Made by a program: the position numbers and the translations under genes
DNA from: an uncultured delta proteobacterium
Lineage (GTDB): Bacteria; Desulfobacterota; DSM-4660; Desulfatiglandales; Desulfatiglandaceae
Reading direction: 5' to 3'
NCBI GenBank assembly: GCA_963747015.1
Contig: CAVVEP010000018.1
Span: forward strand, 506-64,505
Length of the DNA: 64,000 bases
Notes under the pieces: generated by a model
Databases searched by the model: none
The model's input: the letters and a program-made list of their open reading frames with translations, nothing else
What the model was told of the DNA's origin: nothing
In this document: one piece after another, positions 1 through 64,000 of the stretch
Layout of the letters: every line of letters begins with the position of its first letter
Position numbering within the stretch: the first letter of the stretch is position 1

Positions 1-544
1 ACATTTTGGCTGGGCAATCCGGAGCCGCCATTGACAGGCTGACTGATCTTGGAAGATATGGAACCATTTGGCATCATTTCGCCGAGAATCTCCCGGACTT
101 TTGCGGGTGGCGGATTGGCTGGCTGGCGGATGTTTTCCCGTTGTATGCTGGTCTCAGCATCCTTCTGGCTGTGATCATAAACCCGCGTTGGCCTCCGCCC
201 ATGACCATCCCCGCCCTGACGGTCTGATGCTTTCACTGGCCTATTTTGTCATATATCTCATAACGCCCTTGGACATAGATTGGCATCTGCAACACTCCCT
301 GGATCGCCTCATGCTCCAGTTGTTGCCCCTGGGGGCGTTCATCTATTTCGGTTTTCTCGGGAGCGTCATCAGGAATCCAAAAACATTGCGGGCGGCTTCG
401 ACGGGTTGGTGTAAGAAGAACCCGTATAAATCGAAACATCCTGCTTATATGCGTACGAAAGGAAGGTTGAAATGGATTCGGTATCCATTATCATCATCAA
501 CTGGAACGGGGCCAAGCATCTCGAAAAGTGCCTTCGTTCCATAA
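1..544 (+). CDS. C-terminal part of an integral membrane protein with a PMT_2/ArnT-like glycosyltransferase tail. Partial at the left edge, with a frame switch at 225-229.
   Basis: Two hydrophobic ORFs (6-227, and the MLSLAYFVIYLITPLDIDWHLQHSLDRLMLQLLPLGAF part of 68-544) abut at TGATG 225-229. The WHL..SLDRL..QL.P tail is typical of ArnT/PMT-type membrane glycosyltransferases. The 3' limit is uncertain because the ORF reads into the next gene. Confidence 0.35.
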
Positions 545-1802
545 ATGAACTCGATTATCCCAAAGAGAGCTACGAGGTTATTATTTTTGATAACGGTTCC
601 GTGGATGATTCCATTGATATTATCAGGAAGGTGTGCCCCGGCGCCAACATTTTGGAAAGTCGTGAAAACATAGGATTTGCACCACCCCACAGGATCGCCG
701 CGGAAGCTGCAAAGGGAGACGTGTTAGCCTTCTTGAACAATGATACCAGGGTAGACAGCCGGTGGATCAGGGAGGGGATTTCAGTCCTGGACCGTCCAAA
801 AGGGATCGTTTGCTCGGCCTCGAAACTGATGTCGTGGAACGGAAGACATGTGGAATTCAATGGCGGAACGCTTCAGTACCTGGGATATGCGGACCAGTTG
901 ACGGCAAATGATTTGAAGCCCGGAGATGAGATCCTGTTTCCCTGCGGTGGTGCAATGTTTATCTATAAGGATGTATTCAGGGAAGCGGACTGTTTTGATG
1001 ACGATTATTTTGCTATTTTTGAGGACGTTGATCTGGGTTGGCGTCTCTGGGTAATGGGCTACCGTGTGGTCATGGCCCCCGATTCCATCGTGTATCATAG
1101 GGGGCACAGCACGTTAGACAGTCAAAAAGAGACAAAGAAGCGGTTTCTCATGCACAGAAACGCCTTGATGACCATTATCAAGAATTATGATGATGATAAC
1201 TTGAGGAAAATACTGCCTTTGGCCCTGACGCTGGCAGTCAAAAGGGCCCTTCTTTTCATGAACATCGACAAAAAGGGATTTTATTTCTGGGAAGATCAGG
1301 CCCCCCAAGCGGGATACCGCCTAAGTATGAGGAGGGGTGCTTACACCTTGCTGCGCTGGATGATGTTTTTGCGTCATTCCGGGGCCTTGAAAAAAAGAGG
1401 GCGGCCGTCCAGAAAAACAGGAAAAGGGATGACCGTGATATCTTCAAACTTTTTAAGGACCCTTTCAGAAACATCATGGGATACAGTGAATACCTGTGGG
1501 CCGAGAGTTCATTGTTCGGAAGGTTTTCCCTGGACCAACTTTTCGAGTGCGGTGGAGAATACAAGAAAAGAATAGACGAAGGAATATGGCACGCCGAAAA
1601 AAGGTTGGAGGCATTGCACAAAGCCGCGGAAAAGGAAATGCTCTCTTCCGGCGTTGCCGTTGAGGGAACCTCCGAAACGAGACATCTTCTTGGAAAATTC
1701 ACAAGAGCCCTGCTCAAGGAAGGACCTCCTGCGACTATTAAGAAATCATGCGGTTACATGGCAAGAAATCTGAGCCATTGGTTGAAGTACAGAATTTGGT
1801 AG
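472..1802 (+). CDS. Family 2 glycosyltransferase (GT-A fold), with the reading frame broken once near the C6 run at 1301-1306.
   Basis: SIIIINWNG..., IIFDNGSVDDS, FLNNDT and DVDLGWR are GT2 motifs. ORF 472-1575 turns into Arg-rich junk after about 1310. The other frame reads protein-like sequence (PPKYEEGCLHLAALDDVFASFRGLEKKRAAVQ...IFKLFKDPFRNIMGYSEYLW) through to the stop at 1802. Confidence 0.8.
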
Positions 1803-1879
1803 CAAGTTCCGCGTAAAGGGCTTCATAAAGAAAATTGTTCCATAAGAATAATCTTCATTCTGAAATCGGGTGACAGGTT

Positions 1880-3181
1880 TTGGTATTCAGTTCCGTAACT
1901 TTTCTGTTTTATTTTTTGCCGGTTGTTCTTCTTTTCTATTTTTTTCTCCCGTTCAGAAATATTTTTCTGCTTCTGGCAAGTCTGTTTTTTTACGCCTGGG
2001 GGGAAGTGAACTATGTCCTTGTGCTTCTCCTTTCCATTTTGGTGAACTATGCCTGCGGCATTCTTATCGAAAAGCAGTCTTCCTTTTCCGCCAGGCGTTT
2101 TGCCCTCATTCTGGGGGTGGTGGTAAACCTCGGATCCATCTGCTTTTTCAAGTACACCAACTTTCTGGTGGAAAATCTAAACCAGATTTTATCATGGTTT
2201 CATGTCTCCCCGGTTTTTCTGGAGCATAATCATCTTCCATTAGGCATTTCTTTTTTTACCTTCCAGGCCATTTCCTATCTGATCGACGTTTACAGGCGGA
2301 CTTGCAGGGCCGAGAACAATCCGTTGACTCTTGGCCTGTACATCTCCATGTTTCCGCAGCTGGTTGCCGGGCCGATTGTGCGTTTTAACGAAATTGTGGA
2401 ACAGCTTCATGACCGTTCTGTCAATAGTGAGAAATTTGCCCAGGGAGTACGTCGCTTCGTGGTGGGTCTGGGGCAGAAGGTCATTATCGCCAATGCCCTG
2501 GCGGTTCCTGCCGATGCCATTTTTTCCTTGCCGCCTGAAAACCTGACAACCGCCATCGCCTGGACAGGCGCCGCATCCTATACGCTCCAGATCTATTTTG
2601 ATTTTGCCGGATATTCCAGCATGGCCATCGGTCTCGGCCTTATGTTCGGTTTCACGCTTCCCGAAAATTTTAATTATCCCTATATCTCCCGATCTATCAC
2701 GGAGTTCTGGCGGCGCTGGCACATGTCGTTGTCCGGGTGGTTTCGAGACTACCTCTATATCCCCCTTGGCGGGAACCGGCGCGGTGTGGGGAGAACCTAT
2801 CTGAATCTGATCATTGTTTTTTTTCTGTGCGGTTTGTGGCATGGGGCGAGCTGGACCTTTGTGGTGTGGGGGCTTTTCCACGGCGCTTTTTTAGTGCTGG
2901 AAAGAATTGGTTTGGGAAAATGGCTTGGCCGGTCCTGGAGGCCCTTTGGCCACATCTATGTGATGATTGTGGTGATGGTGGGATGGACCTTTTTCCGTGC
3001 GGATAATTTTGATGTTGCCGCCGCCTTTATTACCGCAATGGCGGGTTTTGGGAAAGGGAACGGGATCGTGACCCATGTGTGGCAATTCCTGGATCGTGAA
3101 GTGATCCTGGCCCTTATTTTCGGAAGCATCGGGGCTGCACCTATCATTCCCCTGATAAAACGGTGGCTGATGTCGGGTTGA
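1880..3181 (+). CDS. MBOAT-family membrane O-acyltransferase (AlgI/DltB-like)
   Basis: 433-aa polytopic protein. It has an MVFSSVTFLFYFLP start, FWRRWHMSL, and LCGLWHGASW with the conserved His typical of AlgI/DltB MBOATs. TTG start. Confidence 0.85.
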   Translation: MVFSSVTFLFYFLPVVLLFYFFLPFRNIFLLLASLFFYAWGEVNYVLVLLLSILVNYACGILIEKQSSFSARRFALILGVVVNLGSICFFKYTNFLVENLNQILSWFHVSPVFLEHNHLPLGISFFTFQAISYLIDVYRRTCRAENNPLTLGLYISMFPQLVAGPIVRFNEIVEQLHDRSVNSEKFAQGVRRFVVGLGQKVIIANALAVPADAIFSLPPENLTTAIAWTGAASYTLQIYFDFAGYSSMAIGLGLMFGFTLPENFNYPYISRSITEFWRRWHMSLSGWFRDYLYIPLGGNRRGVGRTYLNLIIVFFLCGLWHGASWTFVVWGLFHGAFLVLERIGLGKWLGRSWRPFGHIYVMIVVMVGWTFFRADNFDVAAAFITAMAGFGKGNGIVTHVWQFLDREVILALIFGSIGAAPIIPLIKRWLMSG

Positions 3182-3348
3182 TTTCGGCCCGGTATGGAAG
3201 TTCGGTGCATCCCCATTCTTCCAGAGGTGCATTGAGACGGTTTCTCTTTCGGCGAATTCTTTTTCTGGTCATTGCCAATCTGGCTGCGAAAACGCATAAC
3301 CCATTTATCTATTTCCGGTTCTGACAGGTTGGTCAAAAAAGGCTTCCT

Positions 3349-4952
3349 ATGGTTCGCTTCTTCGATTATCTATTGATCGCAATTTTCCTGACAGCCATCT
3401 CCGTCCCCGTGGTGGTTCAGTTTACGGGTAAGGAACCGGCTGTTTCCGATGAGGAAAAACGGGAACTGGTTCAACTCCCGAAAACGCCCGCTTCTTTCAA
3501 GGAAGTTCTCGGTTTTCCCCAGGCTTTTACGTCCTATGCGGATGACCGGTTCGGGCTCAGAAAGATGTTTCTGCATCTTGGCAGCAGGTTGCGGTGGATC
3601 CTGGGGTTGAAAATATCGCCCACGGTCTTGGTTGGAAAAAAGGGGTGGTTGTATTTAGGGTTGCACGACAACGTCATTGAACAGTTTCGGGGAATAGACG
3701 TGTTCAGCAGGGATGAACTGGTTTCCTGGGTCCAGAGGATGGTTTCCAGACGCGATTGGCTGCGGGAAAGAGGGATTCCATTTATTCTTGTCGTGGCGCC
3801 CAACAAACACACCATCTATCCGGAGTATTTGCCGATTCGTGTTGGAAACGTCCTGGGAAAGACCCCTCTTGATCAATTGGCGGAATATATTGCCGCCCAT
3901 ACCGATCTGGATTTTGTTGATCTAAGGAAGCCCTTGATGGCTGCCAAGAAGGAGCACAGGGTCTATTACAAGACGGATACCCACTGGAACAATAGGGGCG
4001 GATTTGTAGGATATGAAGAGATTATGAAACGCGTGAGGGACTATTTCCCTGAAGTGAAATCTTTGACATTAAATGATTTTTCTATTGCGGAAGGCATGAT
4101 GTATGATGGTGGCCTTACGCAAATGATCAATTTGAAAGGGAAGATTGGAGAGACCTGGCCTTTTTTCGGCCCAAAATTCAGTTCGCATATCCTGGGGAAC
4201 AAGGCGCCCGGACAGAAAGGGATGTCGGAGCGTATCGATATCGATACGGATCTAAAAGATATGCCGAAGGCCCTCATTTTCGCTGATTCTTTCATGATAG
4301 CCATGACACCCTATTTCGGTGAAACCTTCCATCGCCTTGTCATCGTTCCCCACAAAGGCCTCACATTCGATCCGGCCCTGATAGAAAAGGAAAAGACCGG
4401 ACATTGTGATTTATGAACTGGTGGAACGACTCGTTAGAAATGAGATTCAGGATGATAGGACAGTGCTAAACAGAATTTCCCAGCCGGTTTTGGATGAGAT
4501 TGTGGGGAGTGCGGGGACCCGGATGAAGAACATCCGGTTCGGGGATGGATTCGTTCTGCTCGGGGCCAGATTGCTCGATACCAAAAACGGTAAAACAGTG
4601 CAACTCGTCTGGAAAAGTCTCAAGAAGCAGCCATTATCCTATAGCGTTGCGATTCACCTTATGAACAAGGAAGGAAAGACCCTGTATTGCTTTGATTATC
4701 TCCAGAATAACGGCCAAACAGTTGTCATTCCGGGGGATGCGTGGCTCGATGAGGTCCGTATTGTCAAGTCCATATATGAAAGATGTATCAACCATCGGCA
4801 TTGGAATCTATTCGAGAAAGGATGATAAAGTTGATTTGCTGCCCATAGACCGGGGTCCGAGAGACCTGGGAGGGAAGCGCCTTTTGATCCCTTTACCTAA
4901 AACCCTAAACCCTCAATCTCACAAAAGCCTGCTCGGTTTCTTATGTCCCTGA
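3349..4952 (+). CDS. AlgJ/AlgX-like (DHHW/SGNH-type) polysaccharide O-acetyltransferase partner with a C-terminal extension. Two frame breaks.
   Basis: N-terminal TM helix and a YYKTDTHWNNRG motif (AlgX/AlgJ family). The frame changes at ~4390 (IEKEK | PDIVIYELVERL) and at ~4770 (IVKS | MKDVSTIGIGIYSRKDD...). All three frame segments are protein-like. The stop at 4950-4952 overlaps the RND start. Confidence 0.7.
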
Positions 4953-7900
4953 CCAAATTCGCCATTGAAAGACCCATTGTTGTCCGAATGGTCCTGATCC
5001 TTATTGTGATTTTCGGGGTGTACAGCTATGGGAAAATGCCCAAGTATCTGGACCCGGATATTACGGTGGGAGAAGGGATCGTCTATACGATCTGTCCCGG
5101 ATTTTCTCCGGAAGAAATGGAAAAACTGGTAACCAAGAAAGATTGAAGATGAGCTGGAAGGCATTTCGGATATCAGGCGGTTTGAATCGAGCTCCTTTGA
5201 AAGCACCTCCAAAATTCATGTTTTTTTTAATACGGATCTTTCCGAATATGAGATCGATCAGGCCATGCAGGAGGTTCGGAATGCCGTAGACACTGTGAAT
5301 GACCTGCCGGAAGAGGCCGAGGCGCCCAAGGTGATCGAGATCGATCTGGCCATCTTTCCGGTCTGCATGGTCGGGTTGGCCGGCCGGCTTCCGGTCATGC
5401 AGCTTCAGGATATTGCGGAAGAGATCTCAGACACGCTTGAAACCATCGAAGGGGTATCCAGCGTGGATATCGTGGGGGACAGGGAAAATGAAATCTGGGT
5501 GGAATTGAATCCCCATCGCATGTCCGCCTACGGTGTCACCATTCCCGAGATAGCCAATGCCATTGCCGGTCGTGCCCGAAATCTTCCCGGTGGGTCCCTG
5601 GAGATGGGGGATCACGAAATGGCCATCCGCATGGTGGGTGAACCGTCCGCCCCGGAGAATCTGGGAAACATCGTTCTCAAGAGCTCCGATACGGGCACGG
5701 TGTATCTTCGGGATATTGCAAGAATTACCCCTACCCTGGAAAGACCCTCCACGCTTACCTTCATCGACAACAAACCAGCCCTGGTTCTATCCGATAAAAA
5801 GGAAGAAAAAGACCAACGTGATCCAGATTGTGGATGATGTCAAAAGGCTCATAAAAGATATTCCGTCCCAATATCCGGGATTGAAGACCACGCTCTATTT
5901 TGATCAGTCGCTGGAGATCAAGAAACGCATCAAGGAGCTTGAGACCAATGCGTTTTTCGGGGTTGTTCTGGTGTTCATTATCCTCTGGGCCGCCATGGGG
6001 TTTCGAAACGCCGTTTTCGCCTCCATTGGCATTCCGGTTGCCTTCTTTCTCACCTTCATTATCATGCATGCCTTCGGCCTGTCTATCAATGGCCTGACCC
6101 TCTTCGGCCTGATTCTGGTTCTTGGAATTCTTGTGGATGATGCCATCGTGGTGCTGGAGAATATTTTTCGCCACCTGGAGAAGGGAAAACCGGTTGTAAA
6201 GGCCATCCTGGATGGCTGCCGTCAGGTGCTGGCGCCGGTTTTGGCCTCCGTAACCACGACCATGGTTGCCTTCGTTCCCATTCTGATTATGGTGGGGGGG
6301 ATTATCGGCCGTTATCTGTCTGGTTTGCCCAAAGTGATTATTTTCGCTCTGGCTGCATCCCTGTTTGAAGTCTTTTTCATGCTCCCTTCCCATGTGGCGG
6401 AATTTACGCCCAGCGACATAGCAACAAAGGCTTTGAAGCGGAGATTCGATCTGTTTCGTTATTTTCGCAGGATCTATTTTCCCTTTCTGAAAATGATTCT
6501 TCAGCACCGTTATCTTTCCGTTTTGTTTATAGTGATTTCGACCTGTCTCGCCTTCTTTCTCTATTTTCAGACCGATTTCATCATGTTTCCCAAGAGCGAC
6601 GTGTTCCCGAGGTTTAATATCTGTTACGATCTCCCGGCAGGGTCGAGTCTTGAAAAGAACAAGCAGGTGCTCATGGCCCTTTCCGACCTGATAGAAAAGA
6701 AGATCGGTCCGGATCTTGAGGCGCCCATTGCCGTTGCGGGAATGAAAGAGATCAATTACGAACCGGTCATCGGGAGGCATTATGGGATTCTCAATGTGAT
6801 TTTGAAAGGGAAAGGCGAAAGAAAGCATTCCATCGTGGAACTCATGGAGGGTGTTAGGAACGAAGTGGAAAACCTTCTTCACAAAATGGGCGCCACCGCC
6901 ATTGTGATGGAAAGGCTTATCGAGGGGCCGCCCGTAGGCGCCGACGTGGATCTCAAGATTCAAGCGGTCGACTGGGAGAGCGCTGCCGCCATTTCGCGGC
7001 TCTTGAAAAAGGAATTGAAAAAATATCCCGGGATCGTCGATATACAGGATGATTTTTCCAGGGAAAAGCAGTTCATGGAGATCACCATTGATGAAGCAAG
7101 GGCGAAGATGGCCGGGATTGATCAGAACGATCTGGTTATGTCTGTTCAGTCCGCATTTCACGGAATGAAGGTGGGAACCTACAACGAAGGGGACCGCGCG
7201 CAGGACATTAAACTAAAATATCTTCCTGAATACAGGCGCGATTTTGATGATCTGGTGAATCTGAAAGTAAATCTTCCCGGATACGGGACCCTTGCTTTGA
7301 AAGAGCTGGCCAGCATCAAGCTCGTCCCCGGATTTTATAACATTTCCCACTATAACGGCAAGCAAACGGTACGTGTTACCGCCAACATTCGTGAGGTGCA
7401 GCAGGAAAAGAAAGGGGTTTCCGGATTCCTTTCCAACATCAGCGGGGAAAGGATGACCGCCGTCAAGGCCAACAAGATAGCGATCCACTTTTTTGACCGT
7501 ATCAAGAGGGATTTTCCGGGGGCAAGACTTATCGCGGGCGGGCTTCAGGAGGAGACGGACAGTTCTCTCATGGAACTGGGAGAAGCCGGCATTCTGGCGA
7601 TCTTTCTGATCTTTTTTATCCTTGCCCTTCAGTTCAATTCGGTAACACAGCCTTTTATCATCATGGTTACGATCCCTTTTGCGACCCTTGGGGTGATGGT
7701 AGGGCTTCTCGTGACCAATAACCCGCTTACCTTTGTGACGCTCATCGGTCTTCTTGCCCTGACCGGGATCGTGGTCAACGACTCGCTGGTCCTGATAGAC
7801 TTTATCAACCGGTATCGGAGAGAACATCCGACCCGGCTTTATTTTGCCATTGTAAGGGGGTGCTTCGTGCGCATGCGCCCCATCCTGCTGACATCCCTGA

Positions 7901-8163
7901 CCACCATATGTGGCCTGGCGCCCATGGCTTTCGGTCTGGGAGGGAAATCGGTGTTTTGGGCGCCTCTTGCTACGGCCATCATGTGGGGGCTGGGTTTTTC
8001 GACCATGCTGATCCTCCTTATGGTGCCGGCCTATTACGCGATTTTAGAGGATATCGGTTACCTCATTCGTCACAAAAGGCGGAGAAAGGCGGACGTGCGG
8101 CGCGAGATTGATGAAGCTTTCAAAGATCCGGAAACCGGAGCGCTGTTGAAGTCCGAACAATGA
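4943..8163 (+). CDS. RND efflux transporter (AcrB/AcrD/AcrF family inner-membrane subunit), split into three frames by two indels.
   Basis: MSLTKFAIERPIVV N-terminus. Periplasmic porter and TM domains run continuously across ORFs 4943-5146, 5265-5837 and 5557-8163. Breaks lie at the A-run ~5138 and the A5 run 5806-5810. No MFP or OMP gene is adjacent. Confidence 0.85.
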
Positions 8164-8195
8164 AACAGATATGCAACCATCAAAGGAGAAAAATT

Positions 8196-8495
8196 ATGAG
8201 CAATATCGTTAAGGCAGGTCAGTGGGTCTGGGTAATTGTGCAGGATCCCGAAGGGAATGAACAGTTCCTGGGACAGCGGGATGAAACGAACGGCATTTCT
8301 TTTATTCCCGTATTTCTGGAAAAGGATGATGCCATCCAATGTCTGGGGAGAATGGCGAGGGAAAAAGGAAAAAAACATGAAATCCAGGCAATTATGGCTG
8401 ACGATCTTTTGAAAAACGCATTAGAAAACGGGTTCAGTGTTTATGTGTTAAACAGTGAGGGTGAACCCCTGGAAACATTGCAGGAACATCTTTGA
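8196..8495 (+). CDS. Small conserved hypothetical protein (99 aa)
   Basis: AAAGGAG RBS 8 nt upstream of ATG 8196. Acidic soluble protein (MSNIVKAGQWVWVIVQDPEGNEQFLG...). I do not recognise a family with confidence. Confidence 0.5.
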   Translation: MSNIVKAGQWVWVIVQDPEGNEQFLGQRDETNGISFIPVFLEKDDAIQCLGRMAREKGKKHEIQAIMADDLLKNALENGFSVYVLNSEGEPLETLQEHL

Positions 8496-8727
8496 TGCTA
8501 TCCTATTCAAATTTCCCGGCAGCGAAATAGGGAACCAGGAAGCCATTCCGTCACGAGGTCTTTTTTGCTGCCGCATCTGATTCCTATGGCAGCACCGGCC
8601 CTTCTATGCTGGTACGGAAAAATGGATGGACAATAATAGCTCCCTTGTACCAGCATAGAAGGACCTCTCCACGGATCGGTGGAGGTTTATCCAAGTTGCG
8701 GCAGCAAAAAAGACCTCGTGACTCCAT
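8496..8727 (-). repeat. Copy A of the ~232-bp nested-palindrome repeat family (inverted relative to copies B and C)
   Basis: The outer inverted repeat TCACGAGGTCTTTTTTGCTGCCGC (8551-8574) pairs with 8698-8722. The inner inverted repeat around 8597-8615 pairs with 8647-8668. The conserved tail TATCCTATTCAAATT lies at 8499-8513. About 85-90% of the arms are identical to the copies at 42305 and 45678. Confidence 0.85.
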
Positions 8728-8809
8728 TCGTACCATTGTTTTTGAAAGCAACCCCTCCAAAAAACCTTACGGTATCCCCTTTATCAATCCTTCCTGCCGA
8801 TTATTTATC

Positions 8810-8837
8810 TTGACATGCTCCACTCGAGGTCTATAAT
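8810..8837 (+). promoter_or_regulatory. Near-consensus sigma70 promoter for the oxidoreductase/hdr operon
   Basis: TTGACA (8810-8815), a 16-nt spacer, then TATAAT (8832-8837), about 55 nt upstream of ATG 8892. Confidence 0.6.
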
Positions 8838-8891
8838 TCGGCTTCTTTAAGAAATAAATCTTACTATCACGGGGTTTTGAAGGAAGGGCAT

Positions 8892-9164
8892 ATGAATTTC
8901 TGGCGGGTTCCACTTGATTCCGAAGATATCCAGATCTCCACCGGTATCGTTCACATCCTTGAGGATCGTTGTAAAGGGTGCGGGTACTGCATTGAGTTCT
9001 GTCCCCGGGAAGTCCTCCATTTTTCCTCCCACTTTAATAAGAAAGGTTACCACCCCCCCTCCGTCAAAGTGCCGGAGGCCTGTGTGAATTGCCACTACTG
9101 TGAGATCATATGTCCTGAATTTGCTATTTACTCCATTGAAGCACCCACCACATTGAGCAATTAG
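8892..9164 (+). CDS. 2-oxoacid:ferredoxin oxidoreductase delta subunit (2x[4Fe-4S] ferredoxin)
   Basis: CKGCGYCIEFCP and CVNCHYCEIICP motifs. It sits directly upstream of the alpha/beta/gamma genes. Confidence 0.8.
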   Translation: MNFWRVPLDSEDIQISTGIVHILEDRCKGCGYCIEFCPREVLHFSSHFNKKGYHPPSVKVPEACVNCHYCEIICPEFAIYSIEAPTTLSN

Positions 9165-9188
9165 CAGAAAAACAAAACCGGAGATGCC

Positions 9189-10337
9189 ATGAAAAGAGAG
9201 GTCCTTACAGGGGAGTATTTTATGACGGGAGATGTTGCCTGTGCTGAAGGCGCCATAGCCGCGGGCTGCAGATTCTTCGGAGGATACCCCATCACTCCCG
9301 CCACGGAGATAGCGGAACACATCTCGGGCCGTTTGCCGGAAGTGGGCGGGACCTTCATTCAGATGGAAGATGAAATTGCCGCCATTGCCGCGGTAATCGG
9401 TGCATCCTGCGCCGGCGTCAAGAGTATGACCGCCACCTCGGGACCCGGTTTCAGCCTGATGATGGAAAACATCGGTCTTGCGGTGATTACGGAGACCCCG
9501 TGTGTTATTGTCAACGTGCAGCGGGCCGGTCCTTCCACCGGACTCCCCACGCAGGGGGCGCAGGGAGATATGATGCAGGCAAGGTGGGGGTCCCACGGGG
9601 ACTATCAAATCATCGCCATGGCGCCTTCGTCTCCCCAGGAATTATTCTATCAGACCATCGACGCCTTTAACCTGAGCGAAACCTATCGCGTTCCCGTGTT
9701 CATCATGACGGATGAGATGATCGGTCACCTCAGCGAAAGGGTCGTCATTCCCGAGGCGAAGACCATCAAGACGGTTTCGAGGCCCAAACCAAAAGGCAGG
9801 AAAGACCGTTTCATGCCTTTTGCGCCGGGACCTGATGGTATTGCCCCCATGGCCGCCGCCGGCGAGGGGTACAATATTCATGTAACGGGGCTGACCCATG
9901 ACCAAAAGGGGTATCCCGTCATGACGGTGGATGCCCAAGAGTCCATGATGGCCCAGCTCATGGGGAAAATAAACCGGAACCTGGATCATATCATCCGTAC
10001 GGAATCCTACAGGTTGGAGGATGCGGAGATTGTGGTGGTTTCCTATGGCGTTTCCGCGCGGACGAGCCTGGCTGCCGTGGATGAGGCCCGAGAACAGGGG
10101 ATGAAGGTCGGTTTGCTTCGGCTGATAACCGTGTGGCCTTTTCCCGAGGTGCAGATTCGGGAGCTCTCCAAAAGGGTCAAAGGCTTTCTGACGGTGGAGA
10201 TCAACCTGGGGCAGATCCACCTGGAAGTGGAGCGATGCGCCTGCGGAAGGGCGCCCGCCTTCCTTGTGGGTCACCCGGGAGGTACGATTATTACACCGGA
10301 ACAGGTGGTCGGCAGATTGCACGAACTGTTCTTTTAA
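9189..10337 (+). CDS. 2-oxoacid:ferredoxin oxidoreductase alpha subunit (Kor/Por/Vor family; substrate not assignable from sequence)
   Basis: 382 aa. GDVACAEGAIAAGCRFFGGYPITPATEI and GASCAGVKSMTATSGPGFSLM are typical alpha-subunit motifs. Confidence 0.9.
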   Translation: MKREVLTGEYFMTGDVACAEGAIAAGCRFFGGYPITPATEIAEHISGRLPEVGGTFIQMEDEIAAIAAVIGASCAGVKSMTATSGPGFSLMMENIGLAVITETPCVIVNVQRAGPSTGLPTQGAQGDMMQARWGSHGDYQIIAMAPSSPQELFYQTIDAFNLSETYRVPVFIMTDEMIGHLSERVVIPEAKTIKTVSRPKPKGRKDRFMPFAPGPDGIAPMAAAGEGYNIHVTGLTHDQKGYPVMTVDAQESMMAQLMGKINRNLDHIIRTESYRLEDAEIVVVSYGVSARTSLAAVDEAREQGMKVGLLRLITVWPFPEVQIRELSKRVKGFLTVEINLGQIHLEVERCACGRAPAFLVGHPGGTIITPEQVVGRLHELFF

Positions 10338-10357
10338 TCACCGTAAACAGGAAAAAA

Positions 10358-11209
10358 ATGGACCAGAATAAGTCTATCAGTCATCCCCTCGATCCTCTCC
10401 TCAGGACGGACAGGATTCCCCACATCTGGTGCCCCGGTTGCGGTATCGGTACGGCCTTTTCTTCGTGTCTTGTTGCAATGAAGGAAAGCGGGATTGATCT
10501 TGGCAAAACGACCATGGTGTCGGGAATCGGTTGTTCCGGGCGGGGCGCCGGGTACGTGAACCTGGATTCGTATCACACGACCCATGGACGGGCTATTCCC
10601 TTTGCAACAGGGATGAAAATGGCAAATCCCGCCTTGAACGTGGTGGTTTTCAGCGGCGATGGAGACCTCTTTGCCATAGGAGGCAACCACTTCATCCATG
10701 CCGCGCGAAGAAATGTGGATCTGACGGTGGTGTGCGTGAATAATTTTAATTACGGGATGACCGGCGGTCAGGCGGCGGCAACGACGCCTCTGTATTCAAA
10801 GACCACAACCACGCAGATGGGCAATCCGGACACCCCTTTCAATCTTCCTCTCCTGGCATACGCCGCGGGGGCCACCTACGTTGCGAGATGGACTATCCTC
10901 CATACGCGCGATCTCACGGAATCCATAAGGGAAGCTATTTTGAACAGAGGATTTTCGTTCGTCGAGGTTCTTTCCCCCTGTCCCGTGAACTATGGCCGGC
11001 GAAACAAAGAAAAACCCTTGGATACACTTCGAATTTATCGGGATAAGAGCATTATCAGGAACAATGCGCCTCCCTCGGAACTGGATCTCGATTTTGATCG
11101 AGCATTAATCCTGGGTAAATTTGTTCATGTGGAAAAGCCCACCTGCTCGGACAGATACGATAACACATGCAGGCCGAATGACCTGCTGGAAGAAACCGGT
11201 CAGGAGTGA
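10358..11209 (+). CDS. 2-oxoacid:ferredoxin oxidoreductase beta subunit (TPP-binding)
   Basis: WCPGCGIG..., the GIGCSGR and FSGDGD TPP motif. ATG 10358 is the plausible start; the longer ORF from 10133 overlaps the alpha gene. Confidence 0.9.
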   Translation: MDQNKSISHPLDPLLRTDRIPHIWCPGCGIGTAFSSCLVAMKESGIDLGKTTMVSGIGCSGRGAGYVNLDSYHTTHGRAIPFATGMKMANPALNVVVFSGDGDLFAIGGNHFIHAARRNVDLTVVCVNNFNYGMTGGQAAATTPLYSKTTTTQMGNPDTPFNLPLLAYAAGATYVARWTILHTRDLTESIREAILNRGFSFVEVLSPCPVNYGRRNKEKPLDTLRIYRDKSIIRNNAPPSELDLDFDRALILGKFVHVEKPTCSDRYDNTCRPNDLLEETGQE

Positions 11210-11871
11210 AAACCGACATGCGTTCTACAGATTCTGAAAATGCGACGCGGGAAAATCCGGAAGGCGTGGAAGTGCGGAAGGCCCGGGCAGGGAAACAGGA
11301 AATCCTCTTCACCGGGTTCGGAGGCCAGGGAATTGTTCTGGCCGGCCGGATTCTTGGAAAGGCCGCGGCCATCGGAGATCACCGAAACAGCACCCTTGTG
11401 CAGGCCTATGGTCCCGAGGCCCGCGGGGGCGCCTGCAGCGCCCAGGTCATCATATCCGACGGGGCCATTCACTATCCCTATGTGAGAAAACCCGCCATTC
11501 TGGTCTGTATGTCGCAAGCCGGTTTTGACAAATTCATCGACCAGATGGCGGAAAACGGGGTCCTTTTGATCGATCAGGATCTGGTAGCCTCACCAGGAGA
11601 AAAAGCGAAAGATTGTTTTTCCATACCATCCACCCGCCTGGCGGAGGAAATGGGCCGGAAGATGATGGCGAACATCATTATGTTCGGTTTTTTCACTGCC
11701 GTTACAGGGGCTGTTTCCGTGGATGCGGCAAGGATGGCCGTAAAAGAATCCGTACCAAAGGGGACTGAGGATATGAATATCAGCGCGTTTAACAAGGGAC
11801 ACGATTACGGTATCGCCATATTGAAAGGGAGGCAAAAGAAGGCCACTGCCGGGACAGGAGAACACCCATGA
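11206..11871 (+). CDS. 2-oxoacid:ferredoxin oxidoreductase gamma subunit
   Basis: ILFTGFGGQGIVLAGRILGKAA and EARGGAC motifs. 4-bp overlaps with both neighbours. Confidence 0.85.
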   Translation: MKTDMRSTDSENATRENPEGVEVRKARAGKQEILFTGFGGQGIVLAGRILGKAAAIGDHRNSTLVQAYGPEARGGACSAQVIISDGAIHYPYVRKPAILVCMSQAGFDKFIDQMAENGVLLIDQDLVASPGEKAKDCFSIPSTRLAEEMGRKMMANIIMFGFFTAVTGAVSVDAARMAVKESVPKGTEDMNISAFNKGHDYGIAILKGRQKKATAGTGEHP

Positions 11872-14800
11872 AACGCCCCAAGGATCGCTTGCATAAAGTC
11901 ATCGTCATCGGGGCTACACCCGCGGGAATTGCTGCCGCCAATAAACTTGGAGAATTGGGTATCCCGGTAACGCTCGTGGATTGCGAGAACGATCTGGACC
12001 AGAAGCTGGCCAGGGAGGAATGGCGCCTGGATTCGGGTGTGCCCTTCAATTTCGCCCAAAGATCGGGGCTGATCCGATTGATGCAGAATCCCCGGATCGA
12101 TTGCGTGCTGTCCGCCAGGATCGAATCACTGAAGCATACCCCCCAGGGATTTCGTGCGAAAATCAGAAAATCCCCTGAATATGTGGATCCCGAACGGTGC
12201 GTCCTTTGCGGCCGTTGTGTTCAGGTCTGTCCTGTTGTCACCCCGAACGGAAATTCTCCCATCCTTTTCAATAACAGAAGATCGCTTCCCGGCCGACCCG
12301 TCATAGACAAGCGGATGCAACCCCAGTGTCAGGCGGGATGCCCATTGGGCGTAAACGCCCAGGCCTATATTGCCCTGACAAGGGCGGGGAGGTACAAAGA
12401 GGCATTGCATATTATCAGGGAAGATAATGTGCTGCCCGGCATCTGTGGAAGGATATGCACCCACCCGTGCGAGGCGTCATGCCGGCGCGGGGAGCTTGAT
12501 GAGCCGATTGCCATCAGGGATATCAAACGATTCTTGGCGGACTACGAGGGTTCCCACAACGAGGAGATGGAAATCCGGAAAAATGGAAAAAAAATCGCCA
12601 TAGTGGGCTCGGGTCCCGCGGGGTTGGCCGCCGCGGGAGATCTGGCCCGATGGGGATACGAGGTGACGATTTTTGAAAAGGAAGAAAAGCCCGGAGGGCT
12701 CCTTCAGTATGGAATCGGCGCTCACCGGCTGCCGCGAGATGTTCTGGAGAGAGACCTTGCGTATATTCGAAACCTCGGTGCAACCTTTGTGACTTCCCAT
12801 GCCGTAGACCTTCAGCATGGATGGGATAGCCTCAAAAATGGCTTCGATGCAGTGATCGTCACCACCGGTTCATGGGCCGACCGCCGGCTTGGAGTTCCCG
12901 GTGAAGATCTTACAGGCGTTGACGGATGCCTCCATGTCCTCCGTTCCTATTATAGAAACCGGCCGGGTGACGATGATGAGACAGACGGAGAAGACGACCG
13001 GGAACCGGAAGAGTCCATCGCGGTCATCGGAGACGGCAATGCGGCCTTCGACCTGGCCAGGACCATGAGGAGACTGGGAAATCAGGTCACGATTGTTACG
13101 TGGTTTCCCGAGGAAATGATTCCGGCTGACGGATATGAAGTCCGGGAGGCCGTGGAGGAAGGGATTCAGATAGTGGATCGAACCCGGGTGGTCGGTTTCA
13201 AGGGGGAAAACGGCCGGTTTACCCACCTGGAATGCCGTCCCACGGAACCGGGGAAACCGGATTCCAATGGGATTCCCTGGCCCGTGATCATCGAGCCATC
13301 CGAGACCTTCCTTCTCGGGTTTGATCGTGCCATTGTGGCCATCGGCCAAACAGGCGCCTATTTGCCGGAGGGCGGAGAGAGAATAAACGATGCAGGGAGT
13401 CTGGAGATAACCTCCGCGGGTTTCGTGCAGGTGAATGAAAAATGGCATACGAATATTCCGTCTGTTTATGCGGCCGGTGATGCGGTGTCCGGTCCTTCCA
13501 GCGTGGTCCAGTCCATGGCTTCCGGGAGGTCCGCGGCAAGATCCGTCCACGAAGATGTCAGCGGGGTGACGGTTTCCAGCCGGAAGGATTCGAGGCCCGA
13601 GGATTCGCCTTTTCCTGAAATCCCCAAAGATATTCCCTCTCTCGCGCGGGCGACAATGCCGGAAAGGCAGCCTTCTGTAAGACAGGACAGCTTTTTGGAG
13701 GTTGCTCTCGGGCTGGGTGAAACCCAGGCCGTCTTTGAATCGGAGCGTTGCCTCCAGTGCGGCATATGCTCCGAGTGTTTTCTGTGCGTGGAGGCATGCG
13801 GCGCCATTTCCGCCATCAATCACAAGGAAGGGCCCCGGGAGCTTATTGAACATGCGGGGGTGGTTATTATCGCCGATCCGGAAAACGTGCCTCCTATAAA
13901 AGGAGAAGATGTGGTTCGGGCCTATGGTCCGAAAACCGCCAGATCCGACGTGCATGCCATGATAACCAGGGGCTTTGCAGCGGCCGCGAACGCCATGATC
14001 ATGTTGAGCGGTACCTCTCAAAGACCGAGAGGGAGAGGGGTGTCTTTCCTGCCTCCCGACCCTGACCTTTCCCCCGAAATACGGATAGGGATCTTCGTCT
14101 GCAGGTGCAATGATGCATTGGGATGGCTTGATGAGATGGATCGAGTATGTTCGGGACCTTCAGGCCAGAGAACGGGTTGTCCATGCCGAGGTCTTGAACG
14201 CGGCCTGTATTCCTGAAGGGTCCGTGGGCATCCTGCGATCCATCAGAGAAAAAGGGATCACAAGGATGGTCCTGGCATCCTGCGTGTGCTGCCCTCTTGA
14301 TTTTGTCTGCAGTACCTGCACGGATCAGCGGAGCAGGCTGAAGAACGCCCTGTTTCGGGGAACCGGCGTCAGCCGATCCATGGTGGAAACCTGCAATTTG
14401 CGGGGAGAAGCCCTTCGTTACATCGCCCAGGATCGGTCGATGGCATTGGCCCGTTTTTCCGGCCTCATCGATCGTTCCATTAAAAGGGTCTCGAACCTGA
14501 TGCCGCTTCCAGCGCCCGTGAGGAACTACAACTTCACCACCGCGGTTATCGGGAAGTCTGATGCAACCTTGACCAGCGCGAAGACCCTTTCCCGGGCAGG
14601 GCTTGAGGTCTTTATGTTCGGCTGTGGGGAACCCTTTCCGGAAAAAGATCCGCACTATCAGAATATTCACTGTTTTGAAGGCGCAACGGTCAACGGGATA
14701 AGAGGCAGCCTTGGAAATTTTCACATTTATATCGACACGGAAGGTTTTCAGCAAGCCATACAGGTCGGGGCTGTAATCCTGGGGGAGAAATCCAGGGCAA

Positions 14801-15300
14801 CAATTCCGTATATTCCACAGAAGGGATTGAAAAGCTCCATGATTGCTTCGAAGATGCAGACGAGGGGGGTCACCGGGACGCCTTTTCTCTATCCTGGAGC
14901 GACCTCCATCGCGGGTCTTTTTCTGGCAAACCCTCCGGGCATCCATGTATCCGAGCGGATACATGGTTCCGCGGCCGCGTTGTTGGCCGCGGCCGTCATG
15001 CCGAGGGGACCTCGACAGAGCAAAGGATTTACCGTGGTGGTGGACGAGGAGATGTGCCGGGGATGTGGAAGGTGTTTGAAAGTCTGCCCGTACCAGGCCA
15101 TCACGCTGCACGAAAATCAGGCAGGCGGCTGGCATGCGGAGGTGGATGAAGCATTGTGCAAGGGGTGCGGCAACTGCATTTCCGTGTGTCCTTCAAATGC
15201 TGCCGACAGTCCTTACCGAAACCAGAAATTTCTGGAGAACCTGCTGAAGGAGGTCCTTGTTCAGCAACCGGAGAGGCGCCACGCAACCGATGGGACATAA
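11868..15300 (+). CDS. Giant HdrL-type flavo-iron-sulfur protein (HdrA-like modules fused to a GltD/NfnB-like NAD(P)H module). One frame break at ~14140.
   Basis: VIVIGATPAGIAAA Rossmann fold plus CVLCGRCVQVCP. A GltD-like CPLGVNAQ...GICGRICTHPCEASCRRG with IAIVGSGPAGLAAA. CLQCGICSECFLCVEAC. An HdrA-like IGIFVCRCNDALG. A C-terminal CRGCGRCLKVCP/CKGCGNCISVCP pair. ORFs 11868-14216 and 14110-15300 are both protein-like across the junction. Confidence 0.75.
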
Positions 15301-15303
15301 CCT

Positions 15304-16887
15304 ATGAAAGATATGAAAATCATTCTGTTTCTGTGCAGCTGGGGCCCCCATGCGGCCTACCAGACGCTTCAGGACAACATGGCTTCCATTCCGGGGGATA
15401 TCAAGATGGTGCGAATCCCCTGCACGGGAAGGATCAGCAAGGCCCTGCTTTTGAAATCTTTTGAAATGGGAGCGGACGGCGTGGCTCTCGTGGGATGTGA
15501 ACCCGGAACCTGCCGTTACGGGACCGGAACCGACAATGCCCATGAGCATGTGACGGATACCCGCGGGATTCTGGATCTTCTGGGATTGGGCAGAAGCCGC
15601 CTTCGGCTCACTACATTTCTTCCCGATGAGTCGGAGAAGCTTCTTGCGTTTTTGACCGATTTTGCCAGGGAGATAGCGGAAATGGGTGAAAGTCCCGTCA
15701 TACCGGTATCGGGAGACGAGGACCGTAAGGAAACGGACCCGGAACTGAAGCGTATTCTTTCCACCCATGATGTATATGCCTGCCAGGACTGCGGGAAGTG
15801 TTCGTCAGCCTGTCCGTTGACATTGTCGGGGAAGCTTTTTTCTCCAAGGGCCCTGGCGGGCGCCGTTATATCCGGACGTTTTGATGAGCCCGATGTAAAA
15901 AAGGATGTGTGGTCCTGCCTCACGTGCGGCCTGTGTTATGACCGGTGTCCATCGAGCGTGAATTTCTCCGAATTTGTTCGAGATTTGCGTGTTTTCCTTC
16001 AGGAGAGAAGTGTGGACCCCCATTTATCTCACGGAGGGTTCTTTCAGTCACTCATGAGGACCATGACTTCCGAGAATCTGCGGATATCCCACTGGGAATG
16101 GCTCCCATCGGATGTCCAGGTAAGTCCCGAGAGCAAGACCTTGTTTTTTGGCGGATGCGCCCCCTATTTCGATCTCTTTTTCAGAAAACATCTGGGAACC
16201 AAAACGCGGGATATCCTGGTGGACAGCATTCGGCTGCTCAATTTTTTTGATATCCATCCTTTGTTGGTTCCCGGCGAGCGGTGCTGCGGTCATGATCTTC
16301 TCTGGTCCGGAGACAGGGAAAATTTCCTGAAACTGGCAAAATTGAATGCCGAGATGTTGAACGATAGCGGTGTGGAAGAAATAGTTACGGCCTGTCCGGA
16401 GTGTTATCGGACGCTTCACAAGGACTATGAAGATTTCGGCATTCACCTGAACGCCCGGGTAACCCATATCTATGAGCTCCTGGAAAAGGAGATCGACAAA
16501 GGCGCCGTTGGTTTCCGGAAGATGGAGAACAGGATCACCTTTCAAGACCCATGCAGGCTGAGCCGCTTTGAAAACCGTGCGGATCTGCCGAGAAAATTGA
16601 TCGATCGCCTGAATCCGGAGGCATTTACAGAGATGCAGGACTTCGGATCCAGTGCCGTCTGTTGCGGGAACAGCGCCTGGGTTGGATGTGACGCCTTCAG
16701 CAAGGCCCTTCAGGTGAAGCGTATTCGGCAGGCGATCCGGACAAAAAGCGATTTGTTGGTGACAGCCTGCCCCAAATGCCAGATTCATCTCCGCTGTGCC
16801 ATGGAGGATCCTTTTTTAGGCGAGGAATTGAATATGGAGATGGCTGATCTTACGAGCGTCCTTGCTCGGAGCATACAGTGGGAATAG
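15304..16887 (+). CDS. MvhD-HdrC-HdrB fusion protein
   Basis: N-terminal MvhD-like IILFLCSWGPHAAY...VRIPCTGR...GCEPGTCRY. 2x[4Fe-4S] motifs CQDCGKCSSACP and CLTCGLCYDRCP (HdrC-like). Two CCG-type Cys-rich domains (ERCCGHD, VCCGNS...CPKC), HdrB-like. Confidence 0.8.
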   Translation: MKDMKIILFLCSWGPHAAYQTLQDNMASIPGDIKMVRIPCTGRISKALLLKSFEMGADGVALVGCEPGTCRYGTGTDNAHEHVTDTRGILDLLGLGRSRLRLTTFLPDESEKLLAFLTDFAREIAEMGESPVIPVSGDEDRKETDPELKRILSTHDVYACQDCGKCSSACPLTLSGKLFSPRALAGAVISGRFDEPDVKKDVWSCLTCGLCYDRCPSSVNFSEFVRDLRVFLQERSVDPHLSHGGFFQSLMRTMTSENLRISHWEWLPSDVQVSPESKTLFFGGCAPYFDLFFRKHLGTKTRDILVDSIRLLNFFDIHPLLVPGERCCGHDLLWSGDRENFLKLAKLNAEMLNDSGVEEIVTACPECYRTLHKDYEDFGIHLNARVTHIYELLEKEIDKGAVGFRKMENRITFQDPCRLSRFENRADLPRKLIDRLNPEAFTEMQDFGSSAVCCGNSAWVGCDAFSKALQVKRIRQAIRTKSDLLVTACPKCQIHLRCAMEDPFLGEELNMEMADLTSVLARSIQWE

Positions 16888-16955
16888 GAAATTGCGGTAT
16901 CTTTCAATGAAATTAGAAATATGTTACATCTCCTTGAAAACGGTGTGAGGAAAAA

Positions 16956-19368
16956 ATGAAAAGCAATGGGAATGAAGAGGCCCGTATCGGGGTTTACGTC
17001 TGCCACTGCGGTCTGAATATCGCCCAGACGGTGGATTGCCGAAAAGTGGCGGAAGCGGCTGCTGATCTTGACCACGTCGTGGTTTCCAAGGATATCAGTT
17101 ATGCGTGCTCCGAACCGGGCCAGCAGGAAATGAAAGAGGATATTCAGGAATTCAACCTGGACCGGGTTGTTGTGGCTTCCTGTTCGCCGAGGCTGCATGA
17201 GCCGACTTTCAGGCAGATGCTCGGGTCCGCCGGCTTAAATCCCTATCTGCTGGAAATGGCCAACCTGCGGGAGCAGTGCAGTTGGGTCCACATGAAAGAG
17301 CCGGAGGCCGCAACCCGAAAAAGCCTGGACCTGGTGAAAATGGCCGTTTCCCGTATTGAGCTTCTCCAGCCCCTGAAAGGAGAAACCCTTCCGCTGACCA
17401 AGCGCGCCCTGGTTATCGGTGGCGGTATCGCCGGGATACAGGCCTCCCTGGATCTGGCGGACAACGGTTACGAGGTGGCCCTCGTGGAAAAGCGTCCGTC
17501 CATCGGGGGGGTCATGGCCCAGCTTGACAAGACGTTTCCAACCATGGACTGCTCCATCTGAATTTTCGGTCCGAAAATGACGGATGTCGGTCGACATCCC
17601 CGAATCACGCTGCATACCCTGAGTGAAGTGGTTGACGTCAAAGGCTATGTGGGAAATTTTGAAGTAAGCATCCGCAAGAAGGCCCGGTACGTAAATGAAA
17701 AGGAATGCACGGCCTGTGGAGACTGCGCCAGGGCCTGCCCGGTTGTGAGACCCGACGAATTCAATCTGGGACTGTCTTCAAGAAGAGCTATTTTCAGCCC
17801 GTTTCCTCAGGCTGTCCCTTCGGCCTACGCTATCAATATCCATGAATGTCTGGGGCATAACCCTGTTGTATGCGCCAAATGCGTCGACGCCTGTGATAAG
17901 AAGTGCATCGATTTTCACATGTCCGACGAAGAGATCGTTGAGCAGGTGGGTTCCATAATCGTGGCTACGGGCCTCGAGGTGTATGACCCGAAAGAGCTGG
18001 ATGAATATGCTTATACGCGTTTTGAAAATGTCTTGACCAGCCTGGAATTTGAACGTCTCGTAAACGCCGGCGGTCCCTCCAAGGGAGAGCTGATCCGGCC
18101 GGGAGACCGAAAACATCCCAAGTCGGTGGGATTTGTGCAGTGCGTCGGTTCCCGTTCGTCCCGGAAAGGGGGCAGCTACTGCTCCAATGTCTGCTGCATG
18201 AATACGGTTAAAAGCACCCTGGTGCTCAAGGAACATTATCCCGACATGGAGGTCAAAGTCTTCTATATCGATATGCGGGCCTTTGGCAAAGGGTTTGAAG
18301 ACCTGTATACCCGCAGTCGGAGACTGGGCGTTCAATATGTGCGGGGGTTGCCCGGCACCGTGGAGGAAGATCCCCATGGAGGGTTGCGCGTTGCGGTGGA
18401 AAATACGGCCACCGGCCGCGTGGAAATTCATGATCTGGATATGCTGGTGCTCGCCCTGGGCATTAAACCCGCTGCAAGCACCCAGAGGCTTCAGGAAATG
18501 CTGGGGCTTCAACTGACCCCGGACGGCTTTTTCCTGGAGGCGCACCCAAAGCTGCAACCCGTGGATGCGGCCACCTCGGGCGTGTTCTATGCCGGATGCG
18601 CGGAGGCCCCGAAGGATATTAAGGAGAGTGTTACCCAGGCGTCCGCCGCGGCAGGAAGGGCCATTCGTTTAATGCACAAGGGGGAGATCACCACCGAACC
18701 GATCACCTCCCTGGTGATCGCGGAACAGTGCAAGGCCTGTGGGAAATGCGCGGAGGTCTGTCCTTACAATGCCATCACGCGTGGATGTGAAGAGAAAGAT
18801 TCCGGCCGTGGTGAACACGGCTGCCTGTGCCGGGTGCGGGACCTGCGCCGCCGAATGCGCCTTCGGGGCCATTACCATGAACCATTTTACCGACAATCAG
18901 ATCCTGAGCCAGGTGCACGCCCTGCTGGAAGAAAATCCCGATGAAAAGATCCTGGCCTTTGCCTGTAACTGGTGTTCCTACGCCGGGGCGGATTACGCCG
19001 GGGTATCCCGCCTGCAATACCCCCCGAATGTCCGGCTCATCAGGACCATGTGTTCGGGTCGGGTGGATGAAAAGTTCATCTGGGAAGGTTTCAGGCTGGG
19101 TGCTCCCGTGATCCTTGTAAGCGGCTGCCATATCGGCGACTGTCATTATATCGACGCGAACCACTGGACGGAAAAACGGATCATGAAAGTGCGCAAGAAG
19201 ATGTCCAAGCTGGGCATTCGTCCCCAGAGACTCCAACTTGAATGGATCAGCGCCGCGGAAGGAATCCGTTTCGCCGAGGTGATGAATCAAATGGATGCGC
19301 TCAGGAAAAGCGTCACGGCCGATGAGATATCGGAAACGATCCGGATCCTGCAGTCCGGAGAAAAATAG
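16956..19368 (+). CDS. hdrA: Heterodisulfide reductase subunit A (selenocysteine at UGA 17559-17561) fused to a C-terminal MvhD-like domain. One frame break at ~18780.
   Basis: RIGVYVCHCGLNIA, VIGGGIAGIQASLDLA, and GGVMAQLDKTFPTMDCSI-TGA-ILGPKM, where other HdrA have DCSxC(U)IL. ORFs 16956-17561 and 17577-18944 are in the same frame. The C-terminus CPYNAIT | VDVKRKIPAVVNTAACAGCGTCAAEC continues in ORF 18739-19368 with MvhD motifs (ILAFACNWCSYAGADYAG, IRTMCSGRV, SGCHIGDCHY). Confidence 0.8.
17559..17600 (+). promoter_or_regulatory. UGA(Sec) recoding site with candidate bacterial SECIS hairpins
   Basis: In-frame TGA at 17559-17561. It is followed immediately by a perfect 7-bp hairpin ATTTTCG-GTC-CGAAAAT (17562-17578), then a perfect 7-bp hairpin GGATGTC-GGTC-GACATCC (17582-17599). 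Confidence 0.55.
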
Positions 19369-19424
19369 CGCATGAAGCGCAACGGCCTCTTCCTTTCCTC
19401 TAAACATCAAAAAAATGCATTGTC

Positions 19425-20216
19425 ATGATTATTGATTTTCATACCCATATATGGCCGGCGGAATCGGCCCGGAAGGCGCTCGACAGTGTTCGACGCCGGG
19501 CCAGTATCCCTCACTATACAGATGGCACCCTGAATGGACTCCTCCATTCCATGAAGAGCGCAGGGGTTGATTTCTCCGCCGTCAGCCGGATTACCTCCCG
19601 GCCCGATCAGGTGACTATCGTCAACGAATGGGTACGGAGCACGGCTCAAGAAAACATTATCCCCATGGCGGGTTGGCTGCCGGATCTGCCTGTGGAGCCG
19701 GACCTGATCGGCAGATTAAAAGCCCGGGGATTCAAGTGTATGAAATTTCATCCGGATTACCAGGGGTTTTATGTGGATGAGAGGAGAATGTATCCTTTTT
19801 ATGAAGCGGCGGAGGCCGAAGATATGCCTATCCTCTTCCATGCGGGTCTTGATCGCGGTCTTAAGCCTCCCTGGCGTGCAATGCCCGAAAAGATTGCAGG
19901 TGTTTGCAGAGATTTTCCTAAACTTCGTGTGGTTGCGGCGCATATGGGCGGTGAGGACAATTACGATGAAACGGAAACGTTTCTTCTGGGCAAGGATATC
20001 TATCTGGATACTGCGTTTATCCTGAGGCAAATGCCTGTTCATATCCTTGAACGGTTTACTCGAAAACACTCTGTGGATCGCATCCTGTTCGGGAGCGACA
20101 GCCCATGGGGCGATCCGGCTGAAGACCTGGAATATTTCTTTTCACTGCCGTTCCTCAACCAGCGGGCCAAAGAGAAAATCGCAGGGGGGAACGCCGCTGC
20201 GTTGTTAGGTTTATAG
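19425..20216 (+). CDS. Amidohydrolase-family (TIM-barrel metal-dependent) hydrolase
   Basis: MIIDFHTHIW start with the HxH metal motif. 263 aa, typical of the amidohydrolase_2 family. Confidence 0.8.
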   Translation: MIIDFHTHIWPAESARKALDSVRRRASIPHYTDGTLNGLLHSMKSAGVDFSAVSRITSRPDQVTIVNEWVRSTAQENIIPMAGWLPDLPVEPDLIGRLKARGFKCMKFHPDYQGFYVDERRMYPFYEAAEAEDMPILFHAGLDRGLKPPWRAMPEKIAGVCRDFPKLRVVAAHMGGEDNYDETETFLLGKDIYLDTAFILRQMPVHILERFTRKHSVDRILFGSDSPWGDPAEDLEYFFSLPFLNQRAKEKIAGGNAAALLGL

Positions 20217-20478
20217 CGACTCCCGCCTTTTCGCTGCGTTCTCCAATCCCGTCAGTGCATCCTTTTCGATGGCGTCGTCTTCTTGTTGAAGCGAATTCAG
20301 TTCGGGGATCCTTTTAAGATTTATCACAACCGAAGGCAGTTCAACCCGGTGCTTCATATTGGGCAAGATATCGGTTCCGCCGGCAAGAAATTTGGCGCCT
20401 GGTTCATCAAGCAAAATGGTTGATGCCTCCTCGATGCTTTCTGGCTGCTATCGGAATTCGGGCAATCGCACAGTGAAC
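20211..20478 (-). pseudogene. Truncated paralog fragment of the FAD-binding (HcrB/CoxM-like) subunit gene, with an in-frame stop
   Basis: About 80% nucleotide identity to 25520-25785, including the RBS/leader CACAGTGAACCTCC. It translates as MRRFTVRLPEFR*QPESIEEASTILLDEPGAKFLAGGTDILPNMKHRVELPSV..., against MRLPKFRYVAPESVKEASTILLDEPGAKCLAGGTDILPNMKHKVELPSV for the intact gene. Similarity ends after about 85 codons. Confidence 0.7.
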
Positions 20479-20489
20479 CTCCTCATGTT

Positions 20490-21269
20490 CTACCTTCCCT
20501 TAAATGCGGGTTTACGTTTTTCCTGGAAAGCCTGAAAGCCTTCTCTCCCGTCTTCCGAGACATAGCTGACGGTGAAGCAATGGTTCTCGACGTCGAGAGC
20601 ATCGGCAAGATCCATCTGTACGCCCGTATCAATGGCCTTCTTGAGAAGGCTCATGGCTAACCCGGGCTTGCCGGCAAGCTTTTTGGCCCAGGCTAAGGCT
20701 TCAGCGTGCAGGACCTCTCTCGGCGCGATCCTGTTGACAAGGCCGATGCGGCAGGCTTCCTCTCCGGTTAATGGTTCGCCCATAAAGAGAAGTTCTTTCG
20801 CTTTGGCAACCCCGATTAGGCGAGGTATGCGTTGGGTGCCGCCGGAACCGGGGATAATCCCCAGGTTGATCTCGGGGCACCCTATTTTCGCGTCGCTGGT
20901 TGCGATGCGGAGATCACAGGCCAGAGCGAGTTCAAACCCGCCCCCGAATACGATGCCGAATAGGGCGGCGATAGTGGGTTTATGGATGCCGGCCACCTTA
21001 TCAAGGCAACCCCTGGAAATCCGTGCGAAAGCATGGTATTCAGGAATCGACTTTCCCGCGGCTTCCTTGACATCGAGTCCTGCGCAGAAGGCTTTTTCCC
21101 CGGCGCTCGTCACCACGACAGAGCGGACAGCATCGTCTTTCTCAATATCGCAGAATGCATCATGAATTTCCTGGTATACTTGGGCGCTTAGCGAATTGAC
21201 CGGAGGCCGATTGATGGTTACCACAGCCACCCCATCCTTTTTTTCAACCATTATTGTTTGGTAGCCCAC
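20490..21269 (-). CDS. Enoyl-CoA hydratase/isomerase (crotonase family)
   Basis: 259 aa. VVVTSAGEKAFCAGLDVKE and FGGGFELALACDLRIA crotonase signatures. Confidence 0.9.
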   Translation of the reverse strand: MGYQTIMVEKKDGVAVVTINRPPVNSLSAQVYQEIHDAFCDIEKDDAVRSVVVTSAGEKAFCAGLDVKEAAGKSIPEYHAFARISRGCLDKVAGIHKPTIAALFGIVFGGGFELALACDLRIATSDAKIGCPEINLGIIPGSGGTQRIPRLIGVAKAKELLFMGEPLTGEEACRIGLVNRIAPREVLHAEALAWAKKLAGKPGLAMSLLKKAIDTGVQMDLADALDVENHCFTVSYVSEDGREGFQAFQEKRKPAFKGR

Positions 21270-21287
21270 GGCATCCCCCTTTAGGAT

Positions 21288-22043
21288 TTAGAACACAAAA
21301 AGATCCATACCGCCCATCATGTTGACAACCGCCCCTGTCATGTAGGCGCCGGACACGCTGAAAACAACGGCTTCCCCTATTTCCTGGGGCGTGGCCGCCC
21401 TTCCTACGGCGGTCTTCTTCTCCACCTTACCCCGAACCGGCTCGGGGAGCTTTGCATAGGCATCTGTTTCAGATATCCCGATGATCACGCTGTTTGCAGT
21501 AATATTGAAACGGGCGCCCTCCAGAGCCACTGATTTTGCCAGACTGATCAGACCGGCCTTCGCGGCCCCGTAGCTGGTCTGTCCAAAGCCGCCAAGAACC
21601 CCCGCAACGGAACTGATATTGACGATACGGCCCCATTTGGCGGCACACATATCCGCCCACGCCTCCTTGATGCAATAGAAAGCGGAGTTCAGACAGAGCT
21701 TCACCTCATAATCCCACTCCTCGACAGTGGTTTTCGCGATGGTGATGTTGTGATTCATCAGGGCCGCATTGTTGACCAGAATACTCACCGGTCCAAGCTC
21801 CTTCTTAATCCGTGCAAAGGCGCTCTGAACGTTTTCGTAGTTGCTTGCATCCATTTTGAGGGCAATAGACTTTCGACCCATGGATTCAATCTCATCAGCG
21901 ACGGCCTGGGCCCCTTCCATGTGGCTCCAACCACTGACGGCTACATCAGCGCCCATCTTAGCCAGAGCAAGCGCAATAGCCTTCCCATTTCCCAACGGTC
22001 TTGACGCACCGGTAACAAACGCAATTTTACCTTCCAATTCCAT
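21288..22043 (-). CDS. Short-chain dehydrogenase/reductase (FabG-like 3-oxo/3-hydroxyacyl reductase)
   Basis: IAFVTGASRPLG Rossmann motif, NNAA, and the YGAAKAG catalytic YxxxK. Confidence 0.9.
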   Translation of the reverse strand: MELEGKIAFVTGASRPLGNGKAIALALAKMGADVAVSGWSHMEGAQAVADEIESMGRKSIALKMDASNYENVQSAFARIKKELGPVSILVNNAALMNHNITIAKTTVEEWDYEVKLCLNSAFYCIKEAWADMCAAKWGRIVNISSVAGVLGGFGQTSYGAAKAGLISLAKSVALEGARFNITANSVIIGISETDAYAKLPEPVRGKVEKKTAVGRAATPQEIGEAVVFSVSGAYMTGAVVNMMGGMDLFVF

Positions 22044-24330
22044 TATTTCCTCCTCTTCATTTTCAAGGTTTCAAGGATCTTTTCCGGGGTGATGGGCAGT
22101 TCCATGAAGTCGACGCCTATGGCGTCATAGATGGCGTTGACAATGGCGGGGGCCGGGGCCAGCTGCGTGCCTTCCCCCGCCTCCTTGGCCCCGAACGGTC
22201 CCAGCGGATCGTCTGTTTCCACCTCCATGCGCTTCGATTTCGGGCATTTCCAGCAAAGTGGGAAAGCCGTAATCGAGAAACGAGGGGTTCATCACTGTCC
22301 CGTTTTCTACGATGACGTCTTCATACAGGGCCTGTCCCATGCCGCCCACAACGGAGCCTTCCAGTTGGCCTTCCACCAGCATGGGGTTGATGGCCCTGCC
22401 GCAGTCGTGGGCCGTGACCATCTTCAAAAGCTTTACTTTGCCGGTTTAAGGTCCACTTCGACTTCCGCGGCCTGGGTCATGAAGGAATAGTTGGGCGCGA
22501 AATTGCCGTTTTCCTTGAAGCAGGGTGGTGGGTTCGGTGGCGGGCGGCCAACCAGGAACCCCGGCCCACGATGGGCATGGGGAGGTCCGCATACTGATAG
22601 CCCTTTACGGCATCTTTCAGGCTCATTTTGATTTCTGGAGAGCCCTTGACGAATATCTCCCGGTTTTTGGCCACCAGGTCTTCCGGGCTGGCTTCCAATC
22701 TTGTCGGCCACGAATTCGAACAGTTTGTCTCTGGCTTCAACGGCCGCCAATCTTGCCGCGTTTCCGGCCCTGACCGTCACCCCGCTTCCGAAAGTGCCGG
22801 GATCGAGGGGGGTGACACCCGTGTCGGCGGCGGTTATCCGGATATCTTCCATGGGCACGCCCATGACTTCGGCAACGATCTGGGCGATTACGGTTTCCGC
22901 GCCCTGACCGATGTCCGCCGCCCCTGAAAGACGTTCACGGCCCCGTCCCGGCCCAGCTGCACCACCGAGCCGGAACTGATATGGCTCATGTTGCTGACTC
23001 CGCTTGGAAAAGAGGCCCCTGCCATACCCACGCCCCGGCCAAAGGGAAGCTTCCCTCTCTTTTCTTTCCATCCGATGGCGTCGGCCGCCATTTTTACGGA
23101 ATCGTAAAACCCGCAGGAATTGATGATGAATTTAGCCGGATGCGGCTCTCCGGCATGAATGCTGTTCTTCATGCGGATTTCGGCAGGGTCCACATTGATC
23201 CGTTCACCGATCATATCCAGTTGTCGTTCCACCGCGAACCGGGCTTGGGGAATGCCATGCCCTCGCATGGCCCCGCCCACGGGTTTGTTCGTGTACACGT
23301 GATACCCCTCGTACACAAGATTGGGCACATGATAGGGAATCATGAGAAAAAAGCAGGAAAGGGCGATCATCGTGGGAGCGGTGCTGTTGTAGGCCCCGCC
23401 ATCGGCATGGGCCTTGAATTGCTGTGCAAGGATGGTTCCGTCTTTCTTCACGCCCGTCTTGACCGTAAGATACATGGGATGCCTCTGTCGGGTGGAGATA
23501 AAAAGCTCTTCCCTGTCATAGACAAATTTGACCGGTTTCCCGAGCTTGCATGGCAAACCAGGCGGCGCAGAAATCCTTGGCGAACATATCGATCTTCTGG
23601 CCGAAACCGCCGCCCACCTTGGGCTTGATCACGCGAACCTTGCTTTCCGGTATTTGAAGGGTATTGGCCAGGTTTCTTCGAAGAAAAAAAGGGATCTGCG
23701 TTGAAGACCATACGGTCACTTCCTCTCTCAGAGAATCGTACTGGGCAACGGCGGCGTGAGGCTCCATGGGGGCGTGATTGACGGCCTGAGAGTAGAAACT
23801 GTCTTCAAAAACGAAATCACTTTCAGCAAACGCCTTTTCCACATTGCCGAATTCCTTGTGGATGGAGGGATATGTTGTTCGGGGCATTGTCGTGAACCAG
23901 CGGCGCACCTTCCTTGATGGCATCCAGCGGATCGAATACGGCCGGCAGTTCTTCGTAGTCCACTTTAATCAGTTCAATGGCCTCTTCCGCCATCTCCGGA
24001 TCAATGGCGCAGACGGCGGCCACATCATCGCCGATGTATCGAACTTTTTCCTTGGCGAGAGCGTATTCATCTCTGGCTTTGGGCACAATTCCATAAAGCC
24101 GGTCCGGAATATCCTTGCCTGTGACCACGCCCTTTACACCCGGCAGTTTTTCGGCCCTGGAGGTATCCACATGGAGGACCTTTGCATGGGCGAAGGGACT
24201 TCTCAGGATTTTCCCGTGAAGCATTCCGGGAAAGACAATGTCATCAGTAAACTGCGCACGTCCCTTTTGCCTTTGCAGCCGCGTCATGCATGGGCAGTCT
24301 ATGACCCACAACGTTCAATTCATTTTCCAT
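22043..24330 (-). pseudogene. Molybdopterin-binding large subunit of an aldehyde oxidase/xanthine dehydrogenase-family enzyme (4-hydroxybenzoyl-CoA reductase HcrA-like), broken into at least 8 frame segments.
   Basis: Homology-like sequence runs continuously through ORFs 23823-24311, 23516-23923, 22888-23556, 22433-23071, 22477-22740, 22125-22427 and 22043-22228. Motifs include GRAQFTDDIVFPGMLHGKILRSP, KPKVGGGFGQK, GGAMRGHG, GAADIGQGAETV and VTAHDCGRAINP. The start ATG 24330 follows the stop of the upstream gene directly. Confidence 0.8.
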
Positions 24331-24808
24331 TTATGCACCCTCCCCGGCCTGTTCGTTCACGCTCATCACCGCTTCAACAATTTTCTTGTAGCCGGTGCAT
24401 CGGCAGAGATTCCCTGCCATCTTCTTCTTAATGAATCTCCTCCGTGAGATGTTCCTCTTCGTTCAAAACAGCCTTGGCGGTCATAATCATTCCAGGGGTG
24501 CAAAATCCACACTGGAGTCCGCCCTTTTCCACAAAGGCCGTTTGAAGGGGATGGAGTTGACCGTGTTCTTCCATTCCTTCGATGGTCATGATCTCCTTGC
24601 CGACGGCGTCCATGGCAAGCATGATGCACGATAGAGCCGTCTCTCCGTTTATCAGCACGGTGCAGGCGCCGCAGGTCCCCATGTCACAGCCTCTTTTTGT
24701 ACCCATCAATCCCAGTTTATCCCGTAAGACCTCAAGAAGGGTGTTATTGGGGGAAACAAGCACTTCATGGTTGTCGCCGTTAATCCTCAGTTCGATAGCC
24801 GTTTTCAT
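24331..24808 (-). CDS. [2Fe-2S] small subunit (HcrC/CoxS-like). One frame break at ~24428.
   Basis: GCDMGTCGACTVLING and CGFCTPGMIM motifs in ORF 24428-24808. The C-terminal IKKKMAGNLCRCTGYKKIVEAV motif is in a shifted frame that ends at TAA 24331-24333. Confidence 0.8.
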
Positions 24809-25782
24809 GATTCTGTCCTCCCCATGGCTCCCTGAATTGCACTTCGAAGAAGCGAGCCCATCATATTTCGCTTGTAAGATGCCGAGTAATTTGACGTTTT
24901 AACCGGACTCGCCTCTTTTGGCGCCATCCGGCCCGCCTCTTCCAGCAACTCCCCGTTTAAAAGCTTTCCGTTCAGAAAGCCTTCAACGCCGCTGCCCCTC
25001 AAAGGTTTTCTATCCACGGCCGTAAAAGCCACCCTGTATTCCTTTTTTTCCATGGATGCCCAGAAAGCACTCCCCACAATGGGGAAATCGATGCTTTCGC
25101 GGTTCGCACATTTCTGATAAATGGAAAAACCCTCCATAGACGCTTCAGGAATAATAATCTGGGTCAGGAGTTCCCCATTTTGAAAATGGAGAGGGGCTTT
25201 CCCATTCCCGCTGAAAAGCGCTTCCAGCGAAATCTCCCTGGAATGATCTTTGCTCTCTAAAACAATCTTTGCATCCAGCACCAGAAGGGCCGGCGCTACG
25301 TCGCCACAATAACTGGAATAGCAGATATCCTTTTTATTGACCACATGACAGATCTCGCCGCCGGCTTTAAAGCAGGTGGGCCTTGCGCTTCTCCACCATT
25401 GGGATTGATTGAAATATTTGCATCGGTTTTGCTGGCAGATATTTCCCCCGATGGTGCCCATGGTCTGATGGTGATAGGAGCCCACGGAAGAGGCGGCGGA
25501 AGCTAGAGCAGGCAGGCTCTTTGCTACAGCCGGGTGGCCATACACCTTTTTTAAAGGCGTGAGGGCGCCGATTCTGATGGCCCCGTTGTCCTGCTGAATG
25601 CCATAGAGGTCGGGAATTTTTTTAAGGTTTACCAAAACGGAAGGCAACTCCACCTTGTGTTTCATATTTGGAAGGATGTCCGTTCCACCGGCAAGACATT
25701 TGGCGCCGGGCTCATCAAGCAGAATCGTTGAGGCTTCCTTGACGCTTTCCGGCGCCACATATCGGAATTTGGGTAATCTCAC
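24805..25782 (-). CDS. FAD-binding medium subunit (HcrB/CoxM-like) carrying an extra Cys-rich loop
   Basis: LAGGTDILPNMK FAD motif. A Cys-rich insertion ICQQNRCKYFNQSQWWRSARPTCFKAGGEICHVVNKKDICYSSYC. ATGA overlap with the downstream small-subunit gene. Confidence 0.85.
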   Translation of the reverse strand: MRLPKFRYVAPESVKEASTILLDEPGAKCLAGGTDILPNMKHKVELPSVLVNLKKIPDLYGIQQDNGAIRIGALTPLKKVYGHPAVAKSLPALASAASSVGSYHHQTMGTIGGNICQQNRCKYFNQSQWWRSARPTCFKAGGEICHVVNKKDICYSSYCGDVAPALLVLDAKIVLESKDHSREISLEALFSGNGKAPLHFQNGELLTQIIIPEASMEGFSIYQKCANRESIDFPIVGSAFWASMEKKEYRVAFTAVDRKPLRGSGVEGFLNGKLLNGELLEEAGRMAPKEASPVKTSNYSASYKRNMMGSLLRSAIQGAMGRTES

Positions 25783-25839
25783 AGTGAACCTCCTTGTTTC
25801 CTGATCGTCCTCAATTTAAACATCAAGCCCTATATATAC

Positions 25840-25855
25840 TTTCATAATATGCAAT
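25840..25855. promoter_or_regulatory. Candidate operator motif TTTCATAATATGCAAT upstream of the reductase operon
   Basis: 14/16 identical to 26156-26171 in the same AT-rich divergent intergenic region. It lies 58 nt from the minus-strand start at 25782. Confidence 0.3.
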
Positions 25856-26155
25856 ACTATTTCATGGTTTTGATCTATATCATCGGCAAATAGCCCTGTC
25901 AAGCCAAAATGCAAAAACAGTGAGGATAATCCTTGCACGAAGAGAAAGGGTCTTTCAGGAACCTTTTTACTTCAAACTTTTTCTCGCGGATAATTCTTGG
26001 GCAATATCTTGTTTTCATTGAATCCAGCTTGCTTCTGGTTGTTTTTTTAAAAATCCGCCACTTCGGCCAGCACCAAGAAATGTAGCGATGAAAACCTCTG
26101 CTGTATTTTTAACTTGACAGGAAATCCTGCCATATTGTAAAAAAATGCAATCACA

Positions 26156-26171
26156 TTTCACAATATGCAAG
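26156..26171. promoter_or_regulatory. Candidate operator motif TTTCACAATATGCAAG upstream of the acyl-CoA ligase gene
   Basis: Second copy of the 16-mer, 85 nt upstream of ATG 26256. It sits just downstream of a TTGACA (26114-26119) and a TGTAAAAAA -10-like box. Confidence 0.3.
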
Positions 26172-26255
26172 AACTAAATTCAGGAATCAAGATTTTATCC
26201 TGGGCAGGAATATCGCCAGGCTTTCAGGGTCGAAACGAAAAGAGGAGACTTTGAT

Positions 26256-27858
26256 ATGATTGATTTAGAATATCTTTCACTGGGGCAGGTTCTCCGGAAA
26301 GGGGCTGAATCCGATCCCACCAAAACCGCGGTTGTGTGCGGCAGCGAACGAAAAACCTACAGCGAGCTCGATGCCTTGTCGGACGCCCTTGCGGCCGGAC
26401 TTGCGGAGCATGGAATTAAAAAAGGGGATCGCGTTGCCATCTTCATGCGCAATTCTCTGGAGCTGGTGACCGTGTTTTATGGGCTTGAAAAACTGGGCGT
26501 TGTTGTGATCTGGGTAAACCCTATGTATCGCCGGACAGAGGCCGAATTCATATTGAAGAACTCTGAAGCCCGCGGTGTCTTTATTTTCAAGGACTGGGAA
26601 AATTATAATTATCTCGAAGCGGTTTCAGATATTCAAGAACGCCTTCCAAGTCTCGAATTCATTTTTGCGGTCGGAGAAGGGGTGGGAGAAAAGGGCGTTC
26701 AATACGAACAACTTCTGGAACAGGGAAAGAGACGATCCTGTACCCCGCTCGCGTCGATACCAAAAACGATCTGGCCATGCTGATCTATACATCCGGAACC
26801 ACAGGCAAACCCAAGGGCGCCATGATCACCCATTATCAGGCTATCAGGGCGGGCATGGAATACTCTTACGGGATCAATGCCCAGGCGGATGACATTTTCA
26901 TAGGTTTTCTCCCCATGTGTCATTCTTACGGATGCGGAGCCCTTCTCATCCAGCCGCTGCTCCTCCGATCGACCGTGATTCTGATGGAAAAATTTGAACC
27001 GGAAGCTGCTTTTAAGATCATAGAAAAAGAAAAAGTATCCATTCAACTGGGGGCGCCAGCCCACTATATTATTGAACTGAATCATCCGGCGCGGAAAAAT
27101 TATGACCTGTCGTCTTTGCGGGCCGGGATGATTGCCGGCCAACCGGCGCCGGAAGGTTTGATCGCCAGAGTGGAAAATGAGATGGGGATCTACCTGACCT
27201 CATTCTGGGGCGCATCGGAAGTGGGTCCCGGTTTGGGAATCCGATGTCCGTTTCCCTCCCCGCTTCGCGTGCGCGAAAAATGTATCGGTAAACCGATCGA
27301 GGGAACGGAGGCCCGTGTTGTAAACACCGCTACAAGGGAAGAAGCGGGTATGGGGAAATTGGAGAACTGACTCTCAGGGGATGGCATGTCCTTAAAGGCT
27401 ACTGGCGAAACCCGGAAGAGACCGGAAAGCAGATCGTCGATGGATGGCTTTTCATGGGAGATCTGGTATCCCGTGATGAAAACGGGTTTTTCACGATCTA
27501 CGGTAGAAACAAGGATTTGATCAATCGCGGAGGTTACAAGATTTATCCATACGAACTGGAATCCCTGATCATCGAGCACCCCGATGTGGAGCAGGTCTGC
27601 ATCGTGGCCACCCCAAATCCGGTATTGGGCGAAAATATCTGCGCCTGCGTGATCCCTCCGGAAGATCGGACGGTTACCCTGGAAGAGATCAGGGATTTTC
27701 TTGAAGGAAAAGTAGCCAAGAACAAACTTCCCAACGAATTATGTATCATGAAGCAATTTCCGACCCTTTCGGGTGGAGTAAAAATCAAGAAATTCGGCGA
27801 AAACGGGCTGATGGAACTGGCGAAAAACGATTTAAACCGCGAGGGATACCGAAAATAA
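26256..27858 (+). CDS. AMP-dependent acyl-CoA synthetase/ligase (aromatic or alicyclic acid-CoA ligase type). Two frame breaks.
   Basis: LIYTSGTTGKPKGAMITH AMP-binding motif, and GEIGELTLRGWHVLKGYW...GWLFMGDL...GRNKDLINRGGYKIYP. Breaks lie at ~26730 and at the G-run ~27352. The three ORFs 26256-26783, 26777-27370 and 27454-27858 are collinear. Confidence 0.85.
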
Positions 27859-27911
27859 GGAAGACAACAAGGACTTCTGGGATAAGTTCACCTATTACAA
27901 CTGATGAAAAT

Positions 27912-28706
27912 ATGAAAACAAGGCAGGAAAAGGAACCGATTTACAAAGTGCAGGCGCTTGAGAGGGCGCTGGATATTATTGATTGTTTTTCGTTTCAGCG
28001 AAAAGAACTGAGGTTGTCGGAGATCGCCGAAATAACCGGGTTGAACATGACCACGGCAAAACGATTGATTTCAAATCTTGTGGCTCGCGGATATCTCCAG
28101 CAGATTCCCGACAGTAAGCGTTATCAATTGGGAATCCGATTATTTGAGCTGGGGGGGATTGTTTTTTCTTCATTCTCGCTCGGAAAAATGGCCGCTCATC
28201 ATATCACAAACCTTCAAAATGAGACAGGGCTTACCGTGCTTATGGGCGTCATGATGGACGATCAACTGGTGTACGTGGATAAGCGGGAAGGAGGGATGGG
28301 CATGATACGCATTTCATCCGACATCGGCTCGCGACGGCCGATTCATTATGGCATGCTGGGAATGGTTTTAATGGCCTATCTCGATTCCGAGCATGTGAAA
28401 GCCATCCTCGAAAAAACCCCATTACAGCCCTATACGTTCAACTCCCTCACCGATGAGGACGCCTTCAGCATTCGGTTGGAAGAGATTCGAAGAAGAGGTT
28501 TTCTCATAGAAAAAGAAGAGGCGGTCGAAGGAATTATTGGCATTGCCGCGCCTGTCAGGAATTATTCCAGGCAGGTTATCGCCTCTCTTGGAATAGCTGT
28601 TCCGGTGGTCAAAAGCACTTCGGAAAAAGAACTGAAAAAAATCGCGGAACAGGTTATTGCGGCCTGCGATGGAATTTCTTCGGACCTGGGATACCTGAAA
28701 ATTTAG
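27912..28706 (+). CDS. IclR-family transcriptional regulator
   Basis: N-terminal wHTH (VQALERALDIIDCFS...LRLSEIAEITGLNMTTAKRLISNLVARGYLQQ) and a C-terminal IclR effector domain. ATG 27912 chosen; the longer ORF from 27741 overlaps the ligase gene. Confidence 0.9.
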   Translation: MKTRQEKEPIYKVQALERALDIIDCFSFQRKELRLSEIAEITGLNMTTAKRLISNLVARGYLQQIPDSKRYQLGIRLFELGGIVFSSFSLGKMAAHHITNLQNETGLTVLMGVMMDDQLVYVDKREGGMGMIRISSDIGSRRPIHYGMLGMVLMAYLDSEHVKAILEKTPLQPYTFNSLTDEDAFSIRLEEIRRRGFLIEKEEAVEGIIGIAAPVRNYSRQVIASLGIAVPVVKSTSEKELKKIAEQVIAACDGISSDLGYLKI

Positions 28707-28707
28707 T

Positions 28708-30917
28708 CTGAAGTTCCTGGGACAATCAAGCCTGGAAGCTACTTTAACATCCTGATTAAAATAGAGATATTCGACCGTGGAGGCGGTTTTTGGTGTGAAA
28801 ACGTAGTCATGTAATAGTCCATATTAATAGAATTCGTGCTTGACATAGATGTGATAATGTGCTACAAATTGTCGACATGTACATCGCTACAATACCAAAT
28901 CGCAACTCGCCACCGGCCATTCTGCTCCGCGAAAGCTATCGCGAAGACGGAAAAGTCAAGAACCGCACATTGGCAAATCTATCCAAATTGCCGCCACAAT
29001 CCGTTGAGGTGCTGCGTCGTTCCCTCAATGGTGAAAATCTTGTTTCGACCGATTCCTTTGAAATCATAGAGGATGGATCCCCCGCTCATGGTCACGTCGA
29101 TGCGGTAATAACAGCCATGAGGCGATTGGATTTCTCAAAGCTCATTTGTTCAAGGCGTTCATCACAGCGGGATTTGGTAGTCGCCATGGTTGCTGCGCGC
29201 ATCCTCGAGCCAAAATCAAAGCTGGCGACGACACTTTGGTGGGCTGACACAACATTACCGGAAATGCTGGATGTCAATGATGCAAGTGAAAACGATCTTT
29301 ACGATGCTATGGACTGGCTGTTGGAACGTCAGCGCGGCATTGAAAACAAGTTGGCGGATCGCCACCTTGAAAACGATGCGCTGGCTTTGTATGACCTGAC
29401 TTCGAGCTATTTTGAAGGCCAGACATGTCCGCTTGCCGCGTTGGGGCACAATCGAGATGGAAAGAAGGGGAAACTTCAGGTCAACTATGGCCTGCTTACC
29501 AATCGAAAGGGCATTCCTGTGTCGGTGTCGATATTTGAAGGCAATACCGGAGACCCGAAGACCCTCATGCCACAGGTGGAGAAAGTGCGAGATGAATTCG
29601 GCATAAAACAGTTTGTGATGGTGGGGGATCGCGGGATGCTGACCCAGAAACAAGTCGATGCATTACATGATATCGATGGCATTGACTGGATTGGTGCACT
29701 TCGTCCAGAGGCGATCAAGAAACTGGCCACCAGTGGTGCGATCCAAATGGGCCTTTTTGATGAACGTAATCTCTTTGAACTCAAACACCCGGACTTTCCG
29801 GGAGAGCGCTTGATTGCCTGCCGGAACGTGGAACTGGCGCGTAGACGGTCCGGCAAGCGAGAGAGTTTGCTTCAAGCAACCATCAAGGATCTGAATAAGG
29901 TCAGGGGTATGGTTCAGCGGGGGCGGTTGAACGGGAAAGAAGAGATTGAAGTACGGGTCCACAAAATATTAAAAAAGTACCGAATTGGCAAGCACTTCGC
30001 CCTTGATATCCGCGAAGACGGATTCAATTGTAAAGTCAATGAAGAGGAGCTCATTGCTGAAATAACGGCAAAGGGCAATCCAGCACAAATCGAAAAGAGG
30101 CTTGAAAAAAGCAGGCATCACATTCAGTCTATTGAAAAACAGTTGGCAAATCTTGCCCAAAAGATCAATAGGGGCCGGTTGCACGGACAGGACGAAATCG
30201 GATTACGGGTCGGCAAGGTTATCAATAAGTACAAGGTTGGGAAGCATTTCGAACTCGATATTAGTGACAACGATTTTAGCTTTGAAATCAATAATGACAA
30301 AGTTAAAAAAGAGACCGCACTCGATGGAATCTATATCGTGCGATCCAGCTTGTCTGAAGAGAGAATGGATGCGGACGAGACGGTGCGCAGTTATAAATTG
30401 CTCAGCCAGGCTGAAAGAGCGTTTCGCTCCTTCAAAACCGTAGATCTCATGGTACGCCCCATTCGCCATCGCCTCGAAGACCGTGTTCGGGCTCATATAT
30501 TTTTGTGCATGCTTGCCTACTATGTCCAGTGGCATATGATGGAAGCATGGAGACCCCTGCTTTATGCCGACGAGGATCAAAAAGGCAAGGCCTCGCGCGA
30601 TCCCGTTGCTCCTGCAAAACGCTCAGATTCTGCAATCAAAAAAGTAAAAACCAAGAGACTCGATGATGGCTCAAGAGTTTTCTCCTTCCGTGGTCTTCTC
30701 GGTCATCTCGGGGCAATCGTTCGTGCCACTTGCCGCTGCCCAGATGAAAGAAATACTTCTGCCACTTTCATGATGACCACCAGCCCTAACCCCAAGCAGC
30801 AGAGAGCATTTGAGTTGCTACAGACGATAAGGGTGTAGACAGTAGCGTTACACTGAATTGAATTTCAACAATTTGAATTTGTTGTATATTTATGCTTTAT
30901 TGAAAAAGGAACTTCAG
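28708..30917 (+). mobile_element. IS1634-family insertion sequence (about 2.2 kb)
   Basis: Imperfect terminal inverted repeats CTGAAGTTCCTGGGACAATCAAGC (28708-28731) and the reverse complement of 30894-30917 (19/24 match). They enclose a single 653-aa transposase gene. The left end begins 2 nt after the IclR stop codon. Confidence 0.75.
28877..30838 (+). CDS. IS1634-family (IS4 superfamily DDE) transposase
   Basis: MYIATIPNRNSPPAILLRESYREDGKVKNRTLANLS N-terminus is typical of IS1634-type transposases. VGDRGM DDE motif, and a C-terminal YKLLSQAERAFRSFK signature. Confidence 0.8.
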   Translation: MYIATIPNRNSPPAILLRESYREDGKVKNRTLANLSKLPPQSVEVLRRSLNGENLVSTDSFEIIEDGSPAHGHVDAVITAMRRLDFSKLICSRRSSQRDLVVAMVAARILEPKSKLATTLWWADTTLPEMLDVNDASENDLYDAMDWLLERQRGIENKLADRHLENDALALYDLTSSYFEGQTCPLAALGHNRDGKKGKLQVNYGLLTNRKGIPVSVSIFEGNTGDPKTLMPQVEKVRDEFGIKQFVMVGDRGMLTQKQVDALHDIDGIDWIGALRPEAIKKLATSGAIQMGLFDERNLFELKHPDFPGERLIACRNVELARRRSGKRESLLQATIKDLNKVRGMVQRGRLNGKEEIEVRVHKILKKYRIGKHFALDIREDGFNCKVNEEELIAEITAKGNPAQIEKRLEKSRHHIQSIEKQLANLAQKINRGRLHGQDEIGLRVGKVINKYKVGKHFELDISDNDFSFEINNDKVKKETALDGIYIVRSSLSEERMDADETVRSYKLLSQAERAFRSFKTVDLMVRPIRHRLEDRVRAHIFLCMLAYYVQWHMMEAWRPLLYADEDQKGKASRDPVAPAKRSDSAIKKVKTKRLDDGSRVFSFRGLLGHLGAIVRATCRCPDERNTSATFMMTTSPNPKQQRAFELLQTIRV

Positions 30918-31944
30918 TTTAAAAAACGGTTCCATTCCATGGCGAATCGCCATCTTGATTGATAGCACCCTTCAAGGCAGATCAAGCTTGCATACGGATA
31001 ATGCCAAACGATTCAACCATGGCAAGGGATTCGTCATTGGACACCAGTGGACCAATATCGTTTTGCTGATCAACGACATGATCATTCCCCTCACGCCAAT
31101 ACCATTTTATAGCAAACGGTATTGCAAAAAACATGGGCTGACCTACAAAACGGAAAATAGTGCCGTTGTGCAGTACATCCAGGATTTCAAATTGGAACAA
31201 TATGTTGGTCCTCATAATCCCCATGAGGTTCTCGTGCTCGCCGACAGTGGATATGACGATAAAAGAATCGAAAAAGGCATTACCAAAAGGGGTTGGACTT
31301 ACGTCATCGCCCTAAAAAAGAAGCGAAGTGTAAGATCCGAAAAAACACATGAAAAAACACCTTTATCCAAAGGATGGCATCAGGTTGAGCTGTTCTTCAA
31401 AAATCATCGCAGGGTCAAATGGCAAACAGTTCGGGTTTCATCCAGCAATCCGAAGAGAAAGCGAATGGAGTTTCGCATACGACAAATCAATGCCTATCTC
31501 CGTTATGTGGGAAAGGTCCAATTGATTTGCTCCGAATTCAAAAAGAGGCCGAAAGGCCGTAGAAAGTACCTTGCCTGCAATGATTTGAAAGCAAAACCCC
31601 GGCAAATCCTCATTGCGTATCGGCTTCGTTGGAAAATCGAGATTTTCCACAAAGAAGTCAAAATGTTTCTGGGCTTCCAGGAGGTGGCTGCCAAACATTT
31701 CCAATCCGTTATGGCCCATGTTCACTGGGTATATTGCGCGTATATTCTCTTGCACGACCTCTCTCCACCCGGTCACAAAAATATCCACTCTGTTGCGGAG
31801 AAGCAACAATATGTGAAGGCCATCGTCGACGGAAAGGAGAAAGCCCGCATCATCCAGCTGCTAACCCAGTTCAAGGGCGTGGATCGCTATAAGGCAGAGC
31901 TCAGAACGGCTCTGGATGCGCTATCTAACGAATATCGTGCTTGA
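30918..31944 (+). pseudogene. 5'-truncated IS4-family DDE transposase remnant
   Basis: The reading frame is open right from the IS1634 right end (..KNGSIPWRIAILIDSTLQG). It contains DDE residues (LIDST, LADSGY) and a perfect Y-x2-R-x3-E-x6-K signature (YRLRWKIEIFHKEVK). It lacks roughly 100 or more N-terminal residues, and no matching left end is present. Confidence 0.7.
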
Positions 31945-32124
31945 TTTAAAGTGCTTACACGAATGCAGGCCGGTTTCGAGCAACCTTTAAGTATTACACG
32001 AATCCGCGATATGCCCTGTTCGCAAGCGGTGAATGCCATTCATTCACGGGTATTGAGCCTAAAAGGGCCGGTGTTGCCGCGGAAATTAGTTAAGGGAGGC
32101 GGGACCAGAAGAGGAGGAGAGGAT

Positions 32125-32480
32125 ATGGCGGACAGCGTTATGGATACGGCGGGCATCGGTAACACGGCCTATACCCGTCCCTGATCAATGCATCGTTGTC
32201 GACGCGTGCTTCGGCGGACGGCGTATCCCGGATTGATATGGGCGAAAACACCGGAATCGGTGTTCCCACGCATTTGAATTACAAACAGGCCGGATATTAT
32301 AAGGAGGTCCGCCGGGTTGATTCGGAGTCCCGTGTTCCGGTGAAGCTGTTCTGTATCGATGAAGAACGCCGCGACCGAGTTTTCCCGGGCGGTGGGCCAA
32401 TCCATGATGGGGTGTGGTTTTATCACACTTGCCGGGAATCAGGCATCGAACAGACTGAAAGGATAGAATGGAACAAATAA
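32125..32480 (+). CDS. Hypothetical protein (possible frame break near 32165-32185)
   Basis: GAGGAGG RBS before ATG 32125 (MADSVMDTAGIGNTA...). The protein-like ORF 32196-32480 (..VPVKLFCIDEERRDRVFPGGGPIHDGVWFYHTC..) is in a neighbouring frame. No family recognised. Confidence 0.3.
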
Positions 32481-32510
32481 TTGCTTATTTTTCGTGGATG
32501 TGACCGGCCG

Positions 32511-33198
32511 TCAAAAAGGCAGCCCGAGGGCGCCGCAAAGGAACCTGACCAGCGAGGTCCCTTCCCGGCACAGTTCCCCGAATTGTTGCGGAAATTCCGG
32601 TTTCCCCACGGCATCCTGAGTCAGAGAGGCTGTCCCCATGAAATCTTTCCTCCTGAGATCTTCAATGAGGGGATGATCGGGATCCAGCCCTGCGGCGCCC
32701 TGACAAGGGAGACTCCGGTCAAGTAAAATCTGCTCCTGAAAGGTTCCGTCTCGGCGGCCCGTTTCCAGGCGGACGGGTCTTCCACCATGGCGTCGCGGAT
32801 CTTTCCCAGTGCCGCCGAATCTGGGCGCCAGATGCCGGCGCCCGCGAAGACATGATTCGGTTCCAGGTGCAGATAAAATCCGGGAGCGTGAACGTCCTTT
32901 CCCTGTTCGTGGCGGAACTGGATACCCGTGTTGGTTTTGTAAGGCCGCTTGTCCTTTGAAAAGCGAGTGTCCCGGTATATTCGAAAGAGCGAACCGCCCA
33001 CGGGCCGGGGGTCGGCATGGAAATGGGGGCTGATCTCTTTTAGGATCGGCCCAAAGTCGATAATAAAGCGGATGGCGGGCTCCTTGACATGTTCTTCGTA
33101 CCTCTTCTTGTTGTCCTGGAACCATTGCCGGTTGTTATTCTCCGCCAATTTTCGAAGAAACCGAAGGTTTCTTCAGCGAAATATTGACTTTTTGCCAT
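32511..33198 (-). CDS. TIGR02453/DUF2461-family protein. Two frame breaks.
   Basis: MAKSQYFAEETFG | FLRKLAENNNRQWFQDNKKRYEEHV...FRIYRDTRFSKDKRPYKT...GFYLHLEP... | LDPDHPLIEDLRRKDF. These motifs are family-typical. Breaks lie at ~33165 and ~32690. Confidence 0.6.
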
Positions 33199-33216
33199 CG
33201 GGGAGATGCCCTTTTT

Positions 33217-33262
33217 GAATGTAGTCATGAGGTCTTTTTGCTTGCCGCATCTTTGGATACGC
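33217..33262 (+). repeat. Partial copy D (left end only) of the 232-bp repeat family
   Basis: GAATGTAGTCATGAGGTCTTTTTGCTTGCCGCATCTTTGGATA aligns with the first ~45 nt of copies B and C (GAATGGAGTCATGAGGTCTTTTTTGCTGCCACATCTTGGATA). No right arm is present. Confidence 0.6.
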
Positions 33263-33291
33263 TTGCCATGGGACACGCCAACGGATACTTG

Positions 33292-33729
33292 CTAAGGGAG
33301 GCAAATAACGCCTATTTTCTTCATTAATTCCATCAGTCCGGCGAAGCTGTCGGGCTTCGTGATATAGTCGGCCACACCTAATCCCGAACAGTATGTCTTG
33401 TCATGGTCCGAGCCCGACGTGCTCAACACAATGATGGGCAGCTCTTTAAACGCCGGATTCTGCCTGATCTCCCACAGGGCCTCGCGCCCGTCTTTTTTAG
33501 GCATATTAAGGTCCAGCAGGATACACGCGGGCCTCGGCGACGGTTCATTTTCGGCATACTTTTCACGGCGAAACAGATAGTCCAAGAGCTCCTCGCCGTT
33601 TTGAACAAAAATGAGCGTGCCGGAAAGACCGCTTTCCTTGAAAACATGATTGATCACCAGACGGTCATCCGGATCATCTTCCGCAATCAAAATGATGGAG
33701 GAGTCGTTCCGTCGATCAGAATGGTTCAT
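33292..33729 (-). CDS. Single-domain response regulator (CheY-like receiver)
   Basis: ILIAEDDPDD, ILLDLNMPKKDG and LSTSG receiver motifs. 14-nt overlap with the upstream kinase gene. Confidence 0.85.
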   Translation of the reverse strand: MNHSDRRNDSSIILIAEDDPDDRLVINHVFKESGLSGTLIFVQNGEELLDYLFRREKYAENEPSPRPACILLDLNMPKKDGREALWEIRQNPAFKELPIIVLSTSGSDHDKTYCSGLGVADYITKPDSFAGLMELMKKIGVICLP

Positions 33730-35273
33730 CGGTCTGTCTCATCGGGAGTGTTACAATAAAAGTCGCACCTTCTCCGGGCCGACTTTGCGCGGTAATCCCT
33801 CCACCGTGACGCTCGGCTATCTTCCGGCAAATGGCAAGCCCCATGCCCGTACCTTCGTATTCGCTACGTCCGTGAAGCCGTTCAAACGGCAGAAATATCT
33901 TTTCAAGATAGCGCATATCAAAACCGATTCCCTTGTCTTCCACCCGCATTTCAAAGATTGCTTTCTTCCCCCTCTCCCCTGTTCCGACCCTGCGGCCCGA
34001 AATCTTTACCGTCGGAGTCCGGTCTTTTATCGAATAGCGAACCGCGTTGGTTAAGAGATTCTGAAAAAGCTGCGAGATTTGAACAGGATCCGCATCGATT
34101 TCCGGTAAATCCCCGATTTCAACCAAGGCTTGCGCTTCACCCAATGCCGACTCCAGATCCTTGACTACCTTTTCGGCGATCATCTTAAGGTCGATACGTT
34201 CAAAGGGAACGGTCTTTGAAGATACGCGGGAATAGGAGAGCAGGGCACTTACCAATTCCTGCATCCGGTCCGCGGCCCGGGTCATGCGAAGAAGGTAGTC
34301 CCGCCCCGGTTCGGTCAGCGCTCCGGATAGCTCCTGTTGAACAAACTCCCCGAATAATTTAATCTTTCTAAGTGGTTCCTGCAGATCATGAGAAGCTACG
34401 GATGTAAATTCCCGCAATTCCCGATTCCTCCATTCCAATTCGGCGGTCCGTTCCTTGACCCTTCTCTCAAGGTCGTCATGGGCTTTTTGCAGGGCCTCCT
34501 TGGCACGCCGCTTATCAGTGACATCGTGAAACACCAGCACCGCGCCAATCACCTGTCCCGACGCATTCGGGATCGGCGTCGCATTGTCTTCCACGGGCAC
34601 AAGACGGCCGTCCTTCCTCACCAGCGCGGTATGGTTGGGCAGGGCCGCGACCTTGTTGTTCCTCCCGAAGAGCCCGCGCAACGGGTCCCTCCAGGACCTC
34701 GCCCGTCTGCTCGTTGACGATCCGGAATACGCTCTCAATAGCCCGGCCCGACGCCTCACCGGCCTTCCATCCGGTCAGCGATTCGGCCACCGGATTGATA
34801 AAGCTTATCCGGCCTTGGGCATCGGTAGCGATGACCGCATCGCCGATGCTGTTAAGGATAACGCGCAGCCATTCGCGCTGCTCACGGATTTCCCGGTCGG
34901 CCCGGTGCTTGTGCAGGGCCAGTTCGATTTGTGTCGCCACGTCCCGTTCCTCGAAGGGCTTGAGGACATACCCGAAAGGCCCGGTGAGCTTGGCGCGGTC
35001 AAGCGTCGCGGTGTCCGAATGGGCGGTCAGGTAGATTACCGGCAGATCGTACCGGTCTCGGATCAACTCCGCCGCTTCAATACCGTCCATGTATCCATCC
35101 AGACGGATGTCCATCAGTATGAGGTCAGGCCGCAGATCGCCCGCCATTTCCACGGCCTCCTTGCCTCTTGATGCGGTCCCGGCGACGTTGTAGCCCAACT
35201 GCCGCAATTTTATCGACAGATCCGCGGCCACTATGGCTTCGTCTTCAACGATGAGAATACTGCTTTTATTCAT
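33716..35273 (-). CDS. Hybrid REC-PAS-HisKA-HATPase sensor kinase. One frame break at ~34690.
   Basis: The N-terminal receiver (ILIVEDEAIVA...LILMDIRLDG) and PAS domain are in ORF 34515-35273. The PAS end, H-box (ASHDLQEPLRKI) and HATPase_c (GTGMGLAICRKI) are in ORF 33716-34759. Confidence 0.8.
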
Positions 35274-37255
35274 GTGTTTGACCTTCCGAAAATGATTTTG
35301 AATTCGGTGCCCGCACCACCGTTGACTTCCACATCGGCATGGAGCTGTCCAGCAAGCATCTGCACCAGGCGCAGGCCGAGGGATCGGCTTTTTTTCCAGT
35401 CAAAGCCTTCCGGCAGGCCCGCACCGTTGTCACATACGGCCAGGACCACCACGCCCTGCTCGCCGTTGTGAAGGGATACAGCCACTTCCCCCTGTGCATT
35501 GTCCGGAAAGGCATGCTTGAGCGCGTTGCCCACCAGTTCGTTAAGAATCAGTCCACAAGGTACCGCTTCGTTTACGGGGATCGACACCGGTTCCAGGTCC
35601 TGAATCAGCCGGACTCCCGAGGCCTCGCTTCCGTAGGAACGCCAGATATAGTTTAACAGGCTTTGTGTGTATTCCGCAAAGTCAATCCGGGCCAGGTCCC
35701 TGGATTGGTACAGTTTTTCATGGATCATGGCCATGGATCGCACCCGGTGGGTCACGTCCTTGAGGACATTGCGAATGACTGCATCTTTCGATTCGTCGGC
35801 CTGCAGGGCCACGAGGCTCGAAATAACCTGCATGTTGTTCTTGACACGGTGATGGATCTCTTTCAGGAGCACCTCCTTTTCCTCAATGGACGCCTTTAGC
35901 GCCTCCTCGATGAGCTTGATCGAGGTCAGATCGACCGTGGCGGACGCTACTCCAGTGACCACGCCGGCCTCGTCGTGGATCGGCTCCCAGAAGACATCGA
36001 GAAAAACCCTACCGCTCGGCCGGTTAAACCACATCTGCTCTCTGATCTCGACATTTTTTTCCAATACGCGTCGTTTAACGGCCGTGAGATACGCTGCCTC
36101 CTCGGGCGTAAAGATCTCATCGTCGAAGCGACCGATGATCTCCCCGGACCGATCCGTCCGCTGGCTGTATGCCCAGATATACCTAAGATCCCGGTCCTGC
36201 GCCGCTACCGACACAGGCGCGTTGTGCAGTGCCAGCCGAAAGCGCGCTTCGCTCTCCCGTAACGCCTGCTCCGCCGCTTTCCTGGTCTCGATTTGCTCGG
36301 TCAGCCTCTTTGTTTTCCTGTCGACTTCCCTTCTAAGATACCAGAACCCGACAATTCCAATAACACCCAAAAGAGGCAAAAGGATGAAAAGGAGGTATTT
36401 GAACAACATTGCCGGGCTAACCGACGGCTTTGGAAGAATAGGTCCGAACCACTTATCGTAGAGCACATCATATACGCCGTTGCTAATGACGATTGCAAGG
36501 CCTTCGTTCAGACGCGCCAGCAAATCCTTGTTGCCGTCCTTGACGGCTATGCAAAATTTTTGTTCGAATCCGGAAAGTGGTTCGGCGACCGGCTTCAGAT
36601 TCGATTCCCGAATCGAAGGCACACTGGCCACGTTGGAGATATTCAGCATCTTGATAAGCTGAAATCCAACCAGACGCTGAACGAGAACCGCGTCGTGCTT
36701 TCCCGCCGAAAGCTCTTTCATTGCCTGTTCGAAACTGTCGGTCAAGATCAGCTTATCGGTTAATTTTTTTTCGAGGGCGTATTCGTGCGCCGTATCACCT
36801 CGCATCACAAGGACTTCCTTGTTCTTCAGGTCGGCCTCGTTATGGATCGATTTTTCATCTTTACGAACGAAAATCGTCCCATGCATTCTAAGATAGGGCG
36901 CAGTGAAGTCCAACACCTCATCCCGCTCCTTTGAATAAGAAACAAGAGGAAGCACATCGATACGACCATCAATCAATTCGCGCTTTATTTCGTTCCAAGG
37001 TCCGACTTCGAACACAACATCAAAACCCACTGCCCCGGCAACCGCCTTGAGGAGTTCAACCGAAAATCCGTCGGCGGAACCGTCATTTCGAACCTCGGAA
37101 AATGGCGGATAGTCCAATTCGCTCGCTGATAAAAGAACGCGATGGGAAGGATTCAAGGGGCTGCCGCTTTCCGCATTGCCGGGAATAACGGCAGGCATCA
37201 CCACCAGAAAAGCCAACAGAAAGATCAAGGCAGAGGGCAATCCGGTTTTCCGCAT
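35270..37255 (-). CDS. Sensor histidine kinase with a periplasmic solute-binding (SBP_bac_3-like) domain, a TM helix, a PAS domain and a HisKA_2-type kinase core
   Basis: Signal/TM N-terminus. ELDYPPFS...GFSVELLKAV amino-acid-binding-protein-like domain. H-box EIHHRVKNNMQVISSL (HisKA_2). HATPase G-boxes. 4-nt overlap with the downstream gene. Confidence 0.85.
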   Translation of the reverse strand: MRKTGLPSALIFLLAFLVVMPAVIPGNAESGSPLNPSHRVLLSASELDYPPFSEVRNDGSADGFSVELLKAVAGAVGFDVVFEVGPWNEIKRELIDGRIDVLPLVSYSKERDEVLDFTAPYLRMHGTIFVRKDEKSIHNEADLKNKEVLVMRGDTAHEYALEKKLTDKLILTDSFEQAMKELSAGKHDAVLVQRLVGFQLIKMLNISNVASVPSIRESNLKPVAEPLSGFEQKFCIAVKDGNKDLLARLNEGLAIVISNGVYDVLYDKWFGPILPKPSVSPAMLFKYLLFILLPLLGVIGIVGFWYLRREVDRKTKRLTEQIETRKAAEQALRESEARFRLALHNAPVSVAAQDRDLRYIWAYSQRTDRSGEIIGRFDDEIFTPEEAAYLTAVKRRVLEKNVEIREQMWFNRPSGRVFLDVFWEPIHDEAGVVTGVASATVDLTSIKLIEEALKASIEEKEVLLKEIHHRVKNNMQVISSLVALQADESKDAVIRNVLKDVTHRVRSMAMIHEKLYQSRDLARIDFAEYTQSLLNYIWRSYGSEASGVRLIQDLEPVSIPVNEAVPCGLILNELVGNALKHAFPDNAQGEVAVSLHNGEQGVVVLAVCDNGAGLPEGFDWKKSRSLGLRLVQMLAGQLHADVEVNGGAGTEFKIIFGRSNT

Positions 37256-37423
37256 AAAAACGCCTCGAGGTGTTCACGCCCAAAGGTTGAAACAAATCAT
37301 CAATGTTGCATAACAAAACAACCGGCATCCATTGCATTATTCCCGAACGCCGACGACTCTTATGAGCGTATCAGAAAAACGGACTTAACTCCAGCATGTT
37401 GTGGCCTAATCAGCGATTCAGGT

Positions 37424-38137
37424 TCATACTCCCCGCACATCAGGGATCCATGCCATCAGCTCGCTCAGGGCCGTTGAAGAAAGGAGATAGGGTTCTTCCA
37501 TTTCCAGGGCATGGCGCTGGGTCTCTCTCAACAATTTGAAAGGCGGCCAAGACTCCGCTTGCCCTTTGGGGACGGAAGGAAAATCAGACACGTGGCCCCA
37601 CATGTGTTGAAGGGCGTTTCTCAGGCCGCCGGCGGATGGGGGACTTCTCAACAGCTCCGTGAGCATCTTCGCTAATGCCGAAAAGTCGTGATGAGGTTTC
37701 ATTGTGGAAACATCCTTGCCCAATTTTCCGTAAAGATCAGGATCCCGCGCAAGCGTGGAATATTTATGCTGGCTCCACAATTGCTGGGCGTTTTTCGGCA
37801 AGGGTATGCGGCCCGGCTCCTTAGCACGATATTTTTCTTCCAAAATCTGAAACTGCCGGAACGGATCATCGATATAGATTCCCGGCCACGCCTCATTCCC
37901 GTCGCAAATGACAACAGGGGACTTGTCCGTAAAACCCCTTAAAGCCATCTCAGCGGACAAGATCCGGTGACGCTGCCTGAGCGCCCAGCAATGGCCGACC
38001 CAGCGAAGAGTCTCCGGATGTTTGGAATATCCATCTTTCTTGTTCCGAATAATGGAAACAACGGCATGGAGCTCTCGGTGCTCGCCAAGAAGGCTTTGCC
38101 GGTTAAGATATCCCGGATGAATGTCCCATATTCGCAT
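37424..38137 (-). CDS. Pyrimidine-dimer DNA glycosylase (T4 endonuclease V-like) domain protein with a DUF1722-like C-terminal half
   Basis: MRIWDIHPGYLNRQSLLGEHRELH is the characteristic N-terminus of the Pyr_excise family. The C-terminal helical region resembles YbgA/DUF1722. Confidence 0.65.
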   Translation of the reverse strand: MRIWDIHPGYLNRQSLLGEHRELHAVVSIIRNKKDGYSKHPETLRWVGHCWALRQRHRILSAEMALRGFTDKSPVVICDGNEAWPGIYIDDPFRQFQILEEKYRAKEPGRIPLPKNAQQLWSQHKYSTLARDPDLYGKLGKDVSTMKPHHDFSALAKMLTELLRSPPSAGGLRNALQHMWGHVSDFPSVPKGQAESWPPFKLLRETQRHALEMEEPYLLSSTALSELMAWIPDVRGV

Positions 38138-38155
38138 TTCGTCTCCTCAAAAAAA

Positions 38156-39094
38156 TCAGATACCCCTTGACGGAAAAATCGGGGAGTATTTTCTGGCCCT
38201 GAAATTCACAATCACAATTCCGGAAACAATCAGCCCCAGGGCCAGCAGGAGTTCCCAGGTAATGGGCTCGCCAAGGATCAGTCCACCCAACAGCACCCCG
38301 GCAATCGGCATCACAAAGATAAAAGAATGCAGCGCCACCGCTCCGTATTTGAGCAGCAGGGTGTTCCAGGCCACAAATCCGAAGGAGGCGGTTGCAAGAC
38401 TTTGATAAAGCAGAGCGCACAGAACCTTCCCATCCAGGTTCACCACCATTCCGGCATCCCATAAATAGCCGGCAAACAGAAAGAAAGGGATGCAGAAAAG
38501 CATGGGGTAAAACACCAGTTGAAAGGGAGAAAAAAGATGGATGATCCTTTTGGTATAGACCGTATTTGCCGCCCAGAGAAAGGCGTTGGCCAGGACCATG
38601 ACATCACCGATCTGAACGTCGGAAGCAACCCCCTTTTTTCCTGAAAAAACCAGGACCATTCCCGCCATTCCCATGGTCAGGCCCAGGATCTTCTTTTTGG
38701 TTATCCGGTCTCCGGGAATAAACCAGTGGGCCAGAATCAGCAGGAAAAAAGGTTGGAGGTTGATCATGAGCGTTCCCCGTGAAGCGCTTGTCCTCCCGAG
38801 CCCCGAATACAAGAGCCCCAGTTGGAGCGTAAATACAACCGAGATGATAAGGAGTTGAAAGGCCTGTCCCTTTCTGATGGCAAAGGGCCGCCCGGTAAAC
38901 CTGGCCCAGAGGTAAATCGCCGCGGCGGCGATGCTGAAACGGAGCCCCGCCGCGGTAAACGTCCCCATCCCCGAGAGGCTGTATTTGATCGCCACGGCAT
39001 TGGCGCCGAACAACATGCACAAAAAACCCGTAAACAGGGCCGCGGAGAGCGGAATCTCCTGGTTGCTGAGATGTTCTTGATTCACGTTTGGCAA
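38156..39094 (-). CDS. DMT-superfamily (EamA-like) transporter
   Basis: 312 aa, about 10 TM helices, with a duplicated EamA-type architecture. Confidence 0.8.
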   Translation of the reverse strand: MPNVNQEHLSNQEIPLSAALFTGFLCMLFGANAVAIKYSLSGMGTFTAAGLRFSIAAAAIYLWARFTGRPFAIRKGQAFQLLIISVVFTLQLGLLYSGLGRTSASRGTLMINLQPFFLLILAHWFIPGDRITKKKILGLTMGMAGMVLVFSGKKGVASDVQIGDVMVLANAFLWAANTVYTKRIIHLFSPFQLVFYPMLFCIPFFLFAGYLWDAGMVVNLDGKVLCALLYQSLATASFGFVAWNTLLLKYGAVALHSFIFVMPIAGVLLGGLILGEPITWELLLALGLIVSGIVIVNFRARKYSPIFPSRGI

Positions 39095-39579
39095 AAACTT
39101 CCCGATAAAGATTACTTTTCAAGATGGCGCTCTATTACTATTTTGAAAGCACGAACGAAACCCCATCCTTGATGGATGGACCTTAACCTTTAAACGATTC
39201 ATAGCCAGCACGGAGGAGATTTCAAGTTATAGGTTTCAGGCATAGGCGTCAGGATTCTGGATATAAGCGCTTGTTCTTGGAGTAACCTTCGTCTGATTTA
39301 TACGGACGAACCTGATCTACTGATCTGCAGGAGTGCTCCTGCATCCAGAGGAATCACCATCTATTCCTTTTTCCGCGCAAACACTCAAACCGCGGATGTG
39401 AGCCGGCTACGGATAAAAATCGTCAACGACGTCTTGACGCCCAAGCGGCATGCTCACAATAGTTCTCCAGATCCTAAAAACAGTATCATGTTAGAAACCA
39501 AACCTATATCATCGGAACAGCGTGAAGAACGTCTTTTCCAAACCCCACGCGGTCAAACATCGAAATATGCCGTGATTAA

Positions 39580-40643
39580 ATGATGAAGACTTACAAAATT
39601 GCTGTCATTGCCGGAGACGGCATTGGAAAGGAAGTGGTTCCCGAAGGGATACGGGTGCTTGAACAGGCCGGACGGAAATTCGGGATCAGCTACCAATGGA
39701 GAACATTTCCCTGGAGCTGCGAGACCTATGCAGCTACCGGGCGGATGATGCCGGAGGACGGAATGGATCAGCTCAGGGAATGCAATGCCATCTTCCTTGG
39801 CGCGGTCGGGTTTCCCGGCAGTTCCCGATCATATTTCCCTGTGGGGGCTCCTGATCCCCATCCGACGGGAGATGAACCAGTATGTCAATCTGCGTCCGGT
39901 TCGATTGCTGAAGGGGATTACCTCCCCCCTGCGGGATCGCGGACCTCAGGACATCGATTTTGTGGTGGTGCGGGAAAACAACGAGGGCGAGTACTCCCAG
40001 ATCGGGGGACGACTCTATTCGGGCACCGATGCCGAGTTGGTCCTTCAGGAATCGGTATTTACCAGACGGGGCGTAGACAGGATCCTTCGCTATGCCTTTG
40101 AGCTGGCCCGTTCCCGCGAAGCCAAACATGTCACCTCCGCCACCAAGTCCAACGGAATCATCCACACCATGCCTTACTGGGACGAGCGATTCAGAGGCAT
40201 GGCCTCCGAATACCAGGATATCCGGACGGATCAATACCACATCGACATCCTTACGGCCAATTTTGTCCTTCACCCGGACTGGTTCGACGTGGTGGTGGGA
40301 AGCAACCTTTTCGGGGATATCCTGTCCGACCTGGGCCCGGCCATTGCCGGAACCATCGCCATGGCGCCGTCCGCCAATATCGATCCCACCCGTCAGATAT
40401 CCCTCCATGTTTGAACCCGTTCACGGCTCCGCTCCCGACATTGCGGGGAAAGGCATCGCCAACCCCATCGGGCAGATCTGGGCCGGCGCCATGATGCTCA
40501 GCCACCTGAATCATCCGGCGGCGGGCCGAGCCATTGAAGAGGCCATTGAAGAGGTCCTGGAGGACCTTGCCCTTCGAACCCCCGATATGGGGGGAAAAGC
40601 AACGACAAAGGAAATGGGAAAAGCGATCGAGGAGGCCCTCTGA
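39580..40643 (+). CDS. Tartrate dehydrogenase/decarboxylase-like member of the isocitrate/isopropylmalate dehydrogenase family. Two frame breaks.
   Basis: YKIAVIAGDGIGKEVVPEG, LGAVGFPG | VPDHISLWGLLIPIRREMNQYVNLRP, VVRENNEGEYS, NLFGDILSDLG, and | YPSMFEPVHGSAPDIAGKGIANP. Breaks lie at ~39820 and ~40397. The three ORFs are collinear. Confidence 0.85.
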
Positions 40644-40863
40644 CTTGGTCTGGCGGAAATACCGCGCCATCTGGACCGTCATGGCCCTCGGCGGGGTTTC
40701 CTTCTATGAAGAAAAATTCTGATCATGCACGCCCTTCTCCGGTTTTTCCTCTCTCTTGCCACGTGTGGCATCCTCCACACTGGCCGTGGGGGTATTCCGT
40801 GTGTTGCGGTAAAAAGCCCTTTGGTGGAAAAACCGTCAGATGATTGTCAAGTCGAGTCGTTGA

Positions 40864-42276
40864 GTGGAAATAAAACAGAACGTTGGAACTCTTTCAGGGA
40901 ACTCCAGTGAAACTTCCCCCTTTCAGATACGGAACATCCGGCTCTTCATAGCTTTTCGGGTCTTTTTCAATTTCCGTTTTTACTATCCGGTCTTCGCCAT
41001 CCTTTTTCTGGACTTCGGGCTGACACTCGAACAGTTTGCCCTGCTCAACGTAATGTGGGCCATGACCATCGTCGTCCTCGAAGTACCTTCCGGCGCGCTC
41101 GCCGACACCATCGGCAGGAAAAACCTGCTCGTCTTTGCCGGGGCCTGCATGGTGGTGGAGATAGCGCTTCTCTGTTTCGCCCCTTTGGGAAATCCCCGAC
41201 TCCTTTTTTTTATTTTTCTTGCCAATCGCGTTTTGAGCGGCAGCGCCGAGGCGGCAGCCAGCGGCGCGGATGAATCGCTGGCGTACGACTCACTCAAAAA
41301 GGAAGGGGATGTAAACGACTGGGGCAAGGTCCTGGTCAGGCAGATGGGGGTTCGTTCCATCGGGTTCTTTGTGGCCATGAGCCTGGGGGCGGCGGTCTAT
41401 GACCCCGCGCTGTTGCAGCACCTGGCGGATTGGTTGGGCATGAAGATCTCTCTGACCCAGGAGATAACCTTGCGATTTCCCCTTTATCTAACACTCGTCT
41501 CGGCGATCGCAACCCTTTGCATTACTCTGGCCATGAAACGACTCACGCCTCAAGAATCAGCGGGAAAGGACTTCAAAGAAAAAGGCGCCCAATCCCTTGC
41601 AAACGCCCTGAAACTGACGTTCCGGGCAGGGGCATGGATATTGAAAACCCCCTTTGCCCTCGTCATTATCGCAACGGGTCTGATCTTTGACCATGTCCTC
41701 CGTATGATGATTACGCTGAGCAGCCAATACTACAGGCTGATCGACCTGCCGGAATCCTTGTTCGGCGTGATTGGGTCCGGTCTGGCCCTCCTGGGCCTTT
41801 TTATCCCTCGCCTCGCTTTGAAACTTGCCGCGAAACATACCCCCGCCTTTAATCTGGGGATCATGGCGATTATCACCCTTGCAGGATTTCTGGGAATCAC
41901 AATGTTTCTTCCCATCCTGGGGTTGATTCCCATGATCCTGCTTTCCAGTGTTATGTTTTTTCTCAGCTTTTTCGTAAGCCACTATCTGAACCGGATAACC
42001 GATTCCGCCCGGCGAGCCACTGTATTGAGTTTCAAGGGGTTATCCTATAACCTGGCCTACGGACTTATCGGCTTGTCTTATTCCCTGCTTTTAAGCATGC
42101 TTCGATCCCGCGCCTCGCAAACGGATGCGACCCTTGTCGGACAGGAACTTGAAAACAGGGTCTTCATGCAGTCCATGGATTGGTTTCCATGGTATTTCAT
42201 CGGAGCCATCTCCATTCTTCTGGCCTTTGCGGCATGGCAATTGAGGAATTCAGAGGAACATCAAAAGATCGGCTGA
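40864..42276 (+). CDS. MFS-type transporter
   Basis: 470 aa with 12 predicted TM segments and a GALADTIGRKN loop motif. GTG start uncertain. Confidence 0.7.
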   Translation: MEIKQNVGTLSGNSSETSPFQIRNIRLFIAFRVFFNFRFYYPVFAILFLDFGLTLEQFALLNVMWAMTIVVLEVPSGALADTIGRKNLLVFAGACMVVEIALLCFAPLGNPRLLFFIFLANRVLSGSAEAAASGADESLAYDSLKKEGDVNDWGKVLVRQMGVRSIGFFVAMSLGAAVYDPALLQHLADWLGMKISLTQEITLRFPLYLTLVSAIATLCITLAMKRLTPQESAGKDFKEKGAQSLANALKLTFRAGAWILKTPFALVIIATGLIFDHVLRMMITLSSQYYRLIDLPESLFGVIGSGLALLGLFIPRLALKLAAKHTPAFNLGIMAIITLAGFLGITMFLPILGLIPMILLSSVMFFLSFFVSHYLNRITDSARRATVLSFKGLSYNLAYGLIGLSYSLLLSMLRSRASQTDATLVGQELENRVFMQSMDWFPWYFIGAISILLAFAAWQLRNSEEHQKIG

Positions 42277-42304
42277 TCATGTCTTATTCAAGAATCCTGG
42301 CAGG

Positions 42305-42536
42305 AATGGAGTCACGAGGTCTTTTTTGCTGCCACGTCTTGGATAAACCTTCACCGACCGTTGAGAGGCCCTTTTATGCTGGTGCAACGAAACCCCTTGC
42401 GTTAAATCCTATTGTCCGTACCATCATAGAAGGGCCGGTGCTGCCATAGGAATCAGATGCGGCAGCAAAAAAGACCTCGTGACGGAATGGTTTTTCCGGG
42501 TCATTATTTTGCTACCAGGAAATTTGAATAGGATAC
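42305..42536 (+). repeat. Copy B of the ~232-bp nested-palindrome repeat family
   Basis: The outer inverted repeat GTCACGAGGTCTTTTTTGCTGCC (42311-42333) pairs with 42460-42482. The inner arms are degenerate. The conserved tail ends AATTTGAATAGGATAC at 42536. Confidence 0.85.
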
Positions 42537-42597
42537 GGCTGATCCATGATCGGGATGTTCCCGTATTCCGATGCGCCCGGTTTACTTCCCGTCTCCT

Positions 42598-44103
42598 TTA
42601 TGCCGCTTTTTTCAGGATTCCGGGAGAATTCGTCAGAGGTCTTGGCGAAACAGGCATGGAATGCACGTTGCCCGAAGACAGCTCTCTGGTCAACCAGCCG
42701 GTTTTCTGGGGCGTGATCGAGGCATAAAGGGCAATCCACCACAAGCCCGTTACCGAAAAAACACTGTAGGCAAACGCCCATAAAGCATCGCTGCTGCGAT
42801 AGCGGTAGATGAAAAACAAAAAGGGAAGGAGGCCTGCCGACACCGCGCCCAACAGCATCCGCATGCCCAATATCTCCGGCATGGATACAAGCCATCCAAG
42901 CAGGACCAGTTTCATGCACTGGCCCACGGTCAGGCTCATGAGACCCAACAGCAGGTTGATGCGCGCCCCCAGCATGGGTCCTTTTCGAAACGGAGTGAAC
43001 GCGAACCGCGTCAGCACCAGGGTCTCCCGGATATTGCTGCGGGCCCAGCGGAGGAACATCTTGCACAAGCCCCGGTACCCGGTGGGCGCCTTGGTGTACA
43101 CCACCGCGGTACTCTGAAAATGGACGTAATAGCCCAATTTCAAAATCATATTGGTCATGGCCCGGTCTTCGCCGATGTTGGCCGGACGCCCCAGGAACTT
43201 CTGATAAATCCACTGGGGCAATACCTGTCTCACCAAGTCGCTTCGATAGGCCGACAAGGCCCCCGGACTGCACATGACGGTGTTGACCATGCTCTGGCTG
43301 ACCCTTAAAAAATCAAAGGAAAACGCGAAATTGACATCCAGCATCCGCGGAATAACACCCTCATTCAGGTTGAGAATCCTCACATTTCCCGCCACCGCGC
43401 CCACCTTTTCATTCTGGATGAAAGGGGCCACCAGACAGCGGATGGTTTGAGGCTCAACCTGGGAGTCGCTGTCAATGGTGACAAAAATCTCGCTCCGGCA
43501 ATGTCTGAAGCCGGCAAAAAGGGCACGCCGCTTCCCTTGGTTTTTGGGCATGCGGATCGGCGTGATGCGGCCCGGCATCTCCCGCGCCGCCTGCTGAATC
43601 CAGAACCAAGTATCATCCTTGCTGCCATCGTCAACGGCGACGATGTTCAGCTTTCCCGCGGGGTAGTCGCTTTGGGCAATGCTTCGAAGGGTATCCAGCA
43701 CCTGCCGTCCTTCGTTATAAGCGGGCACGATTACGCCACAGGTAGGCAATTTTTCGTCCAAACACAGGGGCGCAGGGCGATATTTCAACACCAACGCCAC
43801 GCGCCAAATCAAGGTCAAAACGAATAGGACCAGCGAGACCTTGAAAGTCACGAGCAGCATTCTTCCCAACGGACCCGAGAAGACCAGATGACCGGAGCCT
43901 TTCTGTATAAAGACCAAACTGACGATAAACGCCACACATACAAGGATCAAGATCTTTGCGGCCGGATCATGGATACCGTGTTTGCGGCCGGGGAAGGAAA
44001 TAGAAGACCTGGAAATGGGCGTCTCGGAAACGCCGTTTTTCAGCGGTTCGTCTAATTCGCCCTCCTTTTCGGAAAAGGATTTATCTGCCACAATTATATT
44101 CAT
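42598..44103 (-). CDS. Processive family 2 glycosyltransferase (cellulose/chitin/hyaluronan-synthase-like polysaccharide synthase)
   Basis: VIVPAYNEG, VAVDDGSKD, QGKRRAL, TIDSDS, GEDRAMT and a LRWARS (QxxRW-like) motif, with flanking TM helices. Confidence 0.85.
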   Translation of the reverse strand: MNIIVADKSFSEKEGELDEPLKNGVSETPISRSSISFPGRKHGIHDPAAKILILVCVAFIVSLVFIQKGSGHLVFSGPLGRMLLVTFKVSLVLFVLTLIWRVALVLKYRPAPLCLDEKLPTCGVIVPAYNEGRQVLDTLRSIAQSDYPAGKLNIVAVDDGSKDDTWFWIQQAAREMPGRITPIRMPKNQGKRRALFAGFRHCRSEIFVTIDSDSQVEPQTIRCLVAPFIQNEKVGAVAGNVRILNLNEGVIPRMLDVNFAFSFDFLRVSQSMVNTVMCSPGALSAYRSDLVRQVLPQWIYQKFLGRPANIGEDRAMTNMILKLGYYVHFQSTAVVYTKAPTGYRGLCKMFLRWARSNIRETLVLTRFAFTPFRKGPMLGARINLLLGLMSLTVGQCMKLVLLGWLVSMPEILGMRMLLGAVSAGLLPFLFFIYRYRSSDALWAFAYSVFSVTGLWWIALYASITPQKTGWLTRELSSGNVHSMPVSPRPLTNSPGILKKAA

Positions 44104-44445
44104 TATTATTTTTTCCTTGTAATTAAGAGATGGTAATTCGCATTGTTTTCATCCATAATCACGAATGCGTGCCTATAAAAAACCCGCCCCTGTAGTTCTT
44201 AGAGCGTTGCATGCGCCTCTTTCCCGACCTACGGAGCAAAGGCCATGCGCTGTTAATAGCAAGAGTTATGCCGTCTTGGCGACTTCCTCTTCCCGATGAA
44301 AAAGATCCGTATTTCTGATGGTTGATTACATCAGGGCGGTGCGGCAAAAAAGCGTTGTAGGAATCCGCGGTTCCGAATCCGAAGAAAAGAGATACGGCAT
44401 TTCTCAATTTTCCCGGATTTTTTCGACAGGTTTTAAAGGTCTTCT

Positions 44446-45573
44446 ATGGATGGAATAAAAAAGAATCCCATGTACCGGTTCCTGCTGGTTCTCACCATCA
44501 GTTCAACGGTCGGTCTTCAGACCTGGATGATCCTTTTCAACAATTTTGCCGTGGAAAACGTCGGTCTCTCCGGGGAAAGCATCGGGATCATCCAATCCGT
44601 GCGGGAAATACCGGGATTTCTTACCTTCCTGGCGATCTTCGTGATGTTGCTCATCAAAGAGCACCGTCTTTCAGCCATTTCCATCGTCACATTGGGTCTG
44701 GGCCTGGGGGCAACGGGGTTGTTTCCTTCACGCTCGGGATTGATCGTTACTACCATGATTTTCAGCCTCGGGTTTCACTATTACGAGACAACCAACCAAT
44801 CCCTCACCCTCCAGTACTTTGACAAGACCAGGTCTCCCTGGGTCTTCGGAAAACTGCGCAGCATAGCCGCGGCATCCAACATTGCCATCGGCATCGCCAT
44901 TTATCTTCTCTCCACTCTCCTGGATTTTGCCCAGACATACCTTTGCGTAGGCGTCTTCATTCTTGCGGCAGGCATCTGGGGACTCCTGCAGAATCCTTTG
45001 GACAAAACCATCATTCCCCAGAGAAAGCGCCTTGTTTTCAAAAAAAAGTACTGGCTTTTCTACTTCCTTTCGTTCATGGCGGGCGCCAGGCGCCAGATAT
45101 TCATAGCCTTTGCCGTATTTCTCATGGTCAAGAAATTCCATTTCACGGTTCACGAAGTCACCATCCTGTTCGTAATGAACAATGTGATAAACTATTTTCT
45201 CAGTCCGTTCATCGGCAAAAGCATCATACGGTATGGAGAGAGAAAAGTGCTCTCGCTGGAATACTTTAGTCTTATATTCATCTTTTTGGCGTATGCAATG
45301 GTGGAGACCAAGATACTCCTTGGCGCTCTCTATATCCTTGACCACATCTTCTTCAATTTTGCCATCGCCATCCGAACCTATTTCCAGAAAGTGGGGGACC
45401 CCAAAGATATCGCCCCCAGCATGGCGGTGGGTTTCACCATAAATCATATTGCGGCGGTGTTCCTTCCCGCCCTCGGAGGCATGCTGTGGATGGTCGATTA
45501 CCGCATTCCCTTTGTAGCCGGCGCCTGCATGAGCGTGGTTTCTCTTGCGGCGGTTCAAAAGATCCGGACGTAA
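44446..45573 (+). CDS. MFS-like membrane transporter
   Basis: 375 aa, multi-pass hydrophobic protein. Confidence 0.65.
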   Translation: MDGIKKNPMYRFLLVLTISSTVGLQTWMILFNNFAVENVGLSGESIGIIQSVREIPGFLTFLAIFVMLLIKEHRLSAISIVTLGLGLGATGLFPSRSGLIVTTMIFSLGFHYYETTNQSLTLQYFDKTRSPWVFGKLRSIAAASNIAIGIAIYLLSTLLDFAQTYLCVGVFILAAGIWGLLQNPLDKTIIPQRKRLVFKKKYWLFYFLSFMAGARRQIFIAFAVFLMVKKFHFTVHEVTILFVMNNVINYFLSPFIGKSIIRYGERKVLSLEYFSLIFIFLAYAMVETKILLGALYILDHIFFNFAIAIRTYFQKVGDPKDIAPSMAVGFTINHIAAVFLPALGGMLWMVDYRIPFVAGACMSVVSLAAVQKIRT

Positions 45574-45677
45574 CTTCCGATCGCGGAATATTTATCCCGC
45601 TTGAATTCGGGATGCATTTCCTGTAAGAAAGCACCTTTGAAAGAATTTTCACGTATCTTATTCAAAAATTCCGGCAG

Positions 45678-45909
45678 AATGGAGTCATGAGGTCTTTTTT
45701 GCTGCCACATCTTGGATAAACCTTTACCGACCGTTGAGAGGTCCTTCCATGCTGGTACAACGAAACCTATTGGATTCCCAGCGATTCTTTCCGTACCAGC
45801 ATGGAAGGACCGGCGCTCCATAGGAATCAGATGCGGCAGCAAAAAAGACCTCATGACGGAATGGTTTCCCGATGCTGTATTTCGCTGCCAGGGAATTTGA
45901 ATAGGATAC
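45678..45909 (+). repeat. Copy C of the ~232-bp nested-palindrome repeat family
   Basis: The outer inverted repeat GTCATGAGGTCTTTTTTGCTGCC pairs with GGCAGCAAAAAAGACCTCATGAC. A perfect 19-bp inner inverted repeat, GGTCCTTCCATGCTGGTAC with GTACCAGCATGGAAGGACC. Conserved tail to 45909. Confidence 0.85.
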
Positions 45910-45973
45910 GATAAAATACGTTTTGACGGCCTGTCAACGAGTCAATGCGTGGAAATGAGGAGGCAAAAACACG

Positions 45974-46843
45974 TTGGAAAAAGTCATTATAGACGGAGTG
46001 GAACTCCACCTGAGCGAACCCGATGAAGTGCCCATGCGCTGGGTTGGCCAGCAAGATCTGATTACACAGGTCCTGGCCGCATGGCTGGTTATCGGAGACG
46101 AAGATTTTGCGCTGAGTCCCAGGCTGGTGGGCAAACCCGGCGTAGGAAAGACAACCCTGGCCTATCATGCCGGCCGCTCGCTGAATCGACCGGTCTACCT
46201 TTTTCAGTCCACCATGGACACCCGGCCTGAAGACCTCATCATCACGCCCGTTATTTCGGAAAAAGGGAAAATAAAATATGTGGCGAGTCCGGTCGTCTCC
46301 GCCATGATCAAGGGCGGCATCGCCGTGGTGGATGAAGGGAACAGGATGAGCGAAAAGAGCTGGGCTTCCCTTGCTCCCCTCCTTGACAGCAGACGGTATG
46401 TGGAATCCATTGTAGCGGGAATCAAGATCAAGGCCCATCGGGAATTTCGTTTCTGCACCACCATGAACGATGATGCCAGCACTTTTGAACTGCCCGAATA
46501 CATCCATTCCAGACTTCAGCCCCGGATCTATCTCGATTTTCCGGAAAGAGAAGAGGAACTTCTGATTTTGAAAAGCAACCTTCCGTTTGCGGATGACGAT
46601 ATCCTGGATTATGTGGTGGATTTTCTCCAGGCCGCGCACGGCGCGGACGAACGATATTCCGTACGAGACGGCATAAACATCGCCCGTTACGCACTCAAGC
46701 GACTCTCCGCCTTTGAAAATGAGGAGAATGACCGGGATGGAACGCCCGATACAACGCGATTCCTCAAGGAGGCCGCTTCCATGATTCTGGATAGTTCCGC
46801 ATCCGACTATTTTTCCGAGCTGATTGATGGCGCCGACCAGTAA
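45974..46843 (+). CDS. AAA+ ATPase, AAA_5 type (CbbQ/NorQ/MoxR-like)
   Basis: Walker [10 protein letters not shown] and Walker [17 protein letters not shown]...SRL sensor region. About 290 aa, as in CbbQ/NorQ. TTG start. Confidence 0.8.
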
Positions 46844-48647
46844 AGACAAAATTCAGTGGAAAAATATCCGCATGGCGCCCGTCCTTCATAACAGGATGGA
46901 ATTCGCCATTGAGGTCAGGAATGCGTTCGAAGAATTCCGTCCTCAACATGTTGCGGTAGAATATCCGGACACCTTGAAAGACAAGATCCTGGAAGGAGTG
47001 AAAAGGCTTCCTCTCCTTTCCGTGGTCCATTATGAAGAAAAGGATGGAACCTTTATCTATCTTCCGCTGGAACCCACGGACGGTCAGGTCGAAGCCATCC
47101 GGCTTGCCCTTTCAAACGACATTCCCGTTCATTTTGTGGACCGGGACACGGAAGGCTATCCTCTTGATTTTTCTCCCATGCCCGATCCCTATGCCGTCAC
47201 CAGGATAGGATATTTCTCTTACTGCAATGCCTATCTCAAAATCAACAGGCGCCGCAACCGTTCTCCCGAGGATACACTCAGAGAAAAAACCATCGCGCAT
47301 GCCCTGCTGGAATTAGGCAGGAACGGAGAGCGGGTCCTTTTTGTGGGAGGGCTTTTTCATATTTCCGGGATTCTGGAGTGTTTCAAAACCCCGCAGGTGC
47401 AGGTCATCGGGCGAAAGACTCGAAAAGGGGTGGGGCTTGCGCATCTTCACAGGGAATCGAGCAGGGAAATCATGGGCGAAATGCCCTTTCTCGCCGGCGC
47501 CTATGAGCAGAGCAGAACCGAAAAAGAAACACCTGACAGGATCGGCATTCACGGCGATCTTATCGAGGCGGCAAGAAAGGGCTACTGGAAAAACAGCAAG
47601 GAGGAGCTTTCCCATAACCAGATAAAAATATTCCATAAGTTCTCAAGGAATTATGCCTTGATCTCCGGCGCTCTGGTTCCTGATTTTTACCAGCTCATCG
47701 TGGCCGCGAGAGGCGCCGCCGATGACAATTTCGCTTTTGAGATATGGGAAAAGGGGAGTGAATATCCCTGGCAGACGGAAGAACCCGGGCTTCCCGTTCT
47801 TCGCCTCAAGGGAGAGGATCTTTTTCTGGACAGGAGGCGTATCCGTTTTCACAGGCAGATGAAAACCATGCGCAGGAGACTGGTCCCGGTGCCGGTCAGA
47901 AAAAAGCGAAAAGATCGCGACCCTGAAAAATGGCAAAAGGATTTCAAGGGATTGGCGATCTGTTCCTATCCTCCCGAAGACTTGGTAATTGAAGGCTACG
48001 GACAGCACCTGAAGAAGAAAGCACTTCAGATCAAGGCGGAGGAAAACATCCGGATCGAGCCGTTCACCTGTTCCATGCTCGACGGCATTGATATCAGAGA
48101 GACGATCCGGGAATGGACAACGGGCAAACTCTACGTAAGAGCGGAAAACCCCTTGAAAGGAAAAGTGGGTTCGGTGGTGGTGATTTTCGACCCCGATATG
48201 CCGGATGAAGCCCACGAGGAAAACTTTCCATGGTGCGTGACCTGGCTTGGAGAGCACAGCCAGGAATCGGATATGGCTTTCTACAGCACCCCTGCCGGAG
48301 AGGTCATGGAAGGCCCCGGGATCTCAAGATGTCAGTACGGGGGGTTCATGCTCACCTACCCTCCCCTCCGCGTTTACGACATATGGAGAGACCCTTTTTT
48401 TTCCTTTGCCAGGAACAAGCCCGAAAGGCTTCTCCTTGCGGCCCTTGATTACAGTGTTGAAAAGCATGTGGTCTATGTATCGGCCACGCCCCCTTCGGGC
48501 TGGTGTCTGAGCATGGCCGCGCGATTGGGGAAGAAGATCATCTTTCTGCCCATTGGAATCTTTTCCCCGGTCACGATGAAAAAGATTCGACAATTTCATG
48601 TCCTGGACGGTCACCCCGTAAGGAAGTACGCGGGGGAGTATATATAG
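46824..48647 (+). CDS. Large uncharacterised partner protein of the AAA+ ATPase (607 aa; no VWA/MIDAS motif seen)
   Basis: 20-nt overlap with the ATPase gene. N-terminus [37 protein letters not shown] is reminiscent of TraB/ChaN/DUF5682-type folds. I found no DxSxS MIDAS motif anywhere in it. Confidence 0.6.
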
Positions 48648-48669
48648 AATATAATCAAAGGAGAACACT

Positions 48670-49158
48670 ATGGAACCATGCCCCTGCGGCAGCGGCGAAC
48701 CTTATGCCGACTGTTGCGAACCCATCATTCGAAGAACCCGGAATGCCGAGACCCCCGAAGCCCTCATGAGATCCCGCTACACGGCCTATGTAAAAAAGGA
48801 ATTGGACCACCTGTACAATTCTCTCCACCCTTCCGAGAGAAAAGACTATAAGAAGGAAAAAGGCGCCGACTGGGCGAAGAATCTGGACTGGCAGTCGCTG
48901 GAGATCCTCAAGACCGAGGAGGGTGGACCCGACGACCAGGCGGGGACCGTGGAATTCATCGCCCGATACCGAAAGAAAGAAAACCCTTTCAACCATCATG
49001 AAATAGCGGAATTCATACGGGAAGACGGACAATGGTACTTTAAGGACGGCCATGCCCCCAAACCGGTGCAATCCATAAGGCAAGGCCCGAAAATCGGAAG
49101 AAATGACCCGTGCCCCTGCGGGAGCGGCAAAAAATACAAGAAATGTTGCGGCTCATGA
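48670..49158 (+). CDS. YchJ-family (UPF0225) protein with N- and C-terminal SEC-C metal-binding motifs
   Basis: [13 protein letters not shown] at the N-terminus, [14 protein letters not shown] at the C-terminus, and the central RSRYTAY motif. Confidence 0.85.
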
Positions 49159-49170
49159 AAGGAGAAAAAA

Positions 49171-49455
49171 ATGACACTATGCCCCATAGCAATCGCGGTC
49201 GGTTGTAAAAAATGCCCCGTTTTCTCCGTGTGCCCGTTAAAGACCGTTATCGGAGACTATAAGAAAAAGGAAGCACCCAAAACCAAAGGCGGAAAGACTG
49301 GAAAAACCGCCTCAAAAAGCAGCAAAGCCGGAAGACCTGCGACGAAAAGCGCTAAAGCCGGGAAAACCGTGTCAAAAGGAAACAAGACGGGAAAGGCGGC
49401 GATGAAAAGCACGCAGACAGGAAAATCCGGCGCAAAGAGCAAAAAAAAGAAATGA
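49171..49455 (+). CDS. Cys4 N-terminal / lysine-rich repeat miniprotein (94 aa)
   Basis: 13-nt gap after ychJ, with GGAG upstream. MTLCPIAIAVGCKKCPVFSVCPLK is followed by four to five degenerate ~10-aa K.GK...K repeats and a KSKKKK end. Confidence 0.5.
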   Translation: MTLCPIAIAVGCKKCPVFSVCPLKTVIGDYKKKEAPKTKGGKTGKTASKSSKAGRPATKSAKAGKTVSKGNKTGKAAMKSTQTGKSGAKSKKKK

Positions 49456-49559
49456 TTTGATTCTCAGTCACATTTGTTTTAAGGATCTGTTCAGGAATAC
49501 ATCCCTGATGCATATTTTGGAAAAATCCTTTGTCATAAGGAAGAGATCCATGGATTACC

Positions 49560-51137
49560 GTGTCAAAGTCCTTATTGCCTTCATTTTTCTTATCGCTATT
49601 TCCCTTGGGTTTCACCTCTTGCTCCAAATCCTTTTATCAATATCAGTCCACAATCATAAATGATGAAGTCGTTCGGGAAAGAAAGGATCTTACACCCCCG
49701 TCTTTTGACGGCAACCCGCAACTGGATATGATCCTCACCAACAGGAGCCCCATCCTTTCCGTGGAAAATCCCGACGGCATGCTGAGACCCTACACCCTGA
49801 CTTTCGAAATATCCCCTGATCCCGAGTTTCCTTCAGACAGCACGATCCGATACGAAGGGATTGGACAACAAAGCAGGTACATCTCCGAAAAACAGGTGGA
49901 GACCGGGGATGAATTGAAGGATGGAACATACTACTGGAGGGCGAGAACGGTAGACACTGAGGGACATTTCAGCGAATGGATACAAACCAGGTTTATCGTG
50001 GATGTAGCCCATTCCGGTTCTTTTTCCGGCTTTTTGCGCGCTCCCGTTCTTCGCGTCAGTGCGTCGAGCGGAGAAAACCCCGAGAATATGATTGACTGGA
50101 CCGACACGGGCCAGGTCACCTACTGGAACAATGCACCGCGGGCGGCGGGAGAATCGAATAGCTGGGTCGTGTTGGACATGGGGAAACCAACCCCCGTTAC
50201 CCGGTTCTGGATGCTCTCAAACAGAAAATCATCGCCTGCCCCCGGATGGCTCACCCATTTCGTATGGCAATCGAGCAACGATGCCGTCACCTGGACCAAT
50301 ATTGAGGGAACGGAAGTCAGGAACAATGACACCTGCAGAAACACGCTGGATTTCATTCCCGTCAATGCCCGGTATTACCGTCTCGTCATCTATTCGCAGA
50401 ACGCTCTCCAGGCCCGGATCAATGCGCTCATTCCTTATGTAAAGGGAGAACCGGAACTTCCCCGGGTCCCCGATGGCAACTATGTGCTCATTGTGGGCAA
50501 CCAGATGAACGGATTCACCTACAGTCAGGTTGCCCGTTTCGTTGAAAACCAAGGGTTTCCAACCGTTACCGTCGCGCACCAGAACGTGTCGCTCAAGATG
50601 CTTCGGGCGCTCGGGAACAAGCCGATGGCCATCATTTTAAGCGGGAATAACGCGGACTTTCCCTACCTGCCCATGTTTGAGTATTATGGGGAATTCGAGA
50701 TCATTCGAGAAGTTCACGACATCCCCATGTTGGGCATCTGTGCAGGCCATGAATTTTACGCCATGGCTTACGGGATCAGTTTCGCCCGCCCGATGGGATG
50801 GTTCGACGATACCCTGTTTCGTCTGAACCGGGGGGAAAAACCCGTCCCGGTCGAAATTTTACCGGAGTATGCAGGCGATCCCGTCTATCGGGGACTGCCG
50901 AACCCGTTTAAGGCGGTGGAGATCCACAGTTGGGCCGTCAGCCCGCTTTTTCCGCGGGACGTCAGATACAAGGAATTCCGGACCACTGCAAAGACATCCT
51001 ATATCCAGGCACTGAAGAGCTCGGAGAGGCCGCTTTACTCCCAGCAGTTTTACGCGGAAGTGGTGAACGATTACAACCAGAGCAGCCCGTACCTTGTCAA
51101 TTTTTTAAAAATCGCCGAACAATATCGCACAAAATAG
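49560..51137 (+). CDS. Secreted/lipoprotein with a discoidin (F5/8 type C)-like domain and a C-terminal class-I glutamine amidotransferase-like domain
   Basis: Signal peptide with LGFTSC (lipobox-like). DGTYYWRARTVD...W. A discoidin-like segment (SNSWVVLDMGKPTPVTRFWMLS...ARYYRLVI). A GATase1-like nucleophile elbow LGICAGHEF. The start is uncertain: ATG 49550 lies in a neighbouring frame and also encodes a signal-like peptide. Confidence 0.6.
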   Translation: MSKSLLPSFFLSLFPLGFTSCSKSFYQYQSTIINDEVVRERKDLTPPSFDGNPQLDMILTNRSPILSVENPDGMLRPYTLTFEISPDPEFPSDSTIRYEGIGQQSRYISEKQVETGDELKDGTYYWRARTVDTEGHFSEWIQTRFIVDVAHSGSFSGFLRAPVLRVSASSGENPENMIDWTDTGQVTYWNNAPRAAGESNSWVVLDMGKPTPVTRFWMLSNRKSSPAPGWLTHFVWQSSNDAVTWTNIEGTEVRNNDTCRNTLDFIPVNARYYRLVIYSQNALQARINALIPYVKGEPELPRVPDGNYVLIVGNQMNGFTYSQVARFVENQGFPTVTVAHQNVSLKMLRALGNKPMAIILSGNNADFPYLPMFEYYGEFEIIREVHDIPMLGICAGHEFYAMAYGISFARPMGWFDDTLFRLNRGEKPVPVEILPEYAGDPVYRGLPNPFKAVEIHSWAVSPLFPRDVRYKEFRTTAKTSYIQALKSSERPLYSQQFYAEVVNDYNQSSPYLVNFLKIAEQYRTK

Positions 51138-51148
51138 CGTCTTCGGGG

Positions 51149-51532
51149 TTATTTGTTGAAAAGGCTCCGCCAGAAAACCTTTCCTCCTTTGATAAAGGCG
51201 GAAAGGATCGAGACGATTTCCAAAAGCGGTTGTTCCACACGTTTCTGGATCATGGCCTCAAATTCCCTGATGTTGCGCGTGGTTTCCTGCACATGAACCA
51301 GGCTTGCTTCCACCGTGTCCACCCCTTTTCGCGCGGATTTCACCATGGAGCGTACCTCCCCCATGATCTGGGTCACATCATGCAAGAGAGGCGGCGTTTG
51401 AAGACGTATCATCTCCATGAATTTCTGCGCTTCCGTGAAGGCGCCGATCGCTTTGATAAGAAAGATAACGAGGAAAACCGTGATAATGAACAGGAAGATC
51501 GCAATAAAGGTCACGCTGATTGAAATATCCAT
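51149..51532 (-). CDS. DUF948-family membrane-anchored protein
   Basis: An N-terminal TM helix followed by a coiled region, typical of DUF948. Adjacent to a YtxH gene, as is common. Confidence 0.65.
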   Translation of the reverse strand: MDISISVTFIAIFLFIITVFLVIFLIKAIGAFTEAQKFMEMIRLQTPPLLHDVTQIMGEVRSMVKSARKGVDTVEASLVHVQETTRNIREFEAMIQKRVEQPLLEIVSILSAFIKGGKVFWRSLFNK

Positions 51533-51538
51533 AGGCGC

Positions 51539-51973
51539 CTACTCCGTCTTTTCAGTCTTCTTCGATTTTTCTTCTTTGTAGGCGGTAACGCCCGCCGTTA
51601 TGGCCTCTTTTATTCTGCCTTTCTCCTCGACAACCGCCGCTTTACCTTCTTTCATTTGCGAACCGACCGCTGCCGCCGTATCTTTGGCCGCGGATGCCAC
51701 ATTTTGTTTCAGTTCCTCCAGTTGTCTTTTGGTTTCCATCAGGACCTCTTCCGCTCTTTTCTGCATCGCTTCGAGCCTCTCCAGACCACTGTCCTTCAGT
51801 TCCAGCGAATACTTCCGAATATCGTCCCTCGTTTCCTTTCCGCTTTTGGGCGCGAACAAAAGTCCCGCCAACGCGCCAAACACTCCCCCGAACAAGAATC
51901 CCTTGAAGAAATCAAAACCACCGCCGTTGTTTGCCATCGCATCCTCCATGAGCTGGTTCCTGTATAAGAACAA
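51539..51973 (-). CDS. YtxH-domain protein
   Basis: FLFGGVFGALAGLLFAPKSGKETRDD is the YtxH signature. The true start is probably an internal Met (MEDAMANNGG or MANNGG). Confidence 0.7.
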   Translation of the reverse strand: MFLYRNQLMEDAMANNGGGFDFFKGFLFGGVFGALAGLLFAPKSGKETRDDIRKYSLELKDSGLERLEAMQKRAEEVLMETKRQLEELKQNVASAAKDTAAAVGSQMKEGKAAVVEEKGRIKEAITAGVTAYKEEKSKKTEKTE

Positions 51974-52144
51974 TTATTAAACAGTATAGAGAGGAGAATT
52001 CCATGCGTCAAGACGAAGCTGCGCTATGCCACCCGCCTTTTTCAATGCATCAAAAGAAAATATTAATTAATTGGTCCTAAAAACGGCTCCCGTCTTTAGA
52101 AGGTCGTTGTTGAGTTGCTGCCAGATCATATCATAAATTAGGCA

Positions 52145-52160
52145 CCCCCCCCCCAAAAAA
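52145..52160. repeat. C10 A6 homopolymer tract
   Basis: GGCA-CCCCCCCCCC-AAAAAA at 52145-52160, about 160 nt upstream of the GT1 gene start. Confidence 0.9.
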
Positions 52161-52316
52161 CAGTCCTTTACATTTGCAGAATCATATGCCTAAGTAAAAA
52201 ATGCCCTGATAGTTAAGAGCTATATCTAAAAAGAGGTTGCCATGTATTCCTATCCCAAATTCCATTGGTAAATTAAAGACCATTTGAGTTAAAGGACAGG
52301 ACTTCGAAGGATACAG

Positions 52317-53537
52317 ATGAGTTGCAAGGTGCTATACGTGAGCGGTTCGCTCGGCCTAGGTCATGTGACACGCGATCTTGCGATCGCCGCAGAGATGCGC
52401 CGGATGTATCCCGAGGTAGAAATCGTGTGGATCGCGGGATCACCTGCCTCCGATGTCCTTGCAGCGGTTGGAGAGAGACTGGTGCCCGAACAAGTAAAGT
52501 ATCGGGGGGAAACTGATCTTGCAGAGACAGTTGCGCGCAACGGTCGCCTGAGTCTCACGGCCTACGTGTACCATGCTTTAACATCCTGGTTTCATAATGC
52601 GCGTCTGATAGGAAAGGTTGCATCGCAAGGCAATTTCGATGTCATCGTCGGGAATGAAACCTACGAGATCCCTGTCACTAATTTTTTCGGTATGCGCGTG
52701 TTGCCGACGACCGTCCCTTTTGTAATGATGTACGATTTTTGGGGATTGGAGGTCACATCCGGGAACATGATCGAGAGGGTCGGCGCATGGATGCTCAATC
52801 TCGTCTGGACGCAAGAATGGCGCGTGACTGCCCGTGGGCAGAACATCGCCATCTTCTTCGGCGAGATCGAGGACTTGCCGGACCGGCCCTTCGGTGTCCT
52901 GTTGCCCAACCGCCGCCGTTACGCTGAGAGACACGTCGAATTCGTTGGCTACCCTTTACAATTCATTGCAAAAGACGTTCCTCAAAGGAATTTCTTGCGG
53001 CGAAAGCTTGGATACGACGATGGACCACTCGTGATTTGTACTGTGGGCGGTACATCAATCGGGCGCGATCTCCTTGAGCTTTGCGGACGCGCGTTCCCTC
53101 TCGTTACAGCCCATGTACCCGGCCTACGTATGGTCATTGTCGCTGGACCTCGTATCAACCCGAAGTCGCTCGACGTACCTAAAGAAATCGACCGTCGGGC
53201 GATGGTACCACAGTTATGGCAGCATATGGCTGCCTGCGATCTGGCAGTTGTGCAAGGTGGTGGCACGACCACTCTTGAGCTTGAGGCATTGCGCGTGCCC
53301 TTTCTGTTCTTTCCGATCGAACACCATTCCGAACAGGAGGTCACAGTTGTCAACCGTCTATCCCGTCACGGAGCCGGAGTGCGTATGCACTTGTCGTCGA
53401 CAAGTCCTCAGGATATGGCCGAAGCTATTGTTGCCAATCTTGGCGTTGAGGTTTCGTACCCGGAGATACCGACTGACGGAGCACGCTTGGCAGCGAAATG
53501 TATACTGGAGCGTGCAGGAATCCATGGGGTGGAATAA
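52317..53537 (+). CDS. GT-B fold glycosyltransferase (GT1/GT28, UDP-glycosyltransferase/MurG-like)
   Basis: N-terminal VSGSLGLGHVTRDLAIA. C-terminal VVQGGGTTTLELEALRVPFLFFP nucleotide-sugar-binding motif. Intact 406-aa ORF. Confidence 0.75.
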   Translation: MSCKVLYVSGSLGLGHVTRDLAIAAEMRRMYPEVEIVWIAGSPASDVLAAVGERLVPEQVKYRGETDLAETVARNGRLSLTAYVYHALTSWFHNARLIGKVASQGNFDVIVGNETYEIPVTNFFGMRVLPTTVPFVMMYDFWGLEVTSGNMIERVGAWMLNLVWTQEWRVTARGQNIAIFFGEIEDLPDRPFGVLLPNRRRYAERHVEFVGYPLQFIAKDVPQRNFLRRKLGYDDGPLVICTVGGTSIGRDLLELCGRAFPLVTAHVPGLRMVIVAGPRINPKSLDVPKEIDRRAMVPQLWQHMAACDLAVVQGGGTTTLELEALRVPFLFFPIEHHSEQEVTVVNRLSRHGAGVRMHLSSTSPQDMAEAIVANLGVEVSYPEIPTDGARLAAKCILERAGIHGVE

Positions 53538-53735
53538 GACTATGAGGGTTTTAAGTAGCGCGGTAGAAGAAGTTCTCAGTGAAGTAGGTCTCTGATTTTA
53601 ATCCGGTATCACAAAGGGCGAATCGGGTAGCCGGGGGTTTTTCTCCCCCAGCCCCCACCCCACTCAGCAAGCGTGGTCTGCCCCAAGAGAACTTCCGATG
53701 CGCGCACACGGGGCGGGTCACAGTGCTCCGATGCT

Positions 53736-53749
53736 CCGGGGTCGGACCA
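53736..53749. repeat. REP-like 14-bp inverted repeat, left copy, flanking the RAYT remnant
   Basis: CCGGGGTCGGACCA at 53736-53749 is the exact reverse complement of TGGTCCGACCCCGG at 54270-54283. Confidence 0.7.
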
Positions 53750-53855
53750 AGGCAAGTCGTTCAATACGATCAAGAAAGTTCGTTCAATGGATCTGATTTT
53801 GGTGCTTAAATCGATGTTTTTTGGCTGGAAAAGGTTACTCTAAGGATGAAACCTG

Positions 53856-54134
53856 ATGCCGAGAGCAAACCGGCATTACATACCGGGTTATGTGTGGCAC
53901 ATTACCCATCGATGCAATAAGAAGGAGTTCCTCCTCCAGTTTGACAGGGACCACCGTCGTTGGCCCCAGTGACTTTTTGAGGCCAAGACGCGTTACGGCT
54001 TTAGCGTACCCAATTACACGGTGACTTCTGATCACATTCACCTCCTTGTCCGAGATGGTGGTGATAGAGACGTAATACCCAAATCGATGCAATTGGAGAG
54101 AAGCTTGGGTTCAAGGCGAAAGGACGTGAGGTGA
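53856..54134 (+). pseudogene. RAYT / IS200-like Y1 (HUH) transposase remnant with an in-frame TGA and a 3' truncation
   Basis: MPRANRHYIPGYVWHITHRCNKKEFLLQFDRDHRRWPQ*LFEAKTRYGFSVPNYTVTSDHIHLLV. The HUH motif is present, TGA 53970-53972 interrupts the frame, and homology ends after ..DVIPKSMQL. Confidence 0.65.
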
Positions 54135-54269
54135 TTGGAGACGACGGGAGCAACAACTGAAGGAATCCCGGGCACCTTACAAGGGCAATTTGGCGCTCGA
54201 AAATGAGCGTCTAATGCTTCAAAATGAATATTTCCGGGAAGATTCTGTTTAAGCATCAATATGATGGCG

Positions 54270-54283
54270 TGGTCCGACCCCGG
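54270..54283. repeat. REP-like 14-bp inverted repeat, right copy
   Basis: TGGTCCGACCCCGG is the exact inverted partner of 53736-53749. Confidence 0.7.
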
Positions 54284-54365
54284 CCTCGCCCGGCCTCCGG
54301 CCTTGCAGCAGTTCAGCACGGCCACAATCTAAGCTGAGGCCACATATGTTGTGGTCGATATTCCA

Positions 54366-54394
54366 TTGACACACAATAGACATCATTCTATAGT
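54366..54394 (+). promoter_or_regulatory. Sigma70-like promoter upstream of the Kelch-repeat gene
   Basis: TTGACA (54366-54371), a 17-nt spacer, then TATAGT (54389-54394). Confidence 0.4.
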
Positions 54395-54547
54395 TCTCAC
54401 TTGGAAAAGATATGTCTTATTAGTTTAATAACTTACAGTGGGAGATTCTCTATATTGTTTCAACAAGAAAGGTAATTCTTATAACATCACGGGAAATTTC
54501 CAACAGGGGCGGGGAACTTTTCTTCGAATCAAGCAGGGAGGTTTTCA

Positions 54548-56107
54548 ATGAGATTTTTGATAACAAGGGTTTTTTTGACTAAAAGCTGGTTGCTCGGCTG
54601 CGGTATCTGGTTGAACTTATTTTTCATCTTTATCTCCATCTCCGGCAGTGCCGATGCTCAGCCGCTTAACTGGGTGCGAAAGTCGGACATGGTGATTCAT
54701 CGTACTATGCTGGCGGTTGCCGAAGCAGGTGGCATCGCGTATGCCATCGGCGGGTATTATGGTCCAGAAGGAGATGTTTTACTGAGCGCGAAAAAATTTA
54801 TTCCCAATATCAATGATTGGGAGCGGATAGCCGATATGCCGTTTCCCAGGGAGAACCATGGCGCGGTGGGTTACAGTGGCAAGGTGTACGTTTTTTGGAG
54901 GACAATATTCGTATTATAAAAAGCCGCCCGACGACTGGGTGCTCGATTGGTTATCCAGATGCGCACCGGTTCTTGTCTATACGCCGGAGAGCAATACATG
55001 GAGCACAAAGGCATCCATGCCCACTCCGCGCTCAGGAGTGGCTGTCGCGGAACTGAACGGAGAGATCTGGGTGATTGGCGGGGTTGAAGATCCAGACCCC
55101 GGGCCGCCGAGCCTGAGCACGGTGATCAGCAATAAGGTGGAGATTTATAATCCGGAGAAAAACAGTTGGCGCACGGTCCTCCGCTGCCGGCAGGGCGCTA
55201 TCATCATGCTGCCGCAACGGTAGACGGCAGGATTTACGTTTCCGGAGGTTCGCAGAGTGGCTCAAGCCTTCCGCCTTACTGGTATGAAGCATATACCATG
55301 TACACCTCATCAGGCAGCGGCTGGACCCAGCTTTCCAACATGCCCCTGCGACGCATGAGCCATACCATGGTTGGTTTTCAGGGGAAGCTCTATATCATGG
55401 GAGGCCGGGTATACACCAGTACAGATCCCAACTTAACCACCTCGGAGGTGTCGGATAGCGTCATTGAATATGATCCTGCTGACGATTCCTATCAGTCCAT
55501 TACCAATATGCTTTCTGAAAAATGGTATCATGGTGCAGTGCAGGCAACCGGTACCATATATACGATTGGCGGTTCGAATGATTTCTATGAAACCGCGGCC
55601 GGATCTATTCTCGACAATACGGAAGCTGGTACCGTGCCGGCATGTTCGGTTCAGGTGGATGCGAATGTTACGGTGAGCGGCAGTGGAACAGGCAAGGTAT
55701 ACAGTACTCCGGGCATCAATTGTGGCCTGGATTGCAATGAGAAATACTGCGTTGGCACACCGGTGACGTTTACGGCAGCAGCGGAGAGTGGGTCGGAATT
55801 CGTGCAATGGAGCGGCGACTGCACTGGAACCGATGTATCCTGCACCCTGGAAATGAACACCAATAAAAATATAACAGCTGAGTTTTCAATTCCGTCATGC
55901 CCTGAATGTCCTTCTGATGGCATCATTACAAATGTAACATATCCGGAAAACGAGACGTGTTCATGCACCAATGCCACATCTATCACCTTAGGCGGCACGG
56001 TAACGGTTGAAACTGGGGCCACGGTCAACTTGACTGCGCCGAAAGTTACACTCCTGCCTGGATTTCATGCAGAAGAAGGATCTTCACTTAACATAAACCA
56101 ACCGTAA
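54548..56107 (+). CDS. Secreted Kelch-repeat beta-propeller protein with a C-terminal Cys-containing beta-repeat region. Two frame breaks.
   Basis: Signal peptide (..SGSADAQ). Repeated Kelch-like units (AIGGYYG, VYVFGG, IWVIGG, IYVSGG, LYIMGG, IYTIGG). A C-terminal VSGSGTGKVYSTPGINCGLDC...FVQWSGDC module and a ..LLPGFHAEEGSSL tail. Breaks lie at the T6 run 54891-54896 and at ~55172. Confidence 0.75.
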
Positions 56108-56334
56108 GGTACTATGATTTTTTCATACAACAGTAACCAATCATCTGATTCTGCAGGAAGATGACGTAATACCCAAATCAGGCTTGGTCCTAACTTCGCA
56201 CATTTAGACGAAGAACGATAAAAAGAAAGTTCGATTCGAGAAAATGCGGGACATTTTAAGTTCGATCTGATATGAGAAAATAGGTGAGCGCTAACTAACT
56301 TACGGCCTGGGGGTCGGGATAGAAGTGCAGCGCG

Positions 56335-56974
56335 CGCAGTCTTAGGTGCAGAGTTTCCGACACGCACCCTTTCGGTATGTGCGGCGGGTTCCTAATTCCA
56401 CCTTAACTCATGTGTCTGTAAGCCCCCCGTTTCATCCCTGACGGTCGGATTTCTCCCGCTAAAGCGGGATTGGCGACCATGGCTTTCCTCAAACAGCCTT
56501 CCCAATACTGCGGAAGCTTAAGTGCAGGCTCACATACACCCCTCGCCGCATTGGTTTACTGCTTGGCTCGCGTTGGAGTTTTGATGTTCCAGCTTATCCA
56601 GGCCTTGTATCCTGCGCTGGGATCCTTCCAACACCGCCATGCGCCGAGAGCCCCTTTGCCTGCAAAAAGCGTTACCTCTTGCAGCGTGATGTTTCACAAC
56701 ACGTCAGGAGGAGTTACCCTCCCTTCCGCCGCTCATACTGGCTCATGCGCCAAACCAAATTCCTCCCGCCGTCTTCACTTTACCTAATACTGCGGGTCTT
56801 TGTCCCGCAGGGCGGGATCACTCCGCCCCGGCTGGAAGATGGCCCTTCCCGACATTATCTCTGCAATCCTTACATAGGCGCTTGGACCCCTACCCCGTGG
56901 CGTCCCTCCGGTGCATTTGCTCGCTTCTTCCCGAAGAACAACGGCCTCACCTTAGACGTATAAGTCCGGCACAC
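56335..56974 (-). ncRNA. Structured-RNA-like segment. My best guess is the 5' portion (domains I-III/IV) of an ORF-less or truncated group II intron.
   Basis: Read on the minus strand it starts GTGTGCCGGAC (GUGYG-like) at 56974. It is purine-rich and packed with short perfect hairpins (CTGCGGG-N7-CCCGCAG, CCCGC-TTTA-GCGGG, GGAGG-N6-CCTCC, CGCAC..CC-GAAA-GG..GTGCG). It has no credible ORF on either strand. I could not find a canonical domain V or a reverse transcriptase. Confidence 0.3.
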
Positions 56975-57302
56975 CAAAACTATCCCGGTAATGCAACTTC
57001 AACCGGGTATTTTTTCTCGGGGCTGCAGTCATTCACTAATGTTCAGGCTCCCATCGCCATCGGCGGATAGACCCCCAGGTTGCACCCACCGCTGAAGATC
57101 TAAGTCTTCATAGCAGCCGGGCCGTTTACACCACGCATAGTCTGGTTGATTACTTGCCCCAGAATGTGGTATCGCTACGTATCCGACACGAGCAACTGAT
57201 ACGGCTGGACTTCCACCAGCTGGATTGCAGCCTTGTCGGCCGCTCCGACGTCCATAAAATTATTAAATTGATGGCGACCGTTCCTTTTGGTATGTTTTCA
57301 GC

Positions 57303-57913
57303 ATGCTCAGACAAGCCCGAATCGACGCGCCAGGTGCTCTCCACCACACCATCATCAGGGGGATTGAACGAAAACAAATCTTTCAGGATGATTTGGACAG
57401 GGATGATTTCCTGAACAGAATAGGTAATATACTGCGTGAATCCAAGACCGGATGCTACGCGTGGGTCTTGCTGCCAAATCACGAACACATTCTGCTTCGA
57501 ACGGGGCTTGTTTCCATTGCCGCGATCATGAGGCGGCTTCTTACCGGATGCGCAAGAGGATACAATCACCGTCATCGTAGACACGGGCAGCTTTTCCAAA
57601 ATCGCTACAAATCCATTCCGTGCCAGAAGACGCGTATCTCCTTTAATTGGTGCGATAATCATCTACCACCAGCAGAGCTGGTGGTTTAATGTAAGGCAAT
57701 TACCTGAATCCGTTGCGTGCGAAGGTAGTGAAAGACCTCAAGGAGTTGGAGAAGTATCCGTACTCGGGGCATGGAATTCTTGTGGGAAAAGAAAAAAACG
57801 ATTGGCAGGATGTTGGTTATGTGCTCGGATATTTCGGCCCAGATTTTGGGATAGCTCGCAGGCGATTGCCGACAAAAATGGCTTTCAAGTTCTGGACGAA
57901 TGATATTTTATGA
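57303..57913 (+). pseudogene. RAYT / IS200-like Y1 (HUH) transposase, decayed (frame breaks, stops, small hairpin insertion)
   Basis: MLRQARIDAPGALHHTIIRGIERKQIF...LLPNHEHILLRTG...RHRRHGQLFQNRYKS, then CQEDAYLL*LVR* in a shifted frame. A roughly 40-nt insertion follows, then NYLNPLRAKVVKDLKELEKYPYSGHG. Confidence 0.7.
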
Positions 57914-58020
57914 TTTTATGAACATCCCGAAAATCTCCAATAGCCCTAACACGGATTTGAAACAAAATGCCGAAGGAGCTGCCGTGAAACGGCAAAACCC
58001 TGGCCGGCGGCCAAAAGACA

Positions 58021-58704
58021 ATGAATCTATTATTTGATTTGGATGGCACACTGACGGACCCTTTCCCGGGTATCACAAAATGCATTACCTATGCGTTGGA
58101 TAGGCTCGGCCAAGAATTACCGCCCAGGGAGAGTCTGGGATGGTGTATCGGCCCTCCCTTGAAAAACAGCTTTGCCAAACTCCTTTCCTCTGACGACGGC
58201 GCACTTCGTCAAAAGGCCCTGGCCTTTTATCGTGAACGGTTCGGATCGGTTGGTCTATTTGAAAACGAAGTCTACGACGGTATTCCCGCAGCGCTGGAGG
58301 ATCTGCTTGAAAATGGCCATTCGCTCTATGTGGCCACATCCAAACCCGCGGTTTATGCCGAGCGGATTATGGACCATTTTGGTTTGGGGCGCTACTTTAA
58401 TGGCATCTATGGGAGCGAACTTGACGGGACCCGTAATGATAAGACGAGCCTGATATCTTATCTCCTGAAAAAAGAATCGATCGCCCCATCCGAGGCATCC
58501 ATGATCGGGGATCGCGAGTATGATATGATCGGTGCAAGAGAAAATGGTGTGTGCGGCTTCGGGGTGCTTTGGGGGTACGGAACAAAGGAAGAATTGGAGC
58601 ATTCGGGCGCACGCGCCTTGATCGCGACCCCTGAAGCGCTGGTCGCCGCATTCAACGGAAAATCGGGTCCGCCGCAAAGGGTTTGTCTCAAAGGAGAGCG
58701 ATGA
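58021..58704 (+). CDS. HAD-superfamily hydrolase (phosphoglycolate phosphatase-like, subfamily IA)
   Basis: LLFDLDGTLTD motif I, and the VATSK and GDREYD motifs. Confidence 0.85.
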   Translation: MNLLFDLDGTLTDPFPGITKCITYALDRLGQELPPRESLGWCIGPPLKNSFAKLLSSDDGALRQKALAFYRERFGSVGLFENEVYDGIPAALEDLLENGHSLYVATSKPAVYAERIMDHFGLGRYFNGIYGSELDGTRNDKTSLISYLLKKESIAPSEASMIGDREYDMIGARENGVCGFGVLWGYGTKEELEHSGARALIATPEALVAAFNGKSGPPQRVCLKGER

Positions 58705-59345
58705 TGAATCTGAAGCTTCGCGATGCCGGGACCACCGACGCCCGGTTTCTTGCCTGGCTCATATTGACCGCCGGGAGGGCGCACGTGAAACGAGGGATAT
58801 GGGAAGTGGTCCTTGGTCTGCCCGAAGAGGACTGTTTGAGGTTTCTGGAGGCTCTGGCGATTACCAAGACCCCCCATTTGTTTCATCATTCCTGTTATCT
58901 GCTGGCAGTGACCGAATCAGGCCCCGTATCCGGGCTGGGCGGTTATGACCCGGATCTCCTGGGTTACCCAAGACTCATGGAGGCGTTGCCCGAAGTGTAC
59001 GGGAAACTGAAAAAGGTCTCCCCAAAAGGAATGGCCGGAGGGGAACCCCCAAGGATCACGGCCTGCATTCCACCCGCGGTCGAAGGGGCATGGACCATTG
59101 ACAGTGTGGCGACCCTTCCCGCATATCGCAGAAAAGGAATCGTGGACAGGTTGTTAGACAAGGTGCTCGACCTGGGACGGGAGAAGGGGTATCGCCAGGC
59201 GCAGATTTCCATCTACATGGGCAATACCCCGGCACAGCGTGCCTATGAGAAACATGGTTTCAGGCTGCTGGATGAATGGCCCGACCCGTACTTTGAAAAG
59301 GAAATCGGGTCCCCCGGCATGGCCCGTTTGATCCGTGATCTTTGA
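58701..59345 (+). CDS. GNAT-family N-acetyltransferase
   Basis: An AYRRKGIVDRLLDKVLDLGREKG acetyl-CoA-binding (Q/RxxGxG/A-like) region and an AQRAYEKHGF motif. The start ATG 58701 overlaps the HAD stop. Confidence 0.8.
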   Translation: MMNLKLRDAGTTDARFLAWLILTAGRAHVKRGIWEVVLGLPEEDCLRFLEALAITKTPHLFHHSCYLLAVTESGPVSGLGGYDPDLLGYPRLMEALPEVYGKLKKVSPKGMAGGEPPRITACIPPAVEGAWTIDSVATLPAYRRKGIVDRLLDKVLDLGREKGYRQAQISIYMGNTPAQRAYEKHGFRLLDEWPDPYFEKEIGSPGMARLIRDL

Positions 59346-59619
59346 GGAAAACTCATCTCTTTTCCCCGTGTCGATTCCGAAACCAGGATGTGGGGTCTTT
59401 TTATGGAAAAGGCAGTTTTTAAGAAATATCAGAAAACTCTGTAGGATGTGTGAGATGTGGGGAATGGGAACGTAGGGGACATTTTGACTTACTGTATTCG
59501 GGGCGCTAAAAGCAGCAGATGACAGGTCAATCAAGAATAGATGCGTATACCCATTTTTGCACAGAACGCCAAACTGCCGGCGCCTGTGAAAAACCCGTTA
59601 GTGCTTTAGGAGAAATGAA

Positions 59620-60009
59620 ATGCCACTGGTCACTGTGACGATGATAAAAGGAAAATCAAAGGATTTTAGAAAATCGATATTGAATGTTGTGCACTCTTCA
59701 TTGGTAACAGCTTTCAAAATCCCCGACAATGATCGAAATCAACGGATTGTCGAGATCGATCCGGATAATTATGAATTTCCTTCAGGAAGATCTGATAATT
59801 ATCTGACCATCGAGATGACAGTTTTTCCTGGTAGATCAATCAATGCAAAGAGAACTCTCTATAAAGAAATCGTGACCGGGCTCGAAGCATTAGGAATACC
59901 CAGCGATGATATTCTCATAGTACTTAAAGAGCCTCCACTTCATAATTGGGGAATCCGAGGTGGATATCCTGCTAATGAAGTAGATATAGGTTTCAAACTT
60001 GATGTATAA
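59620..60009 (+). CDS. Tautomerase-superfamily protein (4-oxalocrotonate tautomerase-like, ~129-aa type)
   Basis: The MPLVTVTM start, with Pro1 after Met removal, is the tautomerase hallmark. The size fits the long tautomerase subgroup. Confidence 0.65.
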   Translation: MPLVTVTMIKGKSKDFRKSILNVVHSSLVTAFKIPDNDRNQRIVEIDPDNYEFPSGRSDNYLTIEMTVFPGRSINAKRTLYKEIVTGLEALGIPSDDILIVLKEPPLHNWGIRGGYPANEVDIGFKLDV

Positions 60010-60271
60010 ACACTGACCAGGGCTGTTGACGGACTCGATTCCCTTGCCCAAAGCCCCCCGTTATTCGCGACGCCAGTGAACGAATTCGGCCTTGTTTCAA
60101 TTTACAAACCGAGCCTCATACTTGATCCTTTCATATAAATTCCACCTTTCATTTTTCCGCTTGACGTGGTACTGTTCGCCCCTGTTTTGACGATGGATCA
60201 ACTGATTAGACAAACAAAATTGAACCACCAGCCGGAAACGGTTGCGAAAATGGATGGAACAAGGAGCGTAC

Positions 60272-60896
60272 ATGGGCCTCATATCCGGATCCGGGAGCTT
60301 TACCCGGTATATTGTGGAAGGCGAGCTGGAAGATAATTTTTTGGGAACCCTGTTTGAAAGGATTTCCCCATACCTCTTTCGGGATCTGGACGAAAACTCC
60401 CTGGAAGGACGCAGCATGGGGTGGGTGAACATCATGGACATGTTTGATAGCCGATTTTCGGCCCTCGAATTTTTGAAGGAGCCGTACATTGCCATGACTC
60501 TGCGGATTGATGAAAGAAAAGTTCCGCCCTACGGCATTGAGGCAGCACTGCCTTGAAGCGGAGAACCGGATTAAAAAGGAAGAGAACCTGGATTTTCTCT
60601 CAAGGACAAGACGATCGGAGATCAAGGAGGCCGTCCAGATGCGTCTCCTCAAAAGGGCCATTCCCGTTGCCAGGACCTATGACATGATCTGGAATTATTC
60701 CACCGGTTTTGTTCTGTTCGGCGGCATCAACAACAAACTGTGCGACGAATTCGCGAAGCTTTTTCTTCAGACATTCGATTTGCATCTCCAGGCGGTCTGC
60801 CCCTACACCCTTGGCAGCCGGTTTCTGGAAAAAGAAGGAACCTCTCCCGAACTCCTCGACTCCCTCACCCCTTCTGACTTTACGGAGGAAAATTAG
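60272..60896 (+). CDS. RdgC-family (recombination-associated) protein. One frame break at ~60530.
   Basis: AAGGAG RBS at 60261-60266. SMGWV, RIDERKVP | TALRQ..., and SRTRRSEIKEAVQMRLLKRAIPVARTYDMIW parallel the E. coli RdgC layout (MGWV, RKEEKILP, ..KDEVLHSLLPRAF..MMWID). Confidence 0.6.
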
Positions 60897-60898
60897 GT

Positions 60899-61423
60899 AT
60901 GCAACTGCTGGAAAAAGTAACAAAGACGGAATTTCTTGGAAGGGAGTTTTTGGCCTGGCTGTGGTTCAGGGCGGAAACAGAGCAGGGCGTTTACGACCTT
61001 TCAGAAGGTGCGAAAGCGGATCTCTGGCTTGATGGCCGCATAACGCTTCAGGGAGAAAACGAAAGAGGGGTGGAAACCATCACCTGCACAGGGGAAGCCC
61101 AGAACATGAAAGAAGCCCGTTTTGCCTTGGCCGAAAGCAAAGGAATCACGCAGGCCATGATCAAACTGGGTATCGGCGACAATCAATGGTCCTTCACCCT
61201 TGATTCCACCTGGATGAATTTCAGGACACTCAAGACACCCCGAGTCATGCAGGACAAGAAAGACGACCCGGATGGCCTTTTCTACGAAAAAATTTTCCTC
61301 ATTGAAGAGGCCGTGGCCGCCATGGATGAAATCTATGCCTATTTCGTGAAATTGCGGTTTTCCCCGGAATGGAACGACCAGGAATTACCCGCACTCAAAA
61401 AATGGATCGGAGAAGGAAAGTAA
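60899..61423 (+). CDS. Hypothetical protein, possibly a second RdgC-like module
   Basis: The start follows the previous stop by 2 nt. FLGREFLAWLWFRAE N-terminus. No firm family assignment. Confidence 0.4.
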   Translation: MQLLEKVTKTEFLGREFLAWLWFRAETEQGVYDLSEGAKADLWLDGRITLQGENERGVETITCTGEAQNMKEARFALAESKGITQAMIKLGIGDNQWSFTLDSTWMNFRTLKTPRVMQDKKDDPDGLFYEKIFLIEEAVAAMDEIYAYFVKLRFSPEWNDQELPALKKWIGEGK

Positions 61424-61632
61424 TGGAGATTTTCCGGCGCGGCGACGAAATCGCGCTTCGTAAACCATAAGAAAAAGTAATCTCTTGACCTCAAATCGAC
61501 CCATCGAAAATTGGAGCAAGCTACCCAGGGACAATGCCGACATTTCGTTGAGGCTGATTTCTTGGGGTATACTGAAGATATGTCAACTCAGTGAAAGAAT
61601 AAGACACCATTCGGATAACCCCTTAATCTGGG

Positions 61633-61947
61633 TTACCGGGATGAAAACCATTGGGAACAAGGTTCAATACAATGGCAATGCACTCTCAAGCCCGGATGCC
61701 GAAAGTGATTGGTTTTTCTCCTTTCCGCTAGGCTTTTTTTTTGATACTTAAATGAAACATTGACCTTGGCCCTGTAACTCTTTGCCTTACCGTCCTGTAC
61801 GGTCATATCCAATTGGGTGACTTCGGCAACCCTCAAATCCCTTACGGTCTCCGCAGCGGTTTCCACCGCCAATTTAGCAGCCTCTTCCCAAGATTCATCA
61901 CTTGTTCCAATCAACTCTATTATGTTATATGTACTTCCTTTTGCCAT
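61633..61947 (-). CDS. Dodecin-family flavin-binding protein with an atypical ~35-aa C-terminal extension
   Basis: MAKGSTYNIIELIGTSDESWEEAAKLAVETAAETVRDLRVAEVTQLDMTVQDGKAKSYRAKVNVSFKY matches the ~68-aa dodecin fold. The tail QKKSLAERRK... is low-quality sequence, suggesting a lost stop or an indel. Confidence 0.65.
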   Translation of the reverse strand: MAKGSTYNIIELIGTSDESWEEAAKLAVETAAETVRDLRVAEVTQLDMTVQDGKAKSYRAKVNVSFKYQKKSLAERRKTNHFRHPGLRVHCHCIEPCSQWFSSR

Positions 61948-62279
61948 GACCTTCCTCCTTTCGCCTTTTTTTATTTATGCCGATATTTCCAAATGCTGAC
62001 CACCTTATGAATGATAATACAGCAAAATGGTTTATTTAACCAATTTTTTTATGCGCGCCAGCGTTTTTCATGATAAACTCTCATAAGAGATGTTTAGATA
62101 GATCGGTTCAAGATGGTTATCAGGGCGAAGGTTTTCTAAACCCTCACCCCGAATCGATTGGATTACGCATACAGGTTCTCTATCCATCCCATGGCTTCCG
62201 TCAAGGATTCAGGATGCAAGAATGCTCAACTATAACTCAATAAGTCTTTCCCATCCTTTCGAATTCGGAGGTCCTTCGA

Positions 62280-64000
62280 ATGGCCCAAAAACCAACCTAT
62301 GAAGAACTGGAGCAGCGGGTCCGGGAATTAGAGAAAGCGGGATTCGAGAGCCAACTGGAGAAGAAGGCGTTGCACGAGCAGGTGGTGCATCACAGGGTTC
62401 TCATGGACGGAAGTCTTGACGGCATAGCAATCATCGATCAGAAACACAGGGTTGTTGAGTCCAACAAGCGTTTTGCAGAGATGCTGGGCTATACTCCGGA
62501 AGAGGTGGTGCATCTGCATACATGGGACTGGGAAGCTAAAATGACTGAGGCAGAGATTCGTTCTAATTTCGCGGACCTTACCAAAACCAAAACGACATTT
62601 GAAACGGTCCATCGCCTCAAAGATGGCACGATCTATGATGCAGAGGTAACCGCATGCGGGGCAAAATTTGGTGATGAATCCATGGTCTTGACCATAACCC
62701 GCGACATCACCGAGCGCAAGCAGTCGGAGGAAGCGCTGAGAAATAGTGAAGCGTTAAAAAATGCAATAATTGAAAGCAGTCCTGATTGTATCAAACTGCT
62801 CGATTTAGAAGGAAACCTAACGTATATGAACAAGGGAGGGCAGGAGAAGCTCGAAATTAAAGACATTACGGTTTATCTCAACAAAAAAAACTGGACTGAT
62901 TTTTGGCGGGGCAAAGACGATATCAAGGCACGAATGGCACTTGATACAGCGGTCAAAGGTGCCATTGGAAACTTCCAAGGTTATTCACCAACGGAAACAG
63001 GTACACCACGATTGTGGGATGTGATTATTAGCCCCATTTGGGGCTCTAATGGTGAAGTCGAACGGCTCTTAGCCGTTTCAAGGGATATTACCGAACAGAA
63101 ACAGATGGCAGATCACCTTCTGCAGGCGCAAAAAATGGAAGCCATCGGGACCCTTGCAGGCGGTATTGCCCATGATTACAACAATCTTTTAGCCATTATC
63201 ATGGGGAACCTCTCCATGGCCCAAGAGGAAATTGAGTCCCATTCAGCCATGGCAGACCTCCTCCACGAAATTGAACAGGCCTCCTGCAAGGCAAGGGACC
63301 TGACCCATCAATTTCTTACCCTTTCCCAGGGAGGGTACCCCAGGAAAGAATGGGGTTCTATCGAGAGTTTGCTAAAGGCGGTCCGGGGACAGGCCCAGGC
63401 GTACGAAGGCATCGAATATACCCTTTCCATCCAGGATGATCTCTGGCCGGTTGAATTTGATTCAATACAGATGCATTACGCCATAAGCAATGTGCTTACA
63501 AATGCCGTGGAGGCCATGCCCCAGGGCGGGAAAATCGCTATTGAGACGAAAAACCAGGTTATTGAGGACAAAAGCAAAGACTCCACATCGCCTCTCGACG
63601 AAGGGAAATATGTGAAGATCTCCATCAAAGATGAGGGGAGAGGCATTCCAGAAAAACATTTGAACAGAATCTTTGATCCCTATTTTTCTACAAAGGAACG
63701 AGGGGTCCAAAAGGGAGTGGGGCTGGGTTTGGCGACGGCCTATGCGATTGTTGAAAAACATGGTGGCCATATCATGTTGAATTCCACAACCGGTGTGGGA
63801 ACAACCGCAACCATCTACCTGCCGGTTGCAGTGGAAAGACGAAAAAGACAAAGGGCAAAGCATAAAAGTGTCGATATTGCACCTTCGATCAGCAGTGGTC
63901 AACTAACAACCAAAAGAATTCTGGTCATGGACGATGAGGAAAGCCTGAGAATCCTGGCTCAAAAGATGTTGGAGCGGTTGGGGTATGAAGTAGAGACCGT
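62280..64000 (+). CDS. Hybrid sensor kinase (coiled coil, 2x PAS, HisKA, HATPase, start of a receiver). Partial; runs off the right edge.
   Basis: ATG 62280 (MAQKPTYEELEQRV...). PAS segments (DGIAIIDQKHRVVESNKRFAEMLGY; SPDCIKLLDLEGNLTYMN). H-box GGIAHDYNNLL. HATPase GVGLGLATAY. Then ILVMDDEESLR, the start of the receiver. The frame is open to the window end. Confidence 0.85.
   Translation, partial: MAQKPTYEELEQRVRELEKAGFESQLEKKALHEQVVHHRVLMDGSLDGIAIIDQKHRVVESNKRFAEMLGYTPEEVVHLHTWDWEAKMTEAEIRSNFADLTKTKTTFETVHRLKDGTIYDAEVTACGAKFGDESMVLTITRDITERKQSEEALRNSEALKNAIIESSPDCIKLLDLEGNLTYMNKGGQEKLEIKDITVYLNKKNWTDFWRGKDDIKARMALDTAVKGAIGNFQGYSPTETGTPRLWDVIISPIWGSNGEVERLLAVSRDITEQKQMADHLLQAQKMEAIGTLAGGIAHDYNNLLAIIMGNLSMAQEEIESHSAMADLLHEIEQASCKARDLTHQFLTLSQGGYPRKEWGSIESLLKAVRGQAQAYEGIEYTLSIQDDLWPVEFDSIQMHYAISNVLTNAVEAMPQGGKIAIETKNQVIEDKSKDSTSPLDEGKYVKISIKDEGRGIPEKHLNRIFDPYFSTKERGVQKGVGLGLATAYAIVEKHGGHIMLNSTTGVGTTATIYLPVAVERRKRQRAKHKSVDIAPSISSGQLTTKRILVMDDEESLRILAQKMLERLGYEVET

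Follow-up and report, generated by a model that had tools for sequence, protein, structure and literature searches.

The window, by which we mean the whole 64,000-nt stretch of DNA that was analysed, carries three full-length copies (A, B and C) and one fragment (D) of a dispersed repeat (Table 1). All copies of the family are intergenic and stand between ordinary genes; in the window, their neighbours are AcrB-like/PFOR, MFS/GT2 and MFS/AAA_5 genes. A preliminary description of this DNA had placed copy A (on the minus strand), copies B and C and fragment D correctly, but had drawn their boundaries too narrowly: it gave the repeat a length of ~232 bp, while the true length is ~255 bp, and about 25 nt to the left of its starting point proved to be conserved in copies B and C as well. 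With up to three mismatches allowed, the window contains seven sites that match the outer-stem 18-mer GAGGTCTTTTTTGCTGCC, where 0.08 are expected from shuffles; the seven are both arms of copies A, B and C plus fragment D. Solo left-end remnants like fragment D are also present at MAG loci. Copy B landed exactly at the end of the upstream MFS gene (40864-42276, MFS_1): the duplication flanking the copy, GGCTGATC, holds the TGA stop (42274-42276) of this gene, which was left intact.

Table 1. Copies of the repeat in the window and the parts of which they are composed (positions counted from the first letter of the window)
Feature	Position	Strand	Remarks
Copy A, full-length, older	8499..8754	-	nhmmer positions 8-255, 281 bits
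Copy A outer stem	8722-8694 / 8578-8550	-	
Copy A inner stem	8665-8647 / 8615-8597	-	
Fragment D, linker and left arm of outer stem	33216..33260	+	model positions 25-68, nhmmer E = 1.6e-5
Copy B left target-site duplication GGCTGATC	42271..42278	.	8/8 identical to 42537-42544
Copy B, full putative MITE, 258 bp	42279..42536	+	nhmmer model 3-256, 283 bits; folds end to end as RNA and as DNA
Copy B left terminal inverted repeat ATGTCTTATTCAAGAATCCTGGCAG	42279..42303	+	complementary to 42512-42536 at 18/25
Copy B outer stem, left arm GTCACGAGGTCTTTTTTGCTGCCACGTCT	42311..42339	+	helix 2, 97.4% paired, 40 copies
Copy B inner stem, left arm	42367..42385	+	helix 3, 97.5% paired
Copy B apical loop, subfamily-specific	42386..42417	+	loop type common to L038, L077, L087, L016
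Copy B inner stem, right arm	42418..42436	+	
Copy B outer stem, right arm AGATGCGGCAGCAAAAAAGACCTCGTGAC	42455..42483	+	
Copy B right segment without partner, GGAATGG then variable spacer	42484..42511	+	91% vs 56% identity
Copy B right terminal inverted repeat CTACCAGGAAATTTGAATAGGATAC	42512..42536	+	
Copy B right target-site duplication GGCTGATC	42537..42544	.	
Copy C, full putative MITE, 257 bp	45653..45909	+	nhmmer positions 1-256, 264 bits
Copy C terminal repeats	45653-45676 and 45885-45909	+	
Copy C outer stem	45684-45712 / 45829-45857	+	
Copy C inner stem	45740-45758 / 45793-45811	+	

The repeat is bounded by an imperfect terminal inverted repeat of 25 bp; the left terminus has GTATC and the right one GATAC. 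In the family consensus, the left end GTATCTTATTCAAAAATCCTGGCAG agrees at 22 of 25 positions with the reverse complement of the right end, GTATCCTATTCAAATTCCCTGGCAG; the termini GTATCYTATTCAAA and TTTGAATARGATAC stand in inverted orientation to each other. The right end, CTGCCAGGGAATTTGAATAGGATAC, forms the last 25 nt of a conserved tail that had been described as one-sided and as foreign to a simple MITE. The tail is not one-sided, since these 25 nt are the inverted repeat of the left terminus, which had been overlooked. Only about 35 nt on the right side are left without a partner; within them, the copies are 91% identical over GGAATGG, and the spacer, with a pairwise identity of 56%, is the most variable stretch of the element. 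In copy A, the left terminus is degenerate and reads GGGTTGCT in place of GTATCTTA. Full copies align to positions 13-267 of the 291-nt query.

Inside the termini, direct reading of the copies bore out both nested inverted repeats of the preliminary description. Pairwise identity is 76-78% in the terminal repeats versus 83-93% in the internal core, with the unpaired internal loops conserved at 83-88% and the outer stem at 92-93%, a value biased upwards by the use of an outer-stem 18-mer to recover the loci. A core better conserved than the termini would be unusual if the termini alone mattered, and it counts against a plain MITE reading. The apical loops had been said to differ completely between copies. 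They are in fact alignable (mean pairwise loop identity 64%) and fall into a few recurring subfamily types; no two of copies A, B and C share a type, and all three types are met again in other genomes. Within the left internal loop there is also a side hairpin (CTTCAC...GTCGAG versus CTCCAC...GTGGAG), which is likewise subfamily-specific and is mismatched in most copies.

Among the copies found with nhmmer, the profile always scored about 270 bits on the better strand and about 80 on the other; thus, the element has a polarity. As RNA, copy B folds at -99.6 kcal/mol, compared with -71 kcal/mol for shuffles (z = -6.0), and its opposite strand folds nearly as well, at -98.3 kcal/mol. As DNA, it folds end to end at -54.7 kcal/mol (z = -6.6), with the terminal repeats paired. 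By eye, a GGAAT/GAATGG motif can be seen four times in direct orientation in the element, at columns 26-32, 178-182, 215-220 and 255-259 of alignment A2 (about 42304-42310, 42448-42452, 42485-42490 and 42518-42522 in copy B). Three of the four sites are more than 88% conserved, and the motif may be a subterminal binding site of the transposase.

The distribution of the repeat was determined by scanning one genome per species with the 18-mer, which yielded at least 92 loci. Among the matches listed, real copies came from two assemblies only, CAVVFZ01 ("uncultured delta proteobacterium MFD01721.bin.1.133") and JBBSAR01 ("Desulfatiglandales bacterium La6_metabat2.031"), and the other matches, in other phyla, lay inside genes and were due to chance. 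By profile search, at least 31 full and at least 19 partial copies were counted in CAVVFZ01, at least 6 full and at least 11 partial copies in JBBSAR01, and 3 full copies and 1 partial copy in the window. The window belongs to neither of the two MAGs; with CAVVFZ01 it has a single stretch of 1.3 kb in common, at ~85% nucleotide identity. The order Desulfatiglandales is placed in Thermodesulfobacteriota. Metagenomes were scanned with a pattern from the internal loop, which is independent of the outer stem, and gave six further copies from sediment metagenomes; these came from three projects, with Baltic Sea samples among them. Two other metagenome matches, L093 and L095, were rejected as chance 20-mer matches in coding-like DNA.

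These further copies in related genomes and metagenomes agree with the view that the repeat is a dispersed family. An Rfam search of the whole window at gathering thresholds gave no match, and over 42200-46100, at E up to 10, it gave only chance-level matches with E of 0.35 or worse. No match was obtained by blastn against plasmids and phages or in two scans of viral contigs. At first sight, three copies in one window could have come from a local segmental duplication, or from chance palindromes confined to the window. Such an origin now has practically no probability, given more than 70 copies and fragments at unrelated loci of two other genomes and of metagenomes, each copy with a different flanking 8-bp duplication. 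In keeping with what had been noted for the window, the copies have no fixed orientation relative to neighbouring genes: the gene upstream points the same way as the element in 18 copies and the opposite way in 20. Many of the copies in the other genomes are found 0-30 nt from the ends of ORFs.

The search for target duplications proposed in the preliminary description was productive. In 14 of 40 full copies, the 8 nt abutting the two termini are identical at 8/8 positions; seven others agree at 7/8, and about five more are perfect if the boundary is moved by 1-5 nt. Three of the four complete, flanked metagenome copies have perfect duplications as well, and the fourth matches at 7/8. By chance, an 8/8 match would be expected with a probability of ~1.5e-5 per copy, or about once in 65,000 copies. 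The duplicated 8-mer differs at every site, with no consensus and no fixed flanking motif. In the window, the flanks of copy A lack a target-site duplication and those of copy C contain no recognisable one; the old age of both copies would explain this, as missing duplications are then expected.

No empty site was recovered, the synteny between the window and L065 stopping after 1.3 kb; for copy B, the empty-site junction (left flank, one 8-mer, right flank) is expected to read ...AAAGATCGGCTGATCCATGATCGGG... Several insertions occupy matching positions in the two MAGs, in regions that are 83-94% identical, and therefore some insertions predate the species split. One pair of matching sites, L082:3852-4107 and L010:6595-6852, lies in an 83%-identical region of the two MAGs, yet the two copies belong to different subfamilies, their loops differing by 47% and four compensated stem pairs being different; paralogous regions, independent insertion or copy replacement could be the cause. 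The family also leaves decay products, namely solo ends and internal-deletion derivatives. The latter are ~75-146 bp long (L052:619-714, L081:4009-4154 and L030:1834-1908) and have retained the two terminal repeats together with intact 8-bp duplications (GCATTTTT, CTTTCTAC); some of the deletions fall between short direct repeats such as GGCAG. In one copy, L043:4745-5224, an unrelated palindrome of ~273 bp is inserted (L043:4786-5058); its arms consist of GGTTTCAGG / CCTGAAACC repeats, and it is not multi-copy in the fetched loci.

Together, the features of the repeat agree with the definition given in the literature for prokaryotic MITEs (PMC10969869; PMC3184786). Against an upper length of 500 bp, full copies measure 251-261 bp from GTATC to GATAC. 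The terminal inverted repeats, at 25 bp, lie in the range of about 4-30 bp, and the flanking direct repeats, which differ from copy to copy, are the 8-bp target-site duplications. The element encodes no transposase and holds no conserved ORF, and it is scattered over unrelated loci in many copies, with no fewer than 40 full and some 30 partial ones in three genomes, plus those in metagenomes. The sole recurrent ORF inside the repeat, which is ATG-initiated, varies from 1 to 77 aa among copies and meets a stop by codon 24 in about half of them. On account of this variation in length, and of a stop at codon 4 in copy C, we rejected a small-protein reading of the 47-aa ORF found in copies A and B, where it begins with ATGGAG and ends with CCATAG.

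We conclude that the dispersed repeat is very probably a non-autonomous DNA transposon, a MITE of ~255 bp. The family is real and abundant, and it is a previously undescribed MITE of a Desulfatiglandales clade. It is of the ordinary selfish-DNA kind, and its sole trait above the ordinary is the combination of strong arm-to-arm co-variation with a core better conserved than the termini. It adds a lineage-restricted MITE family to the poorly studied uncultured sulfate reducers of the Desulfatiglandales, and it can be used in repeat masking and assembly of these MAGs and as a marker of strain-level variation.

In the mechanism that we propose, a transposase encoded elsewhere would bind the terminal repeats and act in trans, and the element would enter a target site at which the two strands had been cut 8 bp apart. 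Once the staggered ends were repaired, the 8-bp direct repeats would be left. Insertions would be tolerated in intergenic DNA, often directly at gene ends. We infer that the mobilising enzyme is a DDE-type transposase provided in trans; duplications of 8 bp are typical of IS1595, ISL3, IS6, IS66, IS256 and ISAs1-like enzymes. Neither a parent element with these terminal repeats nor its transposase was found in the window and ~760 kb of fetched loci. The search for terminal-repeat pairs at longer spacing returned only MITE-sized pairs, and all-against-all blastn of the loci for long repeats returned only orthologous regions. The ORFs adjoining solo ends were leuC, leuD and an Fe-S protein, with no transposase there, and a Pfam scan detected none in 34 window ORFs or in the four ORFs between the two L099 copies. 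The repeat is a lead towards a transposase with an 8-bp stagger.

The palindromic architecture and the many intergenic copies would also suit a REPIN-like element, an inverted REP pair moved by a RAYT (Y1/HUH) transposase, and the preliminary description had raised this hypothesis together with putative decayed RAYT genes in the window. In a check that was not exhaustive, no such genes were found: none of the 34 window ORFs has a Y1_Tnp domain in Pfam, and tblastn of the window with an IS200 TnpA query gave no match. The hypothesis is moreover contradicted by the 8-bp duplications and the 25-bp terminal inverted repeats. Single-strand transposition of the HUH/Y1 type (IS200/IS605, RAYT) is not known to produce such duplications or terminal repeats. 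The two features therefore exclude REPIN/RAYT and IS200/IS605 (PATE) origins, and we give a REPIN-like identity only a very slight chance.

The same distinctions hold for the known systems as such. REPINs share with the repeat short palindromic intergenic structure, many copies and non-autonomy, but they lack DDE-type terminal inverted repeats and target-site duplications and are tied to a RAYT gene, whereas here duplications are present and no RAYT was found. PATEs, which derive from IS200/IS605, are likewise small, non-autonomous and hairpin-rich; however, they have no terminal inverted repeats and no duplications and insert 3' of a fixed tetra- or pentanucleotide, none of which fits the repeat.

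Relatives in kind can be named among prokaryotic MITEs: QMITE2 of Coxiella burnetii, Correia of Neisseria, Nezha of cyanobacteria and Chunjie of Geobacter. Like them, the repeat is shorter than 500 bp, has terminal inverted repeats and target direct repeats without a transposase gene, occurs in many intergenic copies and folds as a whole into a long stable stem-loop. QMITE2, with direct repeats of 7-9 bp, terminal repeats of 23-29 bp and a core of 113-145 bp (PMC10969869), comes very close in architecture. The likeness meant here is one of description, and there are differences: the host is an uncultured member of the Desulfatiglandales, and the repeat has a core that is better conserved than its termini. 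A further parallel is bcr1 of the Bacillus cereus group, a MITE-like element with flanking direct repeats and with compensatory stem changes that keep a cruciform-like structure (PMC3184786). It is ~155 bp long, has 5-bp direct repeats and is transcribed, whereas the repeat described here is ~255 bp long and has 8-bp duplications.

Next, we turn to the co-variation of the stems. The substitutions that had been reported as mirrored on the two arms, CACGAGG/CCTCGTG versus CATGAGG/CCTCATG and TCTATG/CATAGA versus TCCATG/CATGGA, are as described; in the alignment, copy C has compensatory pairs at 37/209 (U:A) and 100/158 (C:G). For the whole family, co-variation was assessed in a MAFFT alignment (A2) of 40 full copies and compared with 500 shuffles. 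In the outer stem of 29 bp, 97.4% of the cells are paired and eight pairs changed on both sides; in the inner stem of ~19 bp, 97.5% are paired and six pairs changed on both sides. In the 'helix' formed by the terminal repeats, 82% of the cells are paired and three pairs changed on both sides. Over the whole structure, 17 pairs and 57 cells changed on both sides, compared with 9.8 pairs and 20 cells in shuffles, and none of the 500 shuffles reached the observed values, a significance that is overstated because the copies are related. Compensatory changes are significant in 14 stem pairs, as had been suspected from the window copies, and the terminal repeats are without co-variation. At columns 102/156, three Watson-Crick pairs alternate, U:A in 24 copies, G:C in 10 and A:U in 3. 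At columns 37/209, C:G is found in 30 copies, U:A in 5 and G:C in 2; the change from C:G to U:A may mark a parallel mutational hot spot, because there is a CpG on both arms. Given this difference between terminal repeats and internal stems (82% versus ~97% paired), the former behave as two protein-binding sites would, and the latter as a maintained structure.

The stems are kept paired far better than independent mutation allows. Among copy-specific changes, 8 are double and complementary and 41 are one-sided, while independent mutation, as estimated from the one-sided rate, predicts ~0.1 double changes. The cause is either selection on the hairpin or hairpin-templated correction. In case of selection, only lineages that are folded or palindromic would go on proliferating. 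In case of correction, template switching in the hairpin would let one arm serve as the template for the other. Since compensatory changes in MITE stems have already been reported for bcr1, the co-variation is a refinement and not a new principle. The excess of paired substitutions, one of them at an orthologous locus, offers a natural data set for hairpin selection versus hairpin-templated mutation.

A mechanical origin, in which replication template-switching in an imperfect palindrome copies a mutation from arm to arm, is an established bacterial process in quasipalindromes. It contests selection on the hairpin and not the identity of the repeat as a MITE, and we put its likelihood somewhat below an even chance. 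The ratio of double to one-sided changes is what it would produce, and an A:T to G:C double change at 58/188 separates L081 from L089, which are matching sites in the two MAGs. The copy-specific single changes also have no strand bias. However, variants counted as copy-specific may belong to unsampled subfamilies, the copy numbers being lower bounds, and an excess of G:U among shared variants is unexpected from a strand-symmetric conversion.

This excess was measured on the strand that reads from the left to the right terminal repeat. Over all cells of the two stems, G:U was counted 58 times and A:C 22 times, while the terminal-repeat helix, which served as a control, is unbiased (74 versus 66 cells). 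Counted as distinct variants, the stem numbers are 24 and 15 (p = 0.2), and as copy-specific changes, 9 and 10. Thus, variants inherited by several copies lean mildly to G:U on the left-to-right strand. From the parity of the copy-specific changes, individual copies seem to decay neutrally; between the two MAGs, orthologous copies have diverged at roughly the rate of the DNA that flanks them.

The stem G:U excess over an unbiased control bears on a second alternative, by which the copies would be structured small RNAs or cis-acting RNA modules: the nested hairpin would be the selected product and mobility would be secondary, or a means of dispersal. The 14 compensatory pairs, the three Watson-Crick pairs at 102/156 and the well-conserved unpaired loops are also what such RNAs would show, and the transcribed bcr1 MITE with its compensatory changes is a precedent (PMC3184786). 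Against this, the G:U bias shrinks when distinct variants are counted and is absent from copy-specific changes, the orthologous copies diverge like flanks, and the two strands of copy B fold equally well. The element has no match in Rfam, and neither a conserved promoter (sigma-70-type) nor an intrinsic terminator was found inside it; nor does it have an orientation bias relative to genes. No observation here requires a functional RNA, and we regard this alternative as quite improbable.

A slightly better chance, still a low one, may be given to the broader proposal that selection acts on the internal nested hairpin as a module of one single strand, whether RNA or single-stranded DNA, and that the hairpin is not passive filler. 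It is suggested because the core exceeds the terminal repeats in conservation, 14 stem pairs co-vary and those of the terminal repeats do not, and the shared variants lean to G:U on the left-to-right strand. If true, a structured RNA with a function may be carried through Desulfatiglandales genomes by the MITE, or the MITE may depend on a folded single-stranded intermediate for its transposition or persistence. Such an intermediate is not expected of a transposon that makes 8-bp target duplications.

Several other observations were made in the window. Five ORFs of 150-210 aa, 57150-57662 (-), 60206-60661 (-), 60899-61423 (+), 39773-40408 (-) and 23844-24431 (+), have no Pfam match at E = 0.1, and none of them supports decayed RAYT genes. 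Short ORFs and gaps are unusually many at 53.5-62 kb. The ORF at 22888-23556 (-) aligns to the molybdopterin-binding domain MoCoBD_1 over profile positions 116-243 only, and looks like a truncated or fragmented molybdoenzyme gene; its region is 85% identical to L065. Finally, a non-coding stretch of 125 nt (56178-56302) has no Rfam or tRNA match and is 90% identical to L059:7800-7925 (CAVVFZ01), well above its surroundings, and it could be a conserved small RNA or a regulatory leader.
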